Positions 1 through 64,000 of a stretch of DNA of 64,000 bases are shown here, piece after piece. Source of the stretch: Octopus vulgaris (taxonomy: Eukaryota). The first letter of the stretch is position 1. Every line of letters starts with the position of its first letter. Position numbers and translations under genes: made by a program. The stretch is taken from contig OX597822.1 of the NCBI GenBank assembly GCA_951406725.2, positions 117,614,001 through 117,678,000 on the forward strand, given 5' to 3'. A model generated the notes under the pieces. The model was not told where the DNA came from. It saw only the letters and a list, made by a program, of their open reading frames with translations, and made no database searches.

Positions 1-169
1 GGAGGTTGCCCTCGAAGTCGCTGGAAATGGAGATCTCCAGGTCCAAATCCTTGAACGGCTGCTGGTGCTGTTGCTGCTGGTGCTATTGCTACCACCACCA
101 TCGCAGCATACCAAATCTCAAGTACATGACAAGGAACAGGTACACTGAATCAAGCATGAGACAGTGAGT

Positions 170-380
170 GACCCTCGAGGCGGTTGTCTCACCAATTAGA
201 AGCTGTAGCCAAACCTCCGTCAAACCACTCCTTACCACCCTTAAAAAAAGAAAGGATACAGTGTGCAAAGTAGTCTCTGTGCGTTGTTCAAGAGAAAAAG
301 ATGGTATGACTGGGCATTATGATTCAGAATATTTTTGATCAGAAGTCTACATGATCAGGACTAATATAATATAAACATTA
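170..380 (+). repeat. Old unclassified interspersed repeat (related copies near 10530-10720 +, 18340-18430 -, 22680-22830 -, 40140-40770 -)
   Basis: Shared motif similar to TAGAAATAGCAGCCAAATCTCCCTCAAATCACACCCTACCGTCTTAAAAA recurs in diverged form at these loci; boundaries approximate. Confidence 0.4.
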
Positions 381-1057
381 ATAGCTAAACGTATGTGTGT
401 GAATATTCGTATAAATTATCTCAGCTGAATTATAATACCTTAGCAAGACATACGCCAACAAGTAAGTCTCTATTTAGGCGTTGGAACCGCAAGAAATATC
501 GATCAAATATCGCTCAAACCTTACTCTATTCTCATGAAAGGAAGGGTACACTGAATATTTATTCCCATTTAAATGTGGATTTTCTGTTAGAACAAAGAGT
601 ACTGTGGTAGAAAGCATGAGAGAAACTCTCACATTGGCTTTTGGCATAAAGTACACTCTTGTTTATATCGTTAGCAGGGAGATAAATCACCCACGTTTAA
701 GCGGGAATAAATATTACCTCCCAGTATTAAGTTTGCCTCTGTCGCCATTATACACTGAATAATGTAGACCGCGTTACACTACGTTTACAAATAAAACAGA
801 AGATTCTTCTATGGAAAGATTGCTTTGATCATGCGTCAAAATCAAAGACAAGGACGATGTGATATCAAACAGAAGCTCTGTCAATAATAACCACAACAAG
901 AACAAGATTAAGAACAAAAGCAACAACAGTAACGTTACCTTAATATTCCTACTGACCTTCATTGATGGGAGAGAGTAATGCATCCTCGAATAAAACTTAT
1001 ATCCTAATATAGAACTCTACTATGCATCCTAGTGTGAAACTGTGCTGCACAGTGATA

Positions 1058-1355
1058 GTGGAGGCGCAATGGCCCAGTGGTTAGGGCAGTGGACTCGCGG
1101 TCGGAGGATCGCGGTTTCGATTCCCAGACTGGGTGTTGTGTGTGTTTATTGAGCGAAAACACCAAAAAGCTCCACGATGCTCCGGCAGAGGGTGGTGGCG
1201 ACCCCTGTTGTACTCTTTCGCCAAACTTTCTCTCATTCTCTCTTCCTGTTTCTTGAGTAACGCTGCGATGGACTGGGGTCCCGTCCAGTTGGGGGGAACA
1301 CATGCACCACAGAAACCGGGAAACCATGAGCCTGGCTAGGCTTGAAAAGGGCGAA
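1058..1355 (+). mobile_element. tRNA(Arg)-like-derived SINE, family A
   Basis: Head GGCGCAATGGCCCAGTGGTTAGGGCAG..GGTTTCGATTCCC with A/B boxes; near-identical copies at 37124, 60973 and 63160-63480. Confidence 0.85.
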
Positions 1356-1419
1356 AGAAGAAGAACACAAGTGATATAATTGCATCATAATGAACTTTCC
1401 TTTGCAACGGAACATTTAT

Positions 1420-1685
1420 GTGAAGGTCGTGAGTTCTATTCCTGGCGACGCGTTGTGTCCTTGAGCAAGACACTTTACTTCACTTTATTGCTCCAGTTCA
1501 CTCAGCTGTCAAAATGAGTTGTACCTGTAATTCAATGGGTCGGCCTTTTCACATCCCGTATCACGCTATGTATCCCTGAGAACTACGTTAAGGGTGCGCA
1601 CGTTTGTGGAGTTCTAAGCCACTTTCTCGTTAATTTCACAAGAAGGCTGTTCTGTTGATCGAATGAGCTGGAACCCTCCTCTCCG
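1420..1685 (+). mobile_element. 5'-truncated CORE-like SINE, family D
   Basis: B-box remnant GAGTTCTATTCC, then TTGTGTCCTTGAGCAAGACACTTTAC (CORE-like); its tail matches the tail of the SINE at 63160-63290. Confidence 0.6.
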
Positions 1686-1688
1686 TAG

Positions 1689-1720
<32 letters not shown>

Positions 1721-2929
1721 GAGGGAGAGAGAGGGAGAGAGAGGGAGAGAGAGATGGGGATAGAGAGAGGGAGAGAGAGAGGGAGAGAGAGAGAAAGATT
1801 TTTTTATGAATCATAGTAAGAATCTGCATCCTGACCTGAGGCGGTTACTGACAATTTTGGGAGCTGTACTTTTGTGATCCATTCTAATAATTCGCGTTAG
1901 AGTCCGACTGTCCCTATCTGAAAGTTTGGGGTTTTTTCCGGAGTTTTGTTTCGACTATGAGGTTTTTCCCTACATCAGCAATCATAACTAGTAGCCCACA
2001 GTCCACTAGTGACTAACAATAAATTCTCAGTGCTCCATAAACAAAAGTATCCCCTGCCACATATTACCTTGGTATGAATTTTAAACTGTATCCGGTAGTG
2101 ATATCCTGGTTCGAGAGTTCCAGGCTTTTGAGGAGTGTGGAACCACCCCTTAACCATTATTGTTCCCATGTCTACTCTGACCCAGAGTAGTAGTATTTGT
2201 CGGGGTGCTAGGTATGGGTTGCACAGCTTGTAGCCACTCTAAGCAGGGTGCGGAGAAATCGTATGATAGATGTGAATCATTTCAGCAAGTGAACTTATGG
2301 AATCAATGGCGAATATCACGAGATGTTGAGCGGAATAACACTCTACAAATTGTCAACGGCCAGGATGAAGCCGTTCAGATTGTGAAATAATGGTACCGTC
2401 TGTAGTCGCCGCGGCGTACGGACATGAGATATTTCAGTTAGCCAAGGGTCAATCTGACTAAAACTCAAGTCAGACATTATGCCTCATCGCTTAATCTGGA
2501 CGTCTGGCATGAAAGAATTATATTGGTCCGCGCTTGACTAGGATGAATGGATGGAAACAAAGTCAGTCAATATATTCATATATTTGCGTATTGTAAATAT
2601 TTTCCATTAGGTTATGTCTCTGACTTTTTACATTAAACTTGTTCTGGTTAATTTTTGGATGAATTTCATTGTTATGCTGTCCATGAAAATATTCAGTAAA
2701 TCAAAGTTATACTTTCATTCTTTAATTTGTTTCAGTCATTTGACTGCGGCCATGTTGGAGCACAGCCTTTAGTCGAACAAATCGACCACAGGACTTATTC
2801 TTTGTAAGCCTAATACTTATTCTATCGGTTTTTTGCTGAGCCGCTAAGTTACGAGAACGTAAACACACCAACATCGGTTGTGAAGTGATGGTGGGGGGAC
2901 AAAGACAGACAGACAAACATATACATATA

Positions 2930-4200
2930 CAGGGGTTGGACAAATTAATGGAAACATCTAGCATCATAGCATCATAATTTTGAAATACCTATAAAACCAT
3001 CATGTTTTATTTTTTTCGATTTATTATTAGAGTTGCTTAATATGTTTTGATAAAATTGCTGTTTCTTTTCAGATATCATCAGAAAAAAGGTAATCAACAT
3101 TCATTAAAATGACAGATCTATCGGATTTTCAAAGAGGTCAAATTGTTGGCGTTCGTATGGCAAGCGCTAGCATAACGAAAACAGCCGAAATTTTTGATGT
3201 ATGAAGTACTGTCTCGAAAGTAATAACAGCTTTTGAGAAGGAGAGAAAAACTTCCTCGTCGAGACAAAACTCCGGATGAAAACCAACACTTTTAGATAGG
3301 GACCGTCGGACCCTTACGCGAATAGTTAGAAATAATCACAAAAGTGCAGCTCCCAAAATTGCTGTAGAGCTTAATGACCACCTCAAGAACCCAGTTTCCA
3401 CAAAACTCTTCACCAGGAGCTGCACGAAGCCAGATTTCATGGGAAGGTTGCATTCAAAAAACCACTACTTTCAAAAACAAACGTTGCGAAGCGTTTAGAG
3501 TAGACTAAAAACCTACAGAATTAGTCCCTAGAGCAGTGGAAGAATGTTATTTTCTCGGACGAGTCATCCTTTACCTTATTTCCGACCACCGGCCGAGTAT
3601 ACGAGTGGAGACAGCCAAAAGAAGCATTTGACCCAGACTGTTTTCTTTCAACTGTTAAACATGGTGGAGGATCTGTGACGATCTGGTGGTGGTGGTTGTG
3701 GTGGGGGCTTATAGCTTGGAAATCCGCCGTCCCAGTGGTTTCCCTTCATGGCAGAATTAATAGTCAAGACTAAGCATTTTATCTGATCAAATTCATCCTA
3801 TGGTTGCAGAACTGTTTCCGGAGGGAAACGCAATCTTTCAGGATGATAATGCACCAACTCACACAGCCAAAGTTTTTACTGAATAGCACGAGGAACATTC
3901 TAGAGAAGTTGAACATTTTATCTGGCCACCACAGTCCCCAGATCTCAATATTATTGAACATTTATGGTGCATTTTAGAAAAACAAGTAAGGAGTCAATAC
4001 CCTCCACCATCATCACTACAAGAACTGGAGACTGTTTTAGCTGAAGAAAGGACAAAAATTCCTTTGAAAACAATTCAAACTTTGCACGAGTCCATACTTT
4101 GTAGAATTCAAGCTGTAATTACTGTCAAAAGCGGTCCTACTCCATGTTAAAATAAATTTATTTGAAATTTAAATGTTTCCATTATTTTGTCCAACCCCTG
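2930..4200 (+). mobile_element. Tc1-family DNA transposon, full length but decayed
   Basis: 27-bp TIRs CAGGGGTTGGACAAA(T/A)TAATGGAAACA with one mismatch; TA on both sides. Confidence 0.93.
3109..4150 (+). pseudogene. Tc1 transposase pseudogene
   Basis: MTDLSDFQRGQIVG start, FSDES (~3550), FQDDNAP (~3836), SPDLNIIEHLW (~3934); many stops and frameshifts. Confidence 0.9.
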
Positions 4201-4227
4201 TATGTATGTACACACACACACACACAT

Positions 4228-4305
<78 letters not shown>

Positions 4306-4312
<7 letters not shown>

Positions 4313-4926
4313 CAACAATTGAGGGTAAAATTAATTAGTTATTAATCAATTTCACCAAGTATTCAGTATGTAAAGGGACCATTTAAGGCGAATTCAAAAT
4401 ATTACATTGTATAAAAGGGCTTAGTAAAATAAATTACTTTGCCACATACTGAACTCATTAGAAATAGCAGCCAAAAAAAAAAAAAAAAAAAGGTTTTTTT
4501 TACCCATTTCTAATACTTAAAGAAAATTTCTCTCAGATAGTGTTTACTCAAAATAACCCACGAAGGTATGGGGGTAAAAACATTAAAAAAATCACAAGTG
4601 CAAAGATTATTTGAGAACGTACGTTTCTAGATCAGCCAAATACAATTCGACATTTCTTTCGTCAGCCCAAAATTTCTTAATTCGGATTTGGAAACACTGA
4701 AAGTAGGAGCATACCCTTTTGGCGACTTTTCACCTCAGAAGATCCGTTCAAACTAACAGTGCCAACAAATTCAAAATATGCAAGCGAAGAATTCCTGCTC
4801 TCCCCCTTCCACCCACGTGGGTCAGACTAGCAAACACCATATTTTATCGGTGAAAACCGAGGAATTAAACAGAGAGAAATGAATTATAATTTCAACAATT
4901 GAGGGTAAAATTAATTAGTTATTAAT
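4306..4926 (-). mobile_element. Non-coding PLE-like unit (580-bp period) in (TA)n
   Basis: 41-bp direct repeat ATAATTTCAACAATTGAGGGTAAAATTAATTAGTTATTAAT at both ends; internal hammerhead motif. Confidence 0.7.
4611..4670 (-). ncRNA. Type I hammerhead ribozyme motif
   Basis: Minus strand reads TTGGG-CTGACGA-...-GAAAC-GTAC-GTT-CTCAA: stem I TTGGG/CTCAA, palindromic stem III ACGTACGT. Confidence 0.7.
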
Positions 4927-5699
4927 ATATATACGACGGGCTTCTTTCAGTTTCCGTCTACCAAATGCACTCACAAGGTTTTGGTCAGCCCGAGGCTATA
5001 GTTGAAGGTATTTGCCCAAGGAGTTACACAGTGAGACAGAACCCGGAACCATGTGGTTGGTAAGCAAGCTACTTACCACACAGCCACATGCTGTCCATGA
5101 AAATATTCAGTAAATCAAAGTTATATATAATAAACTATTGAGAAATCCTAGAATGTATATCTATTAATCCATCTATGCAACCATCCATCTACGTGTTCAA
5201 ACAAGTAATGTATACAGTATAATAAAGTCGATAGTCTTTTGTTGTCAACTGATAAAACCTGAAACTACCTCTAAAAATAGATATTTCTCATATGTGAAAA
5301 TTAAATTGACTATAAATTCAACGGAAATATTAATAGCTGAGACAGACATTTACTGATGAGAAAAGAAGTTTGAAAGATAAAAGACATCTTTTCGAGCAAA
5401 TCTTGTGATATATTGAAATATCCCGAAGCTATCGTAATATGTGAAATATTTAATAATTTCCAGGTTTTATTACAGCGGTGTAGCTATCTATAATCTACAT
5501 AAGCAGCTACTTTCGCTGACATATAATATTTCTATATAGCTGTACGTGGAAATAATAACGTGTCGTTTCAGCTTTGATACGATCTGGCAGATTCGAACGT
5601 GACCACCTGGTCGCTTTGTTCTCGTTATAGGAGAACACGGCCCCTCCTTTCGATGCTGCGTGCTCACAACACACGTAATACACGTGTGTATATACATTC

Positions 5700-6493
<794 letters not shown>

Positions 6494-6573
6494 AAATTTA
6501 CAGAAAAGTAAAAGACGAAGACATGTGTATGAACAAGTGGGTGTATTAGTTTGACGCTAGGGTAAGTGAGAAT

Positions 6574-6612
6574 GTCTTTTACGTTTCGAGCCTACGCTCT
6601 TCAACAGAAGAA
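6574..6612 (-). ncRNA. Minimal hammerhead-like motif with a variant core, in a PLE-type 3' end (6491-6660)
   Basis: Minus strand CTGTTGA-A-GAGC-GTAG-GCTC-GAAAC-GT-A-AAAG; related copy at 53655-53775 (+). Confidence 0.45.
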
Positions 6613-7615
6613 AATAAGGAGAGATGGAATAAGAGAACTTGTGGATTTAGCGACCAGTCATGGTCAAATGTGAACAATTGGAGTTTATTTGTTTGTTGTG
6701 AATTGGTTTTGAAGCTTTCATCTGCTTTTCTCAGGAAGAAATCTATCTTAATCTGTTTGGGTCTCCTTGATAAATTTTCTTGGAAATCTTTTGGAACATT
6801 TATTTTCTTCCATGCGAAGTGAATTCTTGTTGAGAGCACAAGAAGGACTATGAACCAATTGGAGTTTAACAATAATAAAGTGTTCCTTTCTATCCTATAA
6901 TGGTCTGGAGAAATTTCGCAAATATGGAATCGATTTGCTAGGGCAAATGTTATTTGTTAGCTGATGAAAATGTACGCGCGTGAAAATCCCACTTTAACGT
7001 GGCATTAATTATGGAAGAACACAAAATCTGACTTTCCACTTAAACAAATTAAAATTGGGTCTGTCAGTTTCGGTAAACAGCACAGTCATCAAGTTTTATT
7101 TCTAAAACTGTTACTCAGCAACTAGAGAGAGAGAGAGATGGAGAGAGAGAGAGAGAGAGAGAGAGCAGAAGTAAGAGACGTTGGGAAGTGAAAGAGATGT
7201 TGACAAGAAGAAGAGTGACAGAAATAGAGTTGAAGTAACTGTCACAAAAGGGAAAGAAAGAAAAAAGGGAAAGAGAAAGAGAGAGAGAGAGAGAAGGAAG
7301 CTACAAGGATTTGATAAAAGTGGAGTTTGTATAAAGATAAAATATAGAAATATAAAATGGGAGAGAGAGAGGGGGAGGGGAGGAGAGAACGAAAGGCAGG
7401 AGAGACATGGAGAGGAAGGAGAAAGAGTGGCAGCAGTAAAGCTTTCAGTGAGAAGCAAGAAGAGATAGTAGGGTAAAACAAAGTTTTGGCCCCGTGGCGT
7501 GGGTGGGAAACTAACGATGGCTACGAACAGAAGAAAGAGAGGAAGGGCGAGATGGAGAGACACACGCAAACACTCGTCCGATTTCTCAAATTCTCTTTAT
7601 GCTGCAATATTTCTC

Positions 7616-8133
7616 TTTTCTTTCTTTCTTTCTTTCTTTATTTCTTTCTTCTCTTTCTTTCTTTCTTTCTTTCTTTCTTTCCTTCCTTCCTTCTTTCTTT
7701 CTTTCTTTCTTTCCTTCCTTCCTTCCTTCCTTCCTTCCTTCTTTCTTTCTTTCTTTCTTTCTTTCTTTCCTTCCTTCCTTCTTTCTTTCTTTCTTTCTTC
7801 TCTTTCTTTCTTTCTTTCTTTCTTTCCTTCCTTCCTTCCTTCCTTCCTTCTTTCCCTCTTTCTTTCTTTTCTTTATTTTTTGTTTCTTTCTTTCTTTCCT
7901 TCCTTCCTTCTTTCTTTCTTTCATTCATTCTTTCTTTCTTTCTTTTCGTTCTTTCTTTCTTTTCGTTCTTTCTTTCCTTCTTTCTTTTCATTCCTTCTTT
8001 CTTTCTTTTCTTTCTTTCTTTCTTTCTTTCCCTCTTTCTTTCTTTTCTTTCTTTTTCTTTTTTTCTTTCTTTCTTTCTTTCTTTCCTGCCTTTCCTTCTT
8101 TCCTTCCTTCTTTCTTTCCTTCCTTCTTTCATT

Positions 8134-8165
<32 letters not shown>

Positions 8166-8293
8166 TTCTTCCTTTCCTTCCTTCTTTCTTTCCTTCCTTC
8201 TTTCATTTCTTTCTTTCGTTCTTTCTTTCGTTCTTTCTTTCTTTTCTCCCTTTCCTTCTTTCCGTCCTTCCTTCTTTTTTTCTTTCTTTCTTT
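7616..8293. repeat. (TTTC/TTCC)n polypyrimidine tract, ~680 bp
   Basis: Read directly; it is the source of the long F/L/S and K/E/R ORFs. Confidence 0.97.
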
Positions 8294-9153
8294 CACACAT
8301 TCAAACAGATACATCGGTATACACACTCACTCACACACACACACACACACAGCTAAACACACTCACACGCACAGACAATCTTATACCGAAACTAGCTTTC
8401 ATGTCGTACATATTGTGTCGCAAAGAGTCATTCCATATTTAAAGAACAAAGAAAATTACAACAACAACAACACTAATCCTACCTACACATCAAATTTTAT
8501 CTCTCAAGGGAAGGTTAGCAGCAAAAGAGTTGATGCCGTATTTAAACTCAACGAAAAAAAATTTCAATGAAACAAATACATTCAAATGAGAAAACTAATA
8601 CAAAATATTTAAATAAGATTCCTGCGAAACGTTCTAACATCGTTTGTTACTAGAAAACAATTTCTAGCTGAGATTATCAGAAAAATAAATTCAATTCATT
8701 ACAAATTGAAATCTAATTTGACAGAAGTTTCAAACTAATGTCAGTCAATCCGATACCAAACTAAATCTGCAGAGTTGATTAAATAATTAGAAATAGATGT
8801 TAGTTAAATTGAATTCGTTGGCGAATGGAGAATCTTCGATTTCTTTATACACACAAAACTGAGATCTAATAAGAAACATTTTAAGTTTTAGCATTTTAAT
8901 TCAGAAAGAAGAATAGAATATCAGGTATGTTACAATATCATTCTTAAGGGCAAATGACCTCGGTGATTCCGAGGATCAGTAGAGGGTCTATAGTATTAAA
9001 GTATGTCTCTTTACATTCGGAGTTCAAATCACACCCAGGTTGACTATTCTTTCTTAATCTCTTCAGATTAGTCAAAATACCAGACAAGTATTACGAATGA
9101 TATAATCGAGTATTCCCTGCCCAAATATTGTATATTTTGAACAAGTACTAGGG

Positions 9154-9228
<75 letters not shown>

Positions 9229-9231
9229 TAA

Positions 9232-10075
9232 CTTACTTGGAAAGGGATGCGTGGCGCTCGATCATATAATAATATAAATAATATATAAATATATGCATAT
9301 ATTCATACATATATGTACATACCTACATATATATGTATATATACATGCATATATGGGTACAGGACATCGAAAACGTTGAACTCAATGAGAAACGAAAACA
9401 TAAAAACAAAATCAAGGAAACGAACTTTTTTTCAAACAACGAAAAAACAGAGTACAAGACATGCAACACAATGAATATTCTCCTTCTTCAGTTGTCCCTG
9501 TTTCGTTTACTCCGCGTTCCGAAGGTATGGACCTGACGCGACTTCGTTGAAACAATTCTTCCCGCGAAGCAAATTAAATAAAATTTGGGATTTTTTGCGG
9601 AGGGTGAAAGTCGTAACAAGAACAGGACAGTGAGAAGAAAACAGTAAAAACAAACATTGAGGGCTGTTAAGCCAAGACGATGGAAAAAAATTGTTCTGAA
9701 CGCTAGGAGGACGAGCTTATGAAGGAGATAGTATAAGCACGTTGTTTTTACGAAGGTAGAAGTCAGAAAGATAGATTCTCTGTCGTGACGTGTCAGCGAC
9801 GAGAGACCCGAGAAGGAAGAGTGAGAGAGAGAGAACGGCGAAGAGGAGTGGAGAAGAATAGGGAAGGGTGGGAGAGAAAACCAGAAAGGATGAAGAACAA
9901 GAGAGGGAGAGATCAAACTCCACGCATTCCTTTTCAAGTAAGTTTTATCTTAATAATTGCGATGCGCGCTCTTCTATCTTTACTATCTCTTCTCTACTTC
10001 TCTATCTCTCTCTCTTGTTTTTCATCCTTTCATCCAGATGGAGCGATTTCGATCATAGATCTGCTCCGTAAGACA
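9232..10075 (-). mobile_element. Diverged copy of the 59.6-60.8 kb HHR-bearing non-coding element
   Basis: Colinear similarity to 59742-60845 on the minus strand; inverted segment at ~9920-10075; abuts (TA)n/(GATA)n. Confidence 0.75.
9479..9555 (-). ncRNA. Permuted hammerhead-like motif, degenerate copy
   Basis: Minus strand CGCG-TC-AGGTCC-ATA-CCTTC-GGAA-CGCG...GGACAA-CTGAAGA-AGGAG. Confidence 0.5.
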
Positions 10076-12371
10076 TGACCTTAGAGAATATAACAATGTC
10101 AACTACAAGAAAAACAGCAATAGCAGCATCAGCATCAACTTACAGGGTATACCAAAAGTCATGAAGTTTGATGACAACAATAGTAATGCTACCAGCGTCA
10201 CCAAATTGGTGATGATGATATCGACAGAAAGATGAATAGCTTGAGTATGGAGGAACACAAGTTGACCGCATCAAACATAGCAGTAGTAACAGTAGCAGTG
10301 GTGGTGGTGGTGGTGGTGGTAGTTGTAGAAGTATGTTTATAGAAGTGTCATTGTAATGATAAAAGGTAGCGATGTCATCATAAGAAGTATACGATAGCTT
10401 AAGATATTAATTTCAACGGCACTTGCGACATAAGTGAAAAAGCTACAACAACAATAGCAACAACAAAAACATGAGGAAGATCTCAGCAGTAAAACTGAAA
10501 AATAAATCGACATCAGTAATGTTATAAGGAGCCTCTATGTGGTCATTCGAGCTATTTCAAATAGCAGCTACACCCCCCTAAAACCACATCCTACTGTCTT
10601 TAAGAAATGAATATATTAGCTAATGAGGTCCTTTATGCACATCGTTGAACAAAAAGGAGTGGATTGGTCACGGTTGGAATGCGTTTGAACATATGCATAC
10701 TTAATCAGATTTGATCTGGAGCTAAAAACAAACAAACAAACAAACAAACAAACATGTATAATTTCCGTATTTATTTCTACTACAAAACACTGTACACTCT
10801 CTTTTATTCTTTGATTACGGGACTCTTGCACCAAACGACGAAACTCCAAGTCAGTTATTGCAAGTGGTGAGGAACCAGGACAAATGGTAGTTGTAAAAGC
10901 GTCTTGCTTTGTGGCTGTCAACAATCACAACAAACATTAAAACATTGACCTGTTCTGGCAGATAATCTTATTAACCTATCTGACGACAATACTAATGATA
11001 ACTGAAGTATAGTATTGACGGTTTACACTGAATTCAGGTAGTCTCAAAGAATCTAATACTAAAGACTTTTGTTTTTCTACCTTACACCATTAATGTATCT
11101 TGCTAAATACGTCTTCTATAAGTGGATTTATATTTCCAGCCGAAGTTTACTCCAAAACAAATATAATGGTTGGATTTTCATTCAACTAAAGCCAGAACCA
11201 AAGAGAAAGAAATTGAGTTTCCAGCACATCCACTTCTGTTTGGAATTATTTCAGTTTGCTTACCACAATTGTGGCTTCGGGATAGAACCCAGTAACTATT
11301 GAAAAAATACACAGCATTGTTAATTTCGAAGTGGGAGAATGTTATTTCAATCAACCTTCGACGTTAGTTGTTTCCAGGCAACTGAACGAATCGAAGTTTC
11401 GCACAAACTCCCTTAATTAACTACTTGTTACCTATACTGACAATCAAACGCAAGTGAAGTGGGGTTTAAAATCGAAACAGAATATTAATGCGATTAAATA
11501 GCAAAAGCGTCGGGCGAAATGCCTCCTGGTTACTTGCGTTCTGATTTCAAATACTGCCGAAGTCAACTTTGCTTTTTCATTCCTCTGGTATCGATAAAGA
11601 CCCAGTCTTGGTGGGATGGGGTGGGGAATGACATGTAGCTGTTCCGATTCTTTTCAGTCTGAGTTCAAATCTTGCCGAGGTTTACTTGGGTGGTAGACTT
11701 GATCCATCACCCAGCTTAACACCAGCATCTTGGCTGCTTTTAGCAGATTATTGGTTTAACGGTACCTTCCAGCTTTCCTCTCATTAGTTTGGAAGGCCCT
11801 GAAAGGGTTCGTGAGTACTCTGTATCTTACTGCCTAAGTGATAATAAAAGGGTCGACGTTGTGTTTTCATCACAGGAGTTTGAATTGAATAAACACGTTA
11901 CTGTCTGAGACCGATACAAACAATATTACGGCTGAATCTTAAGTGTTGTATCATTATTTTATATGACACTTTATCTAAAGTAAATATTTAGTATGGAATA
12001 TAAACAAAAAATTCACTCATTACATGTTATATGCTGGTTTTCTGCCGAATGTTCCATCGTTGACGTCTTCAATGGTAAATAGACTCGTAGGGTTTAAGTA
12101 AATTGATTCCAACTTGATTTTGCCACACAGAGTTTCAAATGATCGATGTAAATAGATGTTGCCGGTGAGTCGAACAAACACCAACCAATTAAGACAAGAA
12201 GGTAGGAAGGTGAACATTGACTAGGTTACATACTTAATTGTTTGTCGTAAGTTTATTCTTCATTCAGTTTAGAATAAAACAATCTTATTGGCAACATATA
12301 CTAAAGCCGATGTTTACTCAATGTACTGAAGGTAGAAACGCAACAAACTGTAATTAATAACAAAATTATAC

Positions 12372-12605
12372 CTATTTCTTTACTGCCCACAAGGGGCTAC
12401 ACACAGAGAGGACAAACAAGGACAGACAAACGGATGAAGTCGATAATATCGACACCAGTGCGTAACTGGTACTTATTTAATCGACCCCGAAAGGATGAAA
12501 GGCAAAATCGACCTTAGCGGAATTTGAACTCAGAACGTAGCGGCAGACGAAATACCCCTGAGCATTTCGTCCGGTGTGCTAGCGTTTCTGCCAGCTCGCC
12601 GCCTT
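12372..12605 (-). mobile_element. tRNA-derived SINE, family B
   Basis: Head GGCGGCGAGCTGGCAGAA..GAGTTCAAATTCC and body CCTTTCATCCTTTCGGGGTCGAT. Confidence 0.85.
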
Positions 12606-13142
12606 AATTACTGGAAACATTATACCATAAAGAGAAAAGAAACATTATATCAATGACTACTTCTGGTTAAGTCCGGGAAGACAAGTGTTAATTAAAATGG
12701 ATTAAAACTAGAATGCAGCAGGGATCACGTGTGATCTCTCACAGTACGTTGACCACGCTAGACGCTTTTTTAAAGTTATATTGCACATCGTCAACAAGAT
12801 ATAATCTAATAGTTACTGCTAGGTTTTAGATCGAGGAGAGAAGATATAATCGCTTAGGGAATGAATATAAGAGTGTGACAACTTAGAAGAATGACTAAGA
12901 AAAATATTAAGGCATTCATTATGTTTGAAAAATGTTTAGTTACGTCTATATTACTTAAAATGCAACATGAAGTATCAAAAGCAAAGAAACAAACAAAACA
13001 ATGTCGTCAAAAAAGGAGTTGGATGGATCAAGTTCCGGTTTGTCTCAGAACTAAATTGTGACTATCTGTAACACGCTTGGTTTAGTATTCTTCATGTGTG
13101 TATACACACGCATACATATATGTGTATGTATGTATGTATGTA

Positions 13143-13194
<52 letters not shown>

Positions 13195-13204
<10 letters not shown>

Positions 13205-14120
13205 TGTATGAAATTTATACACGGAGAGAAGACTACTATGTGGTCTTCTTACATGCTAAAAATGGCAGTCAATATCCCAAAGCACGAAAGAACATTCTTA
13301 TTTAGAGCACTTTGATTGTAAGCGAGCAGGACAATTTGAAAGAATTAAAATATCAGTTAATTCTATACTCCAAAGTTTCAGAATTAATGATTAAATAACT
13401 CAATTAATTAATCAATCAATTGATAAATTAACCATCCGTGGATCTCCAGTAGAATCGCTGGGACTTATAATTATAAAACTCGAATACGTACCGAAACAGA
13501 AAGGAAACACGTGCATACTGAATTTCATCGTTACATGCTAGACACTGGTATAAATGATTATTTTTGATAATTCTCACCCTTTATATTTATATTTAAATAT
13601 TTTAATTCTTGAGTCGAAATTATATTCACTGCTGTATTATTCTGGTTCAGCCCGATGATTGAGGTCGTTTGATTTGAATTCTTGATGTGTAACGAGGAAA
13701 TTCAGTAAGCACGTGTTTCCTTTCTGTTTCGGTTCGTATTCGAGTTTTATAATTATAAGTCCCAGCGATTCTACTGAAGATACACGGATGATTAATTTAT
13801 AAATTGATTGGTTAGTTAATTGATTTAATTAATCATTAATGATGAAACTTCGGAGTATACAATTAACTGATATTTTAATTCTTTCAAACTGCCCTGCTCG
13901 CTTACATTCAATGTGCTCTAAATAAGAATTTTCTTTCATTGTTTGGGATTTTGACTGTCCTTTTTAGCTTGTAAGAAGACCACATTGTGATCTTCTCTCT
14001 GTGTATGAATTTATACACTCATATATATTGTAAAAATGTATATGCCTACTGACATTTTTCTACGCATGCTGGCTACTGGTATAAATTATCATTTCTAATA
14101 ATGTTTACCCTTTATATTTA
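13195..14120 (+). mobile_element. PLE-type terminal repeat with an inverted 5' copy
   Basis: ~340-bp inverted arms at 13195-13535 and 13688-14027; 13537-13590 is a direct repeat of 14068-14120; flanked by (TA)n and (CA)n. Confidence 0.8.
13769..13862 (+). ncRNA. Type I hammerhead motif (mirror copy at 13361-13455 on minus strand)
   Basis: TTCTA-CTGAAGA-long AT hairpin-GAAAC-TTCGGA-GTA-TA(C/G)AA; the mirror copy has a perfect stem I TTCTA/TAGAA. Confidence 0.6.
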
Positions 14121-14152
14121 CACACACACGCACACACACACGCACACACACG

Positions 14153-14203
<51 letters not shown>

Positions 14204-14339
14204 ACACACACATGCATACACATGTATTTATATGCGTATAGATGAAAATGTGTATGTATACGCACACACAAACGAGCATATTCTAGAGTATTATCCGTCG
14301 TGTAACGGGTAAGTTTGGAAATATATTTTTGTCACCATA

Positions 14340-15290
14340 GGTTACATCAGGAATTCCTCAACCTGCAGAGGCTACAAATCAAGATCAAGGTGGAAGAGAA
14401 CTCAGTGCGTGACACCGCCACATAGCATGAACTGTTTTTTCACTGCCTGCAACTACTTTGGCATCACAATCAGTACCCAGAAGACAGAAGGCATGCACCA
14501 ACCTGCAGAATCCGTGTGTGGAACGAACTATGACTCTCAAAACGATACCAGACCTGTGAACATTGATGATGAAGTCGAAACCCGCATCGCCAAGGGAAGC
14601 TCCACATTTGAGCGGCTACGTAAATCAGCGTAGGCGAGGAGAGGCATTATGATAGTCACTAAATTGAGGGTGTACATAGGTGTACTCTCTGAACTACTAT
14701 ACGCATGCGAAACTTGGACGGTTTACGAACGTCACGCAAAAAGCTAAATCGCTTCCTCATGAACTGACTGGGAAAGTTATTGAAAAATGACTTGGCAAGT
14801 CGAGGTCCCAAACGTAGAGGTCCTCTCTCCGATTGATATGTCAAGCAATTACATACTGTTGAAGATAGCGGAGGGCAGGCCACCTTATTCGAATCGCTGA
14901 CACATGATTCACCAATAACTGTTCTACTGCGAACTGAGGGAAGACAAGCACACGCAAAATAGATAAAAAAAAAAAGCACTTCAAAGATACAAAACCTAAC
15001 TGAAGAGCTTTCAGTGACTTGTAAAACGCAAGTGCAAGATTGCTTTGCCTGGTGAAGCTGCAGCAGCAGAAGTTCCACCTCATACGAACAGAGCAGGATT
15101 GCAGGGAAATAAAGAAAAAGCGAACTGCGCATGTCCAGAACCAACTCCTCGCTTTCAGTCCCAGCAGACAACCAGAAGCCGACCTGCAGCAGAGCCCTCC
15201 GAGTACGCATCGGACACACCGTGCCCCGTGCTCTTCTTCCATGTAATATCCTTGGTCATCGTCGACAAAGACGGACGAACTAATAATAAG
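14340..15290 (+). mobile_element. RTE-clade LINE, 3' fragment
   Basis: Remnants FGITISTQKTE.MHQP, IDDEVETRIAKGSSTFERLR and LLYACETWTVY; short-repeat tail. Confidence 0.8.
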
Positions 15291-15334
15291 AATTTTACTG
15301 TTATCAAATTTCTTGGTGCTTTATGTTTTTATCT

Positions 15335-15735
15335 TATATCTTTTACTTGTTTCAGTCATTAGACTGCGGCCTTGCTGGGGCATCGCCTTGAAGAATTTTT
15401 ATTCGAATGACTCCACCCCAGTACATTTTTAAAGCCTGGTACTTATTCTATCGTACGCTTCCGCCGAACTGCTAAGTAACGGGAACGTAAACACGCTAAC
15501 ACCGGTTTACAAACGGTGGTGGAAGGACAAACATAGATACAAAGACACACATACACAGACATAAACAAATATATACGACATGCTTCTTTCAGTTTCCATC
15601 TACCAAATCCACTCACAAGACTTTTGTCGGCTCGAGGCTATGGAAGAAGACACTTGCCCAAGGTGCCACGCTGTAGGATTGAACCCGGAGCCATGAGGCT
15701 GGGAAGCAAGCTTCTTACCACGCAGCTACGCCTGC
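15335..15735 (-). mobile_element. SINE family C
   Basis: Full-length match to the family C consensus. Confidence 0.85.
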
Positions 15736-16357
15736 TTGTGCTTAATAATGAAATGAATAGTAATTTTCGAAAGAAAAATATTTATTACGTTAAAGTAAAA
15801 TTAAATTTTACACATTTCTCATTGATATAAATTTTCCCATGACTATCAACAAATTTACTCCCCCCCTCCCATTTTATCCTCCTTCCTCTTCCATCACCCC
15901 CTTTTCTGTTTCTGATTCTTACTCAGTGTGCGCATGCGTGTATAGCGTTTATTTACTCATTGACCATCACCAACCTCGCATGTACCCTTATCTTGTACTT
16001 CTAACGTCTCTTTCACTCTCTCTCTCTCTTCCCTTTTCTCTCTACGATACAAAGCCTGTAACCAACCGACCAACTTACTCTTTTTCGTTTACTTGTTTCA
16101 GTCATGTGACTGTGGCCATGCTGTAGCACCGCCTTTTAGTCGAGCAAATCGACCCCAGAACTTATTCTTTGTAAGCCTAGTACTTATTCTATCGGTCACT
16201 TTTGCCGAATCGCTAGGTGACGGGGACGTAAACACACCAGCATCGGTTGTCAAGCAATGTTGGTGGGGGGTACAAACATAGACACACAAACATATACACA
16301 CACACATACATATATAAACACATTTATACGACGAGCTTCTTTCAGTTTCCGTCTACC

Positions 16358-17933
16358 GGCACTACCACGGAATTAGCTGTCAGGAGGAAAGTAAAAAAAG
16401 TGTGACGTCAATCTGACGTCACTCGTCCACCTTCATCAAATTAAAAAACGCAAAATTATTCCGTAGAATTTATCAAATTGAATTAATTTATCAAATTAAA
16501 AAACGCAAAATCATTCCATAGAATTTATCAAATTAAAAAACGCAAAATTAATATATTTTTTGAAATTGCAAATTATTTAGAATATAAAATATAATTTTCA
16601 ACAGAGAGAATTTATCAAAATATAAAACAAATGAAGTTTGAAGTTAAGTTTAAAAATAAATGTGATACTTATGCTCTGTAGATACTTATACTCTCTAAGG
16701 TCTCAAACACATGGATATAGATGTCGAATTTGCTCCAATAACTTTCCGAATATTTCGCCCTTAAATTCATAATGCCACATGAATTCGATGAGATGGGATT
16801 GAAGTAAATTTCGGGCTGTTCCATTTTCTCTTTTGTTGCGATTCTTCACATGCTTCCATAAACATTCTATGTGGTTGGTTGTGGCAAATGTTACCGCATC
16901 ACCAAAATTTATTGAATGATTTACGGTCAAATGCCTATATCCCAGCTGATTGAGCGTATTATACGAACGCCAGAGGTCGGAAATTATGGTTGTACCAGGC
17001 AATATACGGTCTTCTATAATTTGCAAAAGGGTGTCCGCTGCCTGATCTTCCACTGCCACTAAAAAACATCTTCTAGTATCCCTTTCCAAAGCGCCAAAAA
17101 CCCACTGCGTTTTAACCCGATGGCCAACATTATATTTTCTTCTAACAAACGCGCTTTCATCTATCTCTACAATTCGGGTTGGCCCTCCGAGCTTAATGTT
17201 TTGTGCAACATAATATTCTGCACATATATCACGGCAAAAATTTCTCCAATCTGTTACGGCTACATTTTCTATACGACATTCCTGTGCTATTCCCTTTACT
17301 AAATCTTCTTTTGCCCAATAATATAATATATCAATAATTTGTTCACACTTCAATTTACTATTTTCTAGAAATGTTTCCTTTTCTAATTGAAACCATCTTT
17401 CTACAAGGCCTTCCACATGACCATATCACTCTATCCGACAAATTTTTTTAGCTACTTCCCTCATGCTAGCTCCACATGATGTACATATTTTCTGGGTATT
17501 TAAAAGTCCATGCATCTTAAGCCAATTAATACTATCTGCTGTTGTAGCGGTGGCGATGGCAATATCGCGGTGATTAATTCCTTTTACACTTTCGGTGGTG
17601 GTAGTGGTGGTCATTAGTGGTCATTGGTCATGCTGATTGGTGTATGTGATCGCGGTGGTGGTCATTTGTGCAGATTTGGTGTGATTTCTTTTCTAAAAAC
17701 AATAAGGAATAATGCAAGAATATATTTATTTATAAAGTTTAAACAGAACATGGAATGAAATGTATTTATCTATAAACTTTAAACTGAACTTCAATTGTTT
17801 TATAAACCTGACAGCGTAGTGGTACGTAAATAAACGGCGTAAATTAACGAAGGTATAAACCTGACGTAAATACACGAAGTTGACGTCAGATTTTTCTACT
17901 TTCACTTCTGACAGCTAATACCATGACAGTGCC
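16358..17933 (-). mobile_element. Merlin (IS1595/ISXO2-like) DNA transposon
   Basis: ~54-bp imperfect TIRs starting GGCACT; 8-bp TSD CGTCTACC at 16350-16357 and 17934-17941; internal tandem repeats at 16437-16552. Confidence 0.92.
16703..17614 (-). pseudogene. Merlin/ISXO2-like DDE transposase with N-terminal Zn-ribbon, broken by two compensating frameshifts
   Basis: Motifs VEIDES, RKYNVG, WVFG, GTTIISDLWRSY, HLTVNHS, TNHIECLW; CTSC upstream; an alternative frame at ~17370-17445 reads DRVIWSCGRPCRKMVSIRKG. Confidence 0.88.
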
Positions 17934-18543
17934 CGTCTACCAAATCAACTCACAAGGCTTTGGTCGGCCCGAGGCTATAGTAGAAGACACTTGCCCAAGG
18001 TACCACGCAGTGGGACTGAACCCGGAACCATTTGGTTCGTAAGCACACAGCCACTCCTACGCCTATCAACTAACTTTCTTTATGTTGGCTATTATTAAAC
18101 AGAAATACATAAAACGTGATTCCTGCAATCAGATCTCAAATTCTAAGACCATAGTATAACCGCCGACCTTGACGGCATTGGCTGGGTGGGACAACTTGGT
18201 GAAGAAGTTCACATCTAGAATTATATTGCAGTTGTTGCTTAGCTCCAAATCCAAATTAACTCTGCTTAAAGACATTTTAGGCGCGACAATTTTGCCTTCA
18301 TCCAGATTTAGTATAACAAGAACTACCTTCTTTAATGTAAGCTTTCTTTTTTAAGACGCTATTATGAGATTTCAAGAAGAATTTGGTGTTATTTGTATCA
18401 GGTTTAGGTCAAAGAACCACATACGTTCTTCCATTACAAATCAGGTGAATTTTGCTTGAGGTAGTTTATTAGCAACCGAGAAGAGGGATCGTCTCGTATG
18501 TTGTTACAAGGGGTTCATTAATATATAATTGCATATATGCACA

Positions 18544-18579
<36 letters not shown>

Positions 18580-19949
18580 CTTACTATATTTATGCATTTA
18601 TTTATATATACGTGTGTGCGCGTGTGTGTGTGTACACACATACATACTTAAACATACATATATGCATGTATACCTACGTTCAGGCGTACATATACGTACA
18701 CATACATAAATACATGCATGCATACATGCATACATACATGCATACATGCATACATACATGCATACATGCATACATACATGCATACATGTGCTGGTAATTA
18801 TTGTGTATGCGCGTATGTGCGTTCGCGCATACGCATTTATGTATATATATATATATATATCTACACATACTCAAGTCTACATGTTAACACACCTGTATAC
18901 TAATCACAGCATATCCAATAAATTCGCGAGGCAAACAGGATGTAATTTCTACCCGTAATGCAAGGTGTTGCAGCGTTAACTACAAACGAGTTTCTTGCTA
19001 CCCTGTCCTTCCAGTGTTTCTATCCTGCCTATACGTACACAGAGTAAGTGCAGTTGCTATTAATTTGGTTGAGAAATCTTAGCTTCTATCATTCTTCTCG
19101 ACTCGGTTAAGGCACGCAACGCTGAGTGTATATTAAGAAGTCACTGTAGTTGTTTTCTGGTGGAGGCTTTGAAACCTACCTCGGCGTTTGGTTCATGATA
19201 TTACTTCAGTCTATAAGGCTGATGATATTGCCATGTAATTAACTTTTACGATGTTATTTTTTTTTTATTGAGTAACATGTGGTACATGTCGTTAGTGAAG
19301 AATGTTTTATGAAGAATGCCAGAATTTTATGGTTATGTGGGAAGCTACATATATAATACAGGGCGGATTGATTTTTCTTATGCCTTGTTCATATTCCAGT
19401 TTCTCTTTAAATACGCTTTTCTCCAACGAAATTTTATGACAACATGCAGTTCTATTAAATACTATTTTGTCGGAAGATGTATTGGATATTCTTTTCCTAA
19501 TGTTTATGGCTATACTTTTTATTATCGTAGGAGGTAGATTAGAACCCCTGTTAATGTGTTCTTTTGAGTTGCTACAAGAATGCTGTTTATCCGTAATAGG
19601 GCGTAATATAACGACTGAAAAGGTAATATTGCATTCTAACAGTATTCTAAGGTTAAAGTTTTTAAAACGACTCTATTAGGATTTTCTACCTTTTTCTACT
19701 CCTGTTGGCCGTTCAAATCATGGGAAAATGTTAATCCGTCATCAGCGTACGTACCTGTATATGAAAAACTGAAACTGTTTTTGATCCACTAAAACATTCA
19801 CTAAGGCCAATGGTTCAAGGGATAGTTGTCTGCCGAATTGAGAAAGTAATTCTGAATTTTAAAGTAGTTTAGAAATGAGCGATAAGAATTCTACAATCTT
19901 TTAAAGTATATTTTTGAAGTTTTGATTACTGCTGCACTGCTATTCTATT

Positions 19950-21150
19950 GCGCATGGTTCGTTTAATTTCTGAATTGATAACGTCACGGTCGTGCATGTT
20001 TCCTGTAAAAGTGTTTGCTTGTTGAGGATCTGATTTCAGGTAGTCTTACACATGATTAGACATCCTATTTTCTACTCCGTCTTGTACGAATATGTTTGTT
20101 CCATGATTACAAATTCTATAATTAAACAACACAATGTTTTTAGCATTTTTCTTTCATTAGTTGCTTTAGGCAATATGATAATTCCTGTTTGTTTTGTTAA
20201 ACGATATGATTACGTAACTATTTTTTATTGTACAAGAGACACATTTTTAGAGGTGTTACAGCCTATTAAATCTATTCTAGTCCACCAGGACTTGTACTTA
20301 ATTTTTTCAGCTTAAGGACAATGCTTTAAAACTTTGGCACAAAGTCAGTAATTTATTGGGAGGATGTAATTAGTTGATTGCATTGAGTCCAGTACTTCAC
20401 TGATACTTATTTTATCGACCGGAAGGATAAAAGGTAAAGTCGATCTCGGCGGAATTTAGACTCAAAACTCAGAAAGTGCTGGAAAAATGCTACTAAGCAA
20501 TTTGTCCGCCGCGCTAACGATTCTGCCATCTCGCCACCGATCACCTCTAAAATAACAAGATAAATCAGATCGTAAAACTAAATGTAAAAGAAAGAAATTA
20601 ACACAGTGCAAAGCGCTCTATATATTTTGCTATCTCTCGTCTCAATATTATTGTTAAATAATGTATGATAGTAATCGATTTTACATTAATTATCACAGAC
20701 AATTTAGAAGTGGCCATTTCGATTAATTTTACACATATGTTGCGCTTGGTAGAAGAGGCGTGGCAGACTCCACGAACTTTGGAGGTCTGTGGAATGTGGT
20801 GATATTTTTGTGGCTGATGTTCAGCTTGGACATTTGTAGAACAATCTCTGAAATTCAAACACAGGTTGAGAGGAATTCCGAAAAGGTTCTCGTGCTGGGA
20901 AAGTTAGATCTGGAGATAGTTTAGTGCAACGCGCAGGTTGCGGCACACAGTAAGGTTGATATGAAAATGGTATATCGGACGTAGCAAAGTGAAGTGGGTA
21001 TACGACTAGCTTGTTCAGAACAGAGGCCATTGTAGAGGCGGTAAATAATAAACCTGAGAAAACATTATATTTGTGAGAAAGAGTATGTTGTATGTTGATG
21101 AGCAAGTCTTTGCGAATAAGCCTGAAGAATTTCGTTTAGATACGATCTCT
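19950..21150 (-). mobile_element. Highly decayed PLE-like RT-thumb/GIY-YIG remnant
   Basis: Weak translated remnants (RLYNGLCSE, NIV..C..RMSNH, STSKHFYRKH); interrupted by a decayed family B SINE at 20340-20537. Confidence 0.3.
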
Positions 21151-21202
21151 GTGTGTGTATGTAGCTGACGCAACAGTACTGTTCATTATATGAGTGCAGA
21201 AT

Positions 21203-21435
21203 ATGGCGGCGAGCTGGCAGAATCGTTAGCACGCCGGGCGAAATGCTTAGCAGTATTTCGTCTGCCGCTACGTTCTGAGTTCAAATTCCGCCGAGGTCGA
21301 CTTTGCTTTTCATCCTTTCGGGGTCGATAAATAAAGTACCAATTTTGCACTGGGGTCGATGTAATCGACTTAATCCCTTTGTCTGTCTTTGTTTGTCCCC
21401 TCTATATTTAGCCCCTTGTGGGCAGTAAAGAAATA
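21203..21435 (+). mobile_element. SINE family B with 16-bp TSD
   Basis: TATATGAGTGCAGAAT at 21187-21202 and 21436-21451. Confidence 0.9.
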
Positions 21436-21951
21436 TATATGAGTGCAGAATTCTAATTATAAAAAAGTAAAACAATCAGTGATCAGGTTTGAAGTGTTTT
21501 CTGTCTTGACATTCAGTTTTGGTGATACTCTAAAGAGGTCATTCGAGTTTTAAGGGTGTTATTCATACGTTACGAAAATGACAAAATATGCTACAGTAGT
21601 GGGGTCTGGATGGTAATTTCTAATCCAAGGAAGGTTGAAAATCTTAGGTGGGTAGCTTTGCTAGGAGGATACCAAAGAGTTTACAGATGACAAATGCAGG
21701 AATAACATTATGTTCGATGAAGTTTTCCACTGCTAAAAACTGCTGATGAGTGGTGTAAAGAACAAGTTTCTCGCCCGTTTTATATCAGCTTTTCTGGTGA
21801 CACCGAGGAATTAAACAAGCTCATAGAAAAAATATGAAAGTAATTAAATATTTCCAGCATTTTTGAGATGCTGGAAGTGGAAAACGCAGATCGGTACTTT
21901 TCAGGGTTAGAAATGTTTTGTCTCAGAGATTAGGATATATTTTGGTGGAAC

Positions 21952-22028
<77 letters not shown>

Positions 22029-22613
22029 TAGAGAGAGAGAGAGAGATCGAAAAGTATGAAACGTATAAGAGCTAGCCCTGGAGCGTATTGTTTGAAGAGG
22101 GGTATATTATCAGGAGGGATTGTTTTATTGGTTGAGATGAACGTAACAAATATTACACGAATCGTGAGCCTTGTGTAGAAAGGGAGGAGAAAAATTTGGG
22201 ATGAATTTTATTGAGTGCAACTGTGTGAAGCTGGAAGTAAAGCGAGAAGAACATGTGGAGGTTGATTCTGATGTTTAGAGTCAGTTAAAATTTGCATAAA
22301 GGTAAATGACTGACTGAAGGCACTAAAATCCTGATGCTTGATGTGACAATTTGATTGAGGACGGTTCACTCGGTACATTGGATACAGATACAGTGACCAC
22401 TGGGTAAAGACAATCTTGAGAGGCGAGAAAGAGTTTATGGATATTTCAGGAGAAGCTCAGAGAGACGAATAGAGAATGACACAAAATGGTTTGGGCTACT
22501 CTCATTGGCAAATGATTAGTCTTCTGTGTGGAAGGATTGGAGACAGGCAAGAAAAGTTTGCATTAAAAGAGTTAAGATAGGTTAAAAGTCTTGAAAGAAG
22601 GTAGGGTGAGAGC

Positions 22614-22670
<57 letters not shown>

Positions 22671-23189
22671 TAGGCATGACCATCATGTTATTTTGGACAT
22701 AAGAAATTACAGTGTCCAATACATCACTTTTTTATATTATTGAAACGGTAGAGTGTGATTTGAAAGAGATTTGGCAACAATTTCTTGGCTACTATTTCTA
22801 GCAGTTCTAGCAACCCCTTAGAAGCTTCTTTGTTTCAAGAGATTTAGCTACTAACGCTAGTCAACCAAGCGAACCTGTACAAGTTCTATTGTGGGCTAGT
22901 CCCTATTACTGTGTTTAATATAACTATATTGTCTTTGCATATTTAAAGCCTTTCATACTCTTTGTGTTTTTGTTATCGTAACAATGAGGATTTAGAAACT
23001 CCCGACAAAATGGTTTGACCGCTCGGACAAAATCCCTTATGCTCTGTATTCAACACACCGTCAATGTTAATTCTGCCCTTCAATCTCTTCGGTGTTCAAT
23101 AAGATAGTACTAATCATGACCTAGGGGCGATTAAATCGACCGTTCTTCCCACCTGGTCTTGGTCGTAATATTCGATTGGTAACGCAACT

Positions 23190-24163
23190 TCAAAGGCCGA
23201 AGTGACAAACTTATAACAGCTAGTCACATCCTTCATATTTAAACATCAAAGCACCAAAGCGTCAAAAACTTCCTGTATCTTCCATAGTCGCAAAGTATAT
23301 AACAATACCAAACAGTAAAACACAGGTCTGCTTTATTTGATCATGCCCCAGATCCGTGCACCTAGTGCTTATGTTTAGAACCGTTAATAATTTCTTTGAC
23401 AGAGTCCTGCGGGTGTTCAGCCGTCAATGGCATCAGTCTGGGTTATCTTCTAAAACTAAAGAGAAGTAAGCCACTGAAAATTGTCTGAGCTGCTCAAGCA
23501 TCGCCTATAAACAAATACGAACTATTAACCACTTTGTTTGGTTTTCTGGTGCCATCCGTGGTATCACTAACGCGGTCTTTGAAAGTGATAGGAAACTGTT
23601 AAAACTAATTGTATCATATTTGAGTAACTCTCTTCTGTGGAGAGGCATAAGTTCATAAGTCATATTTCTTATTTAATTTCCTCATAACAATCTTAGATAT
23701 TCTCATTTATTACATTATTGTCATCGGTGAATATCTTATTTCATTTTCGTAAATATTATAAATCTACTCGTATTTCACTCTACAAACGTATTCGTAATTA
23801 GTTTCAGATAATCGCTAATGAGCAATCGTACGTGAATCCGGTTTCCTCATCGTCAGTTATTACCGCATCATCTACGAGAGTTATCCGATCCCTATGATAT
23901 CGAATCTTTATCGTTATTCAGTATCGTCTTCCCAAATTATTATCACACCGACATCACCAAATTTTGATGCAAAAATGAATTGGCCGAGAGAGATCTGGTG
24001 TTGTACTTTTACATTTATCAAATCAGAAATACGTAAGTTGCCGCTTAGTTTCTGTTCTTCCCTCAAGCAAAATTAACTCCGTCCGTTCTATGCTCGTTTC
24101 CCGGCCGTTTAGGGAACAATTGGTGAAATTTCAATATCTGCACAACAGACGGGAAAGTGTTAA
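23190..24163 (-). mobile_element. Possible decayed piggyBac 5' fragment
   Basis: Ends in ...GTGTTAA; remnants AYFSLVLED and QIKQTCVLLFGIV..MED resemble the PGBD N-terminal half; weak. Confidence 0.3.
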
Positions 24164-24209
24164 ATATAATATAGCAGAAAAACTATCGTAAAAAAAGCAT
24201 CTCTGTTGT

Positions 24210-24545
24210 ATCCTCCTCCTCCCCTCCTCCTCTTCCTCCCTCCTCTTCCTCCTCCCCCTCTTCCTCCTCCTCCTCCCCTCCACTTCCTCCTCCTCCACTT
24301 CTCCTCCTCCTCCTCCTCCTCCACTTCATCCTCTTCATCATCATCATAGTTGTCATCATCTTCGTCGTTGTCTTCCTCTCCCTCTTCCTCCTCCTCCACT
24401 TCCTCCTCTTCATCATCATCATCGTTGTCATCATCTTCGTCATCGTCTTCCTCCTCCACTTCCTCCTCCACTTCCTCCTCCTCCTCCTCCTCTTCATCAT
24501 CATCATCGTTGTCATCGTAATCGTCGTCGTCATGGTCATTGTTAT
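24210..24545. repeat. (TCC/TCA/TCG)n trinucleotide mosaic
   Basis: Read directly; it is the source of the poly-D/E ORF. Confidence 0.95.
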
Positions 24546-24549
24546 TATA

Positions 24550-25933
24550 TGAAAACTCACAGCTTATTTTGCTGGGTATGATGGAAAGTGTCAGCCGTCC
24601 ACAGCCAGCTGACGAAGGTGACACTTGTTTACTGGTCAGGCTTCAAGAATTCTTGCAGTTCCAAGCAATACTGGTTTTTGTAGGTGTTCTACCTTCACAC
24701 TTGCACCAGTCTTTTTCATCCATGTTGGTAGCTGTGTGCTGATACTTTCAAGTACACCATTGGTATCACGTCTACACTCTTCATTGACCACAACCTTCGT
24801 ACTTCCCACTTTAAATCGTTGCAGTTGTTTATTTTTTCTTCTTCTTTCACATTGATCTTGTTGTAAACCAGGGCATGCTAGGTCGATAATCATGCATGTT
24901 CTTTCTTTTTTATTCACCACAACAATGTCCGGTTTCCAAAGTCTGGTCAGGTGATCACTCTAGATCATTACATCCCACAGGATTTTGCAGTTCTCATTTT
25001 CGGTAACTCCTGGGGTTTTCTCATACCACGTCTTTGCTCTTTGTAGGCCCTGATTTCCATAGAGCTCCCAATGGATCATTCTTGTCACATTGTCATAGCG
25101 TCGTTTGCGTTCGCGTTGTGCCAATTTCGGACATTCGCTATCGACGTGCCATACCGTTTTTTTTTCTTTGTTCATATCTTGTTTAAATCTTCCTTCAGTT
25201 ACACAAATTTCAGTTTTGATGACGCCAGCCTTTTTCGTGTGTTTCATCAGTGGCTCCTCATCGTTTATTATATACCACCCTAGGCTGTTTTCCTCTGCTT
25301 CGATACAGTCAAGGCAACTGATCAAACCTCCCCCACTCTTTATTTTGGACAAGTATAGCCAATCAGTTTCACTCTTAGGGTGGAGGCTCCGTGTACTGTC
25401 AACATTTTTCTGGGCATGGTATCCATTTTCTTCGTTTCTCTCTTTTGCCATTTTATAATTCCTGCTCCATACCGAGGTGATGCTAACTGCTTGGATTTTT
25501 TTTCCATCCAGTCACTTTTGAGCGCAGCACCAACCCCAGTCTTCAGAAATACTCCATCCTTAGTTGCTCTTTCATTTCCTTTTCCATTATCACGCTGCAC
25601 TCTATTGCACCAAGGTATTTGTATCTTTCCGTTTCAATTTGCTTAATCAAGTCTCTCTACTCAGTAATGCTATCCCTGCTACGGACTATACCTTGCCCCT
25701 TTTTAGGTAGGTTACTCCGCACTTCTTGAGTCCAAATTCCATTCTAATATCAGTACTAAAACAGTGGGCCATGTTCACCAAGGAACTCACTTGTGTCTCA
25801 TCTTTGCCATACAGTTTCAAATTGGGATTTTTCCTTTAGTTGGTAACCCAGGTTCATTTTCCTGAGTACCAAAGTCAGAGGTATCATGCAGATAACGAAA
25901 AGCAACGGAGATAGGCTGTCACCCTGGAAGATC
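24550..25933 (-). mobile_element. R4/Dong-type (restriction-like endonuclease, RLE) LINE, 5'-truncated
   Basis: IFQGDSLSPLLFVICMIPL at the 5' end; SECPKLAQ..RYDNV..IHWEL; KILWD..PDIVVVNKK..CMIIDLACP; 5' end abuts (TAA)n. Confidence 0.85.
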
Positions 25934-26341
<408 letters not shown>

Positions 26342-26382
26342 ATTATTATTATTATTAGTAGTAGTAGTAGTAGTAGTAGTAT

Positions 26383-26462
<80 letters not shown>

Positions 26463-26485
26463 TTATTATTATTATTATTATTATT

Positions 26486-28625
26486 ACATATAACTGCTCA
26501 ACATTTGGTAGATTGAAGTAAATTTCTACTGCATCATCTGCTGCACCTTTGTGTTGCTGAGGTATGTGCAGCACTGTGTGTGTTTTTTTGTGTTCTGTTG
26601 GGAGTGTGCAAACTCTTCTCGGTACTGTATCGTGTTAATTTCTTTACTCTTGAGGCAGGATGCAATCTTTCGTTGTGTCACAGCTTGTATTGTGTGTTGA
26701 GTGTGTAATGCGTTGGTTTTCTAGCTTTGCCGCTGAAAGTTTATTTCACTGGGTAAATGCTGTATAGAGTGTGTCTTGTGTTTGTAGTTTGTTTTGTTTA
26801 GGTTATATTATTGGATTGATAGTGTCATGCGTAGGGTGCGAGCCGTTCCTAGCAGGGCTACTTTTTTGACGGTGTGTCGTGTTGAAGATCCCAGCATAGC
26901 TTCTACGTTTTTGTTCATGCGTTTTTGTATCATTCCCAATGCTCCAATTATTATCGGTATTATTTTTACCTTCATGCCACACATTTTGAATACTTCAATT
27001 TCAAGGTCTTTGTACAATTTCTCCTCTTCTTTTTTGACATTATTTTGATCAGAAGTGACTTCAATGTCTATCAGTAAGCAGGTGATTTTTTTTTACCTCA
27101 GTCCTTGATTATTATGTTTGGGCGATTAGCTTTTATTTCTTTGTCGGTTTGAAGCGACATATATCACATGATTGCGGCCTGGTCGTTGTCTTGTACCATG
27201 CTTGGCATATGCTTACACCACCTGTTGTCAGTTTTGATGTAATGTTGGCACATTGTCCAGTGGACATAACTGACTATTTCGCTGTTTCTGTATCAATATA
27301 TTCAGGTTTGGCAAGGACTGGACAGCTCGAGATGATGTGACCAACTGTCTCATTTTGCTGGTTGCACATTCTGCATTTGGTGTCGAGGCCTGTTTTCATT
27401 ATTTTGGTTTTATAATTGTTTGTAGTCAGGCATTGATTTTGTGCAGTAAGAATCAGTCCTTCCGTTTCGGCTTTCAGTCCAGAGCTTTTGAGCCATTGTT
27501 GGCTTTTACTTAGGCTCACTTCCTCTCTGTCAAGCCTTGCAGGGTTTTGGCCATGAAGCGATTTTTCTCTCCATTCCTTCTTCAGTATCTTTTTTAACTC
27601 AGTTTTCATGTTGTCTTTTGTCTCTCTGACCATTGATGCTATGTTGTCATCTGAGGTCAGTGTGTCAGTGTAGTTGTTTCTGTTTTCTATTTTGTCGTCC
27701 CCTTGTGTACAGAGAAAAAGTTTTCTTTTTCTCGTGTTGCTTTAGTACACGCAGTAGTCTTCTACTCTTTGTTTCTATGTACTCTGCTAGTCCAACTGTT
27801 GTTATTTTATAGTAGTTCTCTATCCGTATCCGGCCATGGCCTCCTTATGAGCGGGTTAGATATATTCTGTCTGCGTCTGCTTTGGGGTGGTGACTTTGGT
27901 ACTCTGTTAGTAGTTTTCTGGTTTTTCTATCTAGGTTTCTCAATTCACTGATCTTCCAGCTTATTATGTTAAAGCTGTAATTTATGACTGGTATGGCTAC
28001 CGTGTTTATCCCTATTATCTTATTTTTAGCATTAAGTTCACTGCTTAACATTAGTCTGACTCTTCTGTAATGTTCCCTTTCCTAATGTTCTCTTTCATTT
28101 CTGTGTGTTGCATTTTAGCTGCTTCGTCTATTCCTAGACATTTGTATGGGTAGTTGTTGTCTAATCCTCTAATTTCTGTGTCTATGCCAAGTGCAGTGTT
28201 TTCAGTGCTGAATAATTTGCCTCTTCTCAGTGTGACTTTGAAACATTTGCCCAGCGCCATGTTAATTCCGATGTTTTTGCCGAAATTATGGACAGTTTTG
28301 ATAAGGCTTCTCTGTTCCATGGTGCTTTTAGCGAAACGTTTTAGGTCATCCATGTACAGGAAATGGCTTATTTTTTGTCCATAGCACCTATAACCCATGG
28401 TGGTTTCGTTTAACAAGTTTGTTGGCGGGGTCAGAGACAGGCAGAAAAGCTGGGGTGACACTGAGTATCCCTGGAAAATCTCTCTTTTTACGGGTACAGG
28501 GTAGGTTTTAATAACTTGTAAGTCACTTTTTAATGTTATACCAGTTTTCCAGTTTGCCATTGCATGCTTAATGTCTTTTAGTAGTAGTGGGGTTACCTTA
28601 TTTGTGTTGAGAATTTCTAGTATCC
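26486..28625 (-). mobile_element. R4/Dong-type LINE, 5'-truncated and decayed
   Basis: IFQG.SVSP.LFCLSL, ISHFLYMDDLK, LKAETEGLILTAQ, CRMC..ETVGHIISSCPVLA, KIIPIIIGALG. Confidence 0.88.
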
Positions 28626-28639
28626 ATGAGAGTGGAACC

Positions 28640-28890
28640 TCTAAGTTACGGGGATGTAAACATACCAATATCGGTTGCCAAGCGATGTGGTGGTGAGGGG
28701 ACAAACACAGACTCAAAAAACACACACATAAATATATACGACGGGTTTCTCTCAGTTTCCGTCTACCAAATCCCCTCACTAGGCTTTGGTCGGCCCGAGG
28801 CAATAGTAAACGACACTTATTCAAGGTGCCACTCAGTGGGACTGAACCCAGAACCCTGTGGTTGGAAAGCAAGCTTCTTATCACTCAGCC
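28640..28890 (-). mobile_element. SINE family C, partial
   Basis: Matches the family C head and body. Confidence 0.8.
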
Positions 28891-29198
28891 AATAATAACC
28901 CTTGGATGGAATTTATAAATATTTTAAAGCATCGCGACGGGAGTTACCACGAATTTGTCTTAAGATCGTAGTCCGTATTACTGGCAGGCTTACAGTACGA
29001 TCCGTAGTATCCATGGACATCGGGTAGATCATGTTCATGCATTCCTTTCTTCGGGTGATATGGATTTAACGGATGTTTAATTGAGGGTCGTCTATTGATT
29101 TAGACCAATGAAAAGGTTGATTGGAGTATGAGAGCACTTTTGTTTGCGTTACGTGGGAAGAGGAGAAGGTGCTGGAAAAAGAGGAAGGAATGGTAGTT

Positions 29199-29296
<98 letters not shown>

Positions 29297-29327
29297 GTCT
29301 GTGTATATATATATATATACATATGTT

Positions 29328-29360
<33 letters not shown>

Positions 29361-29452
29361 GTTTGAAATTTGAATATTTGAATATATGAATATTTATATA
29401 AGATGTATAAATGCATATATGTATATATTTGCCTATGTTGCTGCGTGTGTGC

Positions 29453-29516
<64 letters not shown>

Positions 29517-30899
29517 CATAAAATATCAATCTTGTTTATTTCCTTTGTTATACGGTTTAATGAGTCGAGGTCTATTTAGACGGCTGGTGAATAAACATTC
29601 AAGATCTATTTGTATTATTATTCATTAGAGGTGGAAAACAAGCGTTAAAAATGAAATAAGTCAGGCGCAAGGAATATATTTAAAAAGAAAACATTTTTAA
29701 CGTTTGCTTACATATAAAAATTCTAGAAACTTTGAGAGATTTGAAATGTATCATTTTTAACGGTGGCTTTCGAAGTAGATAGAACTATTAATATGTAAAA
29801 AAATATTAGACTAAAATAACCCCTGGATGGGAGGAGTCAAAACCTTTATTTCACATTTCTCGAAGATTCTGAGATTCATACAATATAAACAACACACAAT
29901 TCTCGCTTGTAGGAACTAAGTTCCTTAAAGTGGATAGAGAAATTTTGAAGTATTGCTTTCGTAGAATGGTAACATCTGTTATGTTCGCACTTCATGTGAG
30001 TTCGAGACCCGCAGGCATCCTTCGCTGTATTTTACAATCAAATGTATTCGTATTCTAGATGTTTTTATTTATAACTCATCGTTCATACTTTACCTTCATT
30101 TTTGATCAAAAATTCTCATTCATTCCCTATTAGTTTCAGCTTCCTCGACGGTCATACGACAGTTTTTCTCGCTCACTATTGCACACACACACACACACAC
30201 AATTCTACCATCGCCTTCCCACTGCGTGACAGATCTTTTGCACCAAAGCATTTTAATATAATAGATTTATGGCTCTTTCATGAGTGTTAGCAACATAACT
30301 GAAGTTAATTAATTTCAACGGAATCATATAGCAGCCGCTAAATATGTTTAAAATACGCTCCGTTAAAATAAATACAAAGAGAGAGAAGTGTATGCTCAAT
30401 TGGGCAATGTTGGCTGAGATGTTCAGTCAATAATTCAATAAGGCTGAAACATCTGTTTTGATATGTGCACTTGGCTTCGACATGATAGTTTATATATGAA
30501 AATGGTGTCTGTTGCCAAGTCGACGTGTTCAAATACACACCAACTAAATAATAGCTGTTTTATTCCATTAGTGAGTAACTGAGAAGAAATAATTATTTCG
30601 TACTAATTAGTTATGTCACTAAATTAATCGTCTTTTACGAGCAACACTTAAATAAGATTTTAGTGTGGAAGTGTTGGATTAGCATTTATAAGGTGTCTTC
30701 TTTCGCTAACACCATCCATTTATGAATTCTGAAATATTTGGACGATGTTTGGTTTTAGGGACACATATCTGTCGGATCGATAATGAAACCCAATCAATCC
30801 GGGAAAATACAAAAATAGACTTCGGTATCCCGAGTGAGCGAAACGAAATTTTTAAATGTATTAAATGACACGTATTAAGTGCCATTATTAACAGTTTTG

Positions 30900-31550
30900 A
30901 AGGCGGTGAGATGGTAGAATCATTAGAACGCCGGACGAGATGCTTAGCGGCAATTCGTCCGCCTTTATGCTCTAAGTTTAAATTCCACCGAAGTCGACTT
31001 TGCCTTTCATCCTTTCGGGGTTGATAAATTAAGGACCAGTGAAACATTGGGGTCGATGTAATCGACTAGTCCCCTCCCACAAAATATCAGGATTTGTGCC
31101 TTTAGTTGAAAGGATTATTAGAGAATAGTAACCGCGCCGGACACAATGCTTAGTGGTATTTCTTCTGACTTTACGTTCTGAGTTTAATTGTCTTCGGTGT
31201 CGACTTTATCTTTCGTCCTTTCAGAGTCGATTAAATAAGTATTAGTTGAGCACTGGGATCGGTGTAATCGATTTATCGCCTCCCCCGGAATTGCTGGCCT
31301 TGTACGAAAATCTGAAACCTGTATAACAGGTTTCTAAGGCGGCGAGCTGGCAGAATCGTTAGTACGCCGGGAAAAATGCTTCGAAGTACTTCGTCCGTCT
31401 TTACGTTCTGAGTTCACATGCCTCCGATGTCTACTTTGCCTTTCATCCTTTCGGGGTCGATAAAATAAGAAGCAATTGATGACTAGTGTAATCGACTTAA
31501 GCCCTCGCTTAAAATAATTCAGGCTTTGTACATATAATAGAAAGTATTAT
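30900..31550 (+). mobile_element. Three consecutive family B SINE copies
   Basis: Units at ~30900-31120, 31130-31320 and 31337-31550, same orientation, mutually diverged. Confidence 0.8.
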
Positions 31551-32334
31551 TACAGATTTTGTTTTTAATTACTGAACAGCCTAATTGTTTGAAATTAGTA
31601 TGCTAGCATCGTAAAAAATAAATTTCTCATTAAGAAATATAGCTTTTCAAATATGTAAAATTATATGTTATGTGTATGTGTGTGTGTGTGTGGGCATGTG
31701 CGTGTGCGTGCATGAATGTGTGCGTGTGAATGTGTGTGTTCGTTATTTTGATGCTAATGCAGTAACTTAAAATTAAAACCACAAGCTGTTCAGCGATTTA
31801 AAAGAGAAATCTGTCATTCTCCCATTTTATAAGTGATTTTTAAAGCATTTACTATTCGCTTAGCTTATTCGGGATATCGAAATCTAGGTTTGTATTTCAC
31901 TGGACTTTATTCATCCCGCAGAATATATGTAACTAAAACCCAAAGATCGTCAATATTTGGAACGAATTTATGCACTATAATGTTTGCAGCGAGAGAATGA
32001 GAAAAGAAAAATGCAGCAGTAAACACCGAAAAGACAAACGAGATACCGATGATCATTGGTAGGGGGGGATAACTCTTTGCCTGCATAAAAATAATACCAA
32101 CACAAACGACAAACACGTAAACTAACCCATCTCTGTCTCCTTCCACTTAATGTTCGCCAAATAACAAGATGGAGGGATGTATGTATTATATAAGGTGTAT
32201 GTATGTATGTATGTATGTATGTATGTATGTTAATTATGTAATGTATATATGTATATTTGGATATATATATATATATATTAAATATACGTGTGTACGTAAG
32301 TATGGATATTCATGTATATGTATATGTGTATATG

Positions 32335-32369
<35 letters not shown>

Positions 32370-32652
32370 AATTGGGAAAACAAATTTCCACATCAATCAG
32401 GTGCAACACTTCAGCGTTATATGCATCTACATATATTTATATATTTATCTATAAATATACAAAGAATCTGCTAAAATTCAATAATAATTCAATTTTTGGG
32501 GATATATCTTTTAAGTATTATTTCGTGATGTGCAAACTGATGCCACGAGTTTACTGTGAGATATACTCATTAAGTTATTTTTGTATTATCTGAGATAAGA
32601 TACCCGCATATCGATTGAATTATATATATATATATATAGTTGAAAATATGTG

Positions 32653-32709
<57 letters not shown>

Positions 32710-33344
32710 CATACGTACATACATACATATATATATATATATATGCTCGTGTGTGTAAATTATATTATGTATCATAATAATGTCCCTTGTTAGGAATAAC
32801 ACTTCTATGTTTGAATTAGGAGGGAAGGAGCAAGATTTTCGAGTGATTTTAGCAGTAAAAGCGAACTGACATTGCGTGAAACGCAAACCAAAGAATGGCT
32901 GTAAGTTCGTCTTATTAAAAGCTTACTCTCTGAAATTTATTGACCTCCAAACATTCATTATTTTTCTTTGTTTTCACTATGTTGCAGAGAGGGAAATTTT
33001 AGTGGGTTATAATTCAAAGTCTATCTATACATTTCCTAACTGACTTAGTGACGTAAGAAATTCCTACGAAGATGTAAGAAGTGGGAATCGAACCATCGCC
33101 ACTGAATTGACGTCGCTCTTGCTTTATGGGTTTCGTCAGAACCTGTCATATTTTATTGATTTGGTCAAACAGCAACGGAGTGTAACAGTAATTTTGAATG
33201 TAAAGTGGTCAACATACAGTGCCGTGCTATAGAAGGCAAACAGAAAGAGAATTTATAGAATTGAAAGACAATACAAATGTTACTGAAAATATGAGAGAAT
33301 CAAGCAGAATAATGGAATTAGTGAGAGGCTAGCATTTATACGTG

Positions 33345-33384
<40 letters not shown>

Positions 33385-34026
33385 ATACATTGTAAATAGG
33401 CGAGCAACTTCAATTTCTATGCAGGACGAACAATGACATAAAAACAAACAAATCATCAGACACATTAGAGAAGAAAAAAAGATAAAACAAACAGTGACGA
33501 AATAAAAAAAAAGATACGTGAAGAGAGAATAGGGAAGGACATTCTTGATCTAATTGCGATTCCATATGTTTGTGAATCTTCATAAAGCAGACAAAAGACT
33601 CGAATCATTTTAATATTTTCTTTACATTCTATTCCTTTTGTATTAAAACGCTAGAATGTTGAAGGTATTTTTGATTTCTTTTACAGCAACCAAACATTAT
33701 TTCGGATTGATTTCTCCAACTGCAAGCGTTACAAGATGTTCACCAGAGAAAGTTCCAGCGAAATTTCCCGCTCAAATAATATAGGCTGTTGTTGGAGATG
33801 TAAAGTGATAATCAGGCTGCTACAGAGTTAACGTTCCTTTGAACTCAAATACATTCGATATAAATAAAAGACGGCAAACATGTAATTTATCCTGAGATAA
33901 GATGATGCAAAGCATTTCATGCCGAAGTAAAACATTCAAATTAACGAGTTCTTATAATGTTTTACTGAAACTTGATATAGCTACAGTGAAATTAATAAAC
34001 AATTAAAAAGACAAATAAAATAATTG

Positions 34027-34099
<73 letters not shown>

Positions 34100-34148
34100 A
34101 TACATAAATGCGCACATTACTCACTTATCAAGTAATTCAGTGGGTATA

Positions 34149-35350
<1,202 letters not shown>

Positions 35351-35354
35351 TTGA

Positions 35355-35891
35355 TTGAGAAAGCAGTGCATGCCATCAAAGTAATACTGGGGTACAAATA
35401 TACGAAGCCCTGTATACCCATCATGACTACCCGTCTGATAATGTTGCACCAGGCACATGCATCACAACCACATCTGCTCGACATGGTGAACTTATAGCAA
35501 GATAAACACTGCATGACCTTGCAGGTGGGGCCCAGTTAGAATTTTCTTCTGGTCGAGTAGCCCATCCCGCTCAAAAGGTCCCTGAATAAGAGTTATTTTT
35601 AGGATATTGAACGAAACTCCCATGTTTTCAGAGGTGAATTATTCAAGCCCAAATAATACCTCTCAACACACGGCTATGATGCTCCCCCACTACTTCTACT
35701 CGTGATCAGAGATGCACATATCGTCAGCCACAAAGGAATATGCTCAACTGGTTAAGGTCAAACAACTGACAAGCAAATCTGTGGTATTGAGCAGAATATT
35801 TGCTGTAGTCCATCTTTTAGACTAAAACAAAACAGTGTACATGAAAACACTTCCAATCAGTTAAGATCAGAAGCCTGGTACTGCATCAGGG

Positions 35892-35893
<2 letters not shown>
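35355..35893. repeat. Unclassified non-coding repeat embedded in (TTA)n
   Basis: Partial reverse-complement copy at ~55900-56068 (AGCAAATATTCTGCTC..GATTTGCTTGTCAGTTG). Confidence 0.65.
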
Positions 35894-35961
<68 letters not shown>

Positions 35962-35983
35962 ATTATCGTTGTCGTTGTCGTTG

Positions 35984-36061
<78 letters not shown>

Positions 36062-36063
<2 letters not shown>

Positions 36064-36495
36064 TCGTCTTATTTTTATCACCTGCTTTCTGGTACCCTTT
36101 CTGGCGTGTGTCTATACCATCTTTTTCTATTGCTATTCCATAGTGTTGGCATAACTTCCAGTGTATATAGGTTCCAACTCTGTCGTGTCTGTGAATATAT
36201 TCCTTCTTAGCCAGGACTGGACAATCAGGGAAAATATGACATATTGTTTCTTCTCCGTCTCCACATATTCTGCAGTTAATTGCATTTCTTTTCATTACAT
36301 GTTTTTGGTAATTTCTGTTGGGGAGGCTTTGGTCTTGTGCTTCAATTAAAAATCCTTCAGTCTCTGCTTTCAGTCCTGAGCTTCTCAGCCATTGCTGGGA
36401 TTTTGGATGTCTATTTCTTTTCTGTTTAGTTTAACCCAGTATTTGTCATGACATCGTTTTATCATGATCCGTTGCCGTTCCAGTTTTAGTTTGGT
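36062..36495 (-). mobile_element. R4/Dong-type LINE fragment
   Basis: SQQWLRSSGLKAETEGFL, CRICGDGEETICHI..CPVLAKKEYIHRHD. Confidence 0.85.
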
Positions 36496-36974
36496 ATGAA
36501 ATCAAGAAGGTAATTTGTCTATTATGTAACTACTAGTATATCCGTGTCGTCAAATTGCCGACAGTTTTATGTATGATAGAAAGAGGCACATCAACACAAT
36601 GAGAAAAACCATTAACAAATGTCAGCAATCTAGTAAATAGAGTTGAAGAACTTGAAGAGTCGGACACAATTGAAACCTCTCGGTAGGAAATATTGCCCAC
36701 ATAATGTATGTACACACACGTACATATAGATACACATCTCTCTCTATATATATAAGCATGCATGCATACGTACGTACGTACATACATACATACATACATA
36801 CATACATACATACATACATACATGCATATATACATACATACATACATACATACATACGTAGGAGGCAGAGTTTTAACATGTATCCAAAATGCCTTTGAAT
36901 GTCGTACCACATCTCTTCGGCAACATCTTTTAACCACCATGTGTCCAAGTGCATCCCCTGACCAAGTTCGCTTA

Positions 36975-38640
36975 CGTTAAGCTGATAACTTCATAAGACT
37001 TGGAAGGCAGCTCCTTGGCAGCATTGCTTGTCTGTCTGATAACCTAGAATACATGCCCAAAGAAGTTGCACGACTCTACCGCAACGTATCATCAGATTAA
37101 AGGATGAGTGTATATGAGCAGACGGAGGTGCAATTGCCCAGTGGTTAGGGCAGCGAACTCGCGGTCGGAGGATCCCGGTTTCGATTTCCGGACCGGGCGT
37201 TGTGTGTGTTTATTGAGCGACAACTCCTAAAGGCTCCACGAGGTTCCGGCATGGGGTGGTGGTGACCCCTGTTGTACTCTTTCGTTACAACTTTCTCTCA
37301 CTCTTTCTTCCTGTTTCTTGAGTAACGCTGCGATGGCCTGGAGTCCCGTCCAGCTGGAGGGAACACATACGCCACAGAAACCGGGAAACCAGGCCCATGA
37401 GCCTGGCTAGGCTTGAAAAGGGCGACGAAAAATATATGAACAGACCATATATTTAGTAGAAAGCTCAGAGATGATAGTAACATTGATCACGAAAGTAGTC
37501 TATCATGGGCCAACAACCGGATCGCTACCACCCACTTTGAAGGGCATTTGTTTGCAATCCAGGGACAGGGAATATCAACCAAATACCTGATGTACAAAAG
37601 GGACAGAGACACAGGAAAAGCAGAAAAATGTGGCAACCAATGCAGACTTTGTGGAGTTAACACCGAATATATCACCCACATCATAAGTAGTTGTCCAAAA
37701 ATGTCATCACGGTATTATCTACCGATGAGATATGATAGTATAGCTAGGACACTGTATAACGAGATCCACCGAGGACAAAGAAATAAGAACTTACAATATG
37801 GTGGAAGTCATAGCAAATCATGATAAAAAGGAATACTGGTGGAATGTTTCCATGAAAACCACAATAAAATGTAAACACAATAGACCTGATATAGTGATTT
37901 GGGATAGAGAAGAGAAGCTGTGTACAGGTGTGGAAATCAGCTGTCCAGCAGATATTAACTCAAAGCAGAAGATTAGTGAAAAAGAGAATACCTACGCTGA
38001 ACTACTGAGAAATCTGAAGTTACTCTATCCAGATTACAAGTTCAGGTTTATACCTGTAATCAATGGGTCGCTGAGATATGTAACGCACTGCCTTGAGAAA
38101 TTAGGCTTCTCAAAACCAGAAAGGAGAAAGCTAATCCGAAGATCCAATCCATTACCGGAACTGTAAAAATCTGTGAAACTTTCCATAAGTTTATCGTTTA
38201 AATATAAATGAGCATGTCTAGATATGCAAATATATCCATGAAAATAAATGCATTAAACAAAAAATACAAACCTGCACGCCTGAGATATGTAACACGCTGC
38301 CTAAATACCAATCTTGAGAAATTAGACTTCTCAAAACCAGAAAGGAGAAAGCTAAGTCGAAGGTTACAGATTCAATCCATCACTGGAACTGTAAAAATCT
38401 GTAAAACTTTCCAGAAGTTTATCATTTAAATATATATATGAGCATGTCTAGATATGTAACTCTATGCATGAGAATACATACATAAAACACAAATCTGCAC
38501 GTACATGCATGCATACATACATACAAACAAATAAAAATACCATGCTGTTGGTGATGAAATTCCTATGAAGGAGCCCTGAATCTAGGTTAGAAACCGGCTC
38601 TTTCTCTATTGACAAGAAATCTTGAAATAAAACTCAATAA
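36975..38640 (+). mobile_element. RLE-type LINE 3' fragment (R4-like), interrupted by a SINE
   Basis: CRLCG..EYITHIISSCPKM..YL.MRYD; NRPDIVIWD..VEISCP; 3' end partly duplicated. Confidence 0.82.
37124..37430 (+). mobile_element. SINE family A
   Basis: Matches the 1058 copy; TSD TATATGA(G/A)CAGAC. Confidence 0.88.
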
Positions 38641-38737
38641 TGACTTACATACATATGGAGGTTTTCTTTCAGTTTGCACCTACCAAATCTACTGACGAGG
38701 CTTTAGTCGGCCCTACGATACAGTTGAAGACTATATA

Positions 38738-38792
<55 letters not shown>

Positions 38793-40282
38793 GATGAAGT
38801 CTCTCGTCGAAGACGACGTATGAGCGTTTAACTTTTGCCGAAAAACCTGCACAAATGATTTGTTTATAGTGATCAAATGTTAATGCTGCACATTACCTCA
38901 CTCCCCCCTCCATCACATCGACATTGCCTGAATAGGTGCACCGTGTACCACGCGTCAGGTGTCGAAGTGATCACAGTGATGTGTGTGTGTGTGAATGTGT
39001 GTGTGTGTGTGTGTGTGAGTGAAACTGATAAAGTAGATACAATTTACGATAAGAATCTGCAGTTTTGTTTTGATTAAAATACCTGCATTTTGTGAGCAAA
39101 ACCTTCGAACGCTGTCAGCCTGCGTCTCGGCGTGTCTGATTGTCACCCACTCCCACCCCGTTTGTTGTTTAACTCTTCTTTTCCTAGCATGACCGACGAA
39201 AGCTCTTCCTGAATTCCCTCAAAACCTCCACAGTGATTTTTGTTGTTGTTGACTGTCCGGCCATAGGAACCTAACAGATGTAGATGATGCTTTTTCTGTG
39301 GAAAAATAGGTTCGTCATGAGCTTCCCAACGGTCTTCCTTTGCCTGGCCTCTGGTACCAAGGAAAAATAGATGCTCGAGCCATATAAGGTAATCGATAAT
39401 CACTCTGAATCATTAAAAAAGTTTCTGTAGCGTTTTTACTCAGTTTATCACCATTGAATAGTGAGCATTCAAATTGTCTTCCTTTCGCGATTGCATTATG
39501 CAAACTATCCTGCTGTGACAAGCAGGGTTTTGTAGGGTATGTTCCAAGTACAGTTACAGCAATGCAACAAAAGTCGGCAGTTCACCTTATTGAATGTATT
39601 AAAATGATATACAAAAATCACAATAATTTAGGACAATTATAACTGCTTCTCCTAAAAAGGTTTGGAAACAACCGGAATAAACATCGCATATTTATAAGGA
39701 TAAACCATCAATGCACGTTTCCATATAAAGGGAGCGGCCAGGAAAGAAATCGAACTTGGTAATACGTTGTTATTGCAGTTCATTTTCCTGATGTGTAACT
39801 GTGCAGTGTTCACTATTAATAAAAAAAATTACTAGAAGACATTTGCAGATGATAGAGTGAGATGGAGGAGTGGAATTCGCTGCTACCTGAAGATGGGAGA
39901 AGAGAAGGGATGTTGGATTCTGTCGCAGAAAATTGGACAGACTGAAAGAAGCTCAGTAATACCAACTGGCCAATGACCTCTCACAAATGTGACCTCTAGC
40001 ATTGATCATTTTAGGGTATAAGGGACACTGCTTCTAAGTGATAAACACAACATCAAGCATGCTTTCCATGTTCAGTCTTGAGCGATTGGGGCTTACAAGA
40101 TGTGTGGTCTGCTTAATGTCCGTCATTTGATGCTGTTGTTACAAATCAGCCTTAGATCAATCTTGATTAAGCAACCTTTGACTGACCTTGACTATTTAAT
40201 TTTCATTTTTTTGTGGGATGTAATAAGGAAGGACCATATTATCTAACACATCTTTCCTTTTTTATGGCAGTTGCGTTATATC

Positions 40283-40697
40283 TTATTTCTTTATTGCCCA
40301 CAAGGGCTAAACATAGAGGGGACAAACAATGAGAGAAAAAGGGGATTAAGTCGATTGCATCGACCCCAGTGCGTAACTGGTACTTAATTTATCGACCCCA
40401 AAAGGATGAAAGGCAAAGTCGACCTCGGCGGAATTTGAACTCAGAACGTAACGGCAGACGAAATACCTATTTCTTTACTACCCACAAGGGGCTAAACGCA
40501 GAGAGGACAAACAAGGACAGGCACACGGATTAAGTCGATTATATCGACCCCAGTGCGTTACTGGTACTTATTTAATCGATCCCGAAAGGATGAAAGGCAA
40601 AGTCGACCTCGGCGGAATTTGAACTCAGAATGTAGCGGCAGACGAAATACCGCTAAACATTTCGCCCGGCGTGCTAACGTCTCTGCCAATTCACCGT
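40283..40697 (-). mobile_element. Family B SINE head-to-tail dimer
   Basis: Full copy at 40468-40697 fused to a 5'-truncated copy at 40283-40467. Confidence 0.85.
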
Positions 40698-41469
40698 CTT
40701 TTGAGTTATATATCTGAGTGAGGATTTTCACTACTATTTTTAGCAAGTTGAACGACTGTGAAGAAGCTCTCTTGTCGAAAATTAATTAATTTACGTATTT
40801 GTGATGTGTAGTTATTGTACGGAAACTATTAATTCGGATTTCACCTTAATGTTAGCTATTGTTTAGAAGGTAATTTGCTGAATAAAGTGAACGCGTCTCG
40901 GTTTGGAGCCAGTCAGTGCGTACTCTTTGTCACCGATCAATGAATCGGCATAAAGAGATAAACAGTGATGAGTCTATTGTGTGCGTACCTGTCTGGATGT
41001 CTGTCTGTTTGACAGTCTGTCTGTCTTCCTGTTAGGATGTATGTATGCTTGTGCGCATGTGAGTGTGTGTATGTATGTATGTATACTATCTATATATGCA
41101 TGCATGTATATTATCTATATATGCATGCAGTTATATATGCATACCTGAATGTTTGTATGAATCCATAGATGTATGCTTGTATATATATATATATATATAT
41201 GTACATGCATACGTATATGCATATATGCATATACGTATGCATGTATGTATGTGTGCATGCATTTAAGCCTGTACCATGTCCTACTCCACCCCCATTCTCT
41301 CTCCCCTTCTCTGTGTTTATTTCTTCCCCTCTGCCCCCTCTCTCTCTCCCACTTTCTCTTTCTTTTATTTCCACAATTTGACATCCTGCAAACCGAATTC
41401 TTCCGATATTTTTTTTCTGGAGTCGATTTCTCAAACAACATACACGAAGAGGAGATGTGTGTGTGTGTG

Positions 41470-41509
<40 letters not shown>

Positions 41510-42323
41510 AGGGTAGGGGGTAGGGGCGTTTGGGATGGCAGGAGGAATAAAGACAGAAACGGACGGGAATGCGGGGCCGAAAAAATAGAAAGTGGAAGAC
41601 GTTGAGACTGACTGACAAAGACAGGCAAATCAAAAGACAGGTACATCAAAGAGAGAGAAACCGAAAGATAAAGAATGCTGATGCATGGGGACATAAATGG
41701 AAAACAGAAACGGAAATAACGGTAAAAAGATCAGTGAAAACAGCAACAACAACATCAGCAATAGCATTGTATGTATGCAATGCCGATGCGGACTGTAACT
41801 ATAATAGCGTAAACAATAACAATTATATCATGTTTATTGAAGAAGGTAGTCGAGCAGTTTCTTTATGTGTTGGAATAAATTATATAACTCAGACTACTAC
41901 ACTGTGTCTCATACGATAAACATGACTGCAGTTTGGCTATTTCTGCTATTATTAAACTCTGTGTGTGTGTGTGTGTGTGTGTTGGTGTGTGTGCGTATGT
42001 GTGTGTGTGCTTGTACTTGATAGATAGAAGTGAAGAAAGAGAGGTGGGTGTTTCTGTTGCGAGCATGAATTTTGGTTTGATATGTTGAGTGAAAGAAAGG
42101 TAGACATGGGAATTGAAAAAAATGCAGAGAGAGAAATAGAATGAAGAGAAAGAAAAAGAAGGTGGAAGAGAAAAGAAAAAAAGAAGAGGAAAAGGAAACC
42201 TGAGTGTAAGATGGTTTACAATGTAACAATATATGAAATATGTGGCAGGGAGGGAGGGAGGGAGAAATACAGGGTGTGTGATAAGGGGATACAGTTAGGA
42301 AGGGAGAAACGGGTGAATAGACT

Positions 42324-42369
<46 letters not shown>

Positions 42370-43199
42370 AAGAAGGAGATAGATAGATATATAGATAGAT
42401 AGAGAGAGAGAGACAGTGAGAGAGAGAGAGGGTGTCAGAGAAAGATAGGGAGAGGGTGCAGATTGGAAACAATAAATTCTACCATATAAATTGAATCCTT
42501 TTTTCTCCCTTCTTTATAACCAAATGTGTGTGCTCCTGTTTGTGTCCCTGTGTGCCGGCCTATGTGTTTATGGTGTGTGTGTGTGTGTGTGTGTGTGTGT
42601 TTATGTGTGCACGTGTATGTATATGTATATGTGTGTTCGTGCTTATCGTTGCCGGCGGTTTCCCATGCCCAAGGATTTATTTCTGATTGAATATCTCCGC
42701 CATGTTGATGGCGTTGATAATTCAGAAGGCCATGGCGACCACGTAAAATAGGCAGGAACAAAAATAGTAAGGAAGAGGTAGTAAAAGCCCTGGCTATTGT
42801 CCTCATTGTTGTTGTTGTGGATGCTGCTGCTGTATCTTGAGTTCATTATGTCGGTTTTCCACTTCATTTTTACGTTTTGAATTCACAAAGACAAGATGAT
42901 GGACTGATGTCAAGTGGAACACCTCTCCTCTAGACATTAGTTTCTCATCTGTTTATGTTTCACTTCTTGCCATTTTAATGGTTGACTTTAGCTGGTCTTG
43001 CAGCATTAGGATGTCTTCTTGCTATCTTTCCGATGACAAATTTATTACAGAGATTTAGGCGAGGAAATCTTTCTTCTTTCATTCTAACCACATGTTCTCG
43101 CCACCATAGCCAACGTTTCATCAGAGTCGAGTCTATACTGCGTCTATTGTTTTTTCAGAGGCAGTATTTACTGGTTTTGTGTGTCTCTATGCATGTCTG

Positions 43200-43795
43200 T
43201 CCGTATATATAAAGCTTGGAAAACACAAGAATGTTAAGAATGGCTCTGAATGTTACGCAAAGAGCTCATTTAACCAACGAGAAGGTTTATCACGATCAGC
43301 AGAGGAGAATGAGAAATGCTGGTCATTGCGTCAAGCACGCAATAGAAGCGAACTAATCTTATGACAGTCAGTTGGAGGAAGAATTCATAGGGAATGAAAA
43401 CGTCAAACCTATGCGAACAACTTGCTTCAGGACAGTGGAATGGCAAATGTTGACGAATTAAGGACATGCAAGCTTCTTACCACAGCCACGCCTGAACCGA
43501 TTATGGATAGAACTGGAGTGAATGACGTCGTCGCAGAATACCACCACGCAAAGCTGCGATGGCCTGGTCATGTGGTAAAGTTCACGGATAATCGGTTAAT
43601 CCGAGCAGTTGAGTGTTAAGGGTGCGAACAGAAGAGACTACTCGGAAGAACTCGAATCAGGTGGGAAAATGTCTTAAGAAAGATGTTTGAAACAACGTGG
43701 AGGAGAATGGCGAGACCACGAGGGTAATGGAGCAAATGCTGTGGTCAGCGGAGCAGACTCGACAGCAGGGTAGCCTGGCCGATCAATGGTGATCC
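43200..43795 (+). mobile_element. RTE-clade LINE, decayed 3' fragment
   Basis: RTGVNDVV..AKLRWPGHVVKFTDNR...GRTRIRWE resembles the RTE C-terminal RWAGH..GRP..RW pattern. Confidence 0.65.
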
Positions 43796-44891
43796 AGATC
43801 ATATATATATATGTATATATATACATTTGTACATATGTACATGCAACTATATATATATATATCTATCTTCTAATCTCTGTCTATTTATCTATCTGTCTGT
43901 CTGTCTGTGCATGCATACATAGATATGTGTGTGTGTGTATAGGAACATGAGTGTGATTATGTGTGGGCAAGCGTTTATATAACTGAAAAAATTTAAGTCT
44001 CTGACTGAGGTCTCACGAACCTTATTAGAAACTGGAAGCGATGTCGTTCACTTCTGGAAATTTACACCGAAATCATTTATTATTTTCATACAGAAATTTA
44101 TATATTCTTAAAAAATGATAATTATTAATACTTCAGATACTTTTGATATCAATTTATATAAATAAATTTTCTCCTGCATATTCCGGCGTTTTACTGTGAT
44201 AAATATATCTTACTAAGAACAATACACAATAATAACTGACAAAATAATTTTAAAAATGAAAGATTAATATTAATCAGGTGTTACTGAATGGTTTTCAAAC
44301 TTGCTGGATATAATATATATCTAGAACAACTGAGCCGAGTAATATATTTTTGAATAAATGGCCTTCTGCCTTTTATGGGTTTGTGCTGACTGTGGAGCGA
44401 CGCTGTATAAAAAAACGGAGAAGAATTTCACTGGAACAACAACAGTTTTACTATGTGCATCGATGCTGAACAGCTTTACCGATAAGATCCTTTACTGTGG
44501 TTCCATCATTAGCAGAAATCTGATCATCGCACAACAATCGATTGTCAAGATTACCAGGAACCATTAGGTTGGCAAGAACGAACTAAGATTTCCACCGAGT
44601 CAATGTTGTACTTCATACTTACGTTGATGAGACTAACGGCAATACTACCATAAAAATCTTTCACTAGAATTTGGCACTACCATTAGCAGGACTGTCAATG
44701 TTACAGCTTAAGTTATTCAGGAGAGATATCACAGAAAAATGTGCTGCTACTGATGATTCGGATTGGTTATTAACAATGTTGAAACCACACAAGAGTTGGA
44801 TGAATATTTTCGGAAAATATTAGCATATTGGTGTCGATAGACCATACATTTCTGACTGGAACTGAAAACGAGGACCTGCTATAGGTATGCA

Positions 44892-44950
<59 letters not shown>

Positions 44951-44959
<9 letters not shown>

Positions 44960-45521
44960 CATTAAAAGGCTTCCAAATAAAGAAGCGAGTGCTAGATACA
45001 CAAAAAGGGGATAAATTCATGAAATGGAATGAAAATCAAAAACGTTTGCCAACTCAGCTAATCCTGTACCGCGTTTTCATCTTTTTTTTAGCAAATGAAT
45101 AGAATTTATCTGCCAAGGCCAGAATCATCAGCAGGAAGCCTTTGTAATCCAAGATGTACATACCGTTAGAACCACGAGCAAGTCTAACGATCTGTATACC
45201 CTAACTTTTCAGACCAGTGCGCAGACGCAAATCATACCCGGCGACAGAGAGGATGCCGGTAAAAAATTTACGAGCAAATTTATCGAGCAATATTTAAACA
45301 TAGTAAATAGGGTAATAAAACTAAATTATTATTACCAGTGACCTAGCAGTGACCCATTTCATGAATCTATCCCCTTTTTGTGTATCTAGCATTCGCTTCT
45401 TTATTTGGAAGCCTTTTAAGGTATTTATATATGAATAACGTATAGTCTAATGACTAATTCGTCTTTTGTGCTAGGTCACTGGTAATAATAATTTATTTTT
45501 ATTACCCTATTTACTATGTTT
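44951..45521 (-). mobile_element. Non-coding PLE-type unit with an inverted segment, in (TA)n
   Basis: 45355-45430 is an inverted copy of 44951-45026; 45469-45521 is an inverted copy of 45295-45348. Confidence 0.78.
45062..45136 (-). ncRNA. Type I hammerhead motif
   Basis: Minus strand TCCTG-CTGATGA-...-GAAAA-CGCG-GTA-CAGGA: perfect stem I, palindromic loop III, one stem III mismatch. Confidence 0.68.
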
Positions 45522-45524
45522 ATA

Positions 45525-45570
<46 letters not shown>

Positions 45571-45573
<3 letters not shown>

Positions 45574-47238
45574 TTGCGGCCAAAATGTTCAGAACGGCAT
45601 TGTTTTCGCCAGAAAAGTAGGTACAAGTTTTTATCTAAGTTGTTTTATATTCTATAATTTTCACACACAATAAATACAATATCAATTGTTATTGTCTGAG
45701 AGGATAATACAAAAGTTATGGATGATTTAGTGATTTACTGCAAAACCCATGGCGGCCAAAATGATCAGAACGGTTGCTTTTACTCCGTGTTTTAGTATAT
45801 TTAACTGGCGAATTCTAATGTTTTGAATTTGTTTATGTGATGGTTCGTTTACTAAACATTAGTAAGAATATCTGCAGTGTACCTTGTGTATCTAGCACTC
45901 GCTTCTTTATTTGGAAGCCTTTTAATGTATTTATTTATATATATATATATAATGCCACTTACTCCGTTACCAATTCGTCAGCAGATTATTAAGCTTCGAA
46001 AGAAGGATAATTTAAATATTGGCTCTATTGTAAAGATTGTTAACAAGTCAAAAAGTGTTGTTCACGGTATTCTTAAGGTCTTCGATGATTGTGGTTCATG
46101 TGAAGCAAGAAAGTCTACAGGTAGGCCAAGAAAAACGACCAAGAGAGAAGATCGTGCTATGGTAAAGTTGGTTAAAAAGGACAGATTTAAAACTGCTGCT
46201 GCTGTTTCTCGGGAAATGAGCATTGTATTGAAGAAAACTTTATCTCGAAAAACTGTGTCTCGTCGTTTAGTTGAACATGACCTACAAGCAAGAGCACCTG
46301 CAGTGAAGCCACTGATCAGCTCCAAAAATAAAAAGTGTCGTCTTACCTTTGCAACCGAACATGTGTTGTGGTCTCAAGAAAAATGGCAAACGGTGCATTT
46401 CAGTGATGAATCTAACTTTATGTTATTTGGCTGAGATGGGAAAAGGTACGTTCGTTGAAAAGTAGGTGAAAAATTGTCGCCTAAATGCCTTAAGACTAGT
46501 GTTAAATTCGGTGGAGGAAGTGTCATGGTTTGGGGGATGATATCTGGAGATGGTGTGGGCTCTTTGGTGCGATTACATGGACAGGTAAATGCAGGAGTTT
46601 ATAAACAACTTGTAAAAGATCATGTCTGGCCTGTGCTGAGAAATTCAACTAAGCGACCACCCATATTCATGCAGGACAATGTCCCATGTCACAAGGCTAA
46701 GGTGGTCATGAACTTCCTCAAGGCTGAAAAGGTTATTGTTATGGATTGGCCTGCTCAAAGCCCAGATCTCAATCCTATTGAAAATGTGTGGAATATTCTA
46801 GGAGAACGTTTGAAAGCCAGAAATCCTAAAACAACCGAGCAATTATGGAATGCCCTTCAGGAAGAATGGAATAAGATCACCCAGCAAGAAATTGAAAATT
46901 TAATTTCCTCATGCAGTCGAAGATGTCAAAGTGTGATTGAAGCTAAAGGGCTTCACACTAAATATTAAATAATTCCAGTATTCTCTGTCATTTTTGATTA
47001 TTTTGTTATTTTGTCAACCGTTCTGATCCTTTTGGCCACCATGGGTTTTGCAGTAAATCACTAAATCATCGATAACTTTTGTATTATCCTCTCAAATTAC
47101 ACCAAAATCTCAGACAATAACAATTAGTATTATATTTATTGCGTATGAAGATCATAGAACATAAAACAACTTTGATAAAAACTTATACCTACTTTTCTGG
47201 CGAAAACAATGCCGTTCTGAACATTTTGGCCGAAACTG
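45571..47238 (+). mobile_element. Tc1-family transposon with long IR/DR TIRs
   Basis: TIRs at 45571-45776 and 47015-47238, each with two copies of GGCCAAAA(T/G)G(T/A)TCAGAACGG; TA on both sides. Confidence 0.95.
45952..46968 (+). pseudogene. Tc1 DD34E transposase, single reading frame with two premature TGA stops
   Basis: GRPRKTT, FSDES, MQDNVPCH-(34 aa)-SPDLNPIENVW; stops at 46432 and 46456. Confidence 0.93.
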
Positions 47239-49289
47239 TACATGCACATACATACACGCATATTTTCTTGTTTGAAGGAAGCTCATTATGCGCTCTACAC
47301 GTTACAGTCAATGTAAACTGGTCATATGTGTAAGTTATATGAGAAAATTTTATTTCAAATATTGGAAATTAATTTCTAAGAAACAGTTGTTATTAGAATT
47401 ATTTCAAATTTTGTTTTTTGTTTCTATGGAAATTCTGTGTGTAAAATTTCGTTCCGGATAATATTTGAGAACGCAAGTTAAAAGCAGTATAAATTAACAA
47501 GATCGAAATACTGAAAGTTACGCCGATGGTAAAATTCGGATTTTTCTTCATTTTCTTTTACATTGTAACAAATTATCTGTCTATGCTAAAGGCTCAGTCA
47601 TAAATTTCTTGGAATGCTAGTAGCAGAGATCTAGACAATAAAATAGCTTTTTATGTCTGAGCTTAAAATGACAAAAATATTCTATTTAACGAGTTTTGCT
47701 GTTTCAGGAAGAAAGTGATGTTTGAAGTTCCGAGTAAAATCTCATGCGGCAATCTTCTCTCGATCCATGAAATTCCTATCAAAGAAGATGGGAAAAAAGA
47801 GGAAAATTTCCAAATAATTTTCAGAAAAATAATCTCATAACTAATGATTAGGAAATTCGTAACAAATTTCTCAAGAAATTATCAGGTGTTAACTCATAAT
47901 CGTCCAGTTTTTCTTCAGGTGTTACTACGTCTGTAACTGAATATAGCCAGAGAGCTTGAAAGATGTTTTCTTTTATTTTCTCAGAAAGTAATTATTGCCA
48001 TTTATTGAAACTCTGTCGGTACTTGGAGAATCAACAGCTGAACAAAAAGCTTTTGGAATATAAAAGCTATGGACAAAAGAAAGCAGAGATAGCCCGGTGA
48101 AAAAGAATATAAGAAAAATAAAACTAATAAAAATCAACGAATCTTATTTTATTAATTTCTAAAGTTGAACAATTTCTCTTCAGAAAAACATGTGAAATCT
48201 GAAGGAGTCGGAAATGAGAAATATTTATAAGTTGATAATAAATAAAGTGAACTAATTTGAAACTGGACAATACTTCACAAACATGAAGTATTTGATAAGT
48301 TAAAGAACCATATTCTGCATTTAACTTTATGCCTCGACAAGCGAAAAACAACTGCCAAAGAAAGATATCTTGACTGCCAAAAGTAAAAACATGTTTTCAT
48401 AAAAGATTTGGTTAGACAATTTTGCAAGAGTCAAGAAGTGTGTCGGATTGTGCGTGGGAAGATCGACTTTGGTACATTGTGTTTACATACTCCATCAAAA
48501 TATGTGACTGTTAGAACAGGACTACCTGCCATTACAGAAGAAGAAAACATTGATTTGAGAGAGTGTATTGTCAGTGTTTGGCGGCAGTTTTATGCAGTTT
48601 ACCACTAGTTGGTTTGAAGATTAAATGCCCAAATGAGACAACCATTTGGGTATGTAATTTTCAGCCTCTTGGGAGTTTTGAACGGCATTTCAAGGAATAT
48701 TGTTTGGTCGTTTTTATTTTCTGAAAAGTCCAACATCAATTGGAAAAATTCTTTTTAACACTGTGTATGTTAGCGAATCTGTGTATAAGAAATGTCCCTC
48801 TTTGAGAGTTTTGAGTTGGATCTGTTCAAAGCTTTCACTGATTTGACAATCTTTTTGTGGTTAACTACCGCTTTCATCAAGTCAATATTTCGTTTCAACA
48901 AAGAATTTATGCAATTTCTTGTATTTTGCTTTTGCTGTTGCTGATCTTGGAACTGATTTTGTTTTCTTTTTGTCTTTTCTTTGATTGTAATTTTAGTTGA
49001 GATTTTCATTTAGGCTGTTGTTGTTATTGTAGTTGAGATTGTGGGGATGCACTAGCTATCTTATGGACTGGGAGACAAATGCAGTCTCTTTGGAGGAACA
49101 CGATTTTATCTTGAGGTAGTTCTTGTATTCGACACTTCGTCTTTCTTCACAGACATCTATGGTTTAGACCTTCGATTTAACTTTGCCATTCAGCAAGTTC
49201 ATTGACCCAGGGATGTTGTAGTGAGTGAGGGGAGAGACGACCGCTCCTAAGCCTTCATGTTTATGGTTTTTCTAGGGTAGAGCTGAGAG

Positions 49290-49760
49290 CATTTGAAGTG
49301 ATTGATGAAATGCAGTATAAGCCTAATTGTCAAAGGAAAGAGTGAAAAAAGCAGCGCATATATTTATCGAACGATTTTGTTAGAAGCCTTCAAGTTCTCA
49401 AGATGCAGGATTTTATTGCCAAAGAGCCAGTTGCATTTGGCTCAGAGAGAAAAGGATCCTTGAAAAAGAAATGGTTTTGAGAGATTTTGTGGAAAATTAT
49501 TCATTTATTTACAGGCTGCAACACAAAACCTGAAGTGTTTGCACCAGAAAGTTTTGCATTTGGAGACCCTAAAACAACAAAAAGTGTTTACTAACTCACA
49601 AAATAAAAAAAGGTAAAAGTCATCACAAAGAATCTCGCAAAACAAAAGCATTCAACGAAGTAACGGGTTGGTAGAAGTAATGGTGTGATTGTTGACCTAT
49701 GAGAAGTGGCTTTTTAAGCAATAGGGATACCAATTCATATTATAATAAAAGGAAAGGACC
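49290..49760 (+). pseudogene. Decayed integrase-like relic (KRBA2/SCAND3/Ginger-type)
   Basis: Ordered remnants CQRK, FSRCRILL, EV..FAFGDP, KVKVI..KHS..RVGRSNG..W..G.QFI. Confidence 0.4.
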
Positions 49761-49959
49761 TGATGTACATTATTACAGTGGAGTTCTCAGATTGCCACCG
49801 CCATAACAATGTGAAGTTCATTTGTATCAACAAATCCTAGCAGACCATCTGAAAACTCATTTTGAATCCTATGATTTACTCCGCAGATAGAGCCGTTGCG
49901 TAACACTAAAATTACGGAAACTGTTAATTTTTGTAATCATAGAGCAGACTTTGGAAAGA

Positions 49960-51615
49960 AAGTAGAGTATCGTTTCTATCACTTACACGAACTGACCCAG
50001 AAGGCTTCTTCGACGTAGCAATGGGCGCCTTCGACAGGGCTGGTGTGTGTGACCTCGTCGGTTTCTTCACTCTAGAAAAAGAAATTCCCCTCAACCAGCT
50101 TTGGCCTCTACAGGGATGACGCGTTGGCAATATCAAGAGAGACAAACGGCCACACGCCAGATAGGCTTACAAAAGACCTCACCAGCACCATGAACTCCCT
50201 TGGACTGAAGGTCACGATAGAAACCAATCTGAAAACGGTGGATTTCCTTGATGTGACTCTGGTGCTTCCCGTTAGGAAGCCAAAAGAAGAGGCTTGTGTA
50301 CATCAACACAAGTTCCTGTCATTCAGCCATAGTTTTCAAGAACCTGATAAAGGGCCTCAGCATAAGAATCTCCAGCTTGTCTTCGAGCAAAGAGATTTTC
50401 GATACTGCCGCTCCATACTACAATGAGGCTCTAGCTGCCAGCGGTTTCAAGGATAGGATTAGTTACACGCGAAAACCTAACCCCTCCATGAGAAAGCGAC
50501 ATAGGAAAGGGTTGTGGTTCATATCCTCTATTTAAACGTTAAAGCACTTCCTCTGTACAAATAAATTCAACAAAATGCTCAATAGGCACACCCTGAGAAT
50601 TTCTTTTAGCTGTGCACCTAATGTAAAAAAGATTTTATTAAGTAGGCCTGAGACAGAAAAGGATGCTCATAAGGCCACTGAAGAGTCACTGTAACACGGA
50701 GACCGTCGTGTATGAGGCAGAGGCAACAGGTATAGGACTAAACTGGCAAGCAAACGTGCGAAAGTATGGAGGAGAGACTGAAGACCATTTCAGGACCTGC
50801 TTTAACGACAAGTCCTCCTGTAACATCCCGGAAAGATGCAACGCCACAACCATGGCCAAGCACATGTGATCTTCGAAAGAAAGCGCCACCGAGTACAACA
50901 TAAAGTGGAAGATCCTGGATAAATGTAAACCTTACTTCAATAGCAGCAGGAAGTGCAGGTTGTCTGAAAAAGGAGCGATTTTAAAGAACATCCAGAACCC
51001 AGGCATTTACCTGAATAGCAGAAGCGAAGTGTTTAATTCTTGCCGACATAAATGGAAGTACATGCACACATAAAGCCCCCACGACCTTCACCAATACAGA
51101 AAAACACACTAGCGAACGCAGTAATGGATGCCTACAACCCCTGCAAAAATTATATATACAGTACCATTACACATATCCTATTTCCACAAGAACACCAACC
51201 GGAAAGACGCACACACAATTGCCACAAACACTTCATGATAGCTCTTACAACATAACCAATCCAGTGATGATGTCTTGGTACCAAGGGACAGAACTCTTAA
51301 CTAAATCACCTACCTGGTTTGTCTCATCACCCTTTCACGGCAACCGGAAAGCGGATGTCTCCTTTTATGTCAACAATAGAGAGTAGTCGCCATATTTCAT
51401 TCCATATTGGCTACCTCTGATGAGCGTAGGGTTATATAATCAGATTGTTTGCTAACACTCCGTTATACCCTTAGTGCGAAACCGATTGGTAAGGTGTAAT
51501 GGATCTATAATACAATATTGTACATTTTAGATTATATACCCACTCTATTGAGAGATACACGAGTGCATCTTCTTCCTGACTTATGAACTTTTAGCTTTTA
51601 GACAACTTATATATA
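49960..51615 (+). mobile_element. Penelope-like element, 5'-truncated (RT + GIY-YIG + 3' repeat)
   Basis: FDVAMGAFD..VCDLVG, GLYRDDAL, VDFLDVTL; VVYEA..KYGGETE..F; LNSRSEVFNSCRHK; ends at (TA)n. Confidence 0.9.
51412..51496 (+). ncRNA. Type I hammerhead ribozyme in the PLE 3' region
   Basis: TACCT-CTGATGA-G..stem II (AGGG/CCCT)..C-GAAA-CC-GATT-GG-TA-AGGTG; core fully canonical, GUA site at 51489-51491. Confidence 0.8.
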
Positions 51616-51616
51616 A

Positions 51617-51673
<57 letters not shown>

Positions 51674-52649
51674 TATATATGCATATTTACACACTCACAG
51701 AAATATACACTGATGTGTGTGTGGGTGTGTATGCATCGTTAAATGCAGTAGTGAGAAATCTCAACTAGCAGACTCACATGTTCTTATATAGCACTCTACT
51801 CAAGAGTATTGACTATTTATTATGCTTCAATGCTATTGACGTCTGTGTAAATACAACATATAAGTATAATTCTTCATTTCATCCCTTTCTTTGTAAATAC
51901 ACTCACGTGCAAGCTCATATACGTATACGTATGTGTGTACGCACACATACGCAGACATATTTATGTGTGTGTGTGTGTGTGTGTCTTCGTATGTATATAT
52001 ATATAATCCAAATACGAAAAAAACCAAAGAAATTCTTTAACATATCTTCAATGATTCGTTACAGCTGTTTCTCTAACAACTCTGCTTGCAACATCACTTT
52101 ACGCAAAATTCTTCTTCTTCTTCTTCTTCTTCTTCTTCTTCTCCCCCCTCCCCCAACTTCCCTCCTCCTTTGTATTCTTTCGCTCTATCCTCCCCACATG
52201 ATCTCTATACTAATTACTCATCCTCAAACCACATTTTATTTACTTTTTGTTTCCTTCCGATACAAGCCAAATGACAATGTCTGGCAGACGCACAATGTGA
52301 CAGCACACATCTGATGCCATTCTGACGAAGTGCCACTCTAATGTCTAAAACCGCAAACATTACGTAAATTTTCACTTCGTATTTTTGGGTAAACCGGAGT
52401 TGGAAGCAGAGTTGGTACAGAAACAACTGCATCAAATCATTAAATATGTGTTATAGAATTTCTTCTTATTATTTGGATTACGATTTATTCTTCGCCAAAC
52501 CCACATTTCGGTGTGACCGCTTTGGAACTAGGATTTTCAACACTTGAAGAATTCCGGCATTGGTCTGGATGGAACCCGACAATGTTGATAGCCCAGAATT
52601 CGGGTTGAGTGCTCCTCTGGAAATACCCTACCTTTACACACTGCCAAGA

Positions 52650-53145
52650 CGTATATGCATGTATGTATGTATGTATGTATGTATGTATGTATGTATGTAT
52701 GTATGTGTGTATGTATGATGTATGTATGTATGATGTATGTATGTATGTATGTATGTATGATGTATGTATGTATGATGTATGTATGTATGTATGTATGTAT
52801 GTATGTATGTATGTATGTATGTATGTATGAAGCCGGTAAAGGTTTTAGCTGCCAATTCTGTACAAGATATTGTAGATCTTTAGCTGGGCTAAAAAGTCAC
52901 ATTCGATCACAGCACCAATAACAGTTAAGCTTCGTGCAATGGCTATACTCGATATGGAGGGGGCAGCCATCATGTATGTATGTATGTATGTATGTATGTA
53001 TGTATGTATGTATGTATGTATGTATGTATGTATGTACGTATGTACGTATGTATGTGTGTGTATGTATGTATGTGTGTGTATGTATGTGTGTATGTATGTA
53101 TGTATGTGTGTATGTATGTATGTGTATGTGTATGTGTATGTGTAA
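52650..53145. repeat. Two (TATG)n tracts
   Basis: Read directly from the sequence. Confidence 0.95.
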
Positions 53146-53654
53146 TTATGAAATTCCAATCATTTTAGTATCCCACGTCACATCATAAATAGATGGGACA
53201 ATAGAAACTACGTATAACATAATGCTACTGTGCTTAGCATTCTATCGTAGTTGCCAGGTTTTCAATTGTTTATAAGTGAATTCCTTCACACAGACAGAGG
53301 TCCCTCATTATTTTCACACTTCATTAATCGTTACAGCTGATGCAGACGGGTTTAAGTAGGAGCTGACTCTACCAAGTCAGGAGTTTATCTCCAGTTCTGT
53401 AGTTTTCGCTGTGATTCGCTCCAGAAATAATAGGACGGAAAATGTTAAGACAACATCTGCTGACATAAAATACAACCACCTTAAATCTCAAACGTCGCTG
53501 TAAACGTGCGAGCTATTTACGATCTGTCCACTGGCTGATATATGATATACAGCAATAGTTAATTTGATCTTAGCACCGAAGTTCTACACGCATACATCGT
53601 CGTATCAAACCGTTAATTCTGCCGTGCATTTCTCTCTCTCTCCATCCCCCAACT

Positions 53655-53775
53655 TCATCCCTTCCGGTCGAAGAGTGTAGATTCGAAATGTCAAGGACTT
53701 ACCTTTCTTCCGAGCGTCAAATTAATACATCTGCTTGTAGTTCCATCACTCGTCTTTGCGTTTTGCTTACTGTAC
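53655..53775 (+). mobile_element. Decayed copy of the 6491-6660 PLE-type 3' end
   Basis: GAAGAGTGTAGATTCGAAATGTCAAGGAC..GAGCGTCAAATTAATACA; followed by (TATC)n. Confidence 0.6.
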
Positions 53776-53776
53776 A

Positions 53777-53861
<85 letters not shown>

Positions 53862-53882
53862 GTCTGTCTGTCTATCTGTCTG

Positions 53883-53978
<96 letters not shown>

Positions 53979-53999
53979 CCTACCTACCTACCTACCTAC

Positions 54000-54059
<60 letters not shown>

Positions 54060-54222
54060 TTATCCGTGTGTGTGTGTGTGTGTGTATGTGTGTGTGCGTG
54101 TGTGTGTATTACAAAAGTAAAAAAAAACAACTAGTACATTAATATTGGTATTAATTTAACGTTGGTGAGATAGAAATATCCTTTTTTGACGTTTCGAACT
54201 GTTTCAGAGAGAAAAAGAAATC

Positions 54223-54292
<70 letters not shown>

Positions 54293-54457
54293 AAAATAAC
54301 TGAAAGGAAAAGAATGGAATATAAACTGACGTGAAGTACCTGATCCGTTTTTAAATGAGGCAGAAATATAGAAAAATGAGAGAATATTGTGTTGAGCGAT
54401 GATAGAAAAATGGGAGATAAAGCAGGAGAAGATGGGAGCGTGAGTGTGAGATTGAAG

Positions 54458-54512
<55 letters not shown>

Positions 54513-56446
54513 AGAGTGTGTATGTGAGTGTGTATGTGAGTGTGTATGTGAGTGTGTATGTTAGTGGGTGTGTGTGTTTAGTTAGTGTGAAGCGTGTATG
54601 TGTGTATGCGAGTGTCGAGTGCATGTTTAATTTTGTTAGGCGTGTGTGTGCTGCTATTTGAATGATTTTGCTTGGTTATTTCCAGCGTGTGTCGATAGAA
54701 ATATCCGTGTGCTTGAGTAAGTGTTTGTTGTGTATACGTGTATAATGTGTGGATGTGTGCATACGTGCTTGCGTAGGTATGTGTATGCTATATGTGTGTT
54801 TGTTTTATGTAACGGTGGGGGATATGTGCGAGTGTGTAAGTGCGTATGTGTATATGTGTAACTGTGGATTGTGGTGCGAGTGTGTGTATTGGCTTGTGTG
54901 TATTGTGTGTAACAGAAGAGAATGAACTCGAGAATTCAAACCGCGTAGAGCAAAACTTTCGAGAGCGAAAATTAATTCTTGTTCTCTCCGGAGGCGAGAT
55001 ATCGGAGATCCGGCATGCAAAGCAAGACGGAAAATTATACTGCAAACACGTATGCAGCAGCGCATGCATGCATTACAAACACGCGAGAGGACACACCTAA
55101 CACGCATAGACAGAGATAAACTAAACAAATTACACACACACACATAAATGGCAAACGTGTACACACAAACACCTACACGCGAACACGTAGAGATGAACAC
55201 GCACACATCTGTCTACATACATAGAAAATAATGTTAACATACTCCAACAAAGCTACAAACATATATACACACACATGTGCACACATAATAGCCAAAGTTA
55301 AACAAGGATTCAACATTTACAAACACACACACACACACACACACACATACACACACACATACACACACACACACAAACGAACACGCACGCATACACACAT
55401 ACACTTTCGAAATAACTCATAAACTTTCAGGAATCCGAACTGGAAATGAGCTGAAAGGTTGTTGCTGAATATGATCGATCATCATTCCAGGACACCGAAA
55501 AATAACACTGTGTTCTGACCATGTGACCCAACTTCGTGACCTAATTTCGCAGAGTAATCATTCTGTACACATATTTATTTATAATCAATGCTGCATCGGT
55601 ACTGTAGAGTAATAAACTAGTATCACTTCCCTCTATGAAGCTTGTGATGTGTTTATGACCATCTTTGACAATTGGTGCCAGAGTCAATTATTAATAATAA
55701 TGTGTACAATCTTTGTTTTTTTTTTTGTCTTCTGTCAATAAGAGTTATTTCCTACTTGCTTCTACGTAGGCATCAAAGGAATTGATTATTATTTCCTTCA
55801 AACATTGCTTTTGAGAACTGGATGTTGATGTTCTGAGACTGACCTATTTTCCATACACTTCAAACAGATTCAGTGCTGAGTTACTGAAGCAGAAATATCA
55901 TCGTAGCAAATATTCTGCTCAGTACCTCAGATTTGCTTGTCAGTTGCTTCCCCATAACCACTTGAGCATGTCCCTTAGTTGCTGAGAATATATGTATCAT
56001 TGATCATGATCAGGAAGGGAGCTTCAATAGCCATGTTTCGAAAGGGATTCTTTGGGATTTGAATAAATGTAACAAAAGCAAAGTTTGAAGGAAATATTAG
56101 CCATCTTTCATACTTTGCAGAGGTAAGAACGTAAGAAATAAAAGTTGCTACCCAAGCAAAATAATAATAAGAGAACTGAATCAAAGCAAATGAAATCTAA
56201 TTTGATTATTCCAAGAAGAGAGCTTGTTGGTTGGAACAAACAGAGGGTAAAATCAAACCAGAGTTTGCTTTAAAATATTCCGTAAGTATTAATTTTCAGG
56301 GATGATAAAGTGGAGGAAGATTAAGGAAATGATTATTTGGCTTGAAACCTTAGTACTTGCTGCCTATACAGTTCAGACTAATAACAACGAATAGGTATAA
56401 ATAGAAACAATAAAATAAGAATGATCGATAGATAATACCTATAGTA

Positions 56447-56997
56447 TTGGGTTGTCCGGAAAGTTCATGCCGATTATTAAAGGAAGGAAAAAGGTTAGTA
56501 AATACTTGCCATTACATTTTCAATCAACCAAATATGAACCATTTTGTTGCACAATGTGTCTCCATCTTTCCTTTACTTTGAAAATACCCTCTTCCCAGAA
56601 TTGGGTTGGTTTCATGGCTAAGAATTCATCAAGGTATCACTTTACGTCAGCCAAGGAATTGGAATTTTTACCATTGAAACTATTCTGCAGAGACCTGAAT
56701 AAGTGGAAATCCGAAGGAGCAATATCTGGCGAATATGGAGGGTGGGGTAACAAATCCCAGAAATTTTGTCTGGTTCCGAAAGCAAGTGCCGAAAATGAAC
56801 TTCCGTATCTTCCATTTTAAAGGGTTACAGAATTAACACAGGTTATAGGAACATAAACCTTCTTCCACGAAAAGATAGCTTAAACTGTGCTCTAACTGGA
56901 GGTGTAGTCAAATCCTATTTTATGGACTCAACCATGTTCTAAAATAAGTCGAAAGGTAAGCTACTATAAATCGGCACAAAATTTCCGGACAACCCAA
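56447..56997 (-). mobile_element. Internally deleted mariner element
   Basis: 29-bp TIRs TTGGGTTGTCCGGAAA.TT..TGCCGATT with TA TSD; minus strand has MEDTEVHFRHLL joined to HPPYSPDIAPSDFHLFRSLQ..NGSY. Confidence 0.92.
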
Positions 56998-57487
56998 TAT
57001 TTCTTTGGTGTGTTGTGATGAGTTTAAGCTAGAGTGCGTCATCATGTAGTGATGAACTTAAAACCATTCGAAGTGTTGGAGAGGAAATAGTCTATGATAA
57101 ACCGTCTCTGAGTCAGTTGCATGTGTTTTGGAAACATATTTAAGTGTTTCTACTTCGCGCATTTGTTTTATTGTCTTTGTTTGGAGGAAGCGACTGCACT
57201 CTCGACTTTAACGACCTCATCTCACGAGATCGAGGAGATCAACACAGTTAACGTTCCTGTTGAATGATTGCAAATTATTGCTTGTAGGAAAAAGAAAATA
57301 TGCGAATTGTGGAAGGACGAGGTTCTGAGGAAGGAGGAACTCGATATGGTGAATAGTTATGGTTGAGAGTAGGGAAAACAATGTAGGAGGCGAGGGAAGA
57401 TGTAGGTGAGTCGCGAGGACCTGAGTGGAGGCGACACAAAATTAATCAATTCTGTGGAGTGCTACTGCTGTAGTAATATCAAACAGG

Positions 57488-58130
57488 CATACATACATAC
57501 ATACATACATACATACATACATGCATGCATACATACATACATACATACATACATACATACACACACATAATACATACATACATAGATACACACATACATA
57601 CATACATACATACATACATACATACATACATACATACATACATGCATACATACATACATACATGAATACATACATACATACATGCATACATGCATACATA
57701 CATACACACACACATACATACATACATACATACATGCATACATACATACATACATACATACATACATACATACATACATACATACACACACATACATACA
57801 TACATACATACATACATACATACATACACACATACATACATACATACATACATACATACATACACACATACATACATACATACATACATACATACATACA
57901 TGCATACATACATACATACATACATACACACATACACACATACATACATACATACATACATACATACATACACATACATACATACATACATACATACATA
58001 CATACATACATACATACATACATACATACATACATACATACATACATACATACATACATACATACATACATACATACATACATACATACATACATACATA
58101 CATACATACATACATACATACATACATACA
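57488..58130. repeat. (CATA)n tract, ~640 bp
   Basis: Read directly from the sequence. Confidence 0.97.
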
Positions 58131-59578
58131 TGCGTACGTACGTGTGTGCGTGCATGCCTCTGTGTGTGTGTGTGTGGAAAGAGAGAGAGAGAGAGAGAAA
58201 GAGAGAGGAGAGAAACACATTTGTAAATCAGAGCTTGAAGAGTGTTGGTGAGTGACTTCCTACCAGTTCTGGTGGCCCTTTTAGAGATGCGGCCCGAGAT
58301 TACTATAGAGGTAGCGGCACCGTCACAGTTGCAGGAGCAAGCAGTATTATATTGTGGATATCATCTGAACCGAGTTTTGTAAAGGGTTAATACTTGACGA
58401 ACAGAGGACTGAGACACTTTGGGACCCTAGTGTAGTACAAAACTTCACTCTCCCATTTACGTGGTAACTACCACAATTTGGACAATAATGAAACTAAAAC
58501 TGTTAAAACCAGATCTATAAAATTACTTAATAAACCATTCTGACAGTTACTATTATACTTCACTTTCTAAGCATTCTGGTTATTTCATTCTAGAAGATGG
58601 ATATATCAAATTACATTGATACAAGGAGGATGCTTCCGCACGCAACAGTTCTCCAGTCGCTTCAGTGCTGTTGTAAAGAATTTATTTACCGTTTGTTTCC
58701 TTTAAATAGAGTTCTTCATTGGTTTTATTGCATTTCGTTTTATTAAATGTATCATAAGGATATTGTTAGATAGGAAGAGCAAATTTAAATAACCTTAAAC
58801 TGGTTTACGTGTCTTGATATATTTGTGAAATTGGCATTTCCAGTCGCCAAACCAAGCTCAACCAAAATTCATTTAGAAGAAAAAAAAAAGAAATACATTT
58901 TATTTATTTTTTATATTTTTATATTTCATTCGTTTCAGCCATTGGACTATGGTCATGCTGTAGCACCGCTTTGAAATGTTCAAGTCGAAGAAATAGACCT
59001 CAATACTTTTTTTTTAAAGTCTGGTATCAATCTATAGTGCTCTTTTACCGAACCGCAAAATTATGGGGACGTAAACCAACAATTTTTCTCTATTTTCTTA
59101 GTTTTTCGTTATGGTTTTATACTTATTTCTTAAAGCGATATGAAACGGTTATATTATAACTAACAGTTGTCCGAATTTCCTCACTGGCCTCCACATGATG
59201 ATGATGGCAATGATGATGATGTAGAGAAAGAGGGACAAGTATACTGATGGCATTGTCAGAGGCAGAGAGGTACTGATCCCGATCCCTTTCAGGGGCTTCT
59301 GAGATTAGTTGGAGAAAAAGAGAAAGATGTCCTCAGATCAGAGGGAGACCTGACATGAATGCCTGTTAAACAATATATTGCGCTAAAGGCGTACAGGAGT
59401 CATGTGGTTGTATCAAAGCCTTGGACAGGAACTTCCGTCTGACGCGTTTCAACACGGTTTCATTCGCAAAGCGTTTGTCGACCTAACGTTAGTATAGAAA
59501 ATAAACTTGCTCAAGATGTCTCACACTGAGCAAGTGTATTGAAACGACGTAGCTGCAAAGTGAAATTCTTAACTGCAC

Positions 59579-59637
<59 letters not shown>

Positions 59638-59746
59638 TACTTGGAGAAAAGAAACGAAACGACGCTAGGGCGCTCAGTCATATAATAATTTGACAAATAA
59701 AATATATGCATACATACATATATGTACGTACCTACATCTACAAGGA

Positions 59747-59823
59747 CTGGTTCGACTGGATCGTGTTCCGTCCTTACCTTCGAAACACGCATTGAGTCGA
59801 ACCAGGGACAGCTGATGAAGGGG
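59747..59823 (+). ncRNA. Non-circularly permuted hammerhead-like ribozyme, copy 1
   Basis: CGTG-TT-CCGTCC-TTA-CCTTC-GAAA-CACG...GGACAG-CTGATGA-AGGGG, inside an 11-bp stem CTGGTTCGACT/AGTCGAACCAG. Confidence 0.6.
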
Positions 59824-59945
59824 AATATTCCTTGTATTGTTTGTCTTGTACTCTGTTTTTTCGTTGTTGAAAAAAGTCCGTTTCTTAGTTTGTTTTTATG
59901 TTTTCCTTTCTCGTTGTGTTCTACGTTTAATTGTGGGGTCCTGTA

Positions 59946-60008
<63 letters not shown>

Positions 60009-60550
60009 ATATACACGTAGATGTAGGTACGTACATACATGTATGTATGCATTTATTTTATTTATTAAATCATTATATGACTGAGCGCCCTCGCATCGCT
60101 TCGTTTCTTTTCTCCAAGTAAGTTTTTATATATAATTATGACGCGAACTCTGTAACCCTTTGCTTGACCTTTCCTTCCTTCCTTTCTGTCCGTCTTCCTC
60201 TTTGCCTGTCTCTCTCCTTCTTATTTTTCACCCTTTCTGGTTTCCTTTCCCCCCTCTCTTTCTCTCTCTCTCTCACTCCTCCTCATCTCTCTCACTGCCG
60301 AGTCGACTACCAACTTCCTTTCGCTCACAGCTTTCTACAAGTCAACAACGACTTTTTCTTACGCTCCGAATTTTTCCATCATCTAGGCTTAAAAAAGCCC
60401 TCAATGTTGGTTTCATTGTCCTGTTTTTATTCTTTATGTGTACTGTATTTTTATTTGTATTGCTTTTACGTCCTGTTCTTGTCACATTTTTTTCTTTCCT
60501 TGTTTTACCCCTCTGCAAAGGCATTTTATTTAATTCTTTTGCAGGAAGGA

Positions 60551-60627
60551 CTAGTTAGACCGGATCGTGTTCTGTCCTTACCTTCGAAACACGCATTGAG
60601 TCGAACCAGGGACAGCTGATGAAGGGG
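60551..60627 (+). ncRNA. Non-circularly permuted hammerhead-like ribozyme, copy 2
   Basis: CGTG-TT-CTGTCC-TTA-CCTTC-GAAA-CACG...GGACAG-CTGATGA-AGGGG; perfect 6-bp stem I. Confidence 0.65.
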
Positions 60628-60972
60628 AATATTCCTTGTATTGTTTGTCTTGTACCCTGTTTTTTCGTTGTTAAAAAAGTCCGTTTCCTTGTTTGTTTTT
60701 ATGTTTTCGTTTCTCGTTGTGTTCTACGTTTAATTGTGGGGTCCTGTACTCATATATATATATGCATGTATATATACACGTAGATGTAGGTACGTACATA
60801 TATGTATGTATGTATGCATATATTATATTTATTAAATTATATATATATATATATATATATAGATAGATAGATAAATACTAAGCGATTATGATAGTATGGA
60901 GCATGCTTTCTATAAAATAGAGATCAAGGAGTAGATTATTGTATGTTTTTGTGCAAAGTTTTAGGAGAAAGA

Positions 60973-61271
60973 GTGGAGGCGCAATGGCCCAGTGGTTAGG
61001 GCAGCGGACTCGCGGTCGGAGGATCGCGGTTTCGAATCTCAGACCGGGTGTTGTGTGTGTTTATTGAACGAAAACATCTAAAACTCCACGAGCCTCCAGC
61101 AGGGTGGTGGCGACCCCTGTTGTACTCTTTCGCCCCAACTTTCTCTCACTCTTTCTTCCTGTTTCTTGAGTAATGCTGCGATGGACTGGCGTCCCGTCCA
61201 GCTGGGGGGGGGATACACCACAGAAACCGGTAAACGGGGCCCATGAGCCTGGCTAGGCTTGAAACGGGTGA
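60973..61271 (+). mobile_element. SINE family A with 13-bp TSD
   Basis: TTTAGGAGAAAGA at 60960-60972 and 61272-61284. Confidence 0.9.
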
Positions 61272-61317
61272 TTTAGGAGAAAGAAAAATATTAAACACTA
61301 ACATGTTTATCTGCATA

Positions 61318-61490
61318 GGCGCAGGCACGGCTGTGTAGTTAAGAAATTTGATATGCAGTCACATGCATTTGGAATGAGGCCCACTGCGAAACATTGTGTC
61401 AAGTGGCTTCTATTATTGCACCGAGCGCCGACCACTGCATTGTGAGTGAATTTGGTAGACGTAAACTGTGTAGACGTTCATCGTGTATAT
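61318..61490 (+). mobile_element. Decayed SINE family C head
   Basis: GGCGCAGGCACGGCTGTGTAGTTAAG..GAATTTGGTAGACG. Confidence 0.65.
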
Positions 61491-61667
61491 ATAATCTTTG
61501 TATGGCATTTATAAACATTTAATGCATCGGTACACGCGTTTCCAAAAATCACATATCTCCCCCAAAAAGCTGATTCACCAGTCACCATCGTTAGAGACTG
61601 TGGCCAGCATAATGGAATGGGAGCTTTATCCGCAGATTCAAAACGTTTCCAGGAAGCAAATTTAAAT

Positions 61668-61747
<80 letters not shown>

Positions 61748-62078
61748 AGAGAGAGAGAAAAAGAGAGAGAGCGAGAGAGACAGGAGAGGAGAAATAGAGT
61801 GAGTGATTCCGTTATTAGTAGCAATAGAGGGATCACTGTAAGAAAATATCTTTGAATTGAGCTACAAATATTGTCGCCATTCTGCGACATAGAAATCGTA
61901 CTTGGCCTAAAAGAGGGGATAACTTTAGTCTAAACACTTACTCTACCAATTAGGTTACTATGTAAAGCCTACGTGTTTCATAACGCATCACTAACAGGAA
62001 TCACACCTTTGTATTACATATATAAATATGATCGTATGTATATATGTACGTGTATATGTATACATACACACACGAATA

Positions 62079-62167
<89 letters not shown>

Positions 62168-62373
62168 GTTACACGCATACATACATGTATGTATGCAATC
62201 AGTTATATTTGCTTCTCTGTCTTTCCTTAGTCAATTTATGTTCTGTTCTAAATTGGGGCGTCATAGATATACAAGATAAAATTTCACCATATCGCCATAT
62301 TGTCAATATAACATTGGTAAGCAGACTGTAAAAGTACATCATTAAAATCATTAATATATATATACATATGTGT

Positions 62374-62410
<37 letters not shown>

Positions 62411-62589
62411 GTGTATGTGTGTGTCTGCCTATCTGTCTGCATGTATGTATGTCAACTGAATATAGATATTAATATAAAAGAGCGGATGACAGTAGCTGAA
62501 AGCAAAAACAGTTTTCGTTTCTGGTTTCCATTCACACAACAACAGTCGTAAATGGATGATCGATAATACGAAACTACAGAAATTATAGC

Positions 62590-62631
<42 letters not shown>

Positions 62632-63159
62632 ATCTATCTATCTCCCATTCTCTCCTTATTTACTTCTCTCTTCTTATCTCTCACTTCTCCCTCTTTCCTT
62701 CTCCATTTTCCTCTCTTTCTCTCCCTCTCTTTCTCTCTCAAAGTGCAAATGTATTAATCATTAATAAAACCGAATCCTTCGTTAAGGCCATCAATACATA
62801 TGTTCCCTGTCCTAATATGGCATTTGTAAGTAGGGCATTTTACTATCAAATGTCTCAGTCTACTTATCTGCAAATAGGCTGCATCATTAAGAAAAACTTC
62901 ACCTCTGAATGAAAGACCAAACAATTAATTGCCTCAGTTTGTTGTCACCACTAAGTAGACATCCCTGTCAATGAAAAATTCAAGTCCCCCAGTCGTTGTT
63001 TTCACACCTACCTGATCAACTAAGAGAAACATATTGTAAACGGTTTCTCAGATATTACTTATAGTACCTCAATCTTCCGATGCAAGACAGATATGTGGGA
63101 CTTTTGATCTCAATACAGTACAGCAGCTTGCTTGTTGCTAATATTTGAATCAGCCTAGT

Positions 63160-63480
63160 CGTGGTACTCCGTCGGTTACAGTATGCTCGTGAAATTAATG
63201 TGCAAGTGTACCCGGACCGTAGTTCTCGAGGAGATTCAGCGTGACACAGTGTGTGACAAGGCTGGCCACTTTGAAATACAAGTACAACAGAAACGGGAAG
63301 AAAGAGTGAGAGAAAGTTGTGGTGAAAGAGTACAGCAGGGTTCGCCTCTCTCCTACCGGAGCATCGTGGAGCTTTAGGTGTTTTCGCTCAATAAACATTC
63401 ACAACGCCCGGTCAGGGAATTGCAACTTCGATCCTACGACCGTGAGTCCGCTGCCCTAACCACTGGACCATTGCGCCTGT
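63160..63480 (-). mobile_element. SINE with a family A head and a family D-type tail
   Basis: 63290-63480 matches family A; 63160-63290 matches 1517-1645. Confidence 0.75.
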
Positions 63481-64000
63481 AACAACAGGCCTAGTAAGAA
63501 GAGAGACAAATGGAAAGTGAAAAATAGGGCAACTGATTAAAATACGAATGTAGCTTAATTGTCAATGAAATTATGAATGTGAAAGATTTATGAGTGTGTA
63601 AATTTTATTTTTTAACTGAAATAATAAAAAAAAAACAATAAAAAAATATTTAATTTAATGAGACGAAAACTATGAAATTCTTTGCGGTGTCGTTGATGAT
63701 TTTTTCCTCATTGCAATGATGCCGGTGGCATACATAAAAAGTCTCCTCAGAATAAAAAGAATATGTAGAATTATATTATCATCCTCAATTAGAGTAACAA
63801 ACACTCATAAGTTTTTTCTTTTAGAACTTCATTGCATGAAAGTCCTCGAACTGAATTCTATCACTTAAGCTAAGATAAATATATTTTTCTATAAAATAAG
63901 AAAGATATTTAGATCTAGACTTGATAGGTGGCGCTACTTATTCTCCTTTAACGTCGCTACGGAGTTTCATATTATTTAGATCCTCACGTATAATCTGGTC

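What the first reader, a model, noticed from the sequence alone, without database searches (positions are those of the whole stretch)
59632..60845. 804-nt ribozyme-to-ribozyme non-coding unit (retrozyme-like element)
Seen: two copies of the permuted HHR lie exactly 804 nt apart (predicted cuts at 59767 and 60571) with no credible ORF between them. A ~110-bp inverted segment sits at the 5' end and (TA)n flanks both sides. Known: a partial tandem repeat plus a 5' inversion is typical of PLE insertions, and retrozymes are processed between tandem HHRs into monomers that circularise. Inference: a non-autonomous family that yields a ~0.8-kb (possibly circular) RNA and is mobilised by a PLE reverse transcriptase.
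Basis: partly seen in the sequence, partly recalled or inferred. Interest (0 to 1): 0.72.

Follow-up and report, generated by a model that had tools for sequence, protein, structure and literature searches.

The report
Core-opened hammerhead in parasitic retroelement
This stretch is one copy of an abundant non-coding jumping repeat that carries the conserved letters of a hammerhead self-cutting RNA in a scrambled order, also seen in the tails of two kinds of protein-coding jumping genes in the same genome; the RNA likely cuts itself and would then close into a circle that a borrowed reverse transcriptase likely copies back into DNA.

Summary
Observation confirmed: two hammerhead-like motifs 804 nt apart, a ~110-nt inverted 5' arm, (TA)n flanks, no credible ORF. 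It is a copy of an abundant non-autonomous retroposon (1919 exact cores genome-wide, 0 in control; 4 of 60 sampled loci have two cores). The motif is not a type I-III hammerhead. Blocks run S-G-C (non-circular permutation), and stem II is formed by a strand upstream of the cut site, so the core is opened between A9 and G10.1 by two extra helices. The pairings hold with different letters across unrelated families. The same fold ends Naiad Penelope-like elements and a young, intact REL-endonuclease LINE in this genome that also forms partial tandems and an inversion at TA. So the anatomy does not single out a PLE as mobiliser, and no partner was found. Both halves of a tandem are more alike (3.4%) than copies from different insertions (6.2%), as expected if one RNA is copied twice; a circle is plausible but unshown. 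At this locus the upstream ribozyme is damaged. Cleavage is untested. This scan reached the same ribozyme reading earlier on other DNA.

The parts
59582..59633 (.). (TA)n at the 5' flank (target microsatellite)
59632..59741 (-). Inverted arm, reverse complement of 60017-60126; its outer end is the family's distal 3' end (about unit position 390)
   Evidence: 101/110 identical
59742..60545 (+). One full 804-nt unit (ribozyme, U-rich segment, internal (TA)n, tail, pyrimidine-rich body); no ORF
59741..59836 (+). 5' ribozyme copy, damaged: G10.1 and closing helix lost at the inversion junction, C.A mismatch in stem I at 59769; predicted cut after 59767
59949..60013 (.). Internal (TA)n tract, much shorter in the 3' copy
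60540..60640 (+). 3' ribozyme copy, core intact: closing helix 60540-43/60637-40; stem II 60545-49/60581-85; stem I-II linking helix 60551-60/60600-09 (two mismatches in this copy); stem III 60566-70/60589-93; predicted cut after 60571; stem I 60572-77/60610-15; GAAA 60586-89; CUGAUGA 60616-22; hairpin 60623-36
60546..60840 (+). Partial second unit (unit positions 1 to about 337), ending at the commonest 3' end of the family
60838..60860 (.). (TA)n at the 3' flank
   Evidence: sequence

Best explanation
This is a partial-tandem insertion of a non-coding retroposon family whose ~0.8-kb unit carries a predicted hammerhead with a scrambled strand order and an opened core; the ribozyme likely cuts multimeric transcripts to unit length and would religate them into a circle, which a reverse transcriptase borrowed from a coding retroelement likely copies, priming at TA-like sites, for more than one round. 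Shown: the repeat anatomy, family size, strand order, conserved pairings, two clustered TA-like 3' ends, and that both halves of a tandem are more alike than copies from different insertions. Inferred: cleavage, ligation, the circle, internal priming, and a second priming event as source of the inverted arm. The partner is not identified; candidates in this genome are a young REL-endonuclease LINE with the same fold, a very abundant young PLE with a C-terminal GIY-YIG domain, and (now decayed) Naiads.
For: Family: 3005 first-look candidates, best 40 scored at 94-100%; 1919 exact S-G-C cores, 0 for the reversed pattern (12 of the first 100 listed are the Naiad type). Fold: in 63 aligned copies 90.9% of cells pair, 12 of 36 pairs show two-sided changes, slid controls 40-49%; linking helix 6 of 10 pairs with two-sided changes; closing helix CG in 40, UA in 17. 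Upstream strand beats the post-core strand as stem II partner in 62 of 63 (median -7.3 vs -3.1 kcal/mol). In metagenome hits with stem I>=5 and III>=4, the upstream strand pairs >=4 bp in 36 of 43, the post-core strand in 0 of 43; 15 of 20 hand-picked representatives pass the descriptor, with about ten different stem II sequences, each starting G-C. Coding carriers in G000: Naiad RT fragments are followed by the Naiad-type motif in 16 of 30 and 9 of 36 loci; REL endonuclease hits by motif-like DNA in 28 of 30; 12 of 12 fetched young REL copies carry the core, 5 as partial tandems 99.2-99.8% identical, 1 with an inverted copy. One RNA copied twice: in 10 tandems within-insertion difference 52/1516 (3.4%) against 6.2-6.4% between insertions, with no separate 5'-copy and 3'-copy lineages; shared minority variants 2.1% vs 0.5%. 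3' ends: 25 of 28 best-hit copies stop after one of two landmarks and 28 of 28 are followed by TA repeats. Most copies read through the cut site, which a cut linear monomer could not template.
Against: No cleavage or ligation assay exists here. Eckert et al. assume block C (CUGAnGA plus its stem II strand) cannot be interrupted by more than 1-2 nt; here it is. The core letters and the first stem I and III pairs were part of my search patterns, so their invariance is circular. Within this family stem II itself shows almost no two-sided change, and covariation counts include changes inherited within subfamilies. 5' truncations are not enriched at the cut site: 2 of 24 places start exactly there, 12 of 24 at a TA-like linker (counted by eye from the first 100 rows). 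Only 4 of 60 sampled loci have two cores and no long arrays were seen. Homogenised tandems can also come from template jumping or gene conversion; n is 10, picked by likeness to the window's body, and one (L254) shows no within-insertion excess. The monomer is 36% GC and its minimum-energy fold is dominated by TA repeats, with large open regions, unlike the highly self-paired retrozyme circles described in PMC7229834. The 5' ribozyme at this locus is damaged.
Confidence: 0.5

Rival explanations
1. The ribozyme is real and cuts, but only to process read-through transcripts; the tandem comes from uncut linear precursors or from the RT jumping back to the same linear RNA, as usually assumed for PLE pseudo-LTRs. 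No circle.
For: Partial tandem, inverted 5' copy, one-sided tail and TA targets are the described PLE anatomy (PMC8557442 passages); non-autonomous PLE derivatives with pLTRs are known. Most copies are single, 5'-truncated. Template jumping also homogenises both halves.
Against: An efficient ribozyme inside every unit would remove the template for read-through copies unless ends are rejoined; 3' ends sit at internal TA-like sites rather than one RNA end; a three-unit run exists (L268).
Confidence: 0.3
2. In this family the active fold is an ordinary type-SGC hammerhead: the G-run after CUGAUGA (with 1-3 extra nt) is the stem II strand, and the upstream strand is an inhibitor or switch.
For: The post-core G-run can pair 4 bp (two G.U) in 96.8% of cells; an extra A at that place occurs in the minimal motif of the abundant PLE here, and a reference title reports an extra core nucleotide in a viroid hammerhead (title only).
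Against: No two-sided change in that helix; it is weaker in 62 of 63 copies and competes with a hairpin; in Naiad, REL and metagenome families the post-core strand pairs 0-3 bp while the upstream strand pairs 4-6 bp.
Confidence: 0.12
3. The motif is a conserved but non-catalytic structure (packaging or RT-binding signal) derived from a hammerhead.
For: Block C is interrupted (criterion); eight of nine predicted Xenopus retrozyme dimers did not cleave in vitro (bioRxiv 10.64898/2026.07.22.740005), so predictions in this class often fail.
Against: CUGAnGA, GAAA, G10.1-C11.1 and a GUH triplet are kept together in families with otherwise unrelated stems; N17 varies only among allowed letters, though the pattern required that.
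Confidence: 0.08

Closest known systems
Type-SGC and type-CSG non-circularly permuted hammerheads (Eckert et al. 2023, PMC10085705; read parts 3-5 of 8 and passages)
   Same: Reversed block order; short linker from stem I to stem II; an extra helix joining the outer sides of stems I and II; all core letters.
   Different: Here the chain is opened between A9 and G10.1 (a rotation of the CSG order), with a closing helix and a hairpin at that point; found in an animal genome in retroelements, whereas the paper found SGC in metatranscriptomes, CSG in metagenomes and, in genomes of known organisms, only one GCS candidate.
Metazoan non-LTR retrozymes (Cervera and de la Pena 2020, PMC7229834, passages; Li et al. 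2026, bioRxiv 10.64898/2026.07.22.740005, parts 1-3 of 5)
   Same: Non-coding, low-GC, ribozyme in each tandem unit, proposed mobilisation by an autonomous retroelement; unit length within the 51-972 bp reported by Li et al.
   Different: Not a type I hammerhead; unit about twice the 170-400 nt circles reported; mostly 5'-truncated single copies with inversions rather than arrays; RNA circle not shown.
Naiad Penelope-like elements and their pseudo-LTRs (Craig et al. 2021, PMC8557442; passages, metadata sheet and excerpts of the consensus file)
   Same: Partial tandem, inverted 5' copy, one-sided tail, (TA)n targets; the published Octopus Naiad consensus, marked HHR_half_core, carries the same core-opened fold, with 380 exact motif hits in G000.
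   Different: No ORF and no sequence similarity beyond the fold; Naiad ORFs in G000 are decayed while this family is 94-96% alike; five nematode/spider Naiad ends read as CSG with block C intact (by eye).
REL-endonuclease LINEs of the R2 group, HERO-like (clade described in PMC4640811, passages; the label here rests on recalled motifs and earlier notes, no tree)
   Same: Same fold just after the stop codon; TA insertion, partial tandems and an inverted copy in G000. Best PDB matches are R2 proteins.
   Different: Protein-coding (1099-1175 aa frames); no blastn similarity to this family and no 3'-end likeness above shuffles.

Membership tests
Hammerhead ribozyme (any type) | CUGAnGA, GAAA and NUH with stems I, II, III | tested here: met
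   (3' copy; 5' copy fails)
Hammerhead ribozyme (any type) | Site-specific self-cleavage | not testable with these tools
   needs in vitro assay
Hammerhead types I-III | Circularly permuted order CGS, GSC or SCG | tested here: not met
   order is S-G-C; no Rfam hammerhead match
Type-SGC hammerhead | Block order S-G-C | tested here: met
Type-SGC hammerhead | Block C uninterrupted: stem II strand directly after CUGAnGA | tested here: not met
   upstream strand favoured; a weak post-core pairing remains possible in this family
Type-SGC hammerhead | Helix joining outer sides of stems I and II | tested here: met
   helix with 6 of 10 covarying pairs, in the rotated topology
Metazoan non-LTR retrozyme | Non-coding tandem units, each with a ribozyme | tested here: inconclusive
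   true in layout here, but the 5' copy is damaged; 4 of 60 loci have two cores
Metazoan non-LTR retrozyme | Type I hammerhead | tested here: not met
Metazoan non-LTR retrozyme | Expressed as unit-length linear and circular RNA | not testable with these tools
   only contigs of runs not on record as RNA were offered
Non-autonomous Penelope-like element | Partial tandem, inverted 5' copy, one-sided tail, microsatellite target | tested here: met
   but also met by a REL LINE in G000, so not diagnostic
Non-autonomous Penelope-like element | Terminal repeat shared in sequence with a coding PLE | tested here: not met
   none among 60 census loci, 29 full-body loci, 30 PLE endonuclease loci, 67 Naiad RT loci (L315 judged a likely chance neighbour); a sample, not the whole genome
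Kink-turn | Tandem G.A pairs plus 3-nt bulge between stem III and the linking helix | tested here: inconclusive
   GA on the 3' side in 49 of 63, 5' side variable; fits some metagenome families, not the young REL family

The most novel reading that the evidence does not exclude
A hammerhead wired with its core opened between A9 and G10.1 by a four-way junction is an active cut-and-rejoin ribozyme shared by Naiad PLEs, REL-endonuclease LINEs and their non-coding parasites, and these elements retrotranspose through a circular RNA, which is what produces their partial tandems and pseudo-LTRs.
Probability: 0.35. Interest if true: 0.88.

Novelty: new variant of a known kind. Interest (0 to 1): 0.72.

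Why it matters
Non-circularly permuted hammerheads were described from environmental sequence without a known host role, and the core block was assumed uninterruptible. A version with an opened core in over a thousand copies of an animal genome, at the ends of two unrelated classes of coding retroelement and of this parasite, would give these ribozymes a biological home, explain why Naiads were reported to lack hammerheads, and make the long-open origin of pseudo-LTR partial tandems directly testable with a 100-nt RNA and a northern blot.

Tried and rejected
RNA evidence: no RNA holder listed; contigs of seven runs only guessed to be RNA hold family sequence and show no joint at the cut, no splice joint and no back-joint; contigs cannot show ends or strands, so this counts neither way. 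Splicing idea: the acceptor-like string before stem II (YAG|G in 57 of 63) is better explained by the covarying closing helix; the donor-like string at 60118 is not kept in the second subfamily. R4/Dong-like LINE as partner: the link in L033 is a one-off insertion, 1 of 30. Abundant PLE with C-terminal GIY-YIG as direct parent: different, minimal hammerhead-like motif in 21 of 30 loci, no similarity to the unit; a weak 3'-end score (6 of 300 shuffles, one of six tests) was not taken as evidence. Degenerate PLE in the window (49900-51070): type I motif, another family. L315 (decayed Naiad RT 1.4 kb before a diverged copy): intervening DNA unique, likely chance. Cut-site footprint in 5' truncations: none. 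First boundary census was spoiled by TA repeats and replaced by landmarks, whose inversion flag (8 of 60) includes at least one misoriented locus (L160) and whose 8 'L4' ends are subfamily tails the last landmark missed. Energy folding cannot model the pseudoknots. Literature: searches for hammerhead with non-circular permutation, type-SGC, Naiad+permut, Penelope-like+octopus, HERO+retrotransposon, and HERO/NeSL/REL+ribozyme showed no report of this fold in animals; subscription journals are not covered, and the bioRxiv supplements of Li et al. were not seen.

Full report
Observation. The window holds a direct repeat at 59742 and 60546, spacing 804, and an inverted arm 59619/59632-59741 matching 60017-60139. 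The repeats differ at 8 of 207 positions and in TA-tract length, which rules out a collapsed or duplicated read. (TA)n flanks both ends. The five longest frames over the element have no Pfam match. Rfam finds no hammerhead on the 3' motif at E<=10. Unit positions below are counted from 59742.

Family. A 200-nt query gives 3005 first-look candidates in G000; the 40 scored are 94-100% identical. A diverged subfamily gives 1457 candidates. A pattern for site, GAAA and CUGAUGA in that order gives 1919 exact hits and 0 for the reversed control; 12 of the first 100 listed belong to a Naiad-type family, and 4 same-strand pairs lie 831-926 nt apart. I fetched the first 60 non-Naiad loci on contig C1. 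None has a PLE-like frame in sense directly upstream within about 4.5 kb; 4 of 60 have two cores, up to 8 of 60 an inverted 5' piece. Among 28 best-hit copies, 17 end near position 337 and 8 near 390, all 28 followed by TA repeats; both sites read TATA-like in the unit. Full-body copies mostly sit behind a 5'-truncated piece of the previous unit (29 loci). The window copy ends at 337 and its inverted arm ends near 390, the one-sided tail that Craig et al. describe for PLEs.

Ribozyme. The 3' motif reads stem III strand and GUU, stem I strand, 3-nt linker, stem II strand, GAAA, stem III strand, linker, stem I strand, CUGAUGA: block order S-G-C of Eckert et al.. Those authors treat CUGAnGA plus its stem II strand as one block. 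Here two strands could be that partner. The G-run after the core gives 4 bp with two G.U and no covariation. A strand 27 nt upstream of the cut gives 5-6 bp starting with G-C next to GAAA, and is stronger in 62 of 63 aligned copies (63 rows = 2 window copies, 5 earlier loci and 56 of the 68 census cores, leaving out truncated and duplicate ones). Two further helices covary: one linking the outer ends of stems I and II (6 of 10 pairs) and a 4-bp closing helix between the flanks (CG 40, UA 17), next to a hairpin after the core. Joined at A9 and G10.1, the order becomes C-S-G with the linking helix where Eckert's interaction helix lies, so the motif is a rotation of type CSG opened inside the core (inference). 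The decisive support comes from unrelated families. Of 20 chosen representatives 15 pass a structural descriptor, with about ten different stem II sequences; the window's 5' copy, two decayed REL copies, one decayed Naiad copy and one old subfamily copy fail.

Coding carriers. Craig et al. report that Naiads lack canonical hammerheads but mark eight as half-core, including the Octopus one. Reading by eye the last ~600 nt of 15 Naiad consensus records (names inferred from file order), five nematode and spider ends are clean CSG hammerheads, two Octopus ends are the opened form, one squid end is a decayed S-G-C form, and seven show nothing I could recognise. In G000 the Octopus-type motif has 380 exact hits, 0 control, and follows Naiad RT fragments on the same strand in 16 of 30 close and 9 of 36 distant loci. 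Several metagenome hits lie about 40 nt after the stop of a REL-endonuclease LINE frame. In G000, 28 of 30 REL endonuclease loci are followed by motif-like DNA from three families, 6 with both core blocks intact. One family is young: 12 of 12 fetched copies carry the core, frames reach 1175 aa with an RT domain closest to R2 proteins, 5 are partial tandems 99.2-99.8% identical and 1 has an inverted copy (4 of the 12 were picked because two hits lay close, and 2 of the other 8 are tandems). I found these LINE carriers before seeing earlier notes on them. None of these elements aligns to the window's unit, so the mobiliser is open, and the PLE-like anatomy is not diagnostic in this genome.

Mechanism. 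If a cut, linear unit were the template, copies would stop at the cut site. Most read through it, and 5' truncations are not enriched there: 2 of 24 places. The template is therefore either uncut or rejoined. In 10 tandem insertions the two halves differ by 3.4% (52/1516), against 6.4% among 5' halves, 6.2% among 3' halves and 6.2% across insertions; shared minority variants are four times as frequent within an insertion. So one RNA segment was copied twice or homogenised afterwards. A circle closed at the ribozyme site, primed by nicked (TA)n at internal TA-like sites and copied for a little over one round, accounts for the fixed 3' ends, variable 5' ends and partial tandems; a second priming at the other TA-like site would give the inverted arm. 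Template jumping on a linear RNA fits nearly as well. The fold holds the upstream fragment by four helices after cutting, which would favour religation (inference). At this locus the upstream ribozyme lost G10.1 and the closing helix at the inversion junction and has a stem I mismatch, so an 804-nt monomer from this copy is doubtful even if the family works this way.

Comparison and novelty. It works like a metazoan retrozyme but fails the type I test; it has SGC order but fails the intact-block-C test; it has PLE anatomy but no shown PLE parent. Retrozymes as non-autonomous PLE derivatives are already proposed. The opened-core fold and its presence in animal retroelements were not found in eight paper searches. 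This scan's earlier, unchecked notes give the same reading on other DNA; they are not independent support. The labels Neptune-like, R4/Dong-like and HERO-like are recalled from motifs, not from a call. Verdict: new variant of a known kind, interest 0.72; fold well supported by comparison, catalysis and circle untested.

Noticed in passing
G000 loci L494-L505 (e.g. C10:113820600-113830500, C11:84626500-84635500): Young intact REL-endonuclease LINE (1099-1175 aa frames) with the core-opened hammerhead just after its stop, 3737-nt tandem spacing, partial tandems and an inverted copy, inserted at TA.
   Followed up: partly
PMC8557442 supplement, Naiad consensus file: Five nematode and spider Naiad 3' ends read by eye as complete type-CSG hammerheads with the stem I-II helix.
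   Followed up: partly
window 9260-9990 (-): Old diverged copy of the same superfamily (71-79% identity) with mutated core but compensated stems, ending in (TA)n.
   Followed up: partly
window 49900-51620 (+): Decayed PLE (RT and C-terminal GIY-YIG fragments) followed by an ordinary type I hammerhead with a long stem II at about 51410-51490 and (TA)n.
   Followed up: partly
G000 loci L193-L222: Very abundant young PLE (15839 first-look candidates, 90-100% aa identity) whose minimal hammerhead-like motif mostly has a changed core (CUGU in place of CUGA).
   Followed up: partly
G000 loci L062-L090: R4/Dong-like LINE inserted after (TAA)n; many 5' junctions carry short tandem repeats of the element's first ~20 nt.
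   Followed up: no
window 60977-61260 and 63289-63478: Two SINE-like copies in opposite orientation (85% complementary over 190 nt); ARAGORN finds no tRNA.
   Followed up: no
window 45856-46968 (+), 3525-4150 (+), 16703-17425 (-), 24636-28884 (-): Fragments resembling Tc1/mariner transposases, a DDE transposase and R4-like LINEs (labels recalled from motifs).
   Followed up: no
metagenome loci L347-L463: At least eight further families with the opened-core fold, some after REL LINE frames, others with no frame in the fetched flank.
   Followed up: partly
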